60,236 nucleotides of DNA from a virus (taxonomy: Duplodnaviria > Caudoviricetes): IMG/VR virus record IMGVR_UViG_3300017714_002351, positions 1 through 60,236 of that record. One strand, 5' to 3'. Shown here piece by piece: positions 1-60,236 of this stretch (position 1 is its first letter; each line of letters opens with the position of its first letter). The position numbers and the translations under genes are program-made. The notes beneath the pieces were generated by a model, which worked only from the letters and a program-made list of their open reading frames with translations, did not search any database and was not told the origin of the DNA.

Positions 1-788
1 AATGAATGTGTTTGTGTACCGCCGTAGGTTAAAGTTACAGTATTTGAATATTCAGCGAACTTACCCCCACCATAACAATCAGCACACCTATAAAGTTTTG
101 TAGTGATTCTAAATACGTCCTTACAGTCACCACTCGTTGCTGAACACAATCCTACAGATGTGTTTGACTTATGTGATTGCACATCAACACCATAGTTTAA
201 TGTCATGCCTGATTGTATCTCCGCGATAGTCAAGTCTGGACCCATTTCAAATTTTTCTGAAGTTATTTGTCCACCACCCAATGCCGTGAAGTTATAATTA
301 TTAGCATCTTGTAAAAGACTGTTATTGTTATTGTGTTGGTAACCTGTACAGGCTTCACCCGCACCAACAGTTGCACTTGATCCACCTGTTCTACATTGTG
401 TTGCGCCTTGTAACTTTATTCTACCTTCAGTCGACCAATCACTTGAATTGATAGTTGGTACAAAGTTTGACGTTGTTGTGGCTGTTATCTGTGATACTTG
501 TTGTGTGGTAGTTGTAGATGTAGCAATCTCTTCAACCACTGTTTCGGTCCAGTTAGTTGTAGTTGTTGTATCTTCGAAGCCACCATTGAGTGTTACCTCT
601 GTGTTAGTTATTACTGAGGTTAAGGTACTAGAGGTTACTGTACCACCGTTAGGCCCTGTATCGCCAACGTTATATTGTTGTGTGTAAGCTAGTGCTGGAT
701 TAGAGTAAGAATAACAACAGAGCACCAATACCAATGCTCCAAGTAGTTGCCTTATTCTTCCACTCTTTTTCGTATGCTTCAAGATCAT
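1..788 (-). CDS. Secreted/structural hypothetical protein, 3' truncated by window edge (not in ORF track)
   Basis: Manual translation from ATG at 788: MILKHTKKSGRIRQLLGALVLVLCCYSYSNPALAYTQQYNVGDTGPNGG...; signal-peptide-like N-terminus, Thr-rich, frame open to position 1; overlaps upstream gene by 89 nt. Confidence 0.75.
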   Translation of the reverse strand, partial: MILKHTKKSGRIRQLLGALVLVLCCYSYSNPALAYTQQYNVGDTGPNGGTVTSSTLTSVITNTEVTLNGGFEDTTTTTNWTETVVEEIATSTTTTQQVSQITATTTSNFVPTINSSDWSTEGRIKLQGATQCRTGGSSATVGAGEACTGYQHNNNNSLLQDANNYNFTALGGGQITSEKFEMGPDLTIAEIQSGMTLNYGVDVQSHKSNTSVGLCSATSGDCKDVFRITTKLYRCADCYGGGKFAEYSNTVTLTYGGTQTHS

Positions 789-1251
789 TTTCTTTTAACC
801 ATTTCTCATAATCAGGGCGTTTGTCTGGATTCTCAGCCCATGCTTTCGCGGCCTCAATTCCAATCTTACCTTTGTACGGACAAGGTGTACCTGCCATCTC
901 CATGGCTTCAAATACTCTTGCATCTTGGCATAATAAAGATACTGCGGCGACCTTCATACCCATACCATATAATGATCTGGATAGTTTCAATCTTTCACAG
1001 TTTAGATCTCGTATAGTTGTTCCACCTGCAATACCAAACACCTGTGTTTGTACTGCGGCACTTGTTCCCGTTGAACAAACATCTTGATTGTTAATCATAA
1101 CGTTTGGTGCTGACGCTGTTGGTGGTGTTTTGTCAACCGTAGTAGTACCTGTAACGGTTGATGTTACTGTGTTTGTTTCAGCGACTGCCTGTGTTGAAAA
1201 TAAGGCAAGTGTCGCCACCGTCAAAAATATTGCTAACGTTTTAAACTTCAT
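700..1251 (-). CDS. Hypothetical exported, Cys-containing protein with C-terminal membrane anchor
   Basis: Likely start MKFKTLAIF (ATG 1251); signal peptide; DLNCERLKLS...LLCQDARV...GTPCP motif; hydrophobic C-terminus. Confidence 0.75.
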   Translation of the reverse strand: MKFKTLAIFLTVATLALFSTQAVAETNTVTSTVTGTTTVDKTPPTASAPNVMINNQDVCSTGTSAAVQTQVFGIAGGTTIRDLNCERLKLSRSLYGMGMKVAAVSLLCQDARVFEAMEMAGTPCPYKGKIGIEAAKAWAENPDKRPDYEKWLKENDLEAYEKEWKNKATTWSIGIGALLLFLL

Positions 1252-1431
1252 ATTATATTTTCCGTAAACCCCTAGTCTGGTAGAGTTGTGCCCTTCACAC
1301 ACTTATTTATCAGATGTAAAAAAAGTTACACCTTTTAGTACACATATAATAAATGTGGGCTTTACCTCGTAATTAAACACCTACATAATTTAATAAGGTT
1401 AAATACAGTTAGCATTTAGAAGGGTAGTTTA

Positions 1432-1683
1432 ATGCCTAAGAAAACAAACGTTCAACTCTCGAGCGACTATGATGAACACAATCTTATCATGGACCAAGTT
1501 GCTGATCACTTTGACACATATCAGTTTAACGAAAGATTACCATTGGAATTAGCAAAGATAGAACGACAAGCTATCTATGAAAAGTTTAATGAGTTTGACG
1601 GGAACAGAACAAAAACGGCCAACGCACTGGGCATTGGCCGAACTAATTTAATTAAAAAGCTAAAGAAATACGGTTTATTTTAA
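1432..1683 (+). CDS. Stand-alone Fis-type (HTH_8) DNA-binding protein
   Basis: IERQAI...DGNRTKTANALGIGRTNLIKKLKKYGL matches the Fis/NtrC C-terminal HTH pattern. Confidence 0.8.
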   Translation: MPKKTNVQLSSDYDEHNLIMDQVADHFDTYQFNERLPLELAKIERQAIYEKFNEFDGNRTKTANALGIGRTNLIKKLKKYGLF

Positions 1684-2097
1684 CCAAGCAACCTTTTCGC
1701 CTGCTTTTAATCTACGTGAGTGTTCCTCAACTGAACCAGGATATCTCCAAGCCCATATAGCCACGAGTGCCATAAAGCCACCACTCCACATAATTGCTTT
1801 AATGTTCTCAGTTGCAAACCAAGTAAACACTAAAGTTGATGACATTACTATCACCATTGCATATTTCCCTTTGGTAGGAAATACTCTTTTCTTAGTCCAG
1901 TTAGTTAGGAACTTGCCGAACCATGGGTGATTGTATAACCAAGCCTCCATACGTGGAGAACTCTTGGCAAACGCCCAAGCGGCAATGACTAAGAATATAC
2001 TAAATGGTATGCCAGGAGTTACAAATCCTATATAAGCAATACCCACACACAGGAAACCTATGCCCATGTACATATACTTCTTTATTTTATCCATCAT
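1675..2097 (-). CDS. ybaN: YbaN/DUF454 family inner-membrane protein
   Basis: IGFVTPGIPFSIFLVIAAWAFAKSSPRMEAWLYNHPWFG signature. Confidence 0.85.
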   Translation of the reverse strand: MMDKIKKYMYMGIGFLCVGIAYIGFVTPGIPFSIFLVIAAWAFAKSSPRMEAWLYNHPWFGKFLTNWTKKRVFPTKGKYAMVIVMSSTLVFTWFATENIKAIMWSGGFMALVAIWAWRYPGSVEEHSRRLKAGEKVAWLK

Positions 2098-2111
2098 CTT
2101 CTTTCTTGTTA

Positions 2112-3290
2112 TTATAATACTTTTTGCAGAGCATCACATAAGTCATGCATCATTGCATTAGTATGGAATGGAGTCGGAGCAAAACGTAGGCGTTCTGTGC
2201 CTTCCTCAACCGTTGGGTGATTTATTGCTTGACAATATATTCCATATTCGTTTATTAGTTCGTCACTAATTCTTTTGGTCTTCTTTGGATCTCCTATCAT
2301 GACAGGAACTATATGTGTTTCATTGTCCATGACAGGTATGTCTCTATTCCTTAGAAGTGTCTTTAATCTTTTTGCACGTTCTTGGTGCTTGACTCTTAGG
2401 TCGTTGTGGTCTTTTAAATATTTTACACTTGCCAATGCACCTGCACATAGTACAGGACTCATTGAAGTAGTAAAGATAAAGCCTGATGCTATAGAACGGA
2501 TAGCGTCGATTACATCGTGCTTCCCTGCAATATATCCGCCCGTAACACCAAAGGCTTTACCTAGTGTACCATTAAGAATATCGATTTGGTCCTGTGATCT
2601 TAGCTTTGCAGAATATCCTGCACCTGTTTCACCATACAGGCCAACGGCGTGAACCTCATCTAAGTACGTAATGGCATTATACTTCTTAGCCAATGCAACA
2701 ATTTCTGGAATCTTACTGACGTATCCATCCATGCTATACACAGACTCAAAGACAATGCAAGGTGTTCCTTTGACGTCTCGCAGTAGTTTTTCTAAATGCT
2801 CAAGATCATTGTGCTTGAAAATATGTTTCTCAGCACCACTGTGTCTAATACCTTGAATTAAAGATGCGTGATTCTTGCTATCACTTAAGAACACAATGTC
2901 GGGAATGATGCGTTTCAGAGCAATCAGAGTCCATTCATTTGCTACATAGGCTGATGTGAATAATAAAGCTGACTGTTTGCTATGCAGTTTCGCCAACTCA
3001 TTTTCCAAGGCAACATGATAATGACTTGTTCCGGCAATGTTTCTAGTTCCACCCGAACCGGCACCTGTTTGATCTAGGGCGGTGTGCATGGCATCGAGTA
3101 CTACCTTATGTTGACCCATTCCAAGATAATCGTTACTACACCAATTTACAATGTTTTTTATTGCGTACTTCCCGTACCATATGGCCTTAGGAAAATCACC
3201 GCGTTCACGAAGTATATCGTTGAACACACGGTAGTTGCCGTTATCCTTTAGTTCTTTTATCTTTTTCTTGAATGGTTCTAAGTCTATCAT
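2112..3290 (-). CDS. hemA: 5-aminolevulinate synthase (PLP-dependent, Shemin pathway)
   Basis: WCSNDYLGMGQH, GAGSGGTRNIAGT, FESVYSMDG, DEVHAVGLYG, GTLGKAFG (PLP lysine) motifs. Confidence 0.96.
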   Translation of the reverse strand: MIDLEPFKKKIKELKDNGNYRVFNDILRERGDFPKAIWYGKYAIKNIVNWCSNDYLGMGQHKVVLDAMHTALDQTGAGSGGTRNIAGTSHYHVALENELAKLHSKQSALLFTSAYVANEWTLIALKRIIPDIVFLSDSKNHASLIQGIRHSGAEKHIFKHNDLEHLEKLLRDVKGTPCIVFESVYSMDGYVSKIPEIVALAKKYNAITYLDEVHAVGLYGETGAGYSAKLRSQDQIDILNGTLGKAFGVTGGYIAGKHDVIDAIRSIASGFIFTTSMSPVLCAGALASVKYLKDHNDLRVKHQERAKRLKTLLRNRDIPVMDNETHIVPVMIGDPKKTKRISDELINEYGIYCQAINHPTVEEGTERLRFAPTPFHTNAMMHDLCDALQKVL

Positions 3291-3420
3291 CTTTTGTATT
3301 TATTTGGTTCTGGTGGACATATACACCGTTATGATGATAGTGAATCTGTATGCCTGCTTCGTGCAGTTCCTTTTGCACTTTATTACAGTTCTCTATAAAG
3401 TTTTTAATCCATCTTAGCAT
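3241..3420 (-). CDS. Small hypothetical protein
   Basis: MLRWIKNFIENC... bridges methyltransferase and hemA with overlaps. Confidence 0.5.
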   Translation of the reverse strand: MLRWIKNFIENCNKVQKELHEAGIQIHYHHNGVYVHQNQINTKDDRLRTIQEKDKRTKG

Positions 3421-4237
3421 ATAACTTATATTTATACTGTTTGTTAGCACCCATTCTAAATAGGTGTAGCCTACTCTGTTGTATGTCTCTGAATATGTTT
3501 ATTGATTCCTGTGGAACCATATCCTTAAACCTTGCGTCTAAGGTAGCTAGATCGTACTCCATAGCTGAAACTGTTTGTTGTGTTAGGTCTGTTTCTTCTT
3601 CTATTCTATAATTCTTTAGTACTGCATCTTTGAACTCGTTGATACTTGTTCTATCAAAGAAGTCGCTTATTAATATAGTACCTTTGTACTTCTTATCAAA
3701 GAAGCCCGTTTCAAATAGTAGGTGTGCTGAACATACACTTATAATATAATCATAAACATGATCACCGTCATAGTCACAGAGCTTATCGTCTTGTAGAAAT
3801 CTCTGTTGTGGATAGTTCTGCCTAGCATATTCAATACATTGTGGATTATTATCTACGCCTGTGATGTTTGCCTTGCGATACTTTGCTATGGCATGAACAC
3901 CTCTACCCCAACCACAGCCCATATCGACTATGCGTTTTGCACTTAGATCTTCATCTTTAACTAGGTTAAGGTATGCCTTGACTTGCATTGGCCAATCCTG
4001 ATCCTCTGCATATAGTTCTATACTAGAGTCATTTAGCCCGTGATTCTGCATAGGCTTCCATGCAATATTGCGTACATGATCTTCGAATAACTCGTTGTTG
4101 GATAGGTTAATTGCAGGATTGTTTAGTTTGGTCTTTTCACTTCGTAGTTCTATTGTTTCCTTACTAGCCGAAGTTAGCTTGGCAAAGATCTTGTCTTGAT
4201 CTTTTTTAGTAAGTGTAACTAGTCCTCGAGTTCCCAT
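3404..4237 (-). CDS. Class I SAM-dependent methyltransferase
   Basis: IVDMGCGWGRG motif I, ITGVDNNP motif II. Confidence 0.85.
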   Translation of the reverse strand: MGTRGLVTLTKKDQDKIFAKLTSASKETIELRSEKTKLNNPAINLSNNELFEDHVRNIAWKPMQNHGLNDSSIELYAEDQDWPMQVKAYLNLVKDEDLSAKRIVDMGCGWGRGVHAIAKYRKANITGVDNNPQCIEYARQNYPQQRFLQDDKLCDYDGDHVYDYIISVCSAHLLFETGFFDKKYKGTILISDFFDRTSINEFKDAVLKNYRIEEETDLTQQTVSAMEYDLATLDARFKDMVPQESINIFRDIQQSRLHLFRMGANKQYKYKLYAKMD

Positions 4238-4261
4238 GATGTAATACTTATAGAAATTTAA

Positions 4262-4291
4262 AGGCCTGCTCCAAGTAAATGAAACAGGCCT
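4262..4291 (-). terminator. Intrinsic terminator hairpin
   Basis: Minus strand AGGCCTGTTTCA-TTTACT-TGGAGCAGGCCT followed by TT. Confidence 0.55.
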
Positions 4292-4413
4292 CCCGCCTCC
4301 TATGTATATAGTTTTACGCCTCTATGAGTACGTTTGCATTATCATTGTGTCGTTTGCCAACGTGTCTTTACTATGTTGGCGGTGACTTTGCATCTATTCG
4401 GTGTTTAGTCATA

Positions 4414-4692
4414 TTACTTGTTGTCTTTATCTGGGGTTCCGTTAACGAAATCGTAGAACCTTTCTGCATTCTTTAGAACTTCATCTGTTCCTGGTACATC
4501 TGGCATCTTAACGTCCATGACCACTTGACCAGTTTCTTTATCACGTTTAGCTGTTTGTTCCCAGCCCATCCACTTGTTTGAAAATTCAAACTCTGTGAAC
4601 TGTTTGGCCATTTCCAATACATCTGTTCTAATTTCGTAACCGTTTTTATTGAATTGTATCTTTGGTGATACATTATCTTTTGGATTTGTCAT
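4414..4692 (-). CDS. Hypothetical phage protein
   Basis: ORF with AAGGAG RBS preceded by a CA-repeat leader; GYEIRTDVLEMAK...EVLKNAERFYDFV. Confidence 0.8.
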   Translation of the reverse strand: MTNPKDNVSPKIQFNKNGYEIRTDVLEMAKQFTEFEFSNKWMGWEQTAKRDKETGQVVMDVKMPDVPGTDEVLKNAERFYDFVNGTPDKDNK

Positions 4693-4894
4693 TGTATACT
4701 CCTTCTGTGTGTGTTGTGTGTAATGACGCTATTAAGTATAATAGCACTTTTATTTATAAAAATCAAGAATTTAGATCGCCAAATTAGGTACCTACAACCA
4801 TTTATGATCAGTTTACTTGTAAGACTTGCTATTTAAATATTACAACGATATTACACGAGTGTGATTTCGTTTAACTTATAGAAAGGAGATCCAC

Positions 4895-5128
4895 ATGGAT
4901 ATCTTAACTAAAGTAAAAGGATGGGCCGGAGCTCTAGCCGAAGTTGGTGTGAGTTTGATTGCATTGGGCATAGTGCTTGAGGTTCTTTTCAAAGGACAGA
5001 ACATTCCGTTCTGGCCAAACATTTCCGTAATAGGAAATGTCCAAAACATTATTGCAGGCTTTTCAGCTCAAGGTTTAGTTGGCTTGGTTGCAGTATGGGT
5101 TCTATATTCGATTTACACAAAAAAATAA
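4895..5128 (+). CDS. Small two-TM membrane protein
   Basis: AAGGAG RBS; two hydrophobic segments. Confidence 0.8.
   Translation: MDILTKVKGWAGALAEVGVSLIALGIVLEVLFKGQNIPFWPNISVIGNVQNIIAGFSAQGLVGLVAVWVLYSIYTKK
5102..5123 (+). repeat. 22-nt exact direct repeat, copy 1 (CTATATTCGATTTACACAAAAA)
   Basis: Identical to 6118..6139. Confidence 0.9.
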
Positions 5129-5289
5129 TAATATAGAAAAATAACAACAAGTTGGTTGTGGCGATGAGTCTATTCTTTTTGCCACAACCTATACGTTTGT
5201 TTAGATAAATATATGTTGAAGATGTTAAAACAAATCCTCACAACAAAGAAGACAATCTAAATAAAAAGAATCGAAGGAGAAATATAAGA

Positions 5290-5895
5290 ATGAAGAAACT
5301 ATTCTTAGTAATGCTCTCTTGTGCATTTCTAACTACACCAGTTATCGCGGGTAACTACGACAACATGGGTGTATCAATGAATGCTGAAGGAGAGAAGTAT
5401 GGACTATCAATTGGAACAGGAGCAACGAATGACTTTTCAGATGATGCTCAAGTAATTGACATTCATACAAACGGTAACCCTATTAACGTAGGTGTTGCTT
5501 ACATCGACGATGGTACTAATACCGATTGGCGTTGGACAGCAGGTGCTGAAAGAGATCTTTCAACACTTGGATCGTTTAATGTTTACGGTGGCGGTGACAT
5601 TCACTATACCACAGGTGACACTTTAAGCAAAGACGAAATGAGATTATCTCCGTTCGTTGGTGCTGAGACATCAATGGGTACTAACCTAACACCATTTGTA
5701 GAACTTGGATACGATTGGAAATCATTAGAGGGTGACTTTACTGATTTCGAACGTGCTGACGCATACGCATCTGTAGGTACTTCAATTGCATTGAGTGAAA
5801 AGAGCTCATTGAAGATTGCAGTAAATAGAGAGATGGATAAAGAATGGGACGCAACTGATACTGAAGCTTCAGTAGGCTTTACAGTTAACTTTTAA
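5290..5895 (+). CDS. Outer-membrane beta-barrel (porin-like) protein
   Basis: Signal peptide, alternating beta-strand pattern, C-terminal aromatic BAM-type signal GFTVNF. Confidence 0.75.
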   Translation: MKKLFLVMLSCAFLTTPVIAGNYDNMGVSMNAEGEKYGLSIGTGATNDFSDDAQVIDIHTNGNPINVGVAYIDDGTNTDWRWTAGAERDLSTLGSFNVYGGGDIHYTTGDTLSKDEMRLSPFVGAETSMGTNLTPFVELGYDWKSLEGDFTDFERADAYASVGTSIALSEKSSLKIAVNREMDKEWDATDTEASVGFTVNF

Positions 5896-5914
5896 TCTTT
5901 AATAAACAATTTGA

Positions 5915-5943
5915 GGGGCAGTTTTTGTACTGCTCCTTTTTTT
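5915..5943 (+). terminator. Intrinsic terminator
   Basis: GGGGCAGT-TTTTGT-ACTGCTCC then T-run. Confidence 0.75.
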
Positions 5944-5962
5944 ATCTAAGGAGGGTAACAAA

Positions 5963-6082
5963 ATGTTTAAAAATAAAAAACTTTGGATTGCTATTATAGT
6001 AGCAGTCGTTGTATTAGGTTACATGGCTTACACAGGAAACATGATCTCTTGGTCACCTGCTGAAGCTCCAGTAACTGAGTAA
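5963..6082 (+). CDS. 39-aa single-TM protein (not in ORF track)
   Basis: AAGGAGGG RBS; MFKNKKLWIAIIVAVVVLGYMAYTGNMISWSPAEAPVTE. Confidence 0.75.
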   Translation: MFKNKKLWIAIIVAVVVLGYMAYTGNMISWSPAEAPVTE

Positions 6083-6090
6083 CTTACTCA

Positions 6091-6124
6091 AAAAAATAGG
6101 GCGGTATTTCTATCGCCCTATATT
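6091..6124. terminator. Terminator between convergent genes
   Basis: A-run, ATAGGGCGGTA-TTTC-TATCGCCCTAT hairpin. Confidence 0.75.
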
Positions 6125-6139
6125 CGATTTACACAAAAA
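6118..6139 (+). repeat. 22-nt exact direct repeat, copy 2
   Basis: Identical to 5102..5123. Confidence 0.9.
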
Positions 6140-6140
6140 T

Positions 6141-6194
6141 CTATTTCTTTTTACCCGAAACCCAATCGTTTTCTTCGTTAGTATAAGGCCACAT
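6141..6194 (-). CDS. 17-aa micro-protein MWPYTNEENDWVSGKKK (not in ORF track)
   Basis: ATG 1 nt after stop of upstream gene; ends just before terminator. Confidence 0.55.
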   Translation of the reverse strand: MWPYTNEENDWVSGKKK

Positions 6195-6195
6195 A

Positions 6196-6447
6196 TTACG
6201 CCGCCTTACCTTTCCAGAACGCAACCGAGTGTCCTCTTAGATAATGTTTCGCAGGATCATAACTTGACTTGATCTTTTTAAGTTTTTCTAATCTCACTAA
6301 AGCCTTTTCTTTTCTATTTTGAAGTTTTAACTTCTCTAGTAGTAGAGCCTTTGCTTCATTGTGGTAACCTTGTCTTGATAGTTCCGCGGCCGCTCTCGCA
6401 TAACCGGCAACCTCAAACCAATTTAGTAAACGTTTAATAATAAGCAT
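6196..6447 (-). CDS. Small hypothetical protein (GYARAAAELSRQGY motif)
   Basis: AAGGA RBS; member of small-protein operon. Confidence 0.75.
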   Translation of the reverse strand: MLIIKRLLNWFEVAGYARAAAELSRQGYHNEAKALLLEKLKLQNRKEKALVRLEKLKKIKSSYDPAKHYLRGHSVAFWKGKAA

Positions 6448-6462
6448 TGTTCAGATCCTTTC

Positions 6463-6648
6463 CTAATATCTAACCTGTTTGATTCTGTGACCAAACGGGC
6501 CAACTTCGATCTGCCTGCGATCGAGTTGTTTAATGCGACGTTCGAGATCAACATGATCGACAGAGCGAGACAAATAGTCCTCTTCCCATCGTTGTTGAGT
6601 CCAAACCATCGACTTGAGTTTTTTAATAATTGTACGAAGTACTTGCAT
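6463..6648 (-). CDS. Small protein, DUF3563-like
   Basis: EEDYLSRSVDHVDLERRIKQLDR resembles the DUF3563 YLxxSxDxxDLExRxRxL pattern; AAGGAGG RBS. Confidence 0.65.
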   Translation of the reverse strand: MQVLRTIIKKLKSMVWTQQRWEEDYLSRSVDHVDLERRIKQLDRRQIEVGPFGHRIKQVRY

Positions 6649-6867
6649 TTAAGCTACCTCCTTCGCACTATCTATTGGGGTGTGTTTATATGTTCCGTAA
6701 TTCGGATTCGGCTTCTGCCCGTTAGTAGCAATCATATGTGCTAAGGCAAATTCCCAATCGTCCTTATATTCAGTTCTGGCCCATTTCTCAAACTCAGCAT
6801 GGCGTCGGCTTTCAAAGCCAGACCCATGATTCATCCAAGACACTAGACCACTCCAAAAGTGTGTCAT
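6649..6867 (-). CDS. Small hypothetical protein (WARTEYKDDW motif)
   Basis: AGGAG RBS; first gene after structured leader. Confidence 0.75.
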   Translation of the reverse strand: MTHFWSGLVSWMNHGSGFESRRHAEFEKWARTEYKDDWEFALAHMIATNGQKPNPNYGTYKHTPIDSAKEVA

Positions 6868-6874
6868 TGTTTTC

Positions 6875-7060
6875 TCCTATGTTTTGGATGCTTAAGGAAA
6901 GCAATACCCCGAGTCTTTTCTCGGCGTCAGTAGTCTTTGCTACCGTCAATGTCGCTTTGGACATCGTCATTTGCTATTTAAGGAGTGCTCTCTACTCCCT
7001 GGTCAATCCCAGTGTATGTGTGTGTCATCGGAAAAACTTAGAAAGGTCTTTGCGTCGACA
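6875..7060 (-). ncRNA. Candidate structured leader RNA with three tandem covarying hairpin modules
   Basis: Minus strand TGACG-ATGTC-CAAAGC-GACAT-TGACG-GTAG-CAAAGA-CTAC-TGACG-CCGAG-AAAAGA-CTCGG (6909..6969), plus further hairpins; downstream of a TATAAATA late promoter. Confidence 0.65.
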
Positions 7061-7064
7061 TTCG

Positions 7065-7072
7065 TATTTATA
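7065..7072 (-). promoter_or_regulatory. T4-type late promoter TATAAATA
   Basis: Exact TATAAATA on minus strand ahead of the structured leader. Confidence 0.7.
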
Positions 7073-7249
7073 ATATTAGTACAAAACTCGGGGCCTTAAT
7101 GGAGCAGATCTCCTGTACTTTTTTTGCATACCGTCGTTGCATTTTTGTTGACACAGGATTGTAATCAAATTGTAACAAAATTTTTCTTGACTTTAAGTAA
7201 ATAAGAGTGTAAATTAATATTTGAATACGAACTTCAGACAGGAGTATAT

Positions 7250-8209
7250 GTGGAAGTATTAACATTATGGATGGCAATAGGCTTTTTATTCGCGGCTTAC
7301 TCTGTCATAGCAAACGATTCCGTACAGACCCTTGGTACGTGGATTGCATCCAACCATGAACGATATGACTGGAAGATCATGTGGGGAGCCGCAAGTGCTG
7401 TCCTGCTATGGGCTCTATGGTATGGTTGGTATACTAATGGAGGGGATATTTCATATGGACGACTGAACAGGATACCGTGGCAGGAAATACAATGGTATCA
7501 TGCGGCCGCTCCAGGATTACTATTAATATTAACAAGACTAGGTGTTCCAGTAAGTACATCATTTTTAGTATTAAGTGCTTTCGCTAGTACATTTGTATTA
7601 GAGAAGATGCTTATGAAAAGCATGATGGGTTATGCAGTAGCAGGTGTATCAGCTTATGCTATATGGTACGGTATTACTAAAGTGATGGACGAGTCTGCTT
7701 CAGTTAAAGAAAGTCATAAAGCATATTGGCGAGTAGGACAATGGATTACCACAGGAGTATTGTGGTGGACTTGGTTAAGTCATGACATGGCCAACATAGC
7801 AGTTTACCTACCTAGACAAGTTCCTATAGATATGATGATAATGGTATCATTAATATTTGTACTAGGGCTAGGTTATATGTTTAGGGAACGTGGCGGTAAG
7901 ATACAACAGATAGTCATAGAGAAACATAATACAAGATATGTTAGAAGTGCTTGTCTTATAGACTTGTTTTACTTTGTAATACTTTTATTCTTTAAAGAGA
8001 TTAACGATATACCTATGTCAACTACTTGGGTCTTTGTAGGATTGTTAACAGGACGTGAACTTGCTATTGCTACATTTACAGACAAAACAAAGTTCAAAGG
8101 TGTGTTTCCTTTTATTGCAAAAGACTTCTTTAAGATGATGATTGGCTTAGGTGCATCAGTAGGAATAGTTTTAGCAATACATTATATAATAGTTCCAAAC
8201 GGTTGGTAA
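7250..8209 (+). CDS. Multi-TM protein, PiT/PHO4-like phosphate transporter candidate
   Basis: Many TM helices; two related motifs IANDSVQ and SHDMAN resembling the duplicated PiT GANDVAN signature; LGVPVSTS and IPMSTT. Confidence 0.55.
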   Translation: MEVLTLWMAIGFLFAAYSVIANDSVQTLGTWIASNHERYDWKIMWGAASAVLLWALWYGWYTNGGDISYGRLNRIPWQEIQWYHAAAPGLLLILTRLGVPVSTSFLVLSAFASTFVLEKMLMKSMMGYAVAGVSAYAIWYGITKVMDESASVKESHKAYWRVGQWITTGVLWWTWLSHDMANIAVYLPRQVPIDMMIMVSLIFVLGLGYMFRERGGKIQQIVIEKHNTRYVRSACLIDLFYFVILLFFKEINDIPMSTTWVFVGLLTGRELAIATFTDKTKFKGVFPFIAKDFFKMMIGLGASVGIVLAIHYIIVPNGW

Positions 8210-8259
8210 TCTTTTAAACACCTTTAGAACTCTAGTGTCATTACATTTAAATAATTTAT

Positions 8260-8508
8260 ATGGCACTAGAGAAAAAAGCATGGCAGAAGTTAAAACGTAA
8301 GTCACCTAAGGTGCCGGACATAACTTGCCCTATCATTGACGATGTTATAGAACGTTTACAAAAGCATCAAGACAAAAACAAAGTAATGACATCATACCAA
8401 CATGATGTTATAATCCGTCGCATGGAAAAGCTACGTACTGATAACGAACTTCTACGTGAAGGTGGCGAGTATTGGTATCAACTTTGCAAGAAGTGGCTAA
8501 AGCCATAA
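8260..8508 (+). CDS. Hypothetical protein
   Basis: ORF directly after TAAATA; PDITCPIID motif. Confidence 0.7.
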   Translation: MALEKKAWQKLKRKSPKVPDITCPIIDDVIERLQKHQDKNKVMTSYQHDVIIRRMEKLRTDNELLREGGEYWYQLCKKWLKP

Positions 8509-8580
8509 GCATATTATAATATGCTAATAACCTTATAAGAACTAACAAATCCTTTTGGTAATATAAATAATAATATGCAC

Positions 8581-8608
8581 TTGACATTATTTGTCATTGT
8601 GTTAACAT
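8581..8608 (+). promoter_or_regulatory. Sigma70-like promoter for alkB with inverted repeat over -35
   Basis: TTGACA-16-TAACAT; TGACA-N5-TGTCA dyad. Confidence 0.5.
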
Positions 8609-8653
8609 AGTAATACATTGTGATAAACTACAGTCGAAAGACGGGAGAACGCA

Positions 8654-9718
8654 ATGAATAAACTTTTCGTAAACATAAGGTACTTCATAGCACCATTGTT
8701 AATACTTGTAACACTCGTAGGAGTGTTGGCAGGTGGAGCATGGGCTTGGACAGGTGTGGGCTTATTGGGAGTAGGCATTATACTTGACACCCTTATCAAC
8801 GTACAGACTCGTGGAGCAGTTGATGAGAATGGTGAGACCTTAGGCATCCCCTGGTTACAGAATACAGTAATGTATATGATGTTGCCAGTCTTTGTAGCAC
8901 TTCAGTTAGCTCTTGCTTACCAAATATATAATGGTATGGCAGGTGCAGAACTATTAGGTGCTGTATTATCAACAGGTATATTTGCAGGCATAGGTATAAT
9001 CTATGGGCATGAACTATCGCACACCAAAGGCGTTGCATTCGTAATTAGTCGTTGGATGATGGCGTTATCAGGTTCAGCACATTTCTGTTATGCTCATGTG
9101 TACAATCATCACTTGGAATTAGCAAGTGAAGATGATCCTGCAACTGCACCTAGAGGACGTGATATCTATTCACACTATGTCAAATCACACTTAGGTCAAT
9201 CTAAGTTCTTGTTTGAGATGGAGAAGCAAAGATTGAAACGTTTACAGAAGCCTTTCATATCTATTGGTAACAGATGGATAAGAGGTTATATGATGAGTGT
9301 TCCTTCACTTGCATTGTTCTTCTTTGCAGGTGGTTGGTTAGGTGTTGCGTGTCTGGCTCTTGTTTGGGTAATATCAAACTTTGAGTTAGAAGCACTTAAC
9401 TATCTAGAACACTATGGTTTGGTACGTGTAAAAAGCGAGCCTATAGACTATAGACATTCTTGGGATAACTCAACACTATTCACTTCATGGTTCTTTATAG
9501 AGATAGGTCGTCAAGCTGATCATCATGACAGAGGCGAAACTCATTTCTGGGAACTTGATGAAGTAGGTGCACCAAACACAGGAGTAGGATACTTCACGTT
9601 GTTTGCACTCGCACTAATACCTCCAGTGTTTAATGCTTTCATGAAGAAACATTTAGACAACTGGGATAATAACTTTGCCACAGAAGCAGAGAAAGAGATA
9701 GCGGCTAAACTAGCCTAA
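8654..9718 (+). CDS. alkB: Alkane 1-monooxygenase (membrane di-iron hydroxylase)
   Basis: His boxes GHELSH, HVYNHH, NYLEHYG (AlkB-type HYG motif), QADHH; DPATAPRG; HSWD. Confidence 0.9.
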   Translation: MNKLFVNIRYFIAPLLILVTLVGVLAGGAWAWTGVGLLGVGIILDTLINVQTRGAVDENGETLGIPWLQNTVMYMMLPVFVALQLALAYQIYNGMAGAELLGAVLSTGIFAGIGIIYGHELSHTKGVAFVISRWMMALSGSAHFCYAHVYNHHLELASEDDPATAPRGRDIYSHYVKSHLGQSKFLFEMEKQRLKRLQKPFISIGNRWIRGYMMSVPSLALFFFAGGWLGVACLALVWVISNFELEALNYLEHYGLVRVKSEPIDYRHSWDNSTLFTSWFFIEIGRQADHHDRGETHFWELDEVGAPNTGVGYFTLFALALIPPVFNAFMKKHLDNWDNNFATEAEKEIAAKLA

Positions 9719-9725
9719 GTCATCG

Positions 9726-9760
9726 GGTGCCTCGGAAGCCTTTCGCGGGGCACCTTTCTT
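9726..9760 (+). terminator. Intrinsic terminator after alkB
   Basis: GGTGCC...GGCACC stem followed by TTTCTT. Confidence 0.6.
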
Positions 9761-9869
9761 GTTCATACAACGTTCATCTTCTAAATGATATATATTATTA
9801 GTACATTTCTTGTACTGTGGACCGCGGTCATGAGACAACCGGCACATAACTCTAACTTGGAGAAGCACG

Positions 9870-9947
9870 ATGCAATGGAACACTCCACAAATCGTAGAGG
9901 TATCAGTTGGCTTAGAGATTAACTGCTATGCCTGTGCAGAAATATAG
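9870..9947 (+). CDS. pqqA: PQQ precursor peptide (not in ORF track)
   Basis: MQWNTPQIVEVSVGLEINCYACAEI: W-x-x-P and E-x-x-x-Y (EINCY) hallmark; GGAG RBS. Confidence 0.92.
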   Translation: MQWNTPQIVEVSVGLEINCYACAEI

Positions 9948-10036
9948 GTTGACATTATAATATAGAGATAGTATATTATAATTTTAATCCAAGGGTTGAG
10001 CAATAGCTTGGCCCTTTCTTCATGAAAGGAGCACCG

Positions 10037-10171
10037 ATGAAAACGTATAGTTTAGAATTAGTATTGTTTAGCTGGTTAGCTTACAATATCTTAATAGAAA
10101 TTACTTCCTGGTTCGACAAGGAAGAAGTTGGACTACCACCCGCAGTTAACGAAATAGTGGTGGACAAATGA
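10037..10171 (+). CDS. 44-aa TM protein (not in ORF track)
   Basis: AAGGAG RBS; MKTYSLELVLFSWLAYNILIEITSW...; ATGA overlap with next gene. Confidence 0.65.
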   Translation: MKTYSLELVLFSWLAYNILIEITSWFDKEEVGLPPAVNEIVVDK

Positions 10172-10353
10172 TTGAGTTTATGGTAGTGATATGGTTAGGG
10201 TATAACTATGACAACCCTAAGGAAATAGGTGCGTGGGAAACTTGCGACGAAGCATATGAGTTTGCCATAAACACACAACCTGAGTTCAAGGCATTTGCTT
10301 GTTTTGATTCTGTACACTATATTAAGTACAGGGATAATATCTTAAGTTGGTAG
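10168..10353 (+). CDS. Small hypothetical protein
   Basis: Translationally coupled ORF with two Cys. Confidence 0.65.
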   Translation: MIEFMVVIWLGYNYDNPKEIGAWETCDEAYEFAINTQPEFKAFACFDSVHYIKYRDNILSW

Positions 10354-10390
10354 TAAGATAATGTGGCGGGTGAATTACCCGCACACACTT

Positions 10391-10876
10391 TTATATATTA
10401 TTTTCGTTTGGTACTATTGAACCGTTACCAAATAAATCTACTGCTTTCCAAGATGAGTATATCTTCCATCCTGGTACTTTAGGTGATGCATCACGCATTC
10501 CTAAAAGAAAGACCTTGTCTGAAGCTACCTTGGCCGCTTTGATAAGTGCTTTATCTTCCTTATCTTTCATCTTCCAACGATACTGTCTAATTGACTTATA
10601 CAGTAAGTCGTGTATGATTGCCGCTCTAGCCACATCGAAAGGAGCAATAAAGGCCCACATAGCTCTTGGTACTGATGCTAAATCTGTTACGAACCCTGTT
10701 GGTACTGTTATTGTTTCTGTTTTGTTAGTATCGCGTTTTACTTTGACACCAACACCTTTTAATGCGTTGATTTCTTCAACTGTTAGGTCTGAGGTTGTGT
10801 ACGACAAATCTCTACCCAGTTTCCACTTACGTGGTGGATTGAACTCTGCCATAATTTTATTATTAAATGAACCCAT
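10391..10876 (-). CDS. DUF1353 family protein
   Basis: ITVPTGFVTDLASVPR...AAIIHDLLY signature. Confidence 0.85.
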   Translation of the reverse strand: MGSFNNKIMAEFNPPRKWKLGRDLSYTTSDLTVEEINALKGVGVKVKRDTNKTETITVPTGFVTDLASVPRAMWAFIAPFDVARAAIIHDLLYKSIRQYRWKMKDKEDKALIKAAKVASDKVFLLGMRDASPKVPGWKIYSSWKAVDLFGNGSIVPNENNI

Positions 10877-10968
10877 ATTACTTGCCCTCCATTGCAAGTA
10901 TATTTATCGTAGTAGTTAATAATTCACTTGACAAGCACAGAATAAGATTGTAGTATATATACAACAAT

Positions 10969-11042
10969 GCGGGTATCGTATAGTGGTAATACCTCAGCCT
11001 TCCAAGCTGATGCTGTCAGTTCGATTCTGACTACCCGCTCCA
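10969..11042 (+). tRNA. tRNA-Gly(TCC)
   Basis: GCGGGTA/TACCCGC acceptor, TCAGC-CTTCCAA-GCTGA anticodon arm, GTTCGATT T-loop, encoded CCA. Confidence 0.95.
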
Positions 11043-11100
11043 ATACTGTTCTTTAAGGAAAGTTTACGTTGTTCTAACACTAAATACAGTATAAGGGAAT

Positions 11101-11382
11101 TTGACTATGAGAAAACGTACACGATCTATACTAGAAGAGCTGAATCAGATACATCGTACAACTAATAACGATGCTTTGATCCAATCTACAGGCAATAACT
11201 TGATTGAAAGTGCTATAAACCTACTGAATAGGATAGCAGAAAGCTACGATCAAGAAACTGCACAGGAATTGGAAAGACGCTTTATCAATAGTATTAGAAG
11301 TGGTGACCCTAGAAAATTTAAACGTGGTGTTGATAAAATTATAGAATCCCATCAAAAGGATGACGACAATGCAAATTCTTAA
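11101..11382 (+). CDS. Hypothetical late protein
   Basis: After TAAATA at about 11081; TRSILEEL...ERRFINSIR. Confidence 0.75.
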   Translation: MTMRKRTRSILEELNQIHRTTNNDALIQSTGNNLIESAINLLNRIAESYDQETAQELERRFINSIRSGDPRKFKRGVDKIIESHQKDDDNANS

Positions 11383-12067
11383 CGAAGGTGGTAACGTATT
11401 CAAGACACCAGATGGTGCTGAAGCAACCAAAAGAATAAACAAAGCAGATGTAGAGCCTACACTTAAATGGCTTGAAAAAATCACAGGACTTGATCATGTA
11501 AACTTTATGCTAGGTTCAACTGGTATCAAAGATACATCAGGTGACTTAGACGTTGCAGTTGACAAAGAGAACGTTGACAAGAACGGTTTAGTAGCAAAAC
11601 TAAAAGCCTGGAAAGATAAGAACGCACCCAATGATGAAGACAGAGCCTGGATAGCAAAGACAGGTATCAGTGTACACTTTAAAACTCCTATCAATGGAGA
11701 TGCAAAGAACGGATTTGTACAAACAGACTTAATGTTTGGTGATCCTAAGTTTATGCAGTTTGCCCTACGTGGTGCGGCTGACAGTGAATTCAAAGGACAA
11801 CACAGAATGATCATGATAGCCAGTATTGCAAAAGCACAAGGTTACAAATGGTCACCAACAAACGGATTAGTAGATAGAATTACTAACCAACCTGTAACTA
11901 AAGATCCAACCGAGGTAGCTAAAACTTTAATGGGTGATGGTGCAACTGCTGAAGATATGAGAAGTGTTGAAACTATCAACAAGAAAATTAAAACAGATCC
12001 TAACTATGAGAATCTAGTTAAAGATGCAAAAGACTACTTTGAAAAAGAAGGACTACAGTTACCGTAA
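11369..12067 (+). CDS. Pol-beta-superfamily nucleotidyltransferase with capsid-targeting-like N-terminus
   Basis: LGSTGIKDTSGDLDVAV (GS...DxD), third acidic residue in VQTDLM; N-terminus MQILNE|GG. Confidence 0.65.
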   Translation: MQILNEGGNVFKTPDGAEATKRINKADVEPTLKWLEKITGLDHVNFMLGSTGIKDTSGDLDVAVDKENVDKNGLVAKLKAWKDKNAPNDEDRAWIAKTGISVHFKTPINGDAKNGFVQTDLMFGDPKFMQFALRGAADSEFKGQHRMIMIASIAKAQGYKWSPTNGLVDRITNQPVTKDPTEVAKTLMGDGATAEDMRSVETINKKIKTDPNYENLVKDAKDYFEKEGLQLP

Positions 12068-13191
12068 TGAAATTTGATGAATTTAATAACATATTAAGAG
12101 AAGGTGCTCGTATCGACCACGCAGAAGATATTATCTTTTGGGAAGGTAGCAGAGGTGCGAAACGTGTTATTGATTCTATTATAGGATTAACAAAAGGTAA
12201 CACACAATCACTTACAATCAAATGGGACGGCTCACCAGCAGTTATATTTGGTAGAGATGAGAAAGGCCAGTTTGTGTTTACAGACAAGTCAGGCTTTGTT
12301 GCAAAAGGTTATGACGGTAAAGCCAAGTCAGCAGATGACATTGAGAAGATGCTTAAGAACCGTCCAGGGTATCAAAGAGATCCAGAAGGGTTTGGAAAGT
12401 TTGCAGGCAATATGAAAAAGGTATTCCCTGCATTTGAAAAAGCAATACCAGAAGACCACAGAGGCTACTTCAAAGGCGATATGTTATATTTTAACACACC
12501 AGAACAAGATAACGGAGCATTTACTTTTAAACCGCAACTTGTTTCCTATAAGGTTAACGCAGACAGTGACATAGGTAAACGTGTTGCACAGTCCGAGGCA
12601 GGGGTTGTGATTCATAGAATTGTTGAGCCCGACGGTAGTGAAAAGCCATTAACTGATTATGATATATTTCAAGGTAACAGTTTATTAGTGTTACCTCCAG
12701 TCACTGTACAACAAGCACCAGAAGTAGACATGAGTGGTGTTAATAAAATTACTGCTATCGTTAACAAGAATGCGGCAGGCATTGATACTTTACTTGACAA
12801 AGGTAAGTTGAAACAAATGCAACTGTCAAACTTTGCAGACATATTATATAATTACGTAAACGTAAAAACAGATACAGGATTAGACAACTTAGGCAAAGAC
12901 TTTATGCAATGGCTACAGAGTAGTGCTGTTAGCAATAACAAAAAGGCAAAGATAACTGAGTATGTTAAAACGAACATGACAGCCTTTACGGCTTTATGGA
13001 ACATAGTTAGTGGAATAATGAATGTTAAGAACAACATTATCGACCAACTAGAAAAACAACCTGCTGATGTACAAGCATCAATAGGAGATAAACCAGGGGG
13101 CGAAGGATATGTACTAGCTCACCCAACTGGTGATATTAAATTTGTTAACCGTGCTGGCTTTAGTGCGGCGAACAGAGCAGTACAACGATAG
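12067..13191 (+). CDS. Ligase-like covalent nucleotidyltransferase (DUF6267-like) with capsid-targeting-like N-terminus
   Basis: IKWDGSP (motif I KxDG), FKGDML (III), GEGYVL (IV), IKFVNR (V); N-terminus MKFDEFNNILRE|G. Confidence 0.6.
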   Translation: MKFDEFNNILREGARIDHAEDIIFWEGSRGAKRVIDSIIGLTKGNTQSLTIKWDGSPAVIFGRDEKGQFVFTDKSGFVAKGYDGKAKSADDIEKMLKNRPGYQRDPEGFGKFAGNMKKVFPAFEKAIPEDHRGYFKGDMLYFNTPEQDNGAFTFKPQLVSYKVNADSDIGKRVAQSEAGVVIHRIVEPDGSEKPLTDYDIFQGNSLLVLPPVTVQQAPEVDMSGVNKITAIVNKNAAGIDTLLDKGKLKQMQLSNFADILYNYVNVKTDTGLDNLGKDFMQWLQSSAVSNNKKAKITEYVKTNMTAFTALWNIVSGIMNVKNNIIDQLEKQPADVQASIGDKPGGEGYVLAHPTGDIKFVNRAGFSAANRAVQR

Positions 13192-13200
13192 GAGATAATA

Positions 13201-13641
13201 ATGAAAGCAACTGATTTTATTAAAGAAATAGATGCAGACGATCAAGATGCTATTGATTCTTTAAAGAAACAAATAGATCCAGCTGACGTAGATGGTGGTG
13301 ATCTAGAAAAAGGATTTGGTGATAAACACGTATCACTAATCAACCAAGTACACAAAGTAAAAGATTCACAGGGTAATCCAAATCCTGTTAATACTGTTAC
13401 AACATCAGATGGTGGTAAGTTTAAGATCAAAGGTTGGCAGGCTGATTTAATCATGCAGATGCTAACAGGTAACTATAACCAACGCCAGAAGATGGAGTTT
13501 ACAAAAGACGTAAACAGCAAGAAAGATATGCTAGGTGCATTACTTGGTGAGCCAGGACCTAAAGAGATGGTTCTTAAATTTAAAGAACTAGTGAATCCTG
13601 AAATGCAAGCCAGAAGTGCATACGAAAGCAAAAAAGTATAA
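13201..13641 (+). CDS. Putative internal head protein
   Basis: N-terminus MKATDFIKE resembles T4 capsid-targeting sequence. Confidence 0.6.
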   Translation: MKATDFIKEIDADDQDAIDSLKKQIDPADVDGGDLEKGFGDKHVSLINQVHKVKDSQGNPNPVNTVTTSDGGKFKIKGWQADLIMQMLTGNYNQRQKMEFTKDVNSKKDMLGALLGEPGPKEMVLKFKELVNPEMQARSAYESKKV

Positions 13642-13652
13642 GGAAAACAAGA

Positions 13653-14519
13653 ATGGAACTTGAGTTTCTAGAAGAGCTATACGAAGCAAGAATGACCCGC
13701 AACTCGGGTGACACAGCAAAGTTAACATTTAATGACTGCTGTGAAAGACTCTATCTGAGTTTACTTGTTCTTGAACTTCTTAGACAGTATCCAAAGTATA
13801 CATCAGCCTCAAGGGCTTATGCAAAAGCAACGAAGGCAGTTAATTACAATCGCTTTCAGATGCAGGGTACTGACTTACACAACTTCATTTACTTTGTGAA
13901 TGGAGATGATGAAGCTCTAGCTAAACTTAAAGATCCTGATAGTGCTAGAATGGTTGCTAGAAGAATTACATTACCAATGATGGCAATCAATAGATATCTT
14001 ACTACACTTTCAAGTGGGATGTCATCAAGAACTAGTGAAACGTTTATGGGTATTGAATCGGCATTACGTATCTCCAATGCTGATTACAAAGCCATTCGTA
14101 GACAACTTACTAACTTTCAAAACCTAGCAACATATGACAGAAAGAAAATTGCTACTAGACTAGTGTTAGCCGTTAGAGCTAAACTAAGAAGCAGTGATAT
14201 AATTAGATTCCTAGAAGAACTTGTAGCTGAAAGAGATTTAGAAACAGGAACAGTCAAGGACAACGAACCAATAATTAGTGTACCAGACCTTTCAACTAGT
14301 GGTAAGGAATTATCTTTATACAGATATCTAGTTGGTGCAAGAAATTTAGTAGGTACTAAAAAGTTTTTAGAACTTGCAAAGAATGGTCAAAGTGTTCCAA
14401 GCACGTTCGTAAAACAATATATGCCTGCTATTGAAATGATAGATGATATCGTAAAAGCAGGGCCAGGATACGTACAAATGTTACGATCCTTACAAAAACG
14501 AGCCAAACAACGCCGATAA
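13653..14519 (+). CDS. Putative internal head protein
   Basis: N-terminus MELEFLEELYE|ARM. Confidence 0.6.
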   Translation: MELEFLEELYEARMTRNSGDTAKLTFNDCCERLYLSLLVLELLRQYPKYTSASRAYAKATKAVNYNRFQMQGTDLHNFIYFVNGDDEALAKLKDPDSARMVARRITLPMMAINRYLTTLSSGMSSRTSETFMGIESALRISNADYKAIRRQLTNFQNLATYDRKKIATRLVLAVRAKLRSSDIIRFLEELVAERDLETGTVKDNEPIISVPDLSTSGKELSLYRYLVGARNLVGTKKFLELAKNGQSVPSTFVKQYMPAIEMIDDIVKAGPGYVQMLRSLQKRAKQRR

Positions 14520-14541
14520 CTCCGGTTTTTTCCAAAAACTT

Positions 14542-14549
14542 ATAAATAC
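14542..14549 (+). promoter_or_regulatory. T4-type late promoter TATAAATA
   Basis: Exact motif upstream of 14609 gene. Confidence 0.7.
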
Positions 14550-14608
14550 TAGTAACATACCACACAAGAGAAACGTGTGTATGGTCATTAGAACATAGGA
14601 GAAATAAA

Positions 14609-14971
14609 ATGGCTGGAGTAACAAGAGTAAATGGATTTGGCAACTACGTTGTTGGATCATACAGATCAAGTGCTAACATTGGCGCTTATTTAGTAACAGT
14701 AAAAAATGCCTCTAACGCGGCAGTAGATATCAGAGCAGAAGACGATGCGGCTAACGAAGCTGTTGAGGCTATCATGATGGCTACAAACGCAATTGGTTCA
14801 TCTTTCGCAGATGCTAACACAGGCGTAGCAACACTTTTAGTTGACGGATCACAACATGACGCGGCTTCTTTACAATTTGTATTAAGAAACCTAGGAACAA
14901 CTGTTGGACCAAACAACATCGACTTTAGTGGAACAACTGTTGCGGCGGCTTCTACATTAACAGCGGCGTAA
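14609..14971 (+). CDS. Small Ala/Gly/Thr-rich virion structural protein (putative)
   Basis: Own late promoter, strong RBS and terminator; composition typical of structural proteins. Confidence 0.6.
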   Translation: MAGVTRVNGFGNYVVGSYRSSANIGAYLVTVKNASNAAVDIRAEDDAANEAVEAIMMATNAIGSSFADANTGVATLLVDGSQHDAASLQFVLRNLGTTVGPNNIDFSGTTVAAASTLTAA

Positions 14972-15007
14972 TCCAAAGTTAAGTAGTTAGTTACTAAAAC
15001 TAATTTA

Positions 15008-15041
15008 AAGGGCGGTTCATTATTTGTTCCGCCCTTTTTTT
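15008..15041 (+). terminator. Intrinsic terminator
   Basis: AAGGGCGG...CCGCCCTT then T-run. Confidence 0.8.
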
Positions 15042-15059
15042 ACGACTATAAGTATGAGT

Positions 15060-15482
15060 ATGAACTTTGAAGTAGCTACATTAATAGATATAACTCAGAC
15101 TAACCAAACAAAGTTTCGATCAGATGATAGGACAGCTATCAATCAACAGGCTAATTGGAATACATTCCTGCAGGTGATAGGGTTGAGATCCAATCCATAC
15201 TTTGACGAAGCACCAAGTGTTGTTGAAGGACTAGACATCACCAAGAGCGAGTTTGGTACAGCTTATACGGGTAAACAAAAGGTGTGGTACTTTAAGTTTA
15301 GCATTGAACAAGAAGGTGCTTTGAGTGTAGACTTCCTTAAAGACGACTTTGATCTAGTACCTGTGGTAGCAGGACTTACTGAAAGCATTACAATTAATAA
15401 CAATGCTTTTAGAACAAAAGATGAAGAATCACGTAACGTGATCTTTAAATTAGTAGATAATACTCCAGACTCGGTTGTATAA
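15060..15482 (+). CDS. Hypothetical late protein
   Basis: Likely start ATG 15060, 5 nt after TAAGTA; TLIDIT...NQQANWNT. Confidence 0.7.
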   Translation: MNFEVATLIDITQTNQTKFRSDDRTAINQQANWNTFLQVIGLRSNPYFDEAPSVVEGLDITKSEFGTAYTGKQKVWYFKFSIEQEGALSVDFLKDDFDLVPVVAGLTESITINNNAFRTKDEESRNVIFKLVDNTPDSVV

Positions 15483-15571
15483 ATACTAACATAAGGCAAA
15501 CATTACATCAAGTACTAGGCGATTAAATTATAGGCCCCTTCCACGATAAATTAAGGAACGGAGAGATAAAG

Positions 15572-15808
15572 ATGGCAAGAGCCACTAAATTAGAAAAAGA
15601 AAGTCTAGAAGCACACGTAGACTTATGCGAACAGAGATATAATAACTTAGAGCTTCGTCTGAGCAAGATCGAAACGAAAGTTGAGCATATCCACGCAGAC
15701 ATTACTAATAACAACAAGTCAATGACAAAAGTGTTGATAGGCTCAGCAGGTACGATTGTAGCTGGACTACTGTCAACTATAATAGTAATATTACTAAACT
15801 CTCAATAA
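15572..15808 (+). CDS. Coiled-coil plus C-terminal TM protein (XhlA/holin-like)
   Basis: LEAHVDLCEQRY coiled coil followed by hydrophobic helix. Confidence 0.6.
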   Translation: MARATKLEKESLEAHVDLCEQRYNNLELRLSKIETKVEHIHADITNNNKSMTKVLIGSAGTIVAGLLSTIIVILLNSQ

Positions 15809-15851
15809 TCCAAACCAAAACACTTCCCCAAACACATAGATAAATACACGT

Positions 15852-16130
15852 ATGCTATTACGTGAGATATATGAACCGTTAGACGAAAAGCAAATATGGG
15901 CTCGATCTGGTAAGAAGGTCGTTCGTAAGTATCGTTGCACGGCAGGTAGACGCAAAGGCCGTATTGTTAAACAGATGGCACAATGCTTTGCGGCACCTAA
16001 TATGAAGGCACGAATAACTATGAAACGCACTAGAGCTAGAATAGGTGCTCGTATGATGAGGAAGGCTAGACGTACCAAACGTACAAATCCAGCTTCACGT
16101 AGAGTACAAGCATTGAATAGAAGAGGGTAG
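15852..16130 (+). CDS. Highly basic putative internal head protein
   Basis: Acidic leader MLLREIYEPLDE then Arg/Lys-rich body with RKYRCTAGRRKGRIV. Confidence 0.7.
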   Translation: MLLREIYEPLDEKQIWARSGKKVVRKYRCTAGRRKGRIVKQMAQCFAAPNMKARITMKRTRARIGARMMRKARRTKRTNPASRRVQALNRRG

Positions 16131-16131
16131 T

Positions 16132-16485
16132 ATGTTAATCAAAGACATAATGACTGAGTCTATCAAAGAGGGAGTTATTCAGATCTGGGGTAAGAACAAG
16201 GGTAAACTTGTTCGTAAGTATAGATGTACAAGCGGATCACGTAAGGGCAGAATTGTAGCACAACCGTCAACCTGTAACGCGGTAAAGAAAGTTGGTAGTG
16301 CTATAAATATAAAGAGAGCTAAGGCACGTAGAGGTAGTGTAATGAAAGTTAAGACCCAACGCCAAAAACGGGCAAGTGGACTTACCAAAAGACTTACAAC
16401 TGCTAACAAGCCACAGACGCAAAAACGTTATAAAAAGGCTCCAACAAGACGAAAAAAATTTAAGACAGGAAGAAGAAAGAAATAA
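16132..16485 (+). CDS. Highly basic putative internal head protein, paralog of 15852
   Basis: MLIKDIMTESIKE leader; RKYRCTSGSRKGRIV shared motif. Confidence 0.7.
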   Translation: MLIKDIMTESIKEGVIQIWGKNKGKLVRKYRCTSGSRKGRIVAQPSTCNAVKKVGSAINIKRAKARRGSVMKVKTQRQKRASGLTKRLTTANKPQTQKRYKKAPTRRKKFKTGRRKK

Positions 16486-16944
16486 ATGAGAGCAAAGGAC
16501 TTTACAAAACCAGTTGAAGAACAACAAGTAGTTGAAGTCGTTCCAGCTATTGGAGCCGCACTAGGACGTGTGGGTGCAAAGATGGGATCTGCGGCGGCTA
16601 AGGCCGGTGTTAAAGCAGGAGCTCAATTAGGTAAAGTCGGTGCCGGTAAAGCAAAAGGCATAGGCGCGGCGGCAGTGAAAGCTGTCAAACAAGCACAAAG
16701 TAAAGTTTCAAAAGCTATCCTTAAAAAAGGATCACAAATAGCAATACCCACTCAAGGGGGAAAAGAAACTGAATTCGATATTGACGATGTTAAGGGCGAT
16801 ATGATTACATTAGCCAACCCGGAAACAAAACCAGGTGAACCAAAAGCATTCGTATATAATAAAAAAGAACTAGATCAGATAGTCAAACAAAAAGCTGACA
16901 AGGCCACAGGTGGAACAAACCCAATGGCAGGTAAGGTAGTTTAA
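16486..16944 (+). CDS. Putative internal head protein, Ala/Gly/Lys-rich
   Basis: MRAKDF...VVE|VVPAIGAALG. Confidence 0.65.
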   Translation: MRAKDFTKPVEEQQVVEVVPAIGAALGRVGAKMGSAAAKAGVKAGAQLGKVGAGKAKGIGAAAVKAVKQAQSKVSKAILKKGSQIAIPTQGGKETEFDIDDVKGDMITLANPETKPGEPKAFVYNKKELDQIVKQKADKATGGTNPMAGKVV

Positions 16945-17150
16945 TGAAGATAAATGATCTATTAGGAGAATTCAGTATTCAAACAAGTAATGAGGAAAAG
17001 GAAGTACTTGAAAAAGTACAACATCCTGTTCCATTTCATGCTTTCCCAGAGAGAGAACAATTCGTTATCGAAGGACTTATAAGAAAAGCTCTTATAACTA
17101 AAGTTAACCGTAACGGAATGACAGTGGTAGTTGCTAATGGATCCGACTAA
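16944..17150 (+). CDS. Small hypothetical protein
   Basis: MKINDLLGE leader; coupled to neighbours. Confidence 0.65.
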   Translation: MKINDLLGEFSIQTSNEEKEVLEKVQHPVPFHAFPEREQFVIEGLIRKALITKVNRNGMTVVVANGSD

Positions 17151-17574
17151 ATTACAATCAGACTTAGACGAGATAATGGAAAGTGGCCTTCAGAAGGTAC
17201 ATATTCCATTTGTTAAAGGCAAAGGTAAGTCGGTACGCATTAAGAATACTATATTCAGAGAATCCAAAAAAGAAGGTGGCTACTTGATATTTGACGTTGG
17301 ATCGCACAAGAGAGTCGCTACAACCTTTAGTAAACGTGGTGCCATAGCATTAGCTAAAGCTAGAGCTAGAAATGACGAACATACCCAAAGAACCGTGCTA
17401 GATTTGGATCAAAAGCTGGGTAAACACTATATGGACAGTATTTTCCACAAGCATACCATAGAGCAAACAGACGATGATATGCGTAGAGAAGCCGCAGAAA
17501 TGCGTTTTGAGTTGGCTAAAGACCATACTTGGTCATACATCTGCCAGTTAGACGAGTTCATCTTTGACGATTGA
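17137..17574 (+). CDS. Hypothetical protein
   Basis: ORF in late cluster. Confidence 0.7.
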   Translation: MDPTKLQSDLDEIMESGLQKVHIPFVKGKGKSVRIKNTIFRESKKEGGYLIFDVGSHKRVATTFSKRGAIALAKARARNDEHTQRTVLDLDQKLGKHYMDSIFHKHTIEQTDDDMRREAAEMRFELAKDHTWSYICQLDEFIFDD

Positions 17575-17607
17575 TGATAAATAACTATAACGATAGGAAC
17601 AAGAGCT

Positions 17608-18561
17608 ATGAAAATAAACGAACTTAAAATTGTATCAGCTAAAGACCTAAATGAGTCACTAGCAAAAACCTTTGGAACGAAATTACGTTTACAAGACTTT
17701 ACTAACGAACAACTTGAAGATGCACGTAACAGATTACGTACACAATTAAGCCAAGTTGAAACAAATGAAAGTTTCGATACAGTTCATACAAGCGATGCAT
17801 ATCAAAAAGGTAGAATGTTCCTAGACGTAATCAACCAAGAGATGCACGAAAGAGCTAAATCAAAACCAGACTTTTTAGACATGGACGGTGATGGCGATAA
17901 AAAAGAGCCAATGAAGAAAGCCGTTAAGGATAAAAAAGCAAAAGAAGATGTAGCTGACGAAGATTTAACAAAAGGTCAAGAGAAATTACCAGCAGGCTTA
18001 AAGAAAGCAATACTTAAAAAGCAAGGTAAAGACGACGATGCGGAAGACATTAAAGAAGGTGCTGAGGAATCAGCAACATTAGTAATGGCCGCAAAGGACA
18101 TGGTAGACAGAGTAACAGGTTGGATGGAAGACACAGCAGAAATGCAAACAGAATCCATGCTTGAATTAGGCGATAAGATCAGAGACGAAATGGGCTCGGA
18201 ACAATCAGAACAATTCATCAATACTGTAAAACCAGCATTAGAAAATTTATACACAGTTTTTGAAACTACAAGAGAAGCACTATCCGGTGGCGTAGCCATT
18301 GTAACAGGCGAAGGCGCTCCAGAGACTATGGGAACAGATACAGAAGCTCCAGCAGAAGATCCTGAAGCTGAAATGGAACCAACAGTTGATGCGGACGCAG
18401 GTGCTGAAGAACCAGTAGCAGATGAGTTTGGTGCAAGTGAGCCAGCAACAGGCGGCGAAGAAGTAGCAGACAGAGAAAAACGAGAATCCATAGAACGAAG
18501 CAGAAGACTAGGTCAGGTATTAACTGACTCAAAAAAAAAGGTAGTACGTCAGTCAAAGTAA
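17608..18561 (+). CDS. Acidic prohead core/scaffold-like protein
   Basis: Late promoter; multiple (I/L)xE sites; KPDFLDMDGDGDKKEPMKKA; acidic low-complexity tail; ends after A9G run. Confidence 0.6.
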   Translation: MKINELKIVSAKDLNESLAKTFGTKLRLQDFTNEQLEDARNRLRTQLSQVETNESFDTVHTSDAYQKGRMFLDVINQEMHERAKSKPDFLDMDGDGDKKEPMKKAVKDKKAKEDVADEDLTKGQEKLPAGLKKAILKKQGKDDDAEDIKEGAEESATLVMAAKDMVDRVTGWMEDTAEMQTESMLELGDKIRDEMGSEQSEQFINTVKPALENLYTVFETTREALSGGVAIVTGEGAPETMGTDTEAPAEDPEAEMEPTVDADAGAEEPVADEFGASEPATGGEEVADREKRESIERSRRLGQVLTDSKKKVVRQSK

Positions 18562-18887
18562 CTGAGGCTACAAATTCCAAACAGGCACTCGTACAAATTT
18601 TTAGAAATCAGATAGGTAGTGCTGATCATCAAGATCAGCCTGCTTACCTTTCATTTGAAGCACTCAATCAATTAATGTTAAACATGGACTTTCAACAGTT
18701 TGACTACGATGGCTTCAAACAAGTATATGACGCAAATCCAGAATTGAAAACCTACGTAAAGAATTTTGATGACAAAGGTGTTACACTTTCTACAAAGAAA
18801 GAAGCTGACTCCGATGCACCAGTATCAAGTGATGCCCCTGATGAAGTTGATCAAATGGCACAACGAGCAACCCAAGCCAATCTTTAA
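18528..18887 (+). CDS. Reading frame probably accessed by -1 frameshift from 17608 gene
   Basis: Frame open 18528..18887, no ATG/GTG/TTG before 18675; begins at A_AAA_AAG slippery heptamer (18534..18540). Confidence 0.6.
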   Translation, partial: LKKKGSTSVKVTEATNSKQALVQIFRNQIGSADHQDQPAYLSFEALNQLMLNMDFQQFDYDGFKQVYDANPELKTYVKNFDDKGVTLSTKKEADSDAPVSSDAPDEVDQMAQRATQANL

Positions 18888-18888
18888 C

Positions 18889-18917
18889 TTGACAAACTAG
18901 TTTTTTTGTTATATACT
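18889..18917 (+). promoter_or_regulatory. Sigma70-like promoter
   Basis: TTGACA-17-TATACT. Confidence 0.75.
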
Positions 18918-18937
18918 TTAGTGTATGAGGTATAACA

Positions 18938-19531
18938 ATGAGCGAAGTAAAAATCTTACCAAATCTAGTTTGGAAATATAATTACGAGCCAGGATTCGAT
19001 GTCCAGGCCTTTTTAGATTACCAATCCAAAGAAGCTGAACTGCATCAGACAGAAGCAGATGGAGGCAAGTCAACGGCTGGCCATCCAAACCCTCCGCACG
19101 AGTGGGAATGTAATAAAGATTTTATGATTTGGTTAAGACCCAAGATAGAAATTTGTTTACGTGAATGGGACGTTCAGTACACAGATGTCGTTGCCACGGG
19201 AAGTTGGACCAATATACACAATATCAATGCTCATACTTTACCTCATGAACATGGTTCAACCAACGTGGTAGTGTCAGCTTATGTACAAGTACCAGAGGAC
19301 AGTGGTAACTTAATGTTTGAACAACTGTTAAGAACTAACTGGTCTCATTACTCACGCATACCAGAAAACACAATACATGACTACTGGAGAGAAGTTAATG
19401 TAAATACAAATGATGTCTTACTATTTCCTGGCTGGTTAACTCACAAGACCCAAGCAAGTAAAAGTAATGGCAACCGAATAACATTTACCATCAATACAGA
19501 TGGTAGGGATAGAAGCAACGTAATATTATGA
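18938..19531 (+). CDS. 2OG-Fe(II) oxygenase-like protein (TIGR02466-like)
   Basis: SWTN...HEH...LLFPGWLTH...RITFTIN. Confidence 0.8.
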   Translation: MSEVKILPNLVWKYNYEPGFDVQAFLDYQSKEAELHQTEADGGKSTAGHPNPPHEWECNKDFMIWLRPKIEICLREWDVQYTDVVATGSWTNIHNINAHTLPHEHGSTNVVVSAYVQVPEDSGNLMFEQLLRTNWSHYSRIPENTIHDYWREVNVNTNDVLLFPGWLTHKTQASKSNGNRITFTINTDGRDRSNVIL

Positions 19532-19857
19532 CAGTAGCACAAGACAGAACCAAAGAAGAAATTATTAAAGAGATTGAAAGTATCGTAGAAAAGAACATTC
19601 AACCTAGTGTAGAAATGCACGGTGGTGTTGTTAAGCTACAAGACTTTGATATGGAAACAGGCGTTGCCCTTATGTTAATGAGTGGAGCCTGTTCAGGCTG
19701 TGCAAGTAGTTCCGTAACACTCAAGATGGGTGTAGAGAATATGCTTAAACATTATGTACCTGAAGTAAATGCAGTAGAGGGTATGGACGATCCTAACTTT
19801 AACGATCCGTATTATACAAGTTGGGACAACCCAGGTGGCTGGGGAAAGGAAGAGTAA
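19528..19857 (+). CDS. NifU/NfuA-type Fe-S cluster carrier
   Basis: IQPSVEMHGG...LMSGACSGCASSSVTLKMGVENML. Confidence 0.9.
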   Translation: MTVAQDRTKEEIIKEIESIVEKNIQPSVEMHGGVVKLQDFDMETGVALMLMSGACSGCASSSVTLKMGVENMLKHYVPEVNAVEGMDDPNFNDPYYTSWDNPGGWGKEE

Positions 19858-20690
19858 TGGCAATAGAAAAGACTGAACACAAGACACCGTACTTTGAAAG
19901 ACAAAATCCTAACATGAGTACAGAGTTTCATAGTGCAATGAACCAATGGATCATTGATGTTAAGTGTCCCTTCTACGAGGAATTCTTAACACTATTTGAA
20001 GATGAATATAGAGGAGAAGATGAAAGTAAGATCAAAACTACTTTCAGAGGATATCAATATGATGTTACTCCTAAGAACTTACCCGAGTGGGGTGGCGAAG
20101 TAGTACGTTCGGATAAGATGAATCCAGACACTCCGGAGCAAGTAGGATTTCCTAGTTCTAAAACATTAAATGAAACAGAGTTTGATGTAAACAAAGCAAA
20201 TCCAGGATCTAACTTTCCACCTATTGATCAAAACAAGTTTGATAAACTTAATTGGGATAAGTTAATGAACTGGGTAATGAAACAGATTAGACGTAACCAG
20301 GTGCCCGTTAAGAGCATCAAGGTAAGCAAGTGTTGGTGTGTAGACTACAATGACGGAGGCTACCAAGCAATACACAATCATGGCCCACTATGTATTAGCA
20401 TGGTAATGGCAATGGACTCACAACCCACTACAGGAACTAATGAACAGTCTGCTGACAATGGAATGTTATATACCCTAATGCCTAATCCAGATGGCACACA
20501 ACTTATGACACAGTTTGGACCTTACCCAGGTAGAACTGTTATCCTAGACGGTAGAGTATGGCATGGTGTTTATCCTGCTAAGGCTCCACGTAGAACATTT
20601 GTTGTAGACTTCGACTTTGAATACTATGGCGAAGATGAAGAAATTCCAGGAATGGTAACTCCAATTAACCCAGGCACACCTAATGGATAA
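19857..20690 (+). CDS. 2OG-Fe(II) oxygenase-like protein
   Basis: YQAIHNH...VWHGVYP...RRTFV. Confidence 0.7.
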   Translation: MAIEKTEHKTPYFERQNPNMSTEFHSAMNQWIIDVKCPFYEEFLTLFEDEYRGEDESKIKTTFRGYQYDVTPKNLPEWGGEVVRSDKMNPDTPEQVGFPSSKTLNETEFDVNKANPGSNFPPIDQNKFDKLNWDKLMNWVMKQIRRNQVPVKSIKVSKCWCVDYNDGGYQAIHNHGPLCISMVMAMDSQPTTGTNEQSADNGMLYTLMPNPDGTQLMTQFGPYPGRTVILDGRVWHGVYPAKAPRRTFVVDFDFEYYGEDEEIPGMVTPINPGTPNG

Positions 20691-21237
20691 TAATTATTTT
20701 GCTCAAGGGCAGTTCATCATAGAAACAGAGTATGATGAGTATGAAAGTATGAACATCACAATGAGAAAGAGTTCTACTGAAACTGTTGACTATCCTGATA
20801 GAGTGCAAGATAATTTAGATTTAAATTCAATATCGTTGGCTTACACCGATTGGGTATTGAAAAAGATACAGGATCAAAAGATTCCTGTTACAAGCATTGA
20901 GCCCGACCAGGCTTGGTATATTAACTACAAGCCTTATGGTTACCAAGGCATACACAATCATACTAACAAGGAAGACTTAATTAGTACAGTTATGTATTTT
21001 GATCATAAGCAAGAAGATGATATGTTTACACAGGACGGATGTCTTGTTACAATGATGGCACACCCTAACACACAGATTGAGTTTCATGAGTTTCCACCTA
21101 GTCCAGGTAAAACTATTATTATGAATGGTAACGTTAGCCATGCAACTTATCCTTACAAACATGAAAGAAGATGTTTAGTTATTAATTTTAAAGCAACATG
21201 GAGCAAGCCGAATGAGCCTGATCAAACAGAAGTTTAA
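20683..21237 (+). CDS. 2OG-Fe(II) oxygenase-like protein, paralog of previous
   Basis: YQGIHNH...VSHATYP...RRCLV. Confidence 0.7.
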   Translation: MDNNYFAQGQFIIETEYDEYESMNITMRKSSTETVDYPDRVQDNLDLNSISLAYTDWVLKKIQDQKIPVTSIEPDQAWYINYKPYGYQGIHNHTNKEDLISTVMYFDHKQEDDMFTQDGCLVTMMAHPNTQIEFHEFPPSPGKTIIMNGNVSHATYPYKHERRCLVINFKATWSKPNEPDQTEV

Positions 21238-21892
21238 TTACAAAGAGATAAAGAAAGAGTCTAAAGAAGGCAAACGCCTATATGCTTGTCCTGACGGTAA
21301 TAGTGTCGCAAGTGTAACAACTATACTAGATAAAACAAAAGACAAGTCTGCCTTAATTGCTTGGCGAAAAAGAGTAGGTGAAAAGAAAGCACAGGAGATT
21401 GTTACAGAGGCCGCAAGTGTAGGTACTCGTATGCACAAATTTTTAGAGGACTATGTAGAAACAGGTGAATGGCCTAAAGCAGGTAGCAACCCGTATAGCC
21501 AACAAGCTAACGAAATGGCTACAAAGATTAAAGACGCCGCATTAGTCAATATTGACGAAATATGGGGCTCTGAGGTACAATTATACCACCCGAAGATTTA
21601 CGCCGGCACTACAGACCTCGTAGGCGTCTTTAAAGGCGAAGAATGTATCATGGACTTCAAGCAAACTAACAAGCCTAAGAAGGAAGAATGGGTAGATGAT
21701 TATAAGCTACAATTAACTGCCTATGCACTAGCCCACAACGAGATATACGGAACTAACATACAAGAAGGCCACGTTTTCATGTGCAGTCGTGCAGGAGAAT
21801 ATCAGCAATTTGATGTATGGCCAGACGATTTTAAGGCCTGGGAAGCTAAATGGTGGGATCGTGTGTATATGTACTATGACCGTTTCGCATAA
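21212..21892 (+). CDS. PD-(D/E)XK exonuclease
   Basis: SVTTIL, GTRMH, YAGTTDLV, IMDFKQ, QLTAYA motifs. Confidence 0.85.
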   Translation: MSLIKQKFNYKEIKKESKEGKRLYACPDGNSVASVTTILDKTKDKSALIAWRKRVGEKKAQEIVTEAASVGTRMHKFLEDYVETGEWPKAGSNPYSQQANEMATKIKDAALVNIDEIWGSEVQLYHPKIYAGTTDLVGVFKGEECIMDFKQTNKPKKEEWVDDYKLQLTAYALAHNEIYGTNIQEGHVFMCSRAGEYQQFDVWPDDFKAWEAKWWDRVYMYYDRFA

Positions 21893-21916
21893 ATACTTGT
21901 AATAAGGAGCAAGTAA

Positions 21917-23545
21917 GTGGCAATAGTACAAATTTCAAGAATACAAGTACGTAGAGGTCAAAAGAACGTTGGATCAGGCATACCACAATTAGCAGGTGGT
22001 GAGTTTGGTTGGGCAGTGGACTCACGTGAATTGTTTATTGGTAACGGATCAGTTTCTGAAGGCTCACCAGCAGTTGGAAATACAAAGATCCTAACACAAT
22101 ATGACAACCTGTTTAGTTTTGCAGATCAATACACATATCAAAAGAACATCAGTACAATGCAAACAGGCTCAACTGCTATGTTGCCTACTGCTAGAACATT
22201 ACAAGAAGTACTAGACGAAGAAGTAAGTGTTAAGTCGTATGGTGCAACTGGTGATGGGTCAGATCAAACAGTAGTATTACAAAGAGCTATTGATCAATTA
22301 TTCCTTAATAGTGCAACAAAAGGTTCAACTGCAAGTAGAGTTACATTAAAGGTACCAGCAGGTGAATACTTATTGAGTGCAAGTTTAAAACTTCCGCCAT
22401 ATGCAACAGTCATTGGAGCAGGAAGTGACAAGGTAAAAATTACACAAGGTGCGAATGTTCCTGTGTTTGAAACTGTAAACTCAGGATCAACACCAGGAAG
22501 TTATGCACAGGACAGTTCAAGTACAACATTGAACCAAGCTAATAAGATTACACTAAAAGGTTTTACATTAATACAAAATACTACAAACGCAGGTATATTG
22601 TTAACTTCTTGTAAAGAAAGTACATTTGAAGATTTAAAAATTACAGGTGCTTGGACAAGTGGAGCAACTCCAGGATCAAGCCAAGTTGCAATTAGAATGA
22701 ACAGCTTATCAACTGCTGTATCTTGTAACAGAAATAAATTTAAAGATATCCATATGAAAGGTTACGCAACAGGCGTACACTCAGACTTTGATGTTGTTGG
22801 AAATACATTTACAGATTGTGAGTTCGACACATTAAGATACGGAATAGTATATGGTGAGAATACAAGCATTGGTCAAGTAGGAATGGCTACAGGTCCACAA
22901 AGAAATATTGTACAGAGTTCACAGTTCCATGATATTGATAGACAAGCATTATGGGTAAACAAAGGACAGTTTAATTCCTCAGTTAATAACAAGTTTATTA
23001 GTGTAGGTAACAATGGTGGTACTGAAGGTAACGCAGTTTATAGTGTTATAAACTTTACAGATGGTACTGCTCTTTCTAACTCATCTAGCAATGACTGGTT
23101 TGACAGAACTGCAAATTTAAGTTATGATCAAAACTTTATGTCAGGTTATAGATATGTTCCAGAAGTTGAAGGACCAGGAGTTTTTGATTTAGAATTTAGT
23201 TATAGGTTTCCTGTAACACAACAAAACTCCGCAGTAAGAGTATTAAAATTTCCAGGCTATGCTACTAGAAACATAGTTGTAGATTACATATACAAAAGCT
23301 CACAGGTAAATGCAGTAAGAGAAGGTTCATTAGATATACTTGTTAACTTAAATGATAACACATCTAAAGTAACTGACAACTTTACATACCTTGGTGCTAG
23401 TGCATATGAATATAATGTTGAGTTTAGTGTTTCATTAACGGATGAAAACACAGACGGAACAAATGATACACTGGTTGTTTCAATGAAGAACACGACAACG
23501 AGTGACACAGGTGACATATTATTCAAAGTACATTACAAAACGTAA
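21917..23545 (+). CDS. Virion tail/baseplate protein with beta-helix (pectate-lyase-like) region
   Basis: IQVRRG...LAGGEFGW N-terminal module; VSVKSYGATGDG; beta-helix repeats; late promoter. Confidence 0.7.
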   Translation: MAIVQISRIQVRRGQKNVGSGIPQLAGGEFGWAVDSRELFIGNGSVSEGSPAVGNTKILTQYDNLFSFADQYTYQKNISTMQTGSTAMLPTARTLQEVLDEEVSVKSYGATGDGSDQTVVLQRAIDQLFLNSATKGSTASRVTLKVPAGEYLLSASLKLPPYATVIGAGSDKVKITQGANVPVFETVNSGSTPGSYAQDSSSTTLNQANKITLKGFTLIQNTTNAGILLTSCKESTFEDLKITGAWTSGATPGSSQVAIRMNSLSTAVSCNRNKFKDIHMKGYATGVHSDFDVVGNTFTDCEFDTLRYGIVYGENTSIGQVGMATGPQRNIVQSSQFHDIDRQALWVNKGQFNSSVNNKFISVGNNGGTEGNAVYSVINFTDGTALSNSSSNDWFDRTANLSYDQNFMSGYRYVPEVEGPGVFDLEFSYRFPVTQQNSAVRVLKFPGYATRNIVVDYIYKSSQVNAVREGSLDILVNLNDNTSKVTDNFTYLGASAYEYNVEFSVSLTDENTDGTNDTLVVSMKNTTTSDTGDILFKVHYKT

Positions 23546-23546
23546 T

Positions 23547-23972
23547 ATGCCAAACAGAGAATACGAGACAAAACTCGTTAACTGGACTAACTTTAGAGAA
23601 CAACTAGAGGTAAGTCTAAATCCTTTCCAGGAAGTAATTGATTATTACAACAAGATGCCAAGAAGTAAGCTAGGTGTTGACCCTTGGGATCAGACTACTT
23701 GGCCCACTCCATGGGAACTACTTGCTCAAAACAGCATTTGCGACTTGACAAACAGCTTGGGGGTGTGTTATACTTTACAATTAACTAATAGGTTTTCTCG
23801 GAGTGAGTTCGAGATACATATAGTTACGGACTACAGTAATGAGGAATTATGTTATCCTGTTTGCATTAACAATAATGTATTATGTTACAAATATAATGAG
23901 GTTGTTCAAAAGGCTGAATTACCCACACAATTTGTTTCACAACGCATTTATAAGATGCCGGCGTTACAATAA
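23547..23972 (+). CDS. Hypothetical protein
   Basis: DPWDQTTWPTPWELL. Confidence 0.7.
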   Translation: MPNREYETKLVNWTNFREQLEVSLNPFQEVIDYYNKMPRSKLGVDPWDQTTWPTPWELLAQNSICDLTNSLGVCYTLQLTNRFSRSEFEIHIVTDYSNEELCYPVCINNNVLCYKYNEVVQKAELPTQFVSQRIYKMPALQ

Positions 23973-24022
23973 ATACTTTATCATTACGAATACGAATTAA
24001 AAATTAACAGGAGCAACAGAGA

Positions 24023-26356
24023 ATGTCAAATGGCGTCGGTATACACATCAAAAAACGCGACGGCTCAGTAGAGCCCCTGGACATTAACAAGATACACTTT
24101 GTCGTTGAAGAAGCCACGGAAGGCTTGACGGGTACAAGTGCATCACAGATTGAGATGACAGCTAACATTCAATTCTATGATGGAATGTCCACGGAAGAAA
24201 TACAAGAAATTTTAATTAAAAGTGCAAACGATTTAATTAGTTTAGAGAATCCCAACTACCAGTATGCGGCGGCAAGGTTGTTGTTATATCCAATTTATAA
24301 AGAAACGTTCGGTCAATACAGTCCTGCTCCTCTTACAAAGATTATTGATAGAAATATTGAACGTGGTGTATATGATGCGTCAATCAAAGACAAGTACACT
24401 GAAACAGAATTAAAGCAATTAAACAAATACATCAAGCATAACAGAGATGAGAATTTTACATACGCAGGTCTAAGACAGATAGTAGACAAGTACCTTGTGC
24501 AAGATAGAAGCACAGGAGAAATATATGAGTCTCCACAAGTAATGTATATGATGATCGCGGCAACATTGTTTGCTGATTATCCAGAAAAAACACGTATGAG
24601 TTACGTAAGGAGATATTATGATGCGACCTCCCTTTTTAAAATCAATATCCCAACGCCAATCATGGCCGGTGTACGTACACCTCTTAGACAGTTTGCTTCG
24701 TGCGTTCTTGTTGATAGTGATGACACCCTTGATAGTATTTTTAGTAGTGATATGGCAATTGGCAGATACACGGCACAAAGAGCAGGAATAGGAATTAATG
24801 CAGGACGTATTAGAGCAATCAACTCTAAAATTAGAGGTGGCGAAGTAGCACACACAGGCCTGATTCCGTTTCTAAAAAAGTTCGAGTCAACTGTAAGATG
24901 TTGTACACAGAACGGAGTACGTGGAGGCAATGCAACTACACACTTCCCTATTTGGCATTATGAAATTGACGACATCCTAGTACTAAAGAATAACAAAGGT
25001 ACTGAGGATAACAGAGTACGTAGATTAGATTACAGTATTCAACTTAATAAATTGATGTACGAAAGGCTGTTAGCTGATAAAGACATAACTTTATTCTCGC
25101 CACATGATGTACCAGATTTATATGAGGCTTTCTATTCCGACCAAAAACTATTCGAAGAACTATATGAAAAGTATGAACGCAAGACTTCATTAAGGAAACG
25201 CAAAGTAAAAGCAATGGAATTGTTTTCTGCGTTGATCAAAGAACGTGCTGAAACAGGACGTATCTATATCATGAACGTTGACCATGCTAATACACACAGT
25301 TCATTCAAAGACACAGTTTACATGAGTAACTTATGTCAAGAGATTACATTACCTACTAAACCTTTACAACACATTGATGACCCTGAAGGTGAAATTGCAT
25401 TATGTATTTTAAGTGCAATCAATGTTGGTACACTAAAAGACTTAGATGAGTTACAGGACTTATGTAACTTGGCTGTAAGAGCATTAGACGAAGTTATTGA
25501 TTATCAAAAGTATCCAGTGAAGGCCGCTGAAGTAAGTACAAAAGCAAGACGCTCATTAGGCGTAGGCTACATTGGACTTGCACACTATCTAGCGAAGCAT
25601 GGTGTTAAGTATTCAGATAAGAAAGCACTTACTAAGGTACATGAGCTATCAGAAGCATTTCAATATTACTTGTTAGTTGCAAGTAATGAATTAGCAAAAG
25701 AAAAAGGTGCTTGTGAATATTTTAACCGTACTAAATATAGTGATGGCATTTTACCTATTGACACATACAAAAAGGAGTTGGACGAGATATGTTCAATTAC
25801 ATTAAAGTATGATTGGTCTGCTTTACGCAATGACATATCAGCCCACGGTTTACGGCACAGCACATTGTCCGCACAGATGCCTTCGGAGAGCAGTTCCATT
25901 GTGTCGAACGCAACCAACGGAATCGAACCACCTAGAGGGTTCTTGTCCGTTAAGAAAAGCAAAAAAGGGCCTCTTAAACAGATTGTTCCACAGTATACTA
26001 CGTTAAAGAATAACTATACGTTGTTGTGGGATATGCCAAGTAACGAAGGTTACATAAATATCGTTGCAGTAATGCAGAAGTTTTTTGATCAAGCCATTAG
26101 TGGTAATTGGTCGTACAATCCAACTCATTTTGAGAACAACGAAGTTCCAATGAGTGTTATGTTACAAGATATGTTAACAACATATAAGTATGGTTGGAAA
26201 ACATCATACTATCAAAACACTTATGACTTCAAGAGTGATCCAAGTGAAGAGGAAATTAAGACAGAGACAACAAACTCTTTTGAACCTCAAGTGGGACTAC
26301 CAGATGGTAAGCCATTAGAAGATGAAGAAGAAGTTTGTGATAGTTGTGCTATATAG
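24023..26356 (+). CDS. nrdA: Ribonucleotide reductase class Ia alpha subunit
   Basis: N-terminal ATP cone (IKKRDG), QFASCVL, SNLCQEI, C-terminal CDSC. Confidence 0.97.
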   Translation: MSNGVGIHIKKRDGSVEPLDINKIHFVVEEATEGLTGTSASQIEMTANIQFYDGMSTEEIQEILIKSANDLISLENPNYQYAAARLLLYPIYKETFGQYSPAPLTKIIDRNIERGVYDASIKDKYTETELKQLNKYIKHNRDENFTYAGLRQIVDKYLVQDRSTGEIYESPQVMYMMIAATLFADYPEKTRMSYVRRYYDATSLFKINIPTPIMAGVRTPLRQFASCVLVDSDDTLDSIFSSDMAIGRYTAQRAGIGINAGRIRAINSKIRGGEVAHTGLIPFLKKFESTVRCCTQNGVRGGNATTHFPIWHYEIDDILVLKNNKGTEDNRVRRLDYSIQLNKLMYERLLADKDITLFSPHDVPDLYEAFYSDQKLFEELYEKYERKTSLRKRKVKAMELFSALIKERAETGRIYIMNVDHANTHSSFKDTVYMSNLCQEITLPTKPLQHIDDPEGEIALCILSAINVGTLKDLDELQDLCNLAVRALDEVIDYQKYPVKAAEVSTKARRSLGVGYIGLAHYLAKHGVKYSDKKALTKVHELSEAFQYYLLVASNELAKEKGACEYFNRTKYSDGILPIDTYKKELDEICSITLKYDWSALRNDISAHGLRHSTLSAQMPSESSSIVSNATNGIEPPRGFLSVKKSKKGPLKQIVPQYTTLKNNYTLLWDMPSNEGYINIVAVMQKFFDQAISGNWSYNPTHFENNEVPMSVMLQDMLTTYKYGWKTSYYQNTYDFKSDPSEEEIKTETTNSFEPQVGLPDGKPLEDEEEVCDSCAI

Positions 26357-26372
26357 GGAAGAGGAATAGACA

Positions 26373-27476
26373 GTGAGTAAGACAGTATTTAATAGAGAAA
26401 AAGTAGACTTTACAAAGAGCCATATGTTCTTTGGACCAGATCAAAACACACAAAGGTATGATGTGTTTAAGTTCCCTGTGTTTGATAAATTGAATCAAAC
26501 AATGCTAGGATATTTTTGGAGACCTGAAGAAGTAAGTCTACAAAAAGATAGAAGCGACTATGCTAACTTCCGTCCAGAACAGAAGCACATCTTTACTGCT
26601 AACTTAAAATACCAAACACTACTAGATAGTGTACAAGGTAGAGGACCATGTTTAGCTTTCTTACCACACGTAAGTATTCCAGAGCTAGAAGGTTGTATTG
26701 TTACTTGGGACTTCTTTGAAACTATTCACAGTCGCTCGTATACACACATAATGAAGAACGTGTATGCAGACCCAACTGAAGTATTAGATACTATCTTAGA
26801 TGATGAAAAAATTATTGAACGTGCTATTAGTGTTACTAAAAACTATGATGCGTTTACAGAAGCGGCAGACAAACACATACATCTTAAAAAAGGAACGATG
26901 AGAGATGTTAAGAAGAAACTATTCTTAGCTATGATGAACGTAAACATCTTAGAAGGACTACGTTTTTATGTTTCCTTTGCCTGTACGTTTGCATTTGGTG
27001 AACTTAAACTTATGGAAGGTTCAGCAAAGATTATTAGTTTGATTGCTAGAGATGAAAGCCAACACCTTGCATTAAGTTTACACGTTCTTAAGAACTGGAT
27101 GCGTGGTGATGACGATCCAGAGTTTGCCTCTATTGCAAAAGAGTGTGAAGCAGAAGTTTATGAAATGTGGAAGACTTGCGTCAATGAAGAAAAGGCGTGG
27201 GCACACCACTTAATGAAAGATGGATCAATTATTGGTCTTAATGAAAAACTGTTAGGCAACTACGTAGAGTTTATTGCTAACAAGAGATTAAAAGCATTAG
27301 GATACAAGCCAATCTTTGATACACCTACAACACAGAATCCCCTACCATGGACACAGCATTGGTTGAGTTCATCAGGGTTACAAGTAGCACCACAAGAAAC
27401 AGAAGTAGAGTCTTACATTGTTGGTGGTATTAAACAAGACGTTAACACAGACTCGCTCAAAGGATTTAAGTTATAA
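26373..27476 (+). CDS. nrdB: Ribonucleotide reductase class Ia beta subunit
   Basis: FWRPEEV, ETIHSRSY, EGLRFYVSF, RDESQH, VAPQETEVESY. Confidence 0.97.
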   Translation: MSKTVFNREKVDFTKSHMFFGPDQNTQRYDVFKFPVFDKLNQTMLGYFWRPEEVSLQKDRSDYANFRPEQKHIFTANLKYQTLLDSVQGRGPCLAFLPHVSIPELEGCIVTWDFFETIHSRSYTHIMKNVYADPTEVLDTILDDEKIIERAISVTKNYDAFTEAADKHIHLKKGTMRDVKKKLFLAMMNVNILEGLRFYVSFACTFAFGELKLMEGSAKIISLIARDESQHLALSLHVLKNWMRGDDDPEFASIAKECEAEVYEMWKTCVNEEKAWAHHLMKDGSIIGLNEKLLGNYVEFIANKRLKALGYKPIFDTPTTQNPLPWTQHWLSSSGLQVAPQETEVESYIVGGIKQDVNTDSLKGFKL

Positions 27477-27760
27477 TGGAAACAAAAGAAGCTACTCCAC
27501 ACACTACCGTAGTTTATAGTAAGCCTAATTGTCCTTCTTGTGTAAAAGCAAAGATGTTATTACAAAACAAGAAGATCCCATACACCGAAAGTATAATTGG
27601 AAAGGATATCCAAGTTGAAACTCTTATGAAAGAGTTTGAAGTAAACGGATTACCGATGCCAAGAACTGCTCCGCAGATTATATTACACGGTAAGTATGTA
27701 GGAGGGTATGAACAATTAGTCCAACATATGGACGACCACGGTATGAACTATGAACACTAG
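27476..27760 (+). CDS. Glutaredoxin
   Basis: CPSC active site, RTAPQI, YVGGY. Confidence 0.9.
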   Translation: METKEATPHTTVVYSKPNCPSCVKAKMLLQNKKIPYTESIIGKDIQVETLMKEFEVNGLPMPRTAPQIILHGKYVGGYEQLVQHMDDHGMNYEH

Positions 27761-27768
27761 GAGACATT

Positions 27769-28089
27769 ATGTTAATTGAGCCGGCATATAAATTAGGAGA
27801 CGTTATCACTATTAAACTTACATCAGGTGAAGAACTTGTAGGTAAGTTTGAAGCAGATGACGACAAGACAATCAAAGTAAACAAACCACTTACATTAGTT
27901 GCAAGTGAAAAAGGCATTGGCTTACAACAGTTCTTGTTTACTGCTGATATAGATAAATCATATACTATTAAGCATCAAGCAATTACTTTAATACACAAAA
28001 CAAGACCAGAATTTGCAGAAGCATATACCAAGCAGACAAGTAGCATTGTACAAGCACCCGCTGGTATGGCAGACCTAGTACGTAAATAA
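27769..28089 (+). CDS. Sm/LSm-like fold protein
   Basis: VITIKLTSGEELVGK...IKVNKP. Confidence 0.55.
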   Translation: MLIEPAYKLGDVITIKLTSGEELVGKFEADDDKTIKVNKPLTLVASEKGIGLQQFLFTADIDKSYTIKHQAITLIHKTRPEFAEAYTKQTSSIVQAPAGMADLVRK

Positions 28090-28107
28090 TCTTACATAAA
28101 TATTAAT

Positions 28108-28317
28108 ATGCACGAGTTTGTTATAAAAGACAAGGGTCAATTAGTCACGTACACAGAGTACGAAGCTATACCTAATGAATTCGACCATGTAATTAAGTTC
28201 TTACCTGAAGTTCCACCAGAACCTCATACTGAAGAACAGCATGAAGAGATTGAACAGTGGAATATAAAGTTGCAAGAACTAATGAAAAAGGAGAGATCAT
28301 ATGCCAGCAGTAACTAG
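28108..28317 (+). CDS. Hypothetical protein
   Basis: Starts 5 nt after TAAATA; FDHVIKFLPEVPPEPHT. Confidence 0.7.
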   Translation: MHEFVIKDKGQLVTYTEYEAIPNEFDHVIKFLPEVPPEPHTEEQHEEIEQWNIKLQELMKKERSYASSN

Positions 28318-28588
28318 AGTAGGTGACGCCGACGTTGCCCATTGTAGCGGAATGACAAGAGCAGTAGGATCTGGTAATGTATTTGCTAACAACATTCCTG
28401 TTTCAAGACAGGGTGACGTTAACACAGGACATTTACTTCCACCTGTACCATGTCCGTCACACTCGGCACCAATAGCAGTAGGATCAACAACAGTATTCAC
28501 CAATAACGTAGGAACGGGCAGGGTTGGAGACGCAATAGCAGGGTGTACTTCGGTCGCGGCAGGCTCTTCAAACGTTTTTGCAGGATAA
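28301..28588 (+). CDS. PAAR-repeat baseplate spike tip protein (gp5.4-like)
   Basis: PAVTRVGD, PVSRQGD, GRVGD repeats with His/Cys metal ligands. Confidence 0.9.
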   Translation: MPAVTRVGDADVAHCSGMTRAVGSGNVFANNIPVSRQGDVNTGHLLPPVPCPSHSAPIAVGSTTVFTNNVGTGRVGDAIAGCTSVAAGSSNVFAG

Positions 28589-28675
28589 TTTCGCCAATTA
28601 AGGCACCAACAAACCACATTTACACAATAACATTACAATTTACAATAATTAATTACGAATATAGGAGATAATATT

Positions 28676-28855
28676 ATGTCAAACATTCATGAACAGATCG
28701 TAGCTGAATACGAAAACTATATGAAAGAGTCAGAATCTTTCGAATCAAAAAACGTTAAAGCGGCGGCGGCAAGAGCAAGAAAAGCCTTAGGTAACATGGG
28801 TAAACTTGCTAAATCAAGAAGAGCAGAAATCCAAGAGAAGAAAAACTCTCTATAA
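28676..28855 (+). CDS. Hc1/histone-H1-like small DNA-binding protein (not in ORF track)
   Basis: MSNIHEQIV...NVKAAAARARKALGNMGKLAKSRRAEIQ; AGGAG RBS; downstream hairpin. Confidence 0.7.
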   Translation: MSNIHEQIVAEYENYMKESESFESKNVKAAAARARKALGNMGKLAKSRRAEIQEKKNSL

Positions 28856-28994
28856 TAATTTCTAGAAATACATTTATAGCATGACTAACCCTCATGCTAT
28901 ATTTGTATGTACATAATTCTATTAACAAAATCATAAATACTCTAGTACAAATTGTTTATTACAAAACATAATCACGAAGGATTAATAAAAAAAT

Positions 28995-29222
28995 ATGAGT
29001 GAGCGAGTCGTTGGCAAACTGAAATGGTTTGACGCAAAAAAAGGTTACGGGTTTATAACTCCCGATGATGGCGGACAAGATGTGTTCGTACATATATCTG
29101 CCTTTGAAGGTGCACAGATAACTAACATTTCGAATAAGATGCTACTAGAATATGAACTTGTTGATAACAGGGGCCGAATGATAGCAGGTAACCTTGTTCG
29201 TCCTGATAACTTCAACAGATAA
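28995..29222 (+). CDS. cspA: Cold-shock domain protein
   Basis: GKLKWFDAKKGYGFI (RNP1), DVFVHISA (RNP2). Confidence 0.93.
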   Translation: MSERVVGKLKWFDAKKGYGFITPDDGGQDVFVHISAFEGAQITNISNKMLLEYELVDNRGRMIAGNLVRPDNFNR

Positions 29223-29223
29223 T

Positions 29224-29421
29224 TTAGATCGATTTAAAAGGCTTAGGCAATCCGTCTGAGCCATATATCATTTCGCCTGTGTCAATAAAGGCTCCACACA
29301 TACGACCGTTGGCGTGTTTACCGTAATACTTAACTGGCTTGACTTCTACCAATTCACCATCTCGAAGTGCAGTCCTTTTATAGTTCTCAGACTTGACTCC
29401 TCTTTGCTTTACTCCAGCCAT
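29224..29421 (-). CDS. Small hypothetical protein
   Basis: Adjacent to 29423 gene; convergent with csp. Confidence 0.65.
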   Translation of the reverse strand: MAGVKQRGVKSENYKRTALRDGELVEVKPVKYYGKHANGRMCGAFIDTGEMIYGSDGLPKPFKSI

Positions 29422-29422
29422 G

Positions 29423-29671
29423 TTACTTTCCTAACTTCGCTTTCAAGGCCGCTCTCTTTTGTTCTATAAGTGCCGCCTGGCGTATTTTTCTACCTAGTGG
29501 TAGACGTTGTATCATTTCGTACATTCCGCCTTTTTTGGCTTCCCATTCTACTCTGACTTGTTTGCTTTTGGTATTGCCTTGGAAGGCTTTGACTGCCTTT
29601 CTTAGGCTTGTTGATTCTTTGGTTTCTACATTCTCGCCGTCATAGAAAGTATATGTTCTCATTTTGGGCAT
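29423..29671 (-). CDS. Small basic hypothetical protein
   Basis: Likely start MPKMRTYTF with AAGGA RBS. Confidence 0.65.
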   Translation of the reverse strand: MPKMRTYTFYDGENVETKESTSLRKAVKAFQGNTKSKQVRVEWEAKKGGMYEMIQRLPLGRKIRQAALIEQKRAALKAKLGK

Positions 29672-29739
29672 GGTAAATCCTTTGACATTAGTTATGCCAG
29701 AAGAGTAATATATGCACTTAAATAGGTTAAATATAGGTG

Positions 29740-30055
29740 TAATTGATGACAGCAACGTATGTCACATGAACAGGACCCGGGGGCGGTACCCGGCGCCTCC
29801 ACCATAAACACATTTACCGAGTGTGCTTATGATGGGGGCGAAATAGGATCGACTGGCTTGTTAAGGTTGAACGAGATTACCGGGATGTAAGCTCCGTTAA
29901 CGCGAACAAACGTTATAGATGCAAACGATAATGCACTATCCAACGTAACTTTTGTAGATTTTTCTGCACCAGTTACTGCGGTGAATGAGGATTTTGCTCT
30001 AGCGGCATAATCGCTCGGGGTTGGCAACTTACCTAGCAACAGAAAAGTTGCGCCT
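29740..30055 (+). ncRNA. ssrA: Two-piece (circularly permuted) tmRNA; ends approximate
   Basis: T-arm and CGCCTCC-A-CCA end at 29804 precede GGGGGCGAAATAGGATCGAC at 29834; acceptor stem has G3:U70; tag frame 29921..30010 ANDN...FALAA. Confidence 0.93.
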
Positions 30056-30136
30056 ATTACTACATAGACTACGACTATAATAGCTTAGACTAAAAAATCA
30101 AATAAATATATCGCTAGGTGAGAAGGAGTAATTATA

Positions 30137-31198
30137 ATGCCACCACGCAATCATAGAAATTGGTTAGCAGAACCAAAAGTAGAATATATTAGTAGCGAGT
30201 GTTACAACAATCAAGACATACACGACCAAGAACAAGAACAAATCTTTAGTAAGGTTTGGATACCTATGTGTCATAAGAGTGAACTACCAAACGAGTTAGA
30301 CTACCGAACAACACAGATAGCAGGTGTAAATGTTATCGCATACAACACAGGCAAAGGATTCAAAGCATATCGTAACTATGGCAGTTGGGCACCAGCAGGA
30401 ACACTAGGAGCACCTATTGTAACTGTTGAACCGCAGTTGCATTTGGAAGTAAAGCACGGAGGTATGATATGGGTAACACTAAACCCTGATCCTGATCAAA
30501 CTGTAGAACAATGGACGGCAGGTGCATTTGATTGTATCGCTGATGCTATTGACACAGAGGAACTAGAAGTATTCCATTATCATAAAGCAATCATTCCTAC
30601 TAACTATAAACTATGGCACGATACTAACAGTGAATTCTATCATGACTTCATGCACTACTTTAATCGTGTAACAGGATTCAATGATGAATATTTTGCACGT
30701 AAGAATATTGCGTTCGATAACGGTCATGTAAACGTAAGTTCTTTTACTGTCAACTATACCGAGTTTGATAAAGATGGAGATAGAGGAGAGTTAAGTTTTC
30801 CTAACTTGCCACCCAACCAATGGTATATGGTAGACTTGTTTCCAGGCTTCAACTTTAACCTACGTGGAAGTGCATATAGATCAGATAGTGTTACTCCATT
30901 AGGACCTAACAAAGTTCTTATTGAGTTTAGGGGTTATGGATTAAAGAATGATACCAAAGAAGAAAGACTTACACGTATCAGACACCATAATACTATTTGG
31001 GGACCTTTTGGTAGAAACTTACACGAAGACTTGCTAGGTGTTACAGGACAGGGTGCATCAATGGCTCCAGGTACTGAACGTAGAAACATACTACATGGTA
31101 GACACGAAAACTCAACTATCCACGATGAAGTTGGTATGCGTCACTACTATGCAGAATGGGGCAAGTACCTAGATGTAAATCCATCTAATCCATTATAG
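30137..31198 (+). CDS. Aromatic ring-hydroxylating oxygenase alpha-like protein lacking the Rieske cluster motif
   Basis: EQEQIFSKVWIPMCHKSELP N-terminus, NYKLWHDTNSEFYHDFMH iron site, HED; no CxH/CxxH pair in the Rieske region. Confidence 0.8.
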   Translation: MPPRNHRNWLAEPKVEYISSECYNNQDIHDQEQEQIFSKVWIPMCHKSELPNELDYRTTQIAGVNVIAYNTGKGFKAYRNYGSWAPAGTLGAPIVTVEPQLHLEVKHGGMIWVTLNPDPDQTVEQWTAGAFDCIADAIDTEELEVFHYHKAIIPTNYKLWHDTNSEFYHDFMHYFNRVTGFNDEYFARKNIAFDNGHVNVSSFTVNYTEFDKDGDRGELSFPNLPPNQWYMVDLFPGFNFNLRGSAYRSDSVTPLGPNKVLIEFRGYGLKNDTKEERLTRIRHHNTIWGPFGRNLHEDLLGVTGQGASMAPGTERRNILHGRHENSTIHDEVGMRHYYAEWGKYLDVNPSNPL

Positions 31199-31201
31199 CT
31201 C

Positions 31202-31230
31202 TTGACATCTCTGTCAATATGTGTTATGCT
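31202..31230 (+). promoter_or_regulatory. Sigma70-like promoter with dyad over -35
   Basis: TTGACA-17-TATGCT; TTGACA-TCTC-TGTCAA inverted repeat. Confidence 0.6.
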
Positions 31231-31271
31231 TTAGCTATAACTTTATAATTACATACAAGGAGTACATTCCG

Positions 31272-31376
31272 ATGGCTACATATTTGACAGTACTAGGGGT
31301 AGCATTAGTAGTTAATACTATCCATGTAGCGGTAACAGGGCACCAAATAATGCTTTGTCTATCCGGTTGTAATTAA
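31272..31376 (+). CDS. 34-aa hydrophobic peptide (not in ORF track)
   Basis: AAGGAG RBS; MATYLTVLGVALVVNTIHVAVTGHQIMLCLSGCN. Confidence 0.55.
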   Translation: MATYLTVLGVALVVNTIHVAVTGHQIMLCLSGCN

Positions 31377-31385
31377 CACTCTTCC

Positions 31386-31462
31386 GGGGGTGTAGCTCAG
31401 TTGGTTAGAGCGTCCGCCTGTCACGCGGAAGGCCGAGGGTTCGAGTCCCTTCACTCCCGCCA
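31386..31462 (+). tRNA. tRNA-Asp(GTC)
   Basis: GGGGGTG/CACTCCC acceptor, CTGTCAC loop, GTTCGAG T-loop, G discriminator, CCA. Confidence 0.95.
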
Positions 31463-31484
31463 TTATAATAACAGAGGTATATTT

Positions 31485-32174
31485 GTGGATAAATTTATAT
31501 TTGATGTCGACGGCACACTAACACCAAGCCGAAGACCGATTGACGACGACTTTGCAGTATTCTTTTCAGACTTTTGTGCAGAGCATGATTGCTATCTAGT
31601 AACAGGTAGTGATAGAGAAAAAACAATAGAACAAATAGGGGAAGAAATATATAGCCTTGCCCAACGTGTTTACAACTGTTCAGGTAGCGATGCTTACGAA
31701 GGTAGTAAGAATGTATATGCTGACCCATGGACACTTCCAGATGATACTAGAACGTGGTTAGAACAAACTCTTAAGGCAAGTACGTTTGGCTTACGAACAG
31801 GATTACATATTGAAGAACGTACAGGTATGGTTAACTTTAGTATTGTAGGACGAAATGCTACAATGGGTGAACGACAACTATATGTTAAGTACGACAAAGA
31901 AGAACAAGAACGTAACAGAATTGCTAAAGAGTTCAACGCCAAGTTTCCAGACTTGATTGCAACTGTTGGTGGAGACACTGGCATAGACATATCTCCTAAG
32001 GGTAATGACAAGAGTCAGATCCTAAGAGACTTTGACCCTAAAGATACCCTATGGTTCTTTGGTGATGCTATGGATCCTAGCGGTAATGACTATACACTAG
32101 CAAAGTGTAAGGAAGTTAATGCCGTAGCAGTTGAAAGCTGGAAAGACACACGTAACAGACTAAAAGCATTATAA
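31485..32174 (+). CDS. HAD-superfamily phosphomannomutase-like hydrolase
   Basis: FDVDGTLT, VTGSD, GMVNFSIVGRNA, FFGD...GNDY; GTG start after GAGG. Confidence 0.85.
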   Translation: MDKFIFDVDGTLTPSRRPIDDDFAVFFSDFCAEHDCYLVTGSDREKTIEQIGEEIYSLAQRVYNCSGSDAYEGSKNVYADPWTLPDDTRTWLEQTLKASTFGLRTGLHIEERTGMVNFSIVGRNATMGERQLYVKYDKEEQERNRIAKEFNAKFPDLIATVGGDTGIDISPKGNDKSQILRDFDPKDTLWFFGDAMDPSGNDYTLAKCKEVNAVAVESWKDTRNRLKAL

Positions 32175-32246
32175 CCGTCCCTTATATCCACATATAACTA
32201 TAGCTTATTTTGGTAAATAACTGCATACTTTATAGGAGTAGTTATT

Positions 32247-32393
32247 ATGGCAAAGTTATATGGAACAGCATCGATACACGTTTCTACACCAAAGAAAACA
32301 TCACAGTCTTCTAAGAAAAGATCTTGCAAACTTGCTTCTATGAACAAGAAGAAAAAACGCAGTTTAAAGTTTTACAGGGGGCAAGGGAAGTAA
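32247..32393 (+). CDS. Small basic protein ending YRGQGK (not in ORF track)
   Basis: AGGAG RBS; MAKLYGTAS...MNKKKKRSLKFYRGQGK; TAATG coupling to nuclease. Confidence 0.75.
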   Translation: MAKLYGTASIHVSTPKKTSQSSKKRSCKLASMNKKKKRSLKFYRGQGK

Positions 32394-32824
32394 TGTACGA
32401 GTACAAATGCAAAATATTAAGAGTAGTAGACGGTGATACAGTAGATATCGATATAGATTTGGGTTTTGGTATGTGGATGCACAAAGAACGAGTTAGAATG
32501 ATGGGCATCGACACACCAGAATCTAGAACACGTGATAAGGTGGAGAAGAAATTTGGACTCGCATCAAAGGCCAGACTTAAAGAACTGTTACCAGTTGGAT
32601 CAAAGCAACATCTTAAAACAGAAATCGATCGAAGCGGAGAAGATAAAAAAGGCAAGTTCGGAAGAATACTTGGAGACTTTATCGTCAACGAAAAGAGATG
32701 CACTGATATTCTTATTGAAGAGGGATATGCTGTAGTGTATACTGGCCAGAACAAAGACGAAGTAGAGCAGGCACATTTAAATAATAGAGATAGACTTATT
32801 AAAGAAGGAAAGGTCACCCTCTAA
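32393..32824 (+). CDS. Thermonuclease (SNase-like) family protein
   Basis: RVVDGDTVD, RMMGIDTPESR, GKFGRILG. Confidence 0.9.
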   Translation: MYEYKCKILRVVDGDTVDIDIDLGFGMWMHKERVRMMGIDTPESRTRDKVEKKFGLASKARLKELLPVGSKQHLKTEIDRSGEDKKGKFGRILGDFIVNEKRCTDILIEEGYAVVYTGQNKDEVEQAHLNNRDRLIKEGKVTL

Positions 32825-33078
32825 TGTTAAAAATACTTGTTGTTGTTTTGATGACGGGTATGACACCAACAGGCTCTCAGGATTTGTATGTCTTTACTGA
32901 TCCCAAGTTTGATACAATCGCAGAATGCCAAGCATGGAGCCAAGGTAACGTACCAGCTATAACGTATAGTGTCCGAAGAGAATACGGAACTAGACCAATA
33001 GAAGAAATTTACTGTATGCGAGAAGAACTGCTCAAAAAGTTTTTGGAAGACCCCAAAAGCCAATTCAAAAACGTATAA
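32824..33078 (+). CDS. Small exported hypothetical protein
   Basis: Hydrophobic N-terminus, two Cys. Confidence 0.65.
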   Translation: MLKILVVVLMTGMTPTGSQDLYVFTDPKFDTIAECQAWSQGNVPAITYSVRREYGTRPIEEIYCMREELLKKFLEDPKSQFKNV

Positions 33079-33131
33079 ATTAGTTTACCAAAACACTTGA
33101 CACTACACTAAAATTGTGTTACATTTAATAC

Positions 33132-33287
33132 ATGAATGCAATATTTGTGATAGTGTGTTTTTTTATCGGATTAGTTGGTTTAGGCTATTCCATGCATCTA
33201 CCTTACGATAGTGAGCTAGGCGAAAACATCCTTGTAATATCTGCAGTCTTAGTAGCAGGACCTATATTAATTTTTTGGCGAGGATAG
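33132..33287 (+). CDS. 51-aa two-TM protein (not in ORF track)
   Basis: MNAIFVIVCFFIGLVGLG...; ATG 6 nt after TTGACA-17-TACATT promoter. Confidence 0.6.
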   Translation: MNAIFVIVCFFIGLVGLGYSMHLPYDSELGENILVISAVLVAGPILIFWRG

Positions 33288-33291
33288 ATCT

Positions 33292-33762
33292 ATGACCATG
33301 CACTTACAAAGAGGACTTACAACTCTCAACACATCAACAAGAAAAAAGAAACGTAAGATAACCAAAGCAAAGTTAGAACGTTGGGCACTTGACCTACGAA
33401 AGTATAACAAGCAAATGAAAAGTTTGGGTATGCACGGACATATGATGACCATGGATCAATATGTTGATTATGTACATGGCCAATTTATTCCTGCCCAATC
33501 CAAAAAAGTGTCTATGGTAACAACACCGTGGCACCAATCAGGTGTGTCTTTTGAAAGGACTACTAAACATATTCCTTCACACACTAGTTCGGCTAGTTTC
33601 GCCCCAGCACTCAAAAAAGAATCCATGCAGTACACAGGAGAACGTAAATTGGTTGGTATTGCAACAATGCACAAATCAAATATGGTTCCAATCTTTGCAG
33701 ATGATGAGGACAAAACGGGCAAGAAGGCCGCTACCGAAATCGCAACCATGCGTAGAAATTAG
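33292..33762 (+). CDS. Hypothetical phage protein
   Basis: YTGERKLVGIATMHKSNMVPIF; GAGGA RBS. Confidence 0.75.
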   Translation: MTMHLQRGLTTLNTSTRKKKRKITKAKLERWALDLRKYNKQMKSLGMHGHMMTMDQYVDYVHGQFIPAQSKKVSMVTTPWHQSGVSFERTTKHIPSHTSSASFAPALKKESMQYTGERKLVGIATMHKSNMVPIFADDEDKTGKKAATEIATMRRN

Positions 33763-33847
33763 ATTATTTTGGTAAAAAAGAACTTGACCTTTTCTGGATT
33801 AGGTGCTATTATATAAACATAATGAAGATAAACTTACGGAGGCTTTA

Positions 33848-34405
33848 ATGAAAGGCACAATTAAAAATCTGACACTAGTCGCTACAATGGCGGTACTTAT
33901 GTCAGCTTGTTCTACTATGACTACTGTTGTAGAAAAGGACACAGACGTCGTACCTAATTGGTATATGAAGTGTAAAGATACTGGAACAGAAGGTTGGTTC
34001 TGGTGGAGCAAAGACTACTACTATGCTTGTGGTAGCGGAGTAAGTGGCTTTAAAGAAGCGGCTTATGACAAAGCAATTCAAATAGCAAAAGTAAAAATCG
34101 CTGATAGAATCAACGGTGCAGTAAACAAGAGAACTACAATCGAGTATAATGATGCTGGTTCAGAGGAGAGTTTAAGCTCTACTCAACAGTCACAGGTATT
34201 GATTGTTAACAAGATTACTGACACAGTGGTAAGACACTATTCATCAACTGATGGTTACTTGTATAAAAGAAATGGCAAGTACTTCCATTTTGTTATGTTG
34301 AAGCTTAATAAAGAAATCGTTGATCAGCTTGTAGCAGAATCTCTTGCTAAGACTGTAAAGGTTGATACGAAAAGCATCAACAAGTCTGCAAGTCAACTTA
34401 ACTAG
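33848..34405 (+). CDS. Lipoprotein (LPP20-like)
   Basis: Lipobox MSAC; VPNWY; GGAGG RBS. Confidence 0.7.
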   Translation: MKGTIKNLTLVATMAVLMSACSTMTTVVEKDTDVVPNWYMKCKDTGTEGWFWWSKDYYYACGSGVSGFKEAAYDKAIQIAKVKIADRINGAVNKRTTIEYNDAGSEESLSSTQQSQVLIVNKITDTVVRHYSSTDGYLYKRNGKYFHFVMLKLNKEIVDQLVAESLAKTVKVDTKSINKSASQLN

Positions 34406-34414
34406 GAGAAGAGT

Positions 34415-34756
34415 ATGAAACATCTTCTATACATTATAGGTCTCATGTTTTTATGTACGGCCTGTAGTGCAACTAACAAGTTGACCTTAGAGGAAAGCGG
34501 ACATCAATACTGTGAAACTGATAAGACCATTATCGATAAAAATGGTTCTACAGATAGCACACAAATAACCAAGTGTAGCGATGACCCGGTAAAGAAACTA
34601 TTACCACCTAAGATGGGTATGGGAACACAATGCCAAGAACATTGGTACACTATTTTAATCAATGGCAAACAAGTCGAACGTAAAGGCTATGCTTGTCTAT
34701 TTAAAGGTAAGGATTATGAAAGCAGTAAATGGTATATTGTTACTAGCCCTTATTAG
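34415..34756 (+). CDS. Lipoprotein
   Basis: Lipobox CTAC. Confidence 0.7.
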   Translation: MKHLLYIIGLMFLCTACSATNKLTLEESGHQYCETDKTIIDKNGSTDSTQITKCSDDPVKKLLPPKMGMGTQCQEHWYTILINGKQVERKGYACLFKGKDYESSKWYIVTSPY

Positions 34757-35159
34757 TATATTAGGGGCTTGTAGCTCTACAAGTGGCGTACAAACTTACA
34801 ACACCACGGACACAACTACATCAAGTGTCCAATCAACTTATCAACCAGCAAACGGTTATGTAGGTGTCGTTGTTAATTTAACTAAATGGCATTGGTACAG
34901 ATTACCTGCTGAAGATAGAATGAAGCAAGAACAGGCAGTCTATTTTGCACTAGATAACGTAGAAAACGGAGATGGTACTAGTTGGTACAACAACAATACA
35001 GGATCCAACGGAGAAGTTATCGTTGTTAGCACTTATCCTATGGGTAGTGGCTATTGCAGAGTAATGTTAAGTAAGCTGAATTACAAAGGTAAACTTAGGC
35101 ATTTTAAGGAAACCGCTTGTCGTGAAACAGGCCATGAAGGCTGGAGATTTTTAAGGTAA
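34716..35159 (+). CDS. Lipoprotein, RT0821/17-kDa surface-antigen-like
   Basis: Lipobox LGAC; ALD...W-x-N...YCR...TACR...W pattern. Confidence 0.7.
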   Translation: MKAVNGILLLALISILGACSSTSGVQTYNTTDTTTSSVQSTYQPANGYVGVVVNLTKWHWYRLPAEDRMKQEQAVYFALDNVENGDGTSWYNNNTGSNGEVIVVSTYPMGSGYCRVMLSKLNYKGKLRHFKETACRETGHEGWRFLR

Positions 35160-35212
35160 TTTACTTAAAATTGTAGATAAATATGTTATACAAAGAGTTT
35201 AGAGGGAGCAGT

Positions 35213-36871
35213 ATGTTATTAGGAATATTGACATTTCTATCTGCACTTACAATTAGTGCGGTAGCTATATACTATTCGGTTGCAGGATTGGCGGCTATAT
35301 TTGCCGCGGCTGTTATCCCGATTATAATAATGGGAGTGTCGTTAGAGGTTGGAAAACTTGTTACGGCAGTCTGGTTGCACAGGCACTGGAGTCGAGCTAC
35401 ATGGTGGCTTAAGACTTATCTGTCGGTTGCAGTATTCGTATTGATGTTTATAACGTCAATGGGTATCTTTGGGTTCTTATCCAAAGCACATATCGAACAA
35501 ACAAGTATGTCACAAGAGCAAGTAGCTCTTATAGAAACTATCGACGGTAAGATAGTACGTTCAGAAGGTAAGATAGAACGTTGGACTACAGAAATGGATC
35601 GCTTGTTAGCAGGTGAAGACATTCGTGTTGATAGTCTTATTGATCGTGAACAAATAGAATTAGATAAAATTAATGCACTTATTAAAGCAGAGAAAGACGA
35701 CATAAGAAAAGACTTTGATAAGCAAATAGAATTACAGAATCAAAGAATCAAACAAGCAAAAGAACGTAAGGACGCAGATATACAAGCGGCCAAGGATAGA
35801 TTCGAAGGCAGTTTAGGTGGCGGTTCTAAGTATGACAAAGCAGTAGAGAAAGCAAAGGCAAACGAATTAAGTGTAGCAAGTTCGGCACAAAAGGAAATAC
35901 GTGCTATTAATAGCAAACTTAATGAAGCACTTGCAACTGTTGATACAAAGTATGCCAATGATATAAAAGCAATACAGGATAGAATACAGGATCTACGTGG
36001 ACAAGCTAATGCTAAGACAGAAGACCTAGATGCTAGGATTACAGAGCTAGAATTATTCATTGACAAAGAACAGGTAGTCATTGATGATGTTAGAGAAGAG
36101 AAGTTTGAATACGAAAAGACTTACAGACAACTTGAAGCTGAAGTAGGACCTATTAAGTATATTGCTGAATTCATATATGGTGAACAAGCAAATCAAAACT
36201 TACTAGAGTCAGCAGTACGTTGGGTAATCATAATTATTATCTTTGTGTTTGATCCACTTGCAGTATTACTTCTTATTGCTTCACAGTACACATTTCAATT
36301 TGTGAGAGAGGACAAAGGACCTAAGTCGCCCCCAAAGTCCGATCCGGATCCAGACGAGCCTGACGATCCGGAAGAACAACAAAAGTTTGAAGATGTTAGT
36401 CAAGAAGAACTAGCAGAAGAAGAACGCAGAGAGCTCGAGCAACTTCGTGCAGAAAAGATAGCACTAAACGTTGCACCATCACTAGAAACAGGACCTAAGG
36501 TAGAGGATGCCTTTGATCCTGATGAAGTTGAATACGAGTTGCAAGATACAAAGATTGAAGAATTCAAGAAACGTGAAGAGGAAGAAAAAGCGGAACTTGA
36601 ACGAATAGCTAAAGAGGCCGCAGAGGAAGAACCAAAAAAGAATCCACCTGAATACTTTGGCGAAGATGAATATGTTCCAAATGAAAACATTAAAGAAGAA
36701 GCACAGGATCTTGATAAATGGAACAAATGGGTAGAAGCCGCAGAAGAAGAAGTTGCTAAAGAAGAAGAAAATAAAGAATATCCAGATACTGCTAACAGAA
36801 TCTTTTATGGCGAAGAAGTAAAGCAATTAGACGAAGCTCAAAAAAAACGGAGACAGGATCCAATTACATAA
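35213..36871 (+). CDS. Membrane-anchored coiled-coil protein with acidic tail
   Basis: Three N-terminal TMs (TSMGIFGFLSKAH), long coiled coil, TM (IFVFDPLAV), E-rich tail; ends shortly after A8 run. Confidence 0.8.
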   Translation: MLLGILTFLSALTISAVAIYYSVAGLAAIFAAAVIPIIIMGVSLEVGKLVTAVWLHRHWSRATWWLKTYLSVAVFVLMFITSMGIFGFLSKAHIEQTSMSQEQVALIETIDGKIVRSEGKIERWTTEMDRLLAGEDIRVDSLIDREQIELDKINALIKAEKDDIRKDFDKQIELQNQRIKQAKERKDADIQAAKDRFEGSLGGGSKYDKAVEKAKANELSVASSAQKEIRAINSKLNEALATVDTKYANDIKAIQDRIQDLRGQANAKTEDLDARITELELFIDKEQVVIDDVREEKFEYEKTYRQLEAEVGPIKYIAEFIYGEQANQNLLESAVRWVIIIIIFVFDPLAVLLLIASQYTFQFVREDKGPKSPPKSDPDPDEPDDPEEQQKFEDVSQEELAEEERRELEQLRAEKIALNVAPSLETGPKVEDAFDPDEVEYELQDTKIEEFKKREEEEKAELERIAKEAAEEEPKKNPPEYFGEDEYVPNENIKEEAQDLDKWNKWVEAAEEEVAKEEENKEYPDTANRIFYGEEVKQLDEAQKKRRQDPIT

Positions 36872-37008
36872 CAAAGGTAAGCAACAAGCAGATCCGTCAA
36901 CAAACCAATCCGGACGACTCCGACCAGACCTAACAGAAGTATACGTTCAAAATTCAGAACAGGACCAGAACTCCATTTGGAAGAAGATCCGCAAAAATAA
37001 GTAATACT

Positions 37009-37410
37009 ATGGAACCTGTAATCAATTTAATCACTCCACCTGATAAACTGTATAACGGTAATTTAAGTTTTCTTTTGGTAAGTCCTAGTGACGATAAGAA
37101 AGAACAGTTTAATCAAATGGCCAAAAGGATTGGCCAGGATCTAAATGTTTACTTGTTTGATAAAACCGAGACAGATGTGCCTTGGTTATTAGACGTAGGT
37201 CAAGAAGTTGATCATATTATATTAGACATTGACAATATCCCACAAGAGTATCAATGGCTTATTGGATACTTTTTATCCTTTAACAAAACTTTTTACTTGA
37301 CAAGTGCCGAACAAATGTCGTATAATGTAATTAACACTAGACGGATTTATGACGTTGGACAAATTGCAGAGGAGAACGATAGCTTTGTCAAATTTCAAGG
37401 AAAGACCTAA
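37009..37410 (+). CDS. Hypothetical protein
   Basis: INLITPPDKL; ATG 5 nt after TAAGTA. Confidence 0.7.
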   Translation: MEPVINLITPPDKLYNGNLSFLLVSPSDDKKEQFNQMAKRIGQDLNVYLFDKTETDVPWLLDVGQEVDHIILDIDNIPQEYQWLIGYFLSFNKTFYLTSAEQMSYNVINTRRIYDVGQIAEENDSFVKFQGKT

Positions 37411-37621
37411 AAGTGGGTTGACCGTTCAAGTTCGTAACAACGACTTTTTCGGTGCATTAAGAAAATTTAAAAAACGAGTTTCGCAGGATGGTATTTTGAT
37501 GGAGTACAAAGACAAACGTTATTATCAAAAACCTAGCGAGAAACGAGCAAAGGCTAAGGCGGCTGGTATTGCTCGACAAAGAAAAGAAGATCGTCGTCGT
37601 AGATTAGAGGAAGGATATTAA
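37385..37621 (+). CDS. rpsU: Ribosomal protein bS21, copy 1 (start uncertain, TTG after GAGGAG)
   Basis: VQVRNNDFFGALRKFKKRV...YYQKPSEKR. Confidence 0.85.
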   Translation: MSNFKERPKSGLTVQVRNNDFFGALRKFKKRVSQDGILMEYKDKRYYQKPSEKRAKAKAAGIARQRKEDRRRRLEEGY

Positions 37622-38223
37622 TGGAACTTAAAGCGGACTTATGGTTTCCAAGTATTGTATTTGCAGGAATTAACGATGAAATAAATCGTACTGCACTTAA
37701 GAATATTGCACTAGCTTGGAGAAACAAAGAACCTGAACTTGCTGGCAACAGTAACGAAGGTGGCTGGCATAGTCGATCAATTGAAAATGTTGATTTACTT
37801 CCGCCTGATATCCGTGACCCATTAACACAGATGGTTGTTGAATTAGATAAAGCAATAGAGTATTGCAGAACATCAGCAGGCTTTCCTCCATTAGAAATGC
37901 AGAATTTCTGGATTAACGTGAATGGTCCAGGTGCATACCACACATTACATAATCATCAAGATGCTATGTTGAGTGGTGTGTTTTATATTGATGTACCCAC
38001 AGACAATATGGGTGACTTACAATTTTATCGTGGAGACGAAGCACAGTATTACATTCCAGATAATCTTAGCACATACAATACAATCACAAGTACAATGGCT
38101 ACGTATCCGCCTAAACCAGGTATGGTTGTTATTTTCCCATCATGGGTTAAACACGCCGTGAAGCAAAATAGGTCAGACGCAGAACGTATAGCAATATCAT
38201 TTAATTATGGAGCGAAACGATGA
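37621..38223 (+). CDS. 2OG-Fe(II) oxygenase-like protein (TIGR02466-like)
   Basis: SNEGGWHS, WINVN, HNH, LSGVFY, IFPSWVKHAV, RIAISFN. Confidence 0.85.
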   Translation: MELKADLWFPSIVFAGINDEINRTALKNIALAWRNKEPELAGNSNEGGWHSRSIENVDLLPPDIRDPLTQMVVELDKAIEYCRTSAGFPPLEMQNFWINVNGPGAYHTLHNHQDAMLSGVFYIDVPTDNMGDLQFYRGDEAQYYIPDNLSTYNTITSTMATYPPKPGMVVIFPSWVKHAVKQNRSDAERIAISFNYGAKR

Positions 38224-39335
38224 GAATAGAACAAGACATTAAGTTGGACTACAAAGACGTACTGTTTAAACCTAAAAGATCAAAATTAGAAAGCAGACGT
38301 GATGTCGACTTAACTCGAACGTTTAAGTTTCATCACGGTAATGAATGGACCGGAGTACCTATCATGTCAAGTAACATGGACGGAGTTGGTACATTTGAGA
38401 TGGCAAAGGTATTACAGGATCACAAGATGATTACTGTAATGAGAAAACATTATTCCGTAGAAGACTGGAAAGAACAGAGCCAAGGTGTTAAGATGAAGTA
38501 CCTAAGTGTTTGTACAGGTACAGGAGTTATTTGGGATAAAGATGCAAAAGACTATGCTACTATGAAAGCAGTATTAGAAATGTATCCAGACATTAAATTT
38601 ATTACAGTTGATGTTGCAAATGCTTATCATGAAAACTATGCAGACTTTATTGCACGTTTACGTGATGCATATCCAGACAAAACTATTATTGCTGGTAATG
38701 TTATTTCAGCAGAGATGACAGAAGAACTTATTATTAAAGGTGCTGACATTGTTAAGTGTGGTATTGGTCCAGGATCAGTATGTACTACACGACTAATGAC
38801 AGGTGTTGGTGTGCCACAACTATCAGGCATTATTGAATGTGCTGATGCGGCCAACGGTATTGGTGGACACATTATTGCTGATGGCGGTTGTGTGTATCCA
38901 GGAGATGTAAGTAAAGCCTTTGGAGCAGGTGCTCACTTTGTTATGCTTGGCGGTATGTTAGCAGGACACAAAGAAGGTGGCGGCAACATTATTACAAAAC
39001 ATACTGCAACAGGTGGTGCTCACAAGTTAGACAACGGAACTTATGTTCCACGATTTGAAGAACAAAACTTTGTTGAGTTTTACGGTATGAGTTCAGATGC
39101 GGCAATGGCAACACATGGTACACGTAAAGATGGATACCGTGGAGCAGAAGGTAAACTTGTTTCTATTCCTTACAAAGGAGAAGTAGAAGGTACACTAACA
39201 GAAATACTTGGCGGACTAAGATCCACTTGCACATACATTGGTGCAAAACGTATTAAAGATATGCCTAAGTGTACTACATTCGTAAGATGTACACAACAGG
39301 TTAACCAAGTGTTCAATCAGTACAATGCAAGTTAG
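38220..39335 (+). CDS. guaC: GMP reductase
   Basis: MRIEQDIKLDYKDVL, NMDGVGTFEMA, GIGPGSVCTTR, FYGMSS, YRGAEGK. Confidence 0.95.
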   Translation: MRIEQDIKLDYKDVLFKPKRSKLESRRDVDLTRTFKFHHGNEWTGVPIMSSNMDGVGTFEMAKVLQDHKMITVMRKHYSVEDWKEQSQGVKMKYLSVCTGTGVIWDKDAKDYATMKAVLEMYPDIKFITVDVANAYHENYADFIARLRDAYPDKTIIAGNVISAEMTEELIIKGADIVKCGIGPGSVCTTRLMTGVGVPQLSGIIECADAANGIGGHIIADGGCVYPGDVSKAFGAGAHFVMLGGMLAGHKEGGGNIITKHTATGGAHKLDNGTYVPRFEEQNFVEFYGMSSDAAMATHGTRKDGYRGAEGKLVSIPYKGEVEGTLTEILGGLRSTCTYIGAKRIKDMPKCTTFVRCTQQVNQVFNQYNAS

Positions 39336-39879
39336 CACACACAAGGTTCCGTTTGTACACACAATAATTAACAACTTCTTTGACGATGCAGAACTTCCAA
39401 GTGTATTTTCTGAAATAAACTATCTTAATAAACACAGCCAGGATACACAAGACAATGGTGATCCTAAAAGCAGTAACATGACTGCCGTGCATTTAGATAA
39501 GCACTACAAGGAAGATAGACACGTCAGCAGTATTCTTAGATACAACAGAAAGATATTTAATATTGACCTGTCCGACAATGTGTTTAGTAACTATATCAAG
39601 ATGTGTAATTTTGATGTAACACAACTGAACTGTTATAATGGAGATGGTAGTTATGCTCCGCACCCAGACCTTGCAGTTATGTCAGCAGTAACATTATTAC
39701 ATGAAGACCCCAAGCAGTATACAGGAGGAGAGCTATGTTTCAGTGACTATGACTATACTCCTAAGATGGAAAACAATACAACTATACTGTTTCCTAGCTT
39801 CGAGCAACACGAAGTAAAGCACATTAAAGGCTCAGGCCGTTATAGCTTAAATCAGTTCTTTTTCGTTCATATCAAGTAA
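39325..39879 (+). CDS. 2OG-Fe(II) oxygenase
   Basis: HPD, YTGGEL, LFPSFEQHEV, RYS. Confidence 0.8.
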   Translation: MQVSTHKVPFVHTIINNFFDDAELPSVFSEINYLNKHSQDTQDNGDPKSSNMTAVHLDKHYKEDRHVSSILRYNRKIFNIDLSDNVFSNYIKMCNFDVTQLNCYNGDGSYAPHPDLAVMSAVTLLHEDPKQYTGGELCFSDYDYTPKMENNTTILFPSFEQHEVKHIKGSGRYSLNQFFFVHIK

Positions 39880-39949
39880 TTTGGTTACATTTATACTTGT
39901 AAATTGACCTATTTTAGCATATAATTCGTATAGTAGTATAAATACTAAT

Positions 39950-40014
39950 ATGTTAAAGAATGCTTGATAGGTTCTTTCAACATTTAACTTGCTTAATAAA
40001 GGAGACATATAATG
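39950..40014 (+). promoter_or_regulatory. ROSE-like RNA thermometer in hsp20 leader
   Basis: CTTGCTT-AATA-AAGGAG pairs the SD with a bulged G (UUGCU motif); upstream hairpin ATGTTAAAGAA...TTCTTTCAACAT. Confidence 0.6.
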
Positions 40015-40452
40015 ACAAGACATCAACATCTATCAATTTTTAATCAACTAAGACCAGTAACAGTAGGGTTTGATCCTATCTTTGATCACTTCGAAAGAAT
40101 GTTTGACAACGATACGTTAATGACACCATCTGTTAATTACCCACCTTACAATATTGTAAAAACAGGTGAATACACCTACAATATTGAAGTAGCCCTTGCA
40201 GGCTTCAACAAGAAGGATATTGAAGTTAAGTACGCAGATAATACTTTAGAAATCAAATCCATTCATGAGAAGGAAGAAGCTAAAGAAGGCACACTACACC
40301 AAGGTATTAGCAAAAGACACTTTACTAGATCTTTTACTATTGCTGAAGATGTGGAAGTAAAAGGTGCGGAACTTAAAGACGGTCTTTTACAAGTTGAACT
40401 GGAAAAGATTATTCCAGATAGCAAAAAACCAAGAACTATTAGCATTAAGTAG
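40012..40452 (+). CDS. Small heat-shock protein Hsp20 (IbpA-like)
   Basis: NYPPYNI, IEVALAGF, HQGISKRHFTRSF, AELKDGLL. Confidence 0.95.
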   Translation: MTRHQHLSIFNQLRPVTVGFDPIFDHFERMFDNDTLMTPSVNYPPYNIVKTGEYTYNIEVALAGFNKKDIEVKYADNTLEIKSIHEKEEAKEGTLHQGISKRHFTRSFTIAEDVEVKGAELKDGLLQVELEKIIPDSKKPRTISIK

Positions 40453-40464
40453 TTCAAAACGGAA

Positions 40465-40503
40465 TGAGTGGGGACACAACTTCTATGTTACTCTCCCCAC
40501 TCA
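40465..40503 (+). terminator. Hairpin between hsp20 and clpS
   Basis: GAGTGGGGA...TCCCCACTC. Confidence 0.55.
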
Positions 40504-40527
40504 CTTCTAATTCTCAGGAGCGATTCA

Positions 40528-40836
40528 ATGATAAGTAATGTTATGGACGTACAAATAGACGAAAAAATTAAGCAACAAATCTTAGAGCCAGGAATGTTCA
40601 AAGTTGTTTTCTTAAATGACGACCAAACACCAATGGACTTCGTGATTGAGTGCCTTATCGGAATATTTAAACATACAGACGAAACGGCAAGAGACCTTAC
40701 TGTAAAAATACATGAAGAAGGGTCAGCGATAGTTGGAGTATTCACTTTTGAAATAGCAGAACAAAAAGGAATCGAAACTACGCAGTTGGCTCGCTCAAAC
40801 GGCTTTCCATTACAAGTGAAAGTTGAGAAAGAATGA
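40528..40836 (+). CDS. clpS: Clp protease N-end-rule adaptor
   Basis: KVVFLNDDQTPMDFVI...IHEEGSAIVG...EIAEQK...GFPL. Confidence 0.93.
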   Translation: MISNVMDVQIDEKIKQQILEPGMFKVVFLNDDQTPMDFVIECLIGIFKHTDETARDLTVKIHEEGSAIVGVFTFEIAEQKGIETTQLARSNGFPLQVKVEKE

Positions 40837-41378
40837 GCCTTAAAGAATTAACATACGAACATCATCGTAATGCAGAAAGACAACAGTTTGTAAAAGTACT
40901 AATGAGCGGACATATAGATCCGAAACTATATGCTACCTTTATGTACAATCAGCATCAACAATATAATATTTTAGAAGTATGTTCCATGTCACATGGATTA
41001 ATGAACGGTCTAATGGATATTAGACGAGCTCCAAACATCTGGGCAGACTATGAAGAACTGTGGGAAGACAAAGACAATCCACCTGAGCTTTTATCTGTTA
41101 CTAAAGAATATGCAGATCATATCATGAGCATAAAAGATGATGAAAAGAAATTGTTCGCACACATTTATACTAGGCACATGGGTGACCTAAGTGGTGGACA
41201 GATGATCCGTAAAAAGATTCCAGGAAGTGGCACACTATATAATTTCGAAAACGGTCCAGCTCTTAAAGAATTAATTAGAGAACGTTTAGATGATAGTATG
41301 GCTGATGAGGCAAAGATTTGTTTTGACTTTGCTACTAAAACTTTTCAGGAATTGATGGATGTCAAACTCACAAGTTAA
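40833..41378 (+). CDS. Heme oxygenase (biliverdin-producing, phage HemO-like)
   Basis: LKELTYEHHRNAE (axial His), AHIYTRHMGDLSGGQMI. Confidence 0.9.
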   Translation: MSLKELTYEHHRNAERQQFVKVLMSGHIDPKLYATFMYNQHQQYNILEVCSMSHGLMNGLMDIRRAPNIWADYEELWEDKDNPPELLSVTKEYADHIMSIKDDEKKLFAHIYTRHMGDLSGGQMIRKKIPGSGTLYNFENGPALKELIRERLDDSMADEAKICFDFATKTFQELMDVKLTS

Positions 41379-42855
41379 AAAAATTGTTATAGTTGGAGGA
41401 GGTAGTGCAGGTTGGCTCACAGCCGCTTATGCCCTATACAATTTACCCAACACACAAATCACACTAATAGAAAGTCCTAACATACCTATAGTAGGAGTAG
41501 GTGAAGCTACTATACTTGGCTTCGACCATTACCTAACTGACTGTGGTATACCAACCGAACTGTGGACAAAGGAATGTGATGCAACTATTAAACTAGGCAC
41601 ATACTTTCCTAACTGGAGAGATGATGGTAAAAACATTTGGCAACCTTTTTACTTTCCAATTGAAAAAGCACAAACAGGTAACTGGCATGATGTAATAGAC
41701 TTATGTCGAGATGCTAATGTTCCTTTTGAAGATTACGAAAAGTGGACTGCTTGGTATGACATCAGTGTTAAGGATAAGAAGATTGCAGGTAACACAACTG
41801 CCTGTGGTAGTGAAGCTCATGTAGGTTATCATTTAGATGCAGTTAAACTAGCAAACTTCTTAAGCGAATATCTTAATAAGAAGTATCCAAGGTTAAAACA
41901 TATTAAAGCACACATAGATAAGCCTGTTATAAAAGATGGAAACATTGAACACGTTGTATTAGAGAACGATGAAATAGTCACTGGAGACTTCTTTGTTGAC
42001 TGTACAGGATTTAAAAGATTACTTTCAAATGCACTAGGCAACAGTAAATGGGTTGACAGAAGCCATATGTTGTTTACAAATGCCGCAGTGGCATCACAGA
42101 TTAGTTATGAAACAGAAGATGAACCGCAGGTACCTTATGTAACTGCACAGGCTTGTGACCACGGATGGATATGGAAAACTCCTGTTAAAGATAGAATAGG
42201 TAGTGGACTTTGTTACAACAGTGATATAACAACTAAACAAGAAGCAGAAGATTACTTTGTACAACATTGGGGAGAACATAGATTAAGAACAGGTAAGTTT
42301 AATCATGTACCTTTCAAACCAGAGTACAATGCAAACAACTGGCGTGGCAACTGTTTTAGTGTAGGACTAGCAAGTGGATTTATTGAACCACTCGAGTCAA
42401 CAGGACTTGCACTATTAGTAATAGGTAGTTCAGCACTACACTATATGAAAAAAGGTTACTATGAACAGGCAGACGTAGATAGATTTAACGAGGACATGAG
42501 TAACGTGTACGAAGATAGCATGGGCTTTGTTGCACTACATTATTTTAGCAATCCAAGACAGAGTAAGTTTTGGAGACACGTTGAAGAAAACTTTAAAGAA
42601 ACTAAAAAGATGGAAGATCTGTGTACAAACTATGCAAGAAACTTTACTCCCACAGTAGATGAACAGTTCTTTCCACGCAACACAGAAATATTTCAAGACA
42701 TCAATTGGAAGCTATGGTTAAACACCGTAGGCATTAAAACTGCTACTGCCAATTTAGGTGAAGCAGAGAGCTTAGACCTTTTAAATAGAATGAAGGAAGA
42801 AAACAAGAAAGCTTCTTATCCGGGCTTAACAAACAGACAATGGAGTAACAGGTGA
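41359..42855 (+). CDS. Flavin-dependent tryptophan-halogenase-like protein
   Basis: GGGSAGW, GVGEAT, ATIKLG (catalytic Lys), DCTGF, GWIWKTP, GFIEPLESTG. Confidence 0.88.
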   Translation: MSNSQVKKIVIVGGGSAGWLTAAYALYNLPNTQITLIESPNIPIVGVGEATILGFDHYLTDCGIPTELWTKECDATIKLGTYFPNWRDDGKNIWQPFYFPIEKAQTGNWHDVIDLCRDANVPFEDYEKWTAWYDISVKDKKIAGNTTACGSEAHVGYHLDAVKLANFLSEYLNKKYPRLKHIKAHIDKPVIKDGNIEHVVLENDEIVTGDFFVDCTGFKRLLSNALGNSKWVDRSHMLFTNAAVASQISYETEDEPQVPYVTAQACDHGWIWKTPVKDRIGSGLCYNSDITTKQEAEDYFVQHWGEHRLRTGKFNHVPFKPEYNANNWRGNCFSVGLASGFIEPLESTGLALLVIGSSALHYMKKGYYEQADVDRFNEDMSNVYEDSMGFVALHYFSNPRQSKFWRHVEENFKETKKMEDLCTNYARNFTPTVDEQFFPRNTEIFQDINWKLWLNTVGIKTATANLGEAESLDLLNRMKEENKKASYPGLTNRQWSNR

Positions 42856-43553
42856 GCGAATCAATTATATGGGACACACTAATTAAAACCCAAGACGAGA
42901 TACTTGACATATTTGACAAGTATGCAGAAGAAACAGAAGAAAAGACCTTGAACAAGTTTAATCAGCCTGAGAACGGTTGGTTGAATAGAGTATGGGCAAA
43001 CAAGCACGTTCGAAGAGCTCACATTGACGTTGTTGATGTACGTGAACAAAAAGGTCTGTGGATGATGCACGTATGTTGCTTTCCAACACTAGACAATGGT
43101 GCACCTATATACGGCTTTGATGTTATCGCAGGCAAACGTAAGATGACTGGTGCCTTCCATGACTTTAGTGCATCAAGTGGCGGAGAAGATCATCCGTTGT
43201 GTGAATGGTACTTAGATGCTGTCAAAGATTTTATTCCTAGTAAGAAACGTGAATTACCTGAATGGGCAACAAACATATTCAGTCCAGGCATGATTGCCGC
43301 TGGTAACGTTGCTACAGAAGAAGAAGCACAGGCTATTTGTAAACTTGCAGTTGATAACTTAAAGGTATGGTTTGATAGTGTACCTGAATATGCAGGAGAA
43401 CAAACAGTAGAGTTTACTGCTGGTGCACAGGACTATTACTGTCATAATCAGCAACAGAACCCACATACACCACGTGTTATGAAGTCCTTAGGGCTTAACG
43501 AAGCAGACGTAGATGAATTTTGTACTAATGCCTTGTTTCCTAAAATAGCATAA
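42852..43553 (+). CDS. Ferredoxin-dependent bilin reductase (PcyA/PcyX type)
   Basis: RRAHIDV, MMHVCCFP, PIYGFDVI, RELPEWATNIFS, QDYYCHNQQQNPHTPRVM. Confidence 0.85.
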   Translation: MSESIIWDTLIKTQDEILDIFDKYAEETEEKTLNKFNQPENGWLNRVWANKHVRRAHIDVVDVREQKGLWMMHVCCFPTLDNGAPIYGFDVIAGKRKMTGAFHDFSASSGGEDHPLCEWYLDAVKDFIPSKKRELPEWATNIFSPGMIAAGNVATEEEAQAICKLAVDNLKVWFDSVPEYAGEQTVEFTAGAQDYYCHNQQQNPHTPRVMKSLGLNEADVDEFCTNALFPKIA

Positions 43554-43564
43554 ATACTTGTGTT

Positions 43565-45145
43565 ATGCGATTTTTCGAATTTAAAACAGTATCCAAACCT
43601 ATATTAGAAAGCACTAGAGGTATCAAAGGTGCAGTAGACGATATCAATCTGAAGGGTATGGAAAGTCCTTTTAGTACTGAAGAAGGTGGTAAGTTTATTC
43701 CTACCAACTGTTGGTTCTTTCCATTAGATGAACAAACAGAAAGATACGTTGCAGTAGAAAAAGAAGATGATACAACTGATCCAGATGCTAAAAACGGATC
43801 ATCAGTAGGACCAGCTTCTGTTCATGCAGATGTACAGTTCCAAGAAGATCTAAAGACAGCTGGTATCACAGGTAAACTAATTGAAGCAAACAAAAAGCCA
43901 TTAACCGAGTATGCGGCCATTGTTGTTGAAATAACATCAGACGCAGGTACACTACACTTTGTAAGATATTACAAGAGCAAGACTGCAAACTACATCAAAT
44001 GGGAACTAACTGACTTTATGAGAAACATAGAGCCATTAGGATACAATATTAAAAAGACATTATCAGCAACTGCAAACAAGGCACACCCTAACGTAAGGTT
44101 CTTTCCAAATAGATTAGGTGTTACAGATGGTCCTATGGACATATCAGCAGTAGCAGAAAGAATTAGAAGTTCAGAGCTATTCCCTAAAGATGTTCCACCA
44201 GAAGAAAGACCAATCATTGCAGACATAATAGAAAACTTAGATACATCCATGCCTGCAACAAAGGACTACAAAGGTAACTACGAAATTCAAATAGGTGAGA
44301 TTGCAGGACCTATTGCACTATCACAAGGATCAAGCATGGTCGGAGGTGCAGTAGCAGAAGCACAGGAACAACTGTTACAGGTTATTGAACCAGGACTTAC
44401 TTGGCAGGCTATGAAAACTGTAGAGTATCCAGCAGACGAATCACAAAAACTTATTGACAGTTTTATTATATCTCCTAAGGGAGCAAAGATAGGTATTAGT
44501 GCTAAAGATGGTAAAGGTGGTGCGAAGGCAAGTGCCGTTAGTATTGCAGAAACTATTGATAACAAACCAGACGTAATTAAATTAAAGAACAAAAACTTCT
44601 TTACAGAATTTAAAGAGTACTTGGGTTGGATGGAAACAATTAAGGAAAAAGATAAGAAGTATCAAGTTTACAAACTAGCAACTAGATTAGGTATGATTAA
44701 TGAAGCCGAACTAGATGCACTTAAAAAACTAGTTGACGATCCATCTAGTTGGAATAATGAAGAAAGAATTAAACAAGCAGTACCAAGACACTATGATGAA
44801 TACATGAATTCAAATGTGTATCGTCCTAAAGACGCAACTTTACAAAATGCCAAGTACAGAAAGCTATGGCACTTCACAACAACACTTGCTAAAAACGTTG
44901 CGGCACAGATGAACAACGATCCTGATAACCTAAACAGATTCTTTAAGACTGTGTTAGAAAGCTCTAACATGATCCAAATAAAAAGCACGTTCCAAATGCA
45001 GGGTGACGACAAAGGTAAGTTTACCAAAATGCTTGTAATTTATCCACCAGTATTTGATGGTAGAATAAAGTTTGATGCTGGTAAAGAGTTTTATGCTAAT
45101 ATGAACTTGCCGGGTTCAATGGGCTTTGGTTTCGCTAGAAAATAG
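43565..45145 (+). CDS. Putative internal head protein, possible PD-(D/E)XK-like nuclease
   Basis: MRFFEF...ILE|S leader; late promoter; LIDSF...IGISAK resembles a nuclease motif. Confidence 0.5.
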   Translation: MRFFEFKTVSKPILESTRGIKGAVDDINLKGMESPFSTEEGGKFIPTNCWFFPLDEQTERYVAVEKEDDTTDPDAKNGSSVGPASVHADVQFQEDLKTAGITGKLIEANKKPLTEYAAIVVEITSDAGTLHFVRYYKSKTANYIKWELTDFMRNIEPLGYNIKKTLSATANKAHPNVRFFPNRLGVTDGPMDISAVAERIRSSELFPKDVPPEERPIIADIIENLDTSMPATKDYKGNYEIQIGEIAGPIALSQGSSMVGGAVAEAQEQLLQVIEPGLTWQAMKTVEYPADESQKLIDSFIISPKGAKIGISAKDGKGGAKASAVSIAETIDNKPDVIKLKNKNFFTEFKEYLGWMETIKEKDKKYQVYKLATRLGMINEAELDALKKLVDDPSSWNNEERIKQAVPRHYDEYMNSNVYRPKDATLQNAKYRKLWHFTTTLAKNVAAQMNNDPDNLNRFFKTVLESSNMIQIKSTFQMQGDDKGKFTKMLVIYPPVFDGRIKFDAGKEFYANMNLPGSMGFGFARK

Positions 45146-45491
45146 CAATAGTAATAATTAAATAATATCCTAAGAAGTGTAGTATTTGGTCAAACATATT
45201 CAATACCCAAAACTGCCTTTGATTATTCTTCCAACCGTACTTTTCACGTATATTCGTCTTAAAATAGTCTATATGCCAGTGTAGTATGTAATCAAGTATT
45301 CCAAGCAACACAGAGACCTCTATGCTAGTGTAAAGCGCCATTACAAGCATTGTTAACACCCCATGTGGTATGTAATGTTGCTTATGTGCCGCCCAACCAA
45401 AATATCTTAATTTGGTTGCTCCTAGTCCAAAGGGTTGAAAACCCAAATCAACTATTGCGTGTTTTATCATTAATAAAAGGAAAATTTCCAC
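45135..45491 (-). CDS. DUF3307 family membrane protein
   Basis: KHAIVD...Q, H..HG, HWHIDYFK, DQILH. Confidence 0.8.
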   Translation of the reverse strand: MEIFLLLMIKHAIVDLGFQPFGLGATKLRYFGWAAHKQHYIPHGVLTMLVMALYTSIEVSVLLGILDYILHWHIDYFKTNIREKYGWKNNQRQFWVLNMFDQILHFLGYYLIITIAIF

Positions 45492-45577
45492 TTGACTAAA
45501 CCTTGTTTGTTTGCTATATTTAGTTAGAGTAATAATTAATAGTAGTAGAAAGAAAAAGTAATATAGTAGAGAAACAT

Positions 45578-45769
45578 ATGATACACAAGATATCTGAATT
45601 TTGCGACAAGATTGATTCTATCAAAGCTATGGCTGATAAGCTACGTGACATGAAGTACAACACGCCTAAGGCTGATACTAGTGAAATAGACAATATGATC
45701 CAGTCCATACAGACAGACTGTTTGTTAGTTGCTAACGATAAACAGAAGTATGCGAAGTCGTCAGATTAA
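45578..45769 (+). CDS. Small hypothetical protein
   Basis: After TTGACT-17-TATATT promoter (45492..45520). Confidence 0.65.
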   Translation: MIHKISEFCDKIDSIKAMADKLRDMKYNTPKADTSEIDNMIQSIQTDCLLVANDKQKYAKSSD

Positions 45770-46133
45770 TAAATTTACGCAGAAAGCGGAAGTGAACTGA
45801 TAAAGAATCAAAAAGCTCTTTGTTCATACCGTAAGAAATGCGATTATAACTACTTTGACCTATACCAATATAGTAGTCGATATCGATACCATATGTGGGA
45901 AACACACCCGTAACAAATAAACAGTTATCTCCAAGACTCTTAGCATCTCTGCTATTCCTTAATTCTAAATAATATTCAGCAAAACTAGTATCTGGTAGGA
46001 AGTCTGGTTTATCAACTTTGTCCGCGAGAAGCATAACAACATAAGACTCAAGTTCTACAGGTAGAGTGTAACCACTTGACTCCTGGGTGTCTTTTACAAG
46101 CCCATAAAAGGCGCTTTGATAAAAGTCCTTCAT
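45732..46133 (-). CDS. Hypothetical protein
   Basis: ATG 5 nt after TAAATA; LGDNCLFVTGVFP. Confidence 0.7.
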   Translation of the reverse strand: MKDFYQSAFYGLVKDTQESSGYTLPVELESYVVMLLADKVDKPDFLPDTSFAEYYLELRNSRDAKSLGDNCLFVTGVFPTYGIDIDYYIGIGQSSYNRISYGMNKELFDSLSVHFRFLRKFINLTTSHTSVYR

Positions 46134-46208
46134 ACAAGTATTTACTTTATTTTGGCAACATAGTTTTTAAACCATTGAAAAACCTACATTTATCTCGAAC
46201 CTAAAAGG

Positions 46209-46237
46209 TTGACTTTCTGGCAAAATTTGTATATAAT
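46209..46237 (+). promoter_or_regulatory. Sigma70-like promoter
   Basis: TTGACT-17-TATAAT. Confidence 0.75.
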
Positions 46238-46266
46238 ATATATTACAATCAACAAAGGGTGAATTA

Positions 46267-46740
46267 ATGGAAGTTAGTATCAAAGGTGGCACAAAATCGC
46301 AAAAGGCTTATGCAAAATCTATCATAGAGTTCTGTGCAGATAAGCTAATGAGTACTAGACTTGCCAATACTCTTACAGTAAAATTACACTTTACTCCACT
46401 ATACGAAAAGCATAGACAAATGGGTAATTGTTCATGGGAAGATGACAGTTATAGGCCCAAAGAATTTACGATAGAAATAGACCCAAGTACTAGACTCAGA
46501 AGGGTGCTAGAAAGCATCTGCCACGAAATGGTACACGTCAAACAGTTCGCCAAGGGAGAAATGCGAGATCTAGCAAGTGCTGAAAAAGTAAGCTGGAATG
46601 GGCAAAAGTACGATATAAGCTCAGATGAGTACTTTGAAAGACCCTGGGAAATAGAAGCACACGGGCGAGAATTGGGTCTTTTTATACGTTGGGCTGAAAA
46701 ACACGAATTAGGACACTTAAAGTGGACACATGATAAATAA
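46267..46740 (+). CDS. Zinc metallopeptidase-like protein (HExxH)
   Basis: CHEMVHVKQ...PWEIEA. Confidence 0.75.
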   Translation: MEVSIKGGTKSQKAYAKSIIEFCADKLMSTRLANTLTVKLHFTPLYEKHRQMGNCSWEDDSYRPKEFTIEIDPSTRLRRVLESICHEMVHVKQFAKGEMRDLASAEKVSWNGQKYDISSDEYFERPWEIEAHGRELGLFIRWAEKHELGHLKWTHDK

Positions 46741-46758
46741 TATAAATTACAGGATTTC

Positions 46759-47322
46759 ATGAAAAAAGTATACGAACAATATTCAGTTGATGAGAGGATA
46801 GAAGCAACTCTACATGATAATGACATTCATTACTTGAGTGGAGAGCTAGATAATGACAATATCTCCAAAGCAATCAAATGGATAGTATCAGCAAATCTTG
46901 TAAAAAGACCAAAACGTAAACTAACATTGTACGTGAATACAGTAGGTGGAGACCTATATGAAATGTTCGGACTGATCGATGTTATGAGAGATAGCTATCA
47001 TACTATTTCTACAGTAGGTATTGGAGCAGTAATGAGTGCTGGATTTTTGATATTTGCAAGTGGTAAACAAGGTGAAAGATATATCGGTAAGAACACAGGT
47101 ATAATGAACCATCAACACTCAGACACAATGGAATCTAAGATGCACGACATGAAAGCACAGATGAAAGAGAACAACAACTGTGAACAAAGATGTATGCAGA
47201 TATTAAGAGATGCAACTGGATACAGTTTAGCAGACGTTCGTAAAAAATTCAATAACCCATCAGACCAATACTTTACTGCCAAGCAGTTAATTGACTTAAA
47301 AGTCGCAGATCATATACTTTAA
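46759..47322 (+). CDS. clpP: ClpP-like serine protease subunit
   Basis: LYVNTVGG, GAVMSAG (Ser), MNHQ (His), DQYFTA (Asp), VADHI. Confidence 0.85.
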   Translation: MKKVYEQYSVDERIEATLHDNDIHYLSGELDNDNISKAIKWIVSANLVKRPKRKLTLYVNTVGGDLYEMFGLIDVMRDSYHTISTVGIGAVMSAGFLIFASGKQGERYIGKNTGIMNHQHSDTMESKMHDMKAQMKENNNCEQRCMQILRDATGYSLADVRKKFNNPSDQYFTAKQLIDLKVADHIL

Positions 47323-47329
47323 TTTCTGG

Positions 47330-47358
47330 TTGACAAACCAATACATTGATGTTATAGT
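47330..47358 (+). promoter_or_regulatory. Sigma70-like promoter
   Basis: TTGACA-17-TATAGT. Confidence 0.75.
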
Positions 47359-47387
47359 ATTACTATAATTAGGCAAGTGAGGCAACA

Positions 47388-48086
47388 ATGAATAATAAGG
47401 TTAAAAAATTTCCGTTGGTAGACATACTATCGGCAAGTTTCGCCGCATATAGAATCAATGGCGACTACTACAGAGAAACTAGACGTTTCGAAGAATCACC
47501 TACACAGTTTTCAAACAAGGATTGCCTAGTAGAACAATTTAGAAACGACGAACACTTTTCACCACCAGACTGGCAACAGATGACAATCAAAGATGAAGAC
47601 TTGCAAAATGCAGTTGCATCAGTTGAATGGATCAATAAAGAAAACACTTTGGCCATAATGGCTGATACGTTATCCGATTACATGAAGAACCTTATTACTT
47701 GTCTAAACACACAACAGTTAACCAAAGAACAATTTGGTGTTGTTGCAGTTACGCCAAAGATATATTTTGAAGGCAAGAAGAAGAAAGATGTTAAGAAATC
47801 TCTTAAAACTAACTTCTCTGAGTCAAAACACATAAGTACTATTGGAAGTACTTTTCAAGGTGAGTTTACTTTGCATGAAATCAAGTTTGTAGATAAGTTT
47901 AGTTGCCACGTACTGAATGGGTCGTGCAACGGCAACCTAGTTAGCTTTTTTAAGAGCTTCGATCAAACCAAAGAATTACCAAAAGAGAGTACCACCTTTA
48001 ACATTAAGGCAAAAATTAAGAGGCATGGGGAAAACTTTATTACCAAATTCCCTGAAACGATTTTAAATTACGTAAAGATAGGTTGA
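47388..48086 (+). CDS. Hypothetical protein
   Basis: GAGG RBS; C-terminal ETILNYVK. Confidence 0.7.
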   Translation: MNNKVKKFPLVDILSASFAAYRINGDYYRETRRFEESPTQFSNKDCLVEQFRNDEHFSPPDWQQMTIKDEDLQNAVASVEWINKENTLAIMADTLSDYMKNLITCLNTQQLTKEQFGVVAVTPKIYFEGKKKKDVKKSLKTNFSESKHISTIGSTFQGEFTLHEIKFVDKFSCHVLNGSCNGNLVSFFKSFDQTKELPKESTTFNIKAKIKRHGENFITKFPETILNYVKIG

Positions 48087-48154
48087 CAAAACTGAAGAAT
48101 TATAGTAATATTAAAACAATGTCAATCTATTGTAAACTTATTGGAGATAGTACA

Positions 48155-48379
48155 ATGGCGAATCACAAGTTTGTTACAATAGAAGAAGTCCTCGATACAG
48201 ATGATTGGGGATTGATAATTAATAAGAACGGTGAACTGAAAGGTCTTTACGTTCCTAAAGGACAAGAAGACGATGAAGTACCTCAAGCTATAGCGACACT
48301 ATGCGAAAAGTACTTTAACGTTAATTGGGCTGATGAGGACGTATTCATGGAGACAGCCGGACAGAACACATTACACTAA
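48155..48379 (+). CDS. Small hypothetical protein
   Basis: GGAG RBS before ATG 48155. Confidence 0.65.
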   Translation: MANHKFVTIEEVLDTDDWGLIINKNGELKGLYVPKGQEDDEVPQAIATLCEKYFNVNWADEDVFMETAGQNTLH

Positions 48380-48388
48380 AGGAGAAAT

Positions 48389-48583
48389 ATGGAAGTAATA
48401 GTTAGAAATAACAATGTTGAAAAAGCCCTTAGAGTTATGAAACGTAAAATGAAAAAAGAAGGTTTACTTTTAGAACTTAAGGAAAGAGCATACTACCAAA
48501 AGCCAAGTGAGAAAAAACGTTTGGCTAAAAAACGTGGTATCAAGAGAGCATTAAAGTTACAAAAAGAAAGAAACAGAATATAA
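48389..48583 (+). CDS. rpsU: Ribosomal protein bS21, copy 2
   Basis: MEVIVRNNNVEKALRVMKRKMKKEGLLLELKERAYYQKPSEKKR. Confidence 0.92.
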   Translation: MEVIVRNNNVEKALRVMKRKMKKEGLLLELKERAYYQKPSEKKRLAKKRGIKRALKLQKERNRI

Positions 48584-48602
48584 CACTAAGGAAGGGAAGT
48601 AC

Positions 48603-49088
48603 TTGAAATTTTTTAAGAATAAAACTGATGACTTCTTTAGATGGGTCAAGGGTACAGAGCTAGTTGAACTAGACGACATTGACGTATCTGAGGATCCTGT
48701 AAGACCTGATTTAACATTAGGTTGGCGTATCACAAAAGGTCGTAAGATATACGGTTTGAAATACGAGGACGAGATAGAAGGCATTATTTGTATTGCATAT
48801 ACTAATGATGTTCCAGAGAATGTAAAGGAACTTGATATGATGAGTGAACTCGTACATATGAAAGAAGAAGTTCCAAAGGTTGCTATCGCATACACAGTTT
48901 GGTCACGTAAACGTGGAGCAGGTAGAGAGATCATTCAAAAGATTTTATCTCATGCAAAAGAACAGGGCATTGAAAGAGTTATTACACTATCGCCATTAAC
49001 ACCTATGGCAACACACTTCCACATACGTAACGGTGCTAAACAAATAAGCATCAATGACACATCACAGAATTTTGAATATGAACTATGA
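48603..49088 (+). CDS. Hypothetical protein, GNAT-like fold
   Basis: YTVWS...RGAGREII...TLSP...FHIRNGA. Confidence 0.6.
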   Translation: MKFFKNKTDDFFRWVKGTELVELDDIDVSEDPVRPDLTLGWRITKGRKIYGLKYEDEIEGIICIAYTNDVPENVKELDMMSELVHMKEEVPKVAIAYTVWSRKRGAGREIIQKILSHAKEQGIERVITLSPLTPMATHFHIRNGAKQISINDTSQNFEYEL

Positions 49089-49332
49089 GTTTGAAGATTA
49101 TAGGAAGAAACCACCTAAGCCTATGCTAGGCAGTTTTCCTTTTTGGGAAGTACCCAATATCTTAGTAACTGATTATCTAGTTAAGATAGTTGCGTTCTTA
49201 TTCTTAATACCAGCATTGTTTGGAATGGCCCTAACGACTACAGGATTGTTAATAAACTTCTTGTTGGTGGACTTTATTATGTATAAATCATATCAAAGTA
49301 AAATTAATAAACTATGGGGTAAAGATGAATAA
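49078..49332 (+). CDS. Small membrane protein
   Basis: Two hydrophobic segments; overlapping neighbours. Confidence 0.6.
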   Translation: MNYEFEDYRKKPPKPMLGSFPFWEVPNILVTDYLVKIVAFLFLIPALFGMALTTTGLLINFLLVDFIMYKSYQSKINKLWGKDE

Positions 49333-49555
49333 AAACTACGATTCTAAATGCACTATTACTTGCACCGATAATGACGTTGTTGCTGAAGCAGACGTTGATA
49401 GGTTTGAGGAAGGACAATTTGTTGAAGTGTTTATAGCACAGAACAAAATTAAGATGATGTACACTGGTAGAGTGTATGTTGGTAATAAGATGGGCATGGA
49501 ATTTACTACTCCTGGACCTAGAACTTTTAACATAAAGCAAGGAAGAGGTTTATGA
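49325..49555 (+). CDS. Small hypothetical protein
   Basis: YVGNKMGMEFT; operon position. Confidence 0.65.
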   Translation: MNKNYDSKCTITCTDNDVVAEADVDRFEEGQFVEVFIAQNKIKMMYTGRVYVGNKMGMEFTTPGPRTFNIKQGRGL

Positions 49556-49830
49556 GTTTAGATCAAATAGCAGAATTAAAAGGAATACCCACCAAGGATA
49601 CGTTAATCAAGTTACTGAAAGAGCAAACTGCTACAGTAACTTTTTTAAAACTTGATGGCGACGAACGTGTAATGACTTGTACCAAAGACCTAAGAGTTAT
49701 ACCAGAAGCTAATCACCCTAAGACAACCAAAGAAGCTCACGAGAAGAACATCACAGTATGGGACACTAATGCCAAAGGATATCGTTCCTTTGTGTATGAT
49801 AGAGTTAGAAAGGTTGTTATAAATGGGTAG
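49552..49830 (+). CDS. WYL_2/Sm-like SH3-fold protein
   Basis: VTFLKLDGDERVMTCT...VWDTNAKGYRSF. Confidence 0.7.
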   Translation: MSLDQIAELKGIPTKDTLIKLLKEQTATVTFLKLDGDERVMTCTKDLRVIPEANHPKTTKEAHEKNITVWDTNAKGYRSFVYDRVRKVVING

Positions 49831-50113
49831 AATTTTTAGTCAAGAGTTATACGGTCCAGATGGAAAGTTTTTAAATTTATCAAAATATAATGTTGTTTAT
49901 GTAGTTAGGCAAATGGTCAAGGAGAAATTATGTAAGACTCCTGTTGAAGCTCTCCAAATGTTAGAGCATCATGACATAGATGTTGACGGCTTACTCGAAA
50001 GAGCGGTCAATGGAACTATGCCAGAGGTAAGTACTACTGATGACGAAACAGAAGACCAAACAAGAGGCAGTGAGGAAGCACCGGGACTTTCCAGGGAATC
50101 TGATAAAAGTTAA
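49823..50113 (+). CDS. Hypothetical protein
   Basis: Operon position. Confidence 0.5.
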   Translation: MGRIFSQELYGPDGKFLNLSKYNVVYVVRQMVKEKLCKTPVEALQMLEHHDIDVDGLLERAVNGTMPEVSTTDDETEDQTRGSEEAPGLSRESDKS

Positions 50114-50240
50114 TATACTTGAACAAGAAATTGAGTATGCCAAAAGTTGTTTACAAGAACACGACACAGGACATATTCATACTGCAATAAGTTGGTTGGA
50201 AGATCGCGTAAATGAACTAAAGGGGATTTATGACAGATGA
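50040..50240 (+). CDS. Small hypothetical protein
   Basis: EHDTGHIHTAISWL; GAGG RBS. Confidence 0.65.
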   Translation: MTKQKTKQEAVRKHRDFPGNLIKVNILEQEIEYAKSCLQEHDTGHIHTAISWLEDRVNELKGIYDR

Positions 50241-50424
50241 TAGATCAGAAGATGCAACATACGAAAACGAAGGTAGCACAGTAACAATACCTTTGAAGGA
50301 CTACGACAAGCTACGTGAAAGACAAACTTACATTACAGATAAAAGTTTGATTTCAGTGATTGATAAGATCGAGGAACTTGTTAGAGCATTGAGAAAGCAC
50401 ATTGTTAGATCAGAGTTTGATTAA
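50230..50424 (+). CDS. Small hypothetical protein
   Basis: DATYENE...VTIPLKDYDKLR. Confidence 0.65.
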   Translation: MTDDRSEDATYENEGSTVTIPLKDYDKLRERQTYITDKSLISVIDKIEELVRALRKHIVRSEFD

Positions 50425-50432
50425 TCTTACAA

Positions 50433-50508
50433 GCCGCTTTAGCTCAGTTGGTAGAGCAACTGATTTGTAATCAGTAGGTCCGCGGTTCGAATCCGTGAAG
50501 CGGCACCA
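50433..50508 (+). tRNA. tRNA-Thr(TGT)
   Basis: GCCGCTT/AAGCGGC acceptor, TTTGTAA loop, GTTCGAAT, CCA. Confidence 0.95.
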
Positions 50509-50522
50509 CTATTGAGAAGATT

Positions 50523-51260
50523 ATGGATATAGAAACAAAAGAATTTTACGAAGCACACAAAAATAAGGATTTTACATTTCCAGAGTTACCAGCTGACGTT
50601 AACCCTAAGATGGGTTATTCAGTTGGCAAATGGTTATTCCAACTATTGCTAGACAATAAGATAGGTTGGATAGATCTTGATTTAAAAAGTGTTAACCCAC
50701 CAGACTACGAAGACTTTGGTTTTAACTTTAAGATTAGATTAGAAACTGATAGGGTAGTGGAACACACCAAGCCATTACCATTAGGCGATGTCAAAGGTGT
50801 TACCGTTTACAATAATCAATGGCATAAACTTGAAGGTGCTGATATGACACAAACGGCACAATGGTGGTTTGATAATAGTGCTTGTGATAAACTAGCCAAG
50901 ATTAACTATTGGCGTATTGAGCCTGAAGGATATGCACGACCGCATAACTTTAACATGGTAGAGCCAACTGATAACGTAGACACAATAGATTTAATTAGCT
51001 GGCCAATTCCATTAATGATTTGTATGGAAGAGCCAGGACTAGATTGTCATACAGTAGTAGAAGACTTTGGTATTGTACCATCACAGTTAGGTAAGGTATT
51101 CCTTATTAATCCAAATAAGAAACGTTGCATAGTAAACACAGGAATACAACCAAGCACAAGACAGTTTGCCTTTGTAAGAATGGGTATACAATTTCAAAGG
51201 TTTATGGATCTACTTGCTAGAAGCTATCATAGACACATGATGTTACAAGGTAAACAGTAA
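50523..51260 (+). CDS. Hypothetical protein, possibly degenerate cupin/oxygenase
   Basis: RIEPEGYARPH...GKVFLIN resembles a double-stranded beta-helix oxygenase without full metal ligands. Confidence 0.45.
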   Translation: MDIETKEFYEAHKNKDFTFPELPADVNPKMGYSVGKWLFQLLLDNKIGWIDLDLKSVNPPDYEDFGFNFKIRLETDRVVEHTKPLPLGDVKGVTVYNNQWHKLEGADMTQTAQWWFDNSACDKLAKINYWRIEPEGYARPHNFNMVEPTDNVDTIDLISWPIPLMICMEEPGLDCHTVVEDFGIVPSQLGKVFLINPNKKRCIVNTGIQPSTRQFAFVRMGIQFQRFMDLLARSYHRHMMLQGKQ

Positions 51261-51859
51261 TGTATATTTTAACACCACCACAACATAGAGATAATCCACC
51301 ACCAGAATATTGTGTGGAACAATGGGGATTGAACGATAAGATAGTAAACGACCTCCATGACTGGGTTCGAACGAACAATCCTGTTCAGAACGCAGGTTAC
51401 GTTAAGGAAGGTGAAGCTGAACACGATTACGAGTTACGTTCAACAGACATAAGTTGGATTGACACAAACACCAATCCAGAGTTGTATAACTTATTAGGTG
51501 GCGTTATACATCATGCAAACGATTTTCATTTTAAATATTCTATCACGTATTTAGAAACACTCCAATATAGTGTTTATAATGCAGATAAGAAAGGTCATTA
51601 TTCAATGCACTCTGACGCAGGGTTCAAAGGTGTTAATGGTGACAGTAGAAAGATTTCATTTAGTTGTTTACTAAATGACCCAAGCGAGTTTGAAGGAGGC
51701 GCATTAACATTGATGCCAGACTCGATTGGTTACCCTATCCAATTAAAGAAATATGAGATATGTTTCTTCCCTAGTTGGATGCCTCACAAAGTAGTACCAG
51801 TAACAAAAGGCACACGTAAGTCATTAGTTGGTTGGGTACATGGACCCGATTTTGTATAA
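51260..51859 (+). CDS. 2OG-Fe(II) oxygenase (prolyl-hydroxylase-like)
   Basis: HSD, RKISFS, FEGG, FPSWMPHKVVPVTKGTRKSLVGW. Confidence 0.9.
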   Translation: MYILTPPQHRDNPPPEYCVEQWGLNDKIVNDLHDWVRTNNPVQNAGYVKEGEAEHDYELRSTDISWIDTNTNPELYNLLGGVIHHANDFHFKYSITYLETLQYSVYNADKKGHYSMHSDAGFKGVNGDSRKISFSCLLNDPSEFEGGALTLMPDSIGYPIQLKKYEICFFPSWMPHKVVPVTKGTRKSLVGWVHGPDFV

Positions 51860-51939
51860 TTGGCAAACAAGTATTTGACTTTACTAGATTTTTAGTGTAT
51901 ACTGTAACAGTATTTGAAACTTAATTAAGGAGATATTAC

Positions 51940-52188
51940 ATGAAAAATACAATTCAAGATAGTGTATTGACCGCACTTAAAAACGGATCAGAACTAACTT
52001 CAGCTCAACTTAAGAGCAAGTTTAAAGCAGGTAACCCACAAGCGGTTATCCAATCTTTGAGATTCGCAGGATACCCTGTGTACTTAAACACTACTAAGAC
52101 TGGTGCTAAAAAGTACAGATTAGGTTCTGCCTCAAGAGCAGTAGTTGCCGCTGGTTACAAAGCAATGGCATCTGCATCAAGAAGCTAA
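51940..52188 (+). CDS. Small winged-HTH-like protein
   Basis: VLTALKNGSELT...SLRFAGYPVYLN...YRLG; own promoter TTGACT-17-TATACT (51875..51903) and terminator. Confidence 0.65.
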   Translation: MKNTIQDSVLTALKNGSELTSAQLKSKFKAGNPQAVIQSLRFAGYPVYLNTTKTGAKKYRLGSASRAVVAAGYKAMASASRS

Positions 52189-52207
52189 TTTAGTTTCTTA
52201 GTTTTTA

Positions 52208-52245
52208 AAAAGGGCCGATCATTCATTTGTTCGGCCTTTTTTTTT
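52208..52245 (+). terminator. Intrinsic terminator
   Basis: GGGCCGA...TCGGCCT then long T-run. Confidence 0.8.
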
Positions 52246-52261
52246 GACTAAATATTCTACA

Positions 52262-52432
52262 ATGAAGCTGGCACTGATCATAGCACTCTCCCTAGTTCTA
52301 CTGATCTCCTGTGTTAGAAAAATGGATTGTGATGTTAAGGCATCGGCTGATGTGAAAACAATACACGAACCTACCATTAAAGAACTCCAAGATAAAGTTA
52401 TTCCAAAAGCTGAAGTCGGCTGTAGATTCTAA
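52262..52432 (+). CDS. Small lipoprotein-like protein
   Basis: MKLALIIALSLVLLISC. Confidence 0.6.
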   Translation: MKLALIIALSLVLLISCVRKMDCDVKASADVKTIHEPTIKELQDKVIPKAEVGCRF

Positions 52433-52468
52433 TTGACAAAACCAAAATAATGCACTATACTATATACA

Positions 52469-52545
52469 CGGCCCATAGCTCAGTTGGATAGAGCGCCAGT
52501 TTGCGGAACTGGAGGTCAGGAGTTCGAATCTCTTTGGGCCGGCCA
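52469..52545 (+). tRNA. tRNA-Arg(GCG)
   Basis: CGGCCCA/TGGGCCG acceptor, CCAGT-TTGCGGA-ACTGG anticodon arm, GTTCGAAT, CCA; promoter TTGACA-17-TATACT at 52433..52461. Confidence 0.9.
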
Positions 52546-52554
52546 AAAAAAGAC

Positions 52555-52583
52555 TTGACAAATGAATATATTGATTATATAAT
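52555..52583 (+). promoter_or_regulatory. Consensus sigma70 promoter
   Basis: TTGACA-17-TATAAT. Confidence 0.85.
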
Positions 52584-52610
52584 GTATATAATAATTAAAG
52601 AGAGGCACAA

Positions 52611-53939
52611 ATGAGAACACAACCCCAGGCAATAATCGAAAAGCTAGAAGCAGACAATTCACGTCTTGCTAAAGAATCAATATTATTAGACGCAATGAAT
52701 GAAGGACTAGATGAGTTCTTTGAAGGTGTACGTATGGCACTTGATCCATTATACACATTTGGCGTTAAGCAAGTTCCAACAAAGGACACAGTAATCAGTG
52801 GACAAGGTTGTGAATGGAAGGTATTCGTAGAACTTGCAGATAAACTTAACAAAAGAGAATTAACTGGTCATGCGGCCAGAGATGCTATTGAGCTTGTAAT
52901 GAGTTCAGCGACAGCAGAACAATGGAATGGTTTTTACAGACGTATCCTTATTAAAGATTTACGTTGTGGCGTAAGTGAAAAGACAGTAAACAATGTAGCA
53001 AAGAAAAATAACTTTGACAAATACATTGTTCCTACATTTACCTGTCAACTTGCACATGACTCAGCTAACCACGAAAAGAAGATGGTTGGTCCTAAACAAA
53101 TAGAAATTAAACTTGATGGTGTTAGAGTACTAACAGTTATCAAAGATGGCAAGGTTGAGATGTTTAGCAGGAATGGTAAGCAGTTTCATAACTTTGGACA
53201 TATCATAGAAGAACTAGAAGCAGTATTAAAAGAAAAGCCTGCTCCATATGATCTAGTATTGGACGGAGAGGTAATGAGTGCTAACTTCCAAGACCTAATG
53301 AAACAGGTACATAGAAAGAGTGGAGGTGTTGCCAAAGACGCAGTACTACATTTATTTGATATGATTCCATTAGACAAGTTCTTAGAAGGAAAGTATGAAG
53401 TAGAGCAATCAAAAAGAAGTCAGTATGTATGGCATTGGGTTGAAGCTAATAAAGACGCCTTAGAGCACGTACAAGCACTGGACTGGGAAGATGTGGATCT
53501 AAGTAGCCCTGAAGGCCAAGATCGCTTTGTAGAGCTTAATAAAGCGGCTGTAGACGGTGGATATGAAGGAGTTATGATCAAAGATCAACAAGCAGTATAC
53601 GAATGTAAGAGATCTCATGCTTGGTTAAAAGCCAAACCTTTCATCGAGATTACATTAAAAGTAGTTGCAGTTGAAGAAGGAACTGGACGAAATGAAGGTA
53701 GACTTGGCGCAATCATAGTAGAAGGAGAAGACGATGGATACAATTATCACCTTAACTGTGGAAGTGGTTTCACTGACAGTCAACGTGATCAGTTCTGGAC
53801 TGACCGTACTAACATCATTGGTTCTTTAGTAGAAATTAGAGCAGACGCTCGTACAAAATCACAAGATTCAGACACATACAGTTTACGTTTTCCTAGATTT
53901 AAAACTTTTAGATCAGATGAAAATGGCGAAAAAATATAA
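52611..53939 (+). CDS. ATP-dependent DNA ligase
   Basis: KLDGVR, LDGEV, YEGVMIK, WLKAK, SLRFPRF. Confidence 0.95.
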   Translation: MRTQPQAIIEKLEADNSRLAKESILLDAMNEGLDEFFEGVRMALDPLYTFGVKQVPTKDTVISGQGCEWKVFVELADKLNKRELTGHAARDAIELVMSSATAEQWNGFYRRILIKDLRCGVSEKTVNNVAKKNNFDKYIVPTFTCQLAHDSANHEKKMVGPKQIEIKLDGVRVLTVIKDGKVEMFSRNGKQFHNFGHIIEELEAVLKEKPAPYDLVLDGEVMSANFQDLMKQVHRKSGGVAKDAVLHLFDMIPLDKFLEGKYEVEQSKRSQYVWHWVEANKDALEHVQALDWEDVDLSSPEGQDRFVELNKAAVDGGYEGVMIKDQQAVYECKRSHAWLKAKPFIEITLKVVAVEEGTGRNEGRLGAIIVEGEDDGYNYHLNCGSGFTDSQRDQFWTDRTNIIGSLVEIRADARTKSQDSDTYSLRFPRFKTFRSDENGEKI

Positions 53940-54022
53940 GATTAAAAGTCATTTTTAGTAGACTTTTATTTTTTTTGCTATATAGTAACTGTGTTAGACA
54001 TATTTTTGCAGGAGATTGAAGA

Positions 54023-55321
54023 TTGGCTAAATCACTTTTAAAAGGTGCACCTCGTAAAAAGAAGAGAGCCACGAGACGTGTAAGCCAAAAGAATTATGAG
54101 CCGGATATATCGAAGGCGAGTGAACTTGATGGGCCGGCCTATGGGAGACTAAAGGACCATGCTTATTCCTATTATAGGATGGAGTTTAAAGGTGCTGACT
54201 ACAAAAGATGGATTCTTGAGTATTGTAAGGACAAGCCTGAATGGAAGAAACACATAAAGGCTATAGGAAAGAATCCGGAATGGCGTTTTAGTTGTACACT
54301 TGGTACAAGTTGTAGACTAATGAATAAAGGCCTTCCGTCTTTGCACAAACCTTACGCAGACTATTGGAAAGAACTTCCAGGTACTATGGGAGAAATCAAA
54401 CCAATGGAAGATTTTATAGATAAACAATTAAAAGAATTGATTATTGAAGGAAGTAAAGTGATTGAAGAAGTAAAGAAAAAAGAAATTGAAGAACAAAAAC
54501 TTGAAGCACGTAAGCCAAGTATACAGGAACGTATCGCATCGCAGTCATTACTGATGATGGGTGCAGTTGATGATTGGCTGGATACCTGGGGAAGTAATCC
54601 AGGCAAGTTTGATCCTAAGTCCTTTAGAATTAGCAAACATCTTAATGATGTAAAGTGTACACAGGCTCATGCACGTAAGATCAAAGAGTGGTATACAAGC
54701 GAGATAGCAGAATTTACAGAAGTATTACAACCACCAAGCAAGGCCCAACGTGATGCAATGAGTGAACGTGATCGAGACTATGCGGAACAGTTGATAGAAG
54801 CATACAGTGACTTTGAAAAGAAAGATGTTAAGAAGTATCTTGAAGCATTAACATTGTTTATGGGTGCTTGTGATATAATCATTGACACAGCCAAAGCAAA
54901 TAGAAAGCCACGTAAACGTATCCGTAGCAAAGAGAAGATGGTATCTAAATTAAGGTTTAGAGTCAACGATGAGAAGTTCCAGTTAGCAAGTATCAACCCA
55001 CAAGAGATCATTGGTGCAGAAGAGCTTTGGGTGTTTAACATCAAAACACGTAAGCTAGGTAGGTATGTTGCTAGTAGCAAAGATCCACTACATCAACGTA
55101 GAGAAGGTACAGGATTAAGTGTTAAAGGTACTACTATCATAGGCTTTAGCGAAGAAGAATCCATACAAAAAACACTACGTAAACCAGAAGAAAAGCTGAA
55201 AGAGTTTAAAGATGCTGGAAAAATCAAGATCAAGAAGTTCTTGGACGAGATCAATGCAGTAGATATCAAGCTCAATGGTCGTATCAATCCTGAGACGATT
55301 TTGCTAAAAACAATAGATTAA
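54023..55321 (+). CDS. Hypothetical phage protein
   Basis: GGAG RBS; WVFNIKTRKLGRY...QKTLRKP...LNGRIN. Confidence 0.75.
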   Translation: MAKSLLKGAPRKKKRATRRVSQKNYEPDISKASELDGPAYGRLKDHAYSYYRMEFKGADYKRWILEYCKDKPEWKKHIKAIGKNPEWRFSCTLGTSCRLMNKGLPSLHKPYADYWKELPGTMGEIKPMEDFIDKQLKELIIEGSKVIEEVKKKEIEEQKLEARKPSIQERIASQSLLMMGAVDDWLDTWGSNPGKFDPKSFRISKHLNDVKCTQAHARKIKEWYTSEIAEFTEVLQPPSKAQRDAMSERDRDYAEQLIEAYSDFEKKDVKKYLEALTLFMGACDIIIDTAKANRKPRKRIRSKEKMVSKLRFRVNDEKFQLASINPQEIIGAEELWVFNIKTRKLGRYVASSKDPLHQRREGTGLSVKGTTIIGFSEEESIQKTLRKPEEKLKEFKDAGKIKIKKFLDEINAVDIKLNGRINPETILLKTID

Positions 55322-55352
55322 ACCAAACAATACAAGTTTGATAAATACTTAC

Positions 55353-56465
55353 ATGAGCACACATGACATCCAAGATTCTGAATTAAAAGCAGTACAAGAC
55401 GGGCTAGTGCAGTTAGGCAAGTCCATTGAAACTATTGCGAAGCGTCAATTACCTAAACCTGAATTTCTTAATAACGAAATCAGTGGAGACAAAATCCATG
55501 GTGGAACTATTACAGAATTTAGTACAATGGGTATACAAGATAGAGCTACGAAACTTGAATTAGTGGTTGAAAACAATCTTGTAAGTACTGACAACTTAAA
55601 AGTTGGACTACTTAAGAATAGTGTTAGAGTAGAAGAAGACTTAACAGTAGCAGGTACTATCAAAGCGGCTAGACTTGAAGTAGACGAAGTCAAGGCTGAT
55701 GTACGTAATGACAGAACAAGTCCATTAAACTTTGATTGTGAGAACGAATCACCTTACGGAAAAGGTTTGATGTGGACTGGAGCAGGGCATACTAAACAAT
55801 TAGTGATGCAAGGCAATCCAGATAGGATTTGGTCAAGTGAGATCATAGATACTCATGGTGAGTATCGAATAGGAAACATAACAGTACTATCTTCAAATGA
55901 ACTAGGAGCAGACGTTACTAAATCTAGTTTGACTGAAGTAGGTACATTAAGAAACCTTAGAACAGAAGGTAATTTTGTATTAGACCAGTTTATATTTTAT
56001 GATGGTGACGGTATGCGTTTGGGCATTGGCTCAGAAGCACCTAACGGTCAGTTAAGTGTTGCTGGTAACGAAGTAGAGTTTATTGTTGATCCAGGGTATG
56101 ATACAGTAAAGGTTGGAGCATTTACAACAAGTGATGTAGAACTTATTACTGATGATCAAACTAGAATCAAACTTAAAGCAAACAATCGAATTGAAGTTGG
56201 AACTGACGCTGATACTATTACTACTGTAAAAGGTAAACTAGGAATAGGTGTTAACAACCCAGATGTTTGTTTTAGTACATCAGGACCAATCAAATTTGAA
56301 AACAAGAAGTTTGAAGTAGGATCAGATGTTCCACAAAGTGGTAATTACAAACGTGGGGACATTGTATGGAATGACACTCCAAGTCCAACAGGATTTGTAG
56401 GGTGGGTCTGTATAAAAGATGGCACCCCAGGAGAGTGGAAACCATTTGGCCAAATAGGGGCTTAA
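55353..56465 (+). CDS. Putative virion structural/fibre protein
   Basis: Late promoter; SSLTEVGTL, LGIG repeats, C-terminal GDIVWN...GWVC...W module. Confidence 0.6.
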   Translation: MSTHDIQDSELKAVQDGLVQLGKSIETIAKRQLPKPEFLNNEISGDKIHGGTITEFSTMGIQDRATKLELVVENNLVSTDNLKVGLLKNSVRVEEDLTVAGTIKAARLEVDEVKADVRNDRTSPLNFDCENESPYGKGLMWTGAGHTKQLVMQGNPDRIWSSEIIDTHGEYRIGNITVLSSNELGADVTKSSLTEVGTLRNLRTEGNFVLDQFIFYDGDGMRLGIGSEAPNGQLSVAGNEVEFIVDPGYDTVKVGAFTTSDVELITDDQTRIKLKANNRIEVGTDADTITTVKGKLGIGVNNPDVCFSTSGPIKFENKKFEVGSDVPQSGNYKRGDIVWNDTPSPTGFVGWVCIKDGTPGEWKPFGQIGA

Positions 56466-56466
56466 A

Positions 56467-56802
56467 ATGGTAACACAAATTAAGTTCTGGCATTGGCTAG
56501 GTAGACTAGCACCGATGGTTACACTACTAGGATTATGTTTATCCCTTTGGTTAGGTCCAGACAGTTGGACAGACTACTTAATCATATCAATCGCAGTATC
56601 ATTTGGAATCATAGCATTTGCTTGGTGGTGGTGGGTAATAATTGCTGTCAAAGATTTAACAGATATGCTGAAAAAGAATCAAGAAGACTTCATAAAGGTA
56701 ATTGATGATATCGGTAAATTACGAACTGATATGTCTAAAAGCCGTAAACCTAGAGTCGCACATAACGATCCAGATAAAGATCTAAATAAACCTAAAGATT
56801 AA
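56467..56802 (+). CDS. Two-TM membrane protein (holin-like candidate)
   Basis: Two TMs, WWWW, charged C-terminus. Confidence 0.5.
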   Translation: MVTQIKFWHWLGRLAPMVTLLGLCLSLWLGPDSWTDYLIISIAVSFGIIAFAWWWWVIIAVKDLTDMLKKNQEDFIKVIDDIGKLRTDMSKSRKPRVAHNDPDKDLNKPKD

Positions 56803-56936
56803 TTTTTAGGTTCGTTATACTCAGCTGTTGGCTTAGGCAGAGGTTGAGTATTATTGTGTTCTTGTCTCATCTCACTATCATCTCCCTTTGGCATTGTACC
56901 ATCTGGTTGTCGAAGTTTTTCTTTATCCTGATCCAA
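56799..56936 (-). CDS. 45-aa hypothetical protein (not in ORF track)
   Basis: GGAGGG RBS, TTG start, MDQDKEKLRQPDGTMPKG... Confidence 0.5.
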   Translation of the reverse strand: MDQDKEKLRQPDGTMPKGDDSEMRQEHNNTQPLPKPTAEYNEPKN

Positions 56937-58581
56937 GTGTTAACCCTCCTCTTGCATTGTAATATCCTGCCAAGCTCATATCTTTAGTTTGTCGTTTTAT
57001 GTTCTGATTGCCGTTGGCACTAGTTGTTAATTCATCTGATTTGAAATTTGCAAAGTTGTAATTTGAATGTCCTTGGATTGCACTTGCGGCCGTGTTTGTA
57101 TGTGCAACACCACCCGTACCACCTTGGTTGTATCCGTATCTAAAATATTCTGGTACTATTCTTAATATTCCAGGTAGATAGTAACGAAAGTCAACTGAGT
57201 CAGCATTAACGTCACAGTATAGATATGGATAATCTTCGCCCGTATCTAAGGTGTCATGAAAGTATGCTTCTGTATCAGTCTTGATCTTGTTCAGTGCATC
57301 TGTTTGGCTTGACCCATCTTCAAAGATATAATTTCTATAGCCTAGGGTTGTTTCAGTACCGCTATTAACAGGAGTGAAATAAAATGTTATTTTAAGCCAT
57401 GTTGGAAATCCATAATTCTGTCTATTGAATGTTTCAAAACACCCTGTTGGAGTTCCTCCACTAGGGACCGTGTGTGCGTTTGTAAATTGACCACCACTGT
57501 CTGCCCATAACAGGCTTCCTAGTCTGTTTTTAGACCCTGCTGGAAAACCAGTTGAATCTGACATTGAGTATTTAAAAAGTAAAACATACCCACCAGTGTT
57601 GTTTACGAATGTATGGTTAAGTGTTGCTCCACTGTTGCTCATTTGTAGTGTAACGTTTTCTGAGGTGCCGGCATAGTTAGGAGCTCTTGCTGTGTTATAA
57701 CCTGCCGAGCTGGCTATGTAATTAGCTACGTTGGTTGCATTATTATTACTGCCGTTTAGAAATGTTCCTGATCCGTTTGTATAACCAGTGTTGTTTGTCC
57801 ATGCAACATTCCTAAAATTATCAAATGTAAATTGTTTTGCAGAACTGTCCCAGGCGGCATCATAGAGATTTAGATAATAGTAATGCCAAGTTCCACCACT
57901 AGCTATCGTAGGTAGTGCCGTCATAACCTGACTGAAGTCTACACTTCCTCCATTAGGAACAATAACTCCGTTGTCTGTATCTAAGATGTTGCTCACAGTG
58001 GTGATCTTTGTGTTAACTGATCCTCCTACAAATCCTCCTGCGTCTGAAAAGGTAAAATTTGCCTTACCATAAAGGTAGTCAACTGCGGTTGTGGTATTTC
58101 CTGGGTCTTCAACAATCTGAATAGGAACTGCCGTTGAGGCTGTTGTGGTATCTGATTTTAGATATCCATTTACCCATCCACCTGTAGTAGATGTAAAGCC
58201 TGCATCTGAACCATCTATCACCATTATGCTATCAACACCTGCGCCGTTATTAGTAACTCCCGTGTTAAGTAAATTGTTGTTACCTGGGGCTGTGGTCGTA
58301 CTAAAATACAAGTTACCATCATTCCATATTCCTGACCTAAGAATTAATACTAACTTCGAATCGGTGTTTATGTTAATAAAGTCTACATCTCCACCACCAA
58401 CTTGTAACTTGTTATTAACCGTGTTCTTACTTACTGTGAATATAGTGTAGTTAGGTCCGCCACTGGTTTTGGAAGAGTTGTGATTTGATGCTCTGAATTC
58501 TGATAATGATATAGGATTAGATCCTCCGAATTCTGCTTGGAGGTCTGCAAAACTTATCTGTCCACTGCTAGGTAGTGCCAT
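56923..58581 (-). CDS. Tail-fibre tip/receptor-binding protein (putative)
   Basis: N-terminal MALPSSGQISFADLQAEFGGSNPISLSEF module; follows chaperone-bearing fibre; Asn/Thr/Gly-rich. Confidence 0.65.
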   Translation of the reverse strand: MALPSSGQISFADLQAEFGGSNPISLSEFRASNHNSSKTSGGPNYTIFTVSKNTVNNKLQVGGGDVDFININTDSKLVLILRSGIWNDGNLYFSTTTAPGNNNLLNTGVTNNGAGVDSIMVIDGSDAGFTSTTGGWVNGYLKSDTTTASTAVPIQIVEDPGNTTTAVDYLYGKANFTFSDAGGFVGGSVNTKITTVSNILDTDNGVIVPNGGSVDFSQVMTALPTIASGGTWHYYYLNLYDAAWDSSAKQFTFDNFRNVAWTNNTGYTNGSGTFLNGSNNNATNVANYIASSAGYNTARAPNYAGTSENVTLQMSNSGATLNHTFVNNTGGYVLLFKYSMSDSTGFPAGSKNRLGSLLWADSGGQFTNAHTVPSGGTPTGCFETFNRQNYGFPTWLKITFYFTPVNSGTETTLGYRNYIFEDGSSQTDALNKIKTDTEAYFHDTLDTGEDYPYLYCDVNADSVDFRYYLPGILRIVPEYFRYGYNQGGTGGVAHTNTAASAIQGHSNYNFANFKSDELTTSANGNQNIKRQTKDMSLAGYYNARGGLTLGSG

Positions 58582-58584
58582 CTG

Positions 58585-60236
58585 TTACCCCTTGGATTTC
58601 AATTCGTTTACTTCTTTTCTTAATTCTTTGATTGCTTCTACCAATAGTCCTACTAACTTATCGTATTGTATACCTAGGTATCCATCTTTTTTCTCACGCA
58701 CCACTTCTGGTAATACCTGTAGCACGTCTTGAGCAATTAATCCTGTGTCGTGTTTCTTAATGAAGTATCCGTCTTCTCCACCACGTTCTTCAATGTAAGA
58801 GTCACACCAATCAAACCTTACACCTTTTAACTTGGCTACCCTGTCTAGTGCATTTGGAATGTTAACAATATTTTCTTTTAGTCTACTGTCTGATGTATAG
58901 TATCCTGTGATGTTATTAGTAGCTCTGATCTCTCCAGCAGTTCCTGAAGCGGCAGTTCCTATTCCTATGCTTCCCATTTGTACGTTGTCATCATTGTCAA
59001 CGCCTAGTAGTTTACGTTGTGAACCTGCGGCATTACCAACGTTTGTAGCACCAAGGAATGTTCTTCCTATTGAGCCTAGTGTAAATGTACCAGCAGTATT
59101 TGAACCCGTAAAATATATTCCTGTGTCAGCCGCGGAAGTTAATCCTGCTAGTGCGTCTAAGTCTGCGTCCCAGGCCTGTAAGTTTGTGCCAATGGTCCAA
59201 TCAAAAGTGATGTTACCTGTCAATCCTGATAATGACAGTGGTGATGAAACACTTACAGGTACCGTACCGCCGGCATCTGGAAATGTTATGAATCTAGCAC
59301 CAGTAACAGATGCTGGAGCCTGTAATGTAATTTTATGTGTTCCGTTGTTTGTTCCTTCTAAAAACTCAATCTTACCACCAGTAGTAGCAGTTGGAGACAA
59401 AATAGGATTAGTTAACGTTTTGTTTGTAAGTGTATCAGTAGTTGCTCTACCTACTACTTCATCTCCTGTGATTGCAGTATTAAGTTCTGCAAAGGTTCCT
59501 GAGAGTGTATTGGTAGTTAAACTAATTGACTTGTTTGTAAATGTATCTGTTGTATCTCTACCAACTAACGTTGCGTCACTAACTGCGGTATTAAGTTCTG
59601 CTAGTGTACCTGTTACTGTATTAGTAGTTAAGCTGATTGACTTGTTTGTAAATGTATCTGTTGTTGCCTTACCAACTAGTGTATCTGTTGCGGCTGGCAA
59701 TGTAATAGTTACATCGGCAGTACTTGCAGGACCTATTAGTGTTGCTTTGTTAGTGCCGTTGTTTGTTCCTTCTAAAAACTCAACCTTACCGCCTGTTGTA
59801 GCAGTAGGAGATAGAATAGGATCAGTTAATGTTTTGTTTGTGAGTGTTTGCGTTGCCGCAATACCAACAAGTGTTTCGTCACTAACCGCAGTATTAAATT
59901 CCGCAAAGGTTCCTGTTACAGTATTAGTAGTTAAACTAATTGACTTGTTTGTAAGTGTATCAGTTGTATCTTTACCTACAAGTGTGTCTGTGCTTGTTGG
60001 TAATGTAATTGTTCCTGTGTTTGAAATAGAACTAATTACAGGAGTTGTTAATGTTTTGTTTGTTAAAATCTGTGAATCGTTAAGTGTTAACACACTTGAA
60101 TCTATTGCGTATGAAACTGTGTCAGTACCTGCCGTTGTTGTAATGTCAATACCTGTGCCACCTACAAGTGTAAGTAGATCAGCAATGGTATCTGCTACGA
60201 CATCAGTTTGACCTGATACCCTAATTGTTTTAAATG
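58585..60236 (-). CDS. Tail fibre with C-terminal intramolecular chaperone (peptidase S74), 5' truncated
   Basis: Frame open to window end; TLTNK repeats; SDSRLKENI, GLIAQDV, YDKLVGLLVEAIKEL. Confidence 0.88.
   Translation of the reverse strand, partial: FKTIRVSGQTDVVADTIADLLTLVGGTGIDITTTAGTDTVSYAIDSSVLTLNDSQILTNKTLTTPVISSISNTGTITLPTSTDTLVGKDTTDTLTNKSISLTTNTVTGTFAEFNTAVSDETLVGIAATQTLTNKTLTDPILSPTATTGGKVEFLEGTNNGTNKATLIGPASTADVTITLPAATDTLVGKATTDTFTNKSISLTTNTVTGTLAELNTAVSDATLVGRDTTDTFTNKSISLTTNTLSGTFAELNTAITGDEVVGRATTDTLTNKTLTNPILSPTATTGGKIEFLEGTNNGTHKITLQAPASVTGARFITFPDAGGTVPVSVSSPLSLSGLTGNITFDWTIGTNLQAWDADLDALAGLTSAADTGIYFTGSNTAGTFTLGSIGRTFLGATNVGNAAGSQRKLLGVDNDDNVQMGSIGIGTAASGTAGEIRATNNITGYYTSDSRLKENIVNIPNALDRVAKLKGVRFDWCDSYIEERGGEDGYFIKKHDTGLIAQDVLQVLPEVVREKKDGYLGIQYDKLVGLLVEAIKELRKEVNELKSKG
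59340..60070 (-). repeat. Internal repeats of the tail fibre
   Basis: Repeated TTDT(L/F)TNKSISLTTNT and ILSPTATTGGKxEFLEGTNNGT units, also similar at nucleotide level. Confidence 0.85.

What the first reader, a model, noticed from the sequence alone, without database searches (positions are those of the whole stretch)
6141..7072. Candidate new RNA system: tandem covarying hairpin array leading a four-gene small-protein operon
Seen: a TATAAATA promoter (7065..7072, minus) precedes about 190 nt of non-coding leader. It contains three consecutive modules UGACG-[stem]-MAAAGM-[stem']: ATGTC/CAAAGC/GACAT, GTAG/CAAAGA/CTAC and CCGAG/AAAAGA/CTCGG. The linker is invariant, the loops nearly so, and the stems differ in sequence yet pair perfectly, which indicates selection on RNA structure. 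A stemless copy GACG-CAAAGA sits at the predicted 5' end, with further hairpins (CTGG/CCAG, GGAGT/ACTCC, TGCTT/AAGCA). Downstream are 72-, 61- (DUF3563-like), 83- and 17-aa ORFs and a terminator. Inference: a multivalent protein-binding or processed RNA array, analogous in logic to alphaproteobacterial cuckoo sRNA/DUF1127 loci or CsrB-type sponges, perhaps bound by one of the small proteins. I do not recognise it as a named family.
Basis: partly seen in the sequence, partly recalled or inferred. Interest (0 to 1): 0.82.

Follow-up and report, generated by a model that had tools for sequence, protein, structure and literature searches.

The report
Structured leader RNA of marine phages
A previously undescribed, strongly conserved string of RNA hairpins sits in front of a late-expressed cluster of tiny protein genes in many uncultured ocean phages, and probably controls or stabilises that messenger RNA.

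Summary
On the minus strand, a T4-type late promoter (7065-7072) is followed by a ~190-nt leader with three tandem hairpins, then four small ORFs and a terminator. All four ORFs are conserved elsewhere. The leader matches no Rfam 15 family.

Homologous leaders occur in 57 distinct forms in IMG/VR contigs and in 77 of 80 fetched metagenome loci. None was found in 185,579 species genomes with the same exact pattern. A covariance model built without the window finds the window's leader once (74.3 bits). 16 of 24 modelled pairs show compensatory double changes; 92.7% of cells pair, against 29-50% in slid controls.

The conserved core is a chain of hairpins P1-P6. The UGACG "linker" supplies closing pairs of the stems. 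The tandem module varies from 0 to 2 copies, and the window has 2.

Every assessable leader precedes the same small-protein family. The operon then carries DUF3563 (31 of 41 loci) or DUF1127 (10 of 41).

RNA-library contigs from four studies cover the leader and operon.

Best reading: a new cis-acting structured 5' leader, probably a protein-binding platform. It resembles cuckoo/DUF1127 loci in logic but is not a member. Its function is untested.

The parts
7065..7072 (-). T4-type late promoter box TATAAATA
   Evidence: Read. The same box is TATAAATA in 48 of 57 distinct homologous leaders and a one- or two-base variant in the other 9 (the window and L004 rows there were cut at an internal look-alike). 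The consensus is as quoted in PMC9004378 methods.
7023..7060 (-). P1, 5'-terminal hairpin of the transcript.
   Evidence: MFE; core hairpin 7051-7032. Homologues have a 5' hairpin of unrelated sequence. It is predicted only and was not tested by covariation.
7013..7026 (-). CA-rich single-stranded stretch
   Evidence: Conserved as (A)CACA-N-ACAC in alignments A1 and A2. Unpaired in the MFE.
6999..7012 (-). P2 hairpin, loop GA-NN-GA
   Evidence: All 4 of its 4 pairs show double changes.
6980..7000 (-). P3 hairpin
   Evidence: 5 of 5 pairs show double changes in A3 and 4 of 5 in A7.
6947..6966 (-). P4a, the extra copy of the tandem module (7-bp stem, loop CAAAGC)
   Evidence: Present only in leaders with two modules. 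L044 shows a compensatory change.
6928..6945 (-). P4b, tandem module (6-bp stem, loop CAAAGA)
   Evidence: 5 of 5 modelled pairs of P4 show double changes.
6909..6924 (-). P5 hairpin (loop AAAAGA)
   Evidence: 2 of 5 pairs show double changes and 2 are invariant. The innermost pair is G.U in 34 sequences and G-C in 13.
6889..6903 (-). P6 hairpin next to the ribosome-binding site
   Evidence: The 3' arm is invariant. Pairing is kept in a second register in the variant class (my reading). There is no classical covariation.
6865..6878 (-). Shine-Dalgarno AGGAG (6878-6874) and the start codon of the first gene (6867-6865)
6649..6867 (-). Gene 1, 72 aa, an unnamed family (W-A-K-T-E-Y ... D-W ... 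A-Y motif)
   Evidence: It is the first gene after the leader in 56 of 56 complete cases. The family has 162 representative clusters, all from metagenomic sources among the 10 clusters looked up.
6463..6648 (-). Gene 2, 61 aa, DUF3563, pI 10.3
6196..6447 (-). Gene 3, 83 aa, basic (pI 10.3), an unnamed viral family
6141..6194 (-). Gene 4, conserved 17-aa micropeptide (M-W-P-Y-T-x-E-E motif)
   Evidence: Found by motif in 36 of 41 related loci with at least 900 nt downstream.
6089..6121 (-). Intrinsic terminator (hairpin plus T-run) that closes the operon
   Evidence: The same element follows the operon in L001 and L004.

Best explanation
This is a new, conserved, structured 5' untranslated leader of a late-transcribed small-protein operon in uncultured marine T4-like myophages.

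Anatomy. The RNA is a chain of independent hairpins. P1 sits at the 5' end and is followed by a CA-rich single strand, then P2 and P3. Next come zero to two copies of a short hairpin module with an A-rich loop, closed by C-G and G.U pairs and spaced by one A. P5 and P6 follow, and P6 abuts the ribosome-binding site.

Proposed mechanism (inferred, not shown). The hairpins, with their conserved loops and joining bases, form a platform for a sequence-specific RNA-binding protein that sets the translation and/or stability of the operon mRNA. The most economical candidates are the operon's own basic small proteins (DUF3563 or DUF1127, and the 83-aa protein), which would give feedback control.

My odds. 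The RNA is a real, selected structure read from this strand: about 0.95. It acts in cis on this mRNA through a bound protein: about 0.5.
For: Structure and covariation:
- Model R1 was built from 25 leaders that exclude the window. It finds exactly one site in the window, at 6865-7028(-), 74.3 bits, E 4.5e-18; the next hit has E 2.
- R1 finds one site in each of 57 of 57 leader loci and none in 8 loci that hold only distant DUF3563 relatives.
- On 56 distinct sequences, 92.7% of cells pair, against 29-50% when partners are slid. 16 of 24 pairs and 211 cells show changes on both sides, and 0 of 500 shuffles reach any measure.
- A metagenome set of 70 distinct sequences repeats this: 90.7% paired and 15 of 24 pairs with double changes.

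Strand:
- G.U pairs mark the sense strand. The innermost P5 pair is G.U in 34 sequences and G-C in 13.
- The module-closing G.U becomes A-U in L013, L062 and L109.

Position and linkage:
- The leader always lies between a TATAAATA-type box and the ribosome-binding site of the same gene family: 56 of 56 and 102 of 105.
- Of the 3 exceptions, two are family members with one motif substitution and one is a chance pattern hit.

Constraint:
- The P5-to-SD part is more conserved than the adjacent coding DNA. Median identity to the window is 78.5% against 67% over 54 comparisons.

Chain of hairpins rather than a compact fold:
- The top mutual-information pairs are the modelled helices, and no further helix appears.

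Transcription:
- Contigs from four RNA libraries of four studies cover 6187-7141.
- One contig spans 6269-7020, which joins the leader and the ORFs.
- One contig ends at 7059, about where a late promoter would start transcription.
- Contigs cannot prove a transcript.

Candidate binders:
- Genes 2 and 3 are basic, pI 10.3.
- In related loci gene 2 is replaced by DUF1127. One member of that family, CcaF1, binds hairpin RNAs encoded beside its own gene (passages of PMC8034643).
Against: - No binding, processing or regulatory effect has been measured.
- The window itself has DUF3563, not DUF1127. The two families show no profile similarity (hhalign probability 0.26%, E 0.23).
- DUF3563 is found in none of the papers searched.
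- DUF1127 proteins also act by protein-protein contact with PhoR (abstract of PMC12501420). Salmonella YjiS pulled down no RNA (passage of PMC11707872).
- The copy number of the module varies from 0 to 2, including an exact tandem duplicate in L058, L060 and L069. Multivalency is therefore not required.
- No similar hairpins occur elsewhere in the window beyond chance: 12 against 10.5 +/- 3.2 expected. No wider regulon is visible in this 60-kb fragment.
- The alignments used for the pair counts were fitted to the model, which favours the structure.
Confidence: 0.5

Rival explanations
1. The leader is cut off the mRNA and accumulates as one or several stable small RNAs. These act in trans as a decoy for a host or phage RNA-binding protein or as base-pairing regulators, in the way CcsR/cuckoo RNAs derive from UTRs of DUF1127 genes.
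For: - The modules are tandem and of variable copy number, with conserved loops.
- CcsR RNAs arise from the 3' UTR in Rhodobacter, apparently from the 5' UTR in Sinorhizobium, and are bound by the neighbouring DUF1127 protein (passages of PMC8034643).
- In three RNA runs an identical leader (6884-7059, no differences) is joined to a different downstream sequence. The leader is therefore shared among strains as a unit.
Against: - No terminator or U-run follows P6, and the ribosome-binding site follows within about 15 nt.
- An RNA-library contig runs through the leader and the ORFs.
- Contigs cannot show processing or abundance.
- The loops carry no anti-Shine-Dalgarno motif.
- The strongest conservation is next to the ribosome-binding site, which fits a cis role.
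Confidence: 0.2
2. The leader is a passive stabiliser and translation enhancer. A 5'-terminal hairpin and a row of stable hairpins protect the late mRNA from 5'-end-dependent decay. The CA-rich single strand and an open ribosome-binding site promote initiation. No dedicated regulator is involved.
For: - A 5'-terminal hairpin of unrelated sequence is predicted in the homologues.
- A conserved CA-rich unpaired stretch is present.
- The hairpins are independent, with no long-range pairs.
- The module number is free to vary.
Against: - Loops and joining bases are conserved in sequence, with many invariant columns in A2 outside the stems.
- The P5-to-SD stretch is more conserved than the coding DNA.
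- Pure stability elements need structure, not sequence.
Confidence: 0.2
3. The leader is a riboswitch or other ligand-sensing RNA that controls translation of the small-protein operon.
For: - The leader is strongly conserved, with covarying stems, next to a ribosome-binding site.
- Marine phages of this kind are reported to carry riboswitches (passages of PMC9004378).
Against: - No multi-helix junction or pseudoknot emerges from the covariation scan.
- There is no conserved alternative pairing that hides the ribosome-binding site. The predicted unpaired probability of the SD ranges from 0.04 to 0.85 (median 0.40) over 55 leaders.
- Whole hairpins come and go.
- No Rfam riboswitch matches.
Confidence: 0.07
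4. The inverted repeats act at the DNA level, as operators or iterons for a DNA-binding protein, and the RNA structure is incidental.
For: - The short inverted repeats have constant flanks.
- A separate conserved palindrome lies further upstream of the promoter.
Against: - The stem sequences differ freely while staying complementary. Operators conserve sequence.
- G.U pairs would be mismatches on the other strand and in duplex DNA.
- The element always lies downstream of the promoter and in the sense orientation of the gene.
Confidence: 0.03

Closest known systems
Cuckoo / CcsR (NfeR, Rfam ar14) RNAs in DUF1127 'CIN1' loci of Alphaproteobacteria
   Same: - Both are repeated hairpin units with a conserved loop motif.
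- Both are co-transcribed in the 5' or 3' UTR of a gene for a tiny basic protein.
- In both, copy number and arrangement vary between lineages.
- In 10 of 41 related phage loci the operon behind the leader does encode a Pfam-positive DUF1127 protein.
- CcaF1 binds its neighbouring RNAs (passages of PMC8034643).
   Different: - The loop motif differs: the anti-Shine-Dalgarno CCUCCUCCC in cuckoo RNAs against A-rich AAA / MAAAGM loops here.
- No Rfam match was found at E up to 10.
- The element here is viral, not cellular, and stands behind a late phage promoter.
- The window's own operon has DUF3563, which shows no detectable relation to DUF1127.
- Processing into sRNAs is not shown.
Hairpin-plus-arginine-rich-peptide pairs of phage antitermination (lambdoid N with boxB; recalled, not tested)
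   Same: Short hairpins with purine/A-rich loops lie just downstream of a phage promoter, and small, very basic proteins are encoded by the same phage.
   Different: - No N-like protein or nut-type context was identified.
- The loops here are tri- or hexaloops.
- The element abuts a ribosome-binding site.
- The comparison rests on memory only.
CsrB/RsmZ-type protein-sponge RNAs (recalled)
   Same: Several similar hairpins lie in a row with a repeated loop motif.
   Different: - The loops of the window's type contain a single G, so they cannot hold the CsrA core, which needs two.
- The RNA is an mRNA leader and not a free-standing sRNA.
- No Rfam match was found.
Orphan structured leaders of marine bacteria and phages in Rfam (the motif classes of the 2010 comparative-genomics survey, PMC2864571, seen in a search listing only)
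   Same: It is a conserved, covarying RNA upstream of short ORFs and is known only from marine sequence.
   Different: None of the 4227 Rfam 15 models reaches E 10 on the leader of the window or of L011. None reaches its gathering score in seven further loci.

Membership tests
Cuckoo / CcsR RNA (Rfam ar14 group) | Hairpin loops carry the CCUCCUCCC anti-Shine-Dalgarno motif (PMC8034643) | tested here: not met
   The loops are CAAAGC, CAAAGA and AAAAGA in the window. They are AAA, AAG or MAAAGM in all 57 distinct leaders.
Cuckoo / CcsR RNA (Rfam ar14 group) | Match to the Rfam covariance model | tested here: not met
   No such family appears among the matches at E up to 10 on the window's leader region or on L011.
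Cuckoo / CcsR RNA (Rfam ar14 group) | Adjacency to a DUF1127 ORF (CIN1 context) | tested here: inconclusive
   Not met in the window, where gene 2 is DUF3563. Met in 10 of 41 related loci by motif. Pfam DUF1127 scores of 35.7-57.8 bits, above the 23.3 cut-off, were found in 4 of 4 loci tested.
Any described RNA family (Rfam 15) | Covariance-model match at or near the gathering score | tested here: not met
   Only the tmRNA and tRNAs reach gathering scores in the window.
T4-type late transcription unit | TATAAATA box a few bases upstream of the transcript start | tested here: met
   The box lies at 7072-7065 and is exact in 48 of 57 distinct homologues. An RNA-library contig ends at 7059 (a weak hint). 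The consensus is as quoted in PMC9004378. The promoter's activity was not tested.
DUF3563 (Pfam PF12086), protein of gene 2 | Score above Pfam's gathering cut-off | tested here: met
   28.1 bits against 26.9. The L014 homologue scores 39.1 bits.
Riboswitch | Conserved ligand-binding fold (junction or pseudoknot) coupled to an expression platform | tested here: not met
   No pairs beyond the five local helices were found. Predicted accessibility of the ribosome-binding site is inconsistent, 0.04-0.85. Ligand binding itself cannot be tested here.
CsrA-sponge RNA | CsrA core motif repeated in hairpin loops (recalled) | tested here: not met
   The loops of the window's type hold one G only.
ANTAR-type dual-hairpin target (recalled) | A cognate ANTAR-domain regulator, and overlap of the second hairpin with a terminator | tested here: not met
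   No ANTAR domain was found among the 82 window ORFs scanned at E up to 1e-4. No U-run follows the hairpins. The window is only about 16% of the genome, so the regulator could lie elsewhere.

The most novel reading that the evidence does not exclude
The A-loop hairpins are the cognate recognition elements of the phage's DUF3563/DUF1127-type basic micro-proteins. Leader and proteins would then form a self-contained RNA-protein module, a viral counterpart of CcaF1-CcsR. It would be made late in infection, would autoregulate itself, and through the released proteins or hairpin RNAs would retune host RNA turnover or PhoR-type signalling. This would give DUF3563 its first function. It would also give both DUF families their first defined RNA motif.
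Probability: 0.2. Interest if true: 0.8.

Novelty: new member of a known kind. Interest (0 to 1): 0.62.

Why it matters
Distribution. The RNA is abundant in ocean data. RNA libraries of several studies hold the window's stretch, 10 of the 21 listed runs being on record as RNA. It is absent from Rfam and from 50,697 cultured phage records. It is therefore a well-supported new phage RNA family that could be deposited.

Protein link. The leader is tied to an operon of micro-proteins that has no function assigned. That operon includes two widespread domains of unknown function. One of them, DUF1127, is currently debated as an RNA binder or a PhoR binder.

A testable system. The leader offers a short natural RNA with 3-5 similar hairpins and candidate partners encoded 200 nt away. 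If the proteins bind it, this would define an RNA motif for these families. It would also show that phages carry their own UTR-RNA and small-protein regulatory modules.

Tried and rejected
- Plain MAFFT plus RNAalifold on 24 full leaders (A1) gave 6 pairs only. Module insertions misalign the rows. I replaced this with a model built from 25 single-module leaders.
- A kissing interaction between the P2 and P3 loops fits the commonest sequences, but the loops do not co-vary in other clades (my reading). No such pair appears.
- One isolated column pair (50/110 of A3) co-varies, but it tracks the clade split and has no stacked neighbour.
- An anti-SD role for the P6 loop was rejected. The loop variants in about a quarter of the leaders lose the complementarity.
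- A leader peptide starting at the ATG inside the CA-rich stretch was rejected. That ATG is absent outside the window's clade.
- I looked for a regulon of similar hairpins elsewhere in the window. The count was 12 against 10.5 +/- 3.2 in shuffles, so there is no excess.
- DUF3563 and DUF1127 show no detectable homology.
- The ESM Atlas look-up for the 83-aa protein gave only viral 'hypothetical' clusters with scores of 0.87 or less.
- The AlphaFold model of gene 1 has three helices at mean pLDDT 67.9. That is too small and too uncertain for a meaningful fold search, and none was run.
- blastn of the locus against cultured phages gave no match. tblastn of genes 1 and 2 gave no match either.
- Of the pattern hits in cellular genomes, 0 of 5 are confirmed by the model.
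- In the RNA runs, the flanks 5956-6147 and 7172-7363 carry no contig in any of the four runs. Summed depth is higher over the leader than over the ORFs. Contig cover and depth cannot be used as evidence of transcript ends or levels, and the leader is shared by several strains.
- Supplementary tables of the papers could not be opened. Lists of marine sRNA groups from early metatranscriptome studies, if any hold this RNA, were not checked. My searches for such a description found none.
Full report
WHAT IS THERE

All features below are read on the minus strand.
- An exact TATAAATA lies at 7072-7065.
- About 190 nt without a plausible ORF follow.
- A Shine-Dalgarno AGGAG lies at 6878-6874.
- ORFs of 72, 61, 83 and 17 aa follow, tightly packed.
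- A G+C-rich hairpin with a T-run lies at 6121-6089.

They are the only three matches to TGACG-N4-5-MAAAGM in 60 kb. The chance expectation is 0.24, and 0 of 100 shuffles give three. The leader folds far better than shuffles (z = -4.14, 0 of 200).

IT IS A FAMILY, AND THE STEMS CO-VARY

Finding relatives:
- Protein-guided searches of IMG/VR brought 5 and 26 related loci.
- A DNA pattern taken from the most conserved part brought 94 stretches, of which 80 were listed.
- After removing identical copies, 57 distinct leaders remained.

The model. I built covariance model R1 from 25 leaders of the commonest type. The window and its clade were not among them.
- R1 finds exactly one site in the window: 6865-7028, 74.3 bits, E 4.5e-18. 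The next hit has E 2.
- R1 finds one site in each of the 57 leader loci. It finds none in 8 loci that carry only distant DUF3563 relatives.

Pair counts:
- On the resulting alignment, 92.7% of cells form standard pairs, against 29-50% when the partners are slid by 1-3 columns.
- 16 of 24 pairs and 211 cells show changes on both sides. 0 of 500 column shuffles reach any of the five measures.
- P2, P3 and P4 co-vary at every modelled pair in that alignment. P5 co-varies at two, and two of its pairs are invariant.
- P6 is conserved rather than co-varying. In a variant class it keeps pairing in a shifted register, which the model misaligns.
- An independent harvest from JGI metagenomes gave at least 118 stretches, and 80 were fetched. 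R1 confirmed 77 of them. The other three are unrelated G+C-rich sequence.
- That set repeats the result on 70 distinct rows: 90.7% paired and 15 of 24 pairs with double changes.
- Both alignments were fitted to the model, which favours the structure. The compensatory changes are nevertheless plain in the raw sequences.

Which strand folds:
- G.U pairs show that the sense strand is the one that folds. The innermost P5 pair is G.U in 34 sequences and G-C in 13.
- The closing G.U of the module is replaced by A-U in L013, L062 and L109.

CORRECTED ANATOMY

The order of elements is:
1. P1, a 5'-terminal hairpin of unrelated sequence in different clades. It is predicted only.
2. A CA-rich single strand.
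3. P2, with a GA-NN-GA loop.
4. P3.
5. A conserved joining stretch.
6. The tandem module.
7. P5.
8. GG-UAU.
9. P6.
10. About 15 nt.
11. The ribosome-binding site.

Its CG pairs with the UG of the next linker. Each module is therefore a 6-8-bp hairpin closed by C-G and G.U, and neighbours are separated by one A.

There are two flavours:
- The window's type has hexaloops MAAAGM throughout.
- The majority type has an AAA triloop in P4 and an AAG/GGAAGUU loop in P5.

The number of modules between P3 and P5 is not fixed. By my reading of the parse it is 0 in 5 leaders, 1 in 40 and 2 in 12 of 57. An automatic count miscounted four of them. The window has two. L058, L060 and L069 carry an exact tandem duplicate. 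The array is thus an expandable part of a larger conserved leader and not its core.

A mutual-information scan found no pairs beyond the five local helices. The RNA is a chain of hairpins, not a compact multi-junction fold.

CONTEXT

The phage:
- The window is a virus record, estimated 16% complete.
- It has T4-like tail and baseplate genes.
- Its NrdA is 70% identical to those of Synechococcus myophages.
- It carries a two-piece alpha-type tmRNA and four tRNAs.
- It also carries two S21 genes, ClpP and ClpS, haem oxygenase, a bilin reductase, a cold-shock-domain gene and a WYL_2 Sm-like gene.
- Two-piece tmRNAs of this kind are reported for marine myophages of SAR11 and OM43. TATAAAT is the T4-like late promoter query used in that paper (passages of PMC9004378).
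- The box is exact in 48 of 57 homologues.

The first gene:
- The gene directly behind the leader is always the same unnamed family. This holds in 56 of 56 complete cases.
- It holds in 102 of 105 cases in the enlarged set. The three exceptions are two members with a motif substitution and one chance hit.
- The family has 162 representative clusters among 1.84 billion proteins.
- In the 10 clusters I looked up it comes only from metagenomic sources and carries no name beyond 'hypothetical protein'.
- Neither it nor the DUF3563 gene has a tblastn match in 50,697 cultured phage records.
- No true leader was found in one genome each of 185,579 prokaryote species with the exact pattern: 5 hits, 0 confirmed.

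The rest of the operon:
- Of 41 loci with at least 900 nt downstream, 31 have a DUF3563-type gene and 10 have a DUF1127-type gene. None has both or neither, by motif.
- Pfam confirmed DUF1127 in 4 of 4 loci tested. It confirmed DUF3563 in the window and in L014, but not in L078.
- The two families show no profile similarity.
- The 83-aa family, a 34-aa membrane peptide and the micropeptide also recur. The micropeptide equals the window's 17-aa ORF and is present in 36 of 41 loci.
- Genes 2 and 3 of the window are basic, pI 10.3.

EXPRESSION

- 21 public runs from 9 studies hold the stretch, and 10 of them are on record as RNA.
- I laid contigs of four RNA libraries from four studies. They cover 6187-7141.
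- One contig runs from 6269 to 7020, across the leader and the ORFs.
- One contig ends at 7059, close to where a late promoter at 7072-7065 should start.
- In three runs a contig with a leader identical over 6884-7059 continues into a different downstream sequence. The leader is therefore shared by co-occurring strains with different first genes or gene starts.
- Contigs cannot show strand, ends or levels, and DNA carry-over is possible. I therefore count this only as consistent with transcription.

COMPARISON WITH WHAT IS KNOWN

- No Rfam 15 family reaches E 10 on the window's leader or on L011's. None reaches its gathering score in seven further loci.
- The nearest system in logic is the cuckoo/CcsR group. 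These are repeated hairpin RNAs in the 5' or 3' UTR of a DUF1127 gene, and the DUF1127 protein CcaF1 binds them (passages of PMC8034643).
- The present RNA fails the defining tests for membership, namely the loop motif and the model match. The window has DUF3563, not DUF1127.
- DUF1127 proteins are also reported to act on the kinase PhoR by protein contact (abstract of PMC12501420). Salmonella YjiS pulled down no RNA (passage of PMC11707872). RNA binding by the phage proteins therefore cannot be assumed.
- DUF3563 occurs in none of the papers searched.
- Literature searches for a description of this leader found none. Supplementary lists of marine sRNAs could not be opened.

MECHANISM

Shown:
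- The RNA is a selected structure on the sense strand.
- Its position is fixed between a late-promoter box and the ribosome-binding site of one gene family.
- Loops, joining bases and the P5-to-SD part are conserved in sequence beyond the coding DNA. Median identity is 78.5% against 67%.

Inferred: conservation of unpaired bases in a chain of simple hairpins points to recognition by a protein. The position next to the ribosome-binding site points to control of translation or stability in cis. The basic proteins encoded just downstream are the obvious candidates.

Odds for the mechanism:
- Cis-acting protein-bound platform: about 0.5.
- UTR-derived trans-acting or decoy RNA: 0.2.
- Passive stabiliser or enhancer: 0.2.
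- Riboswitch: 0.07. There is no junction, pseudoknot or consistent occlusion of the ribosome-binding site.
- DNA-level element: 0.03.

VERDICT

The finding is a new structured leader RNA family of uncultured marine T4-like phages, with an expandable tandem-hairpin module. It is tied to an operon of micro-proteins that includes DUF3563 or DUF1127. Its function is open but directly testable.

Noticed in passing
window about 7095-7165 (minus strand), and 60-110 nt upstream of the late-promoter box in most related loci: A second conserved non-coding element lies upstream of the promoter. It consists of a GTCAAC...GTTGAC inverted repeat followed by a CATGC-AAAAATA-GCA(TG) palindrome. In many loci a TTGA-type -35-like hexamer with a -10-like hexamer sits just before TATAAATA. 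This may be an early promoter or operator, or signals for the divergent gene. The window keeps only part of it.
   Followed up: partly
window 6884-7059 in RNA runs X2, X11 and X13: Contigs with a leader identical to the window's over 176 nt continue into a different sequence just before the ribosome-binding site. This suggests recombination or module exchange at the 3' end of the leader among co-occurring phage strains.
   Followed up: no
L058, L060, L069: These loci carry an exact tandem duplication of one 19-nt hairpin module, which looks like a recent expansion of the array.
   Followed up: partly
L065, L087, L096, L113: Here the DUF1127 domain is fused to the C-terminal half of the 83-aa family (Y-E-P-G-D-H-Y ... 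W-K-G-K-A-H-A). The N-terminal half (A-R-A-A-A-E-L) stands as a separate protein. This is domain shuffling among the micro-proteins of the operon.
   Followed up: no
L078:9867-10322: A 151-aa plastocyanin/azurin-type copper protein (Pfam Copper-bind, 59.2 bits) is inserted among the small ORFs behind a module-less leader.
   Followed up: no
window 7250-8209 (+): The divergently transcribed neighbour is a 319-aa multi-pass hydrophobic protein. It has only a weak sub-threshold match to the PHO4 phosphate-transporter family (15.9 bits against a 33.7 cut-off). This is of interest only because DUF1127 proteins are reported to act on PhoR.
   Followed up: no
window 29678-30054, 37349-37618, 48389-48580, 28995-29219, 49552-49827: The window holds a two-piece alpha-type tmRNA (128.6 bits), two ribosomal protein S21 genes, a cold-shock-domain protein and a WYL_2 Sm-like protein. 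Together these make an unusually rich set of translation and RNA-related genes for a 60-kb phage fragment.
   Followed up: no
window 40833-43550 and 46759-47319: These stretches encode haem oxygenase, tryptophan halogenase, a ferredoxin-dependent bilin reductase, ClpS and ClpP, which look like auxiliary metabolic genes. CheckV completeness of 16% implies a very large genome.
   Followed up: no
L025-L027, upstream of distant DUF3563-like ORFs: These loci have a different, short leader directly after a capsid-like gene end, with no match to model R1. The small-protein genes therefore also occur without this RNA in more distant phages.
   Followed up: partly
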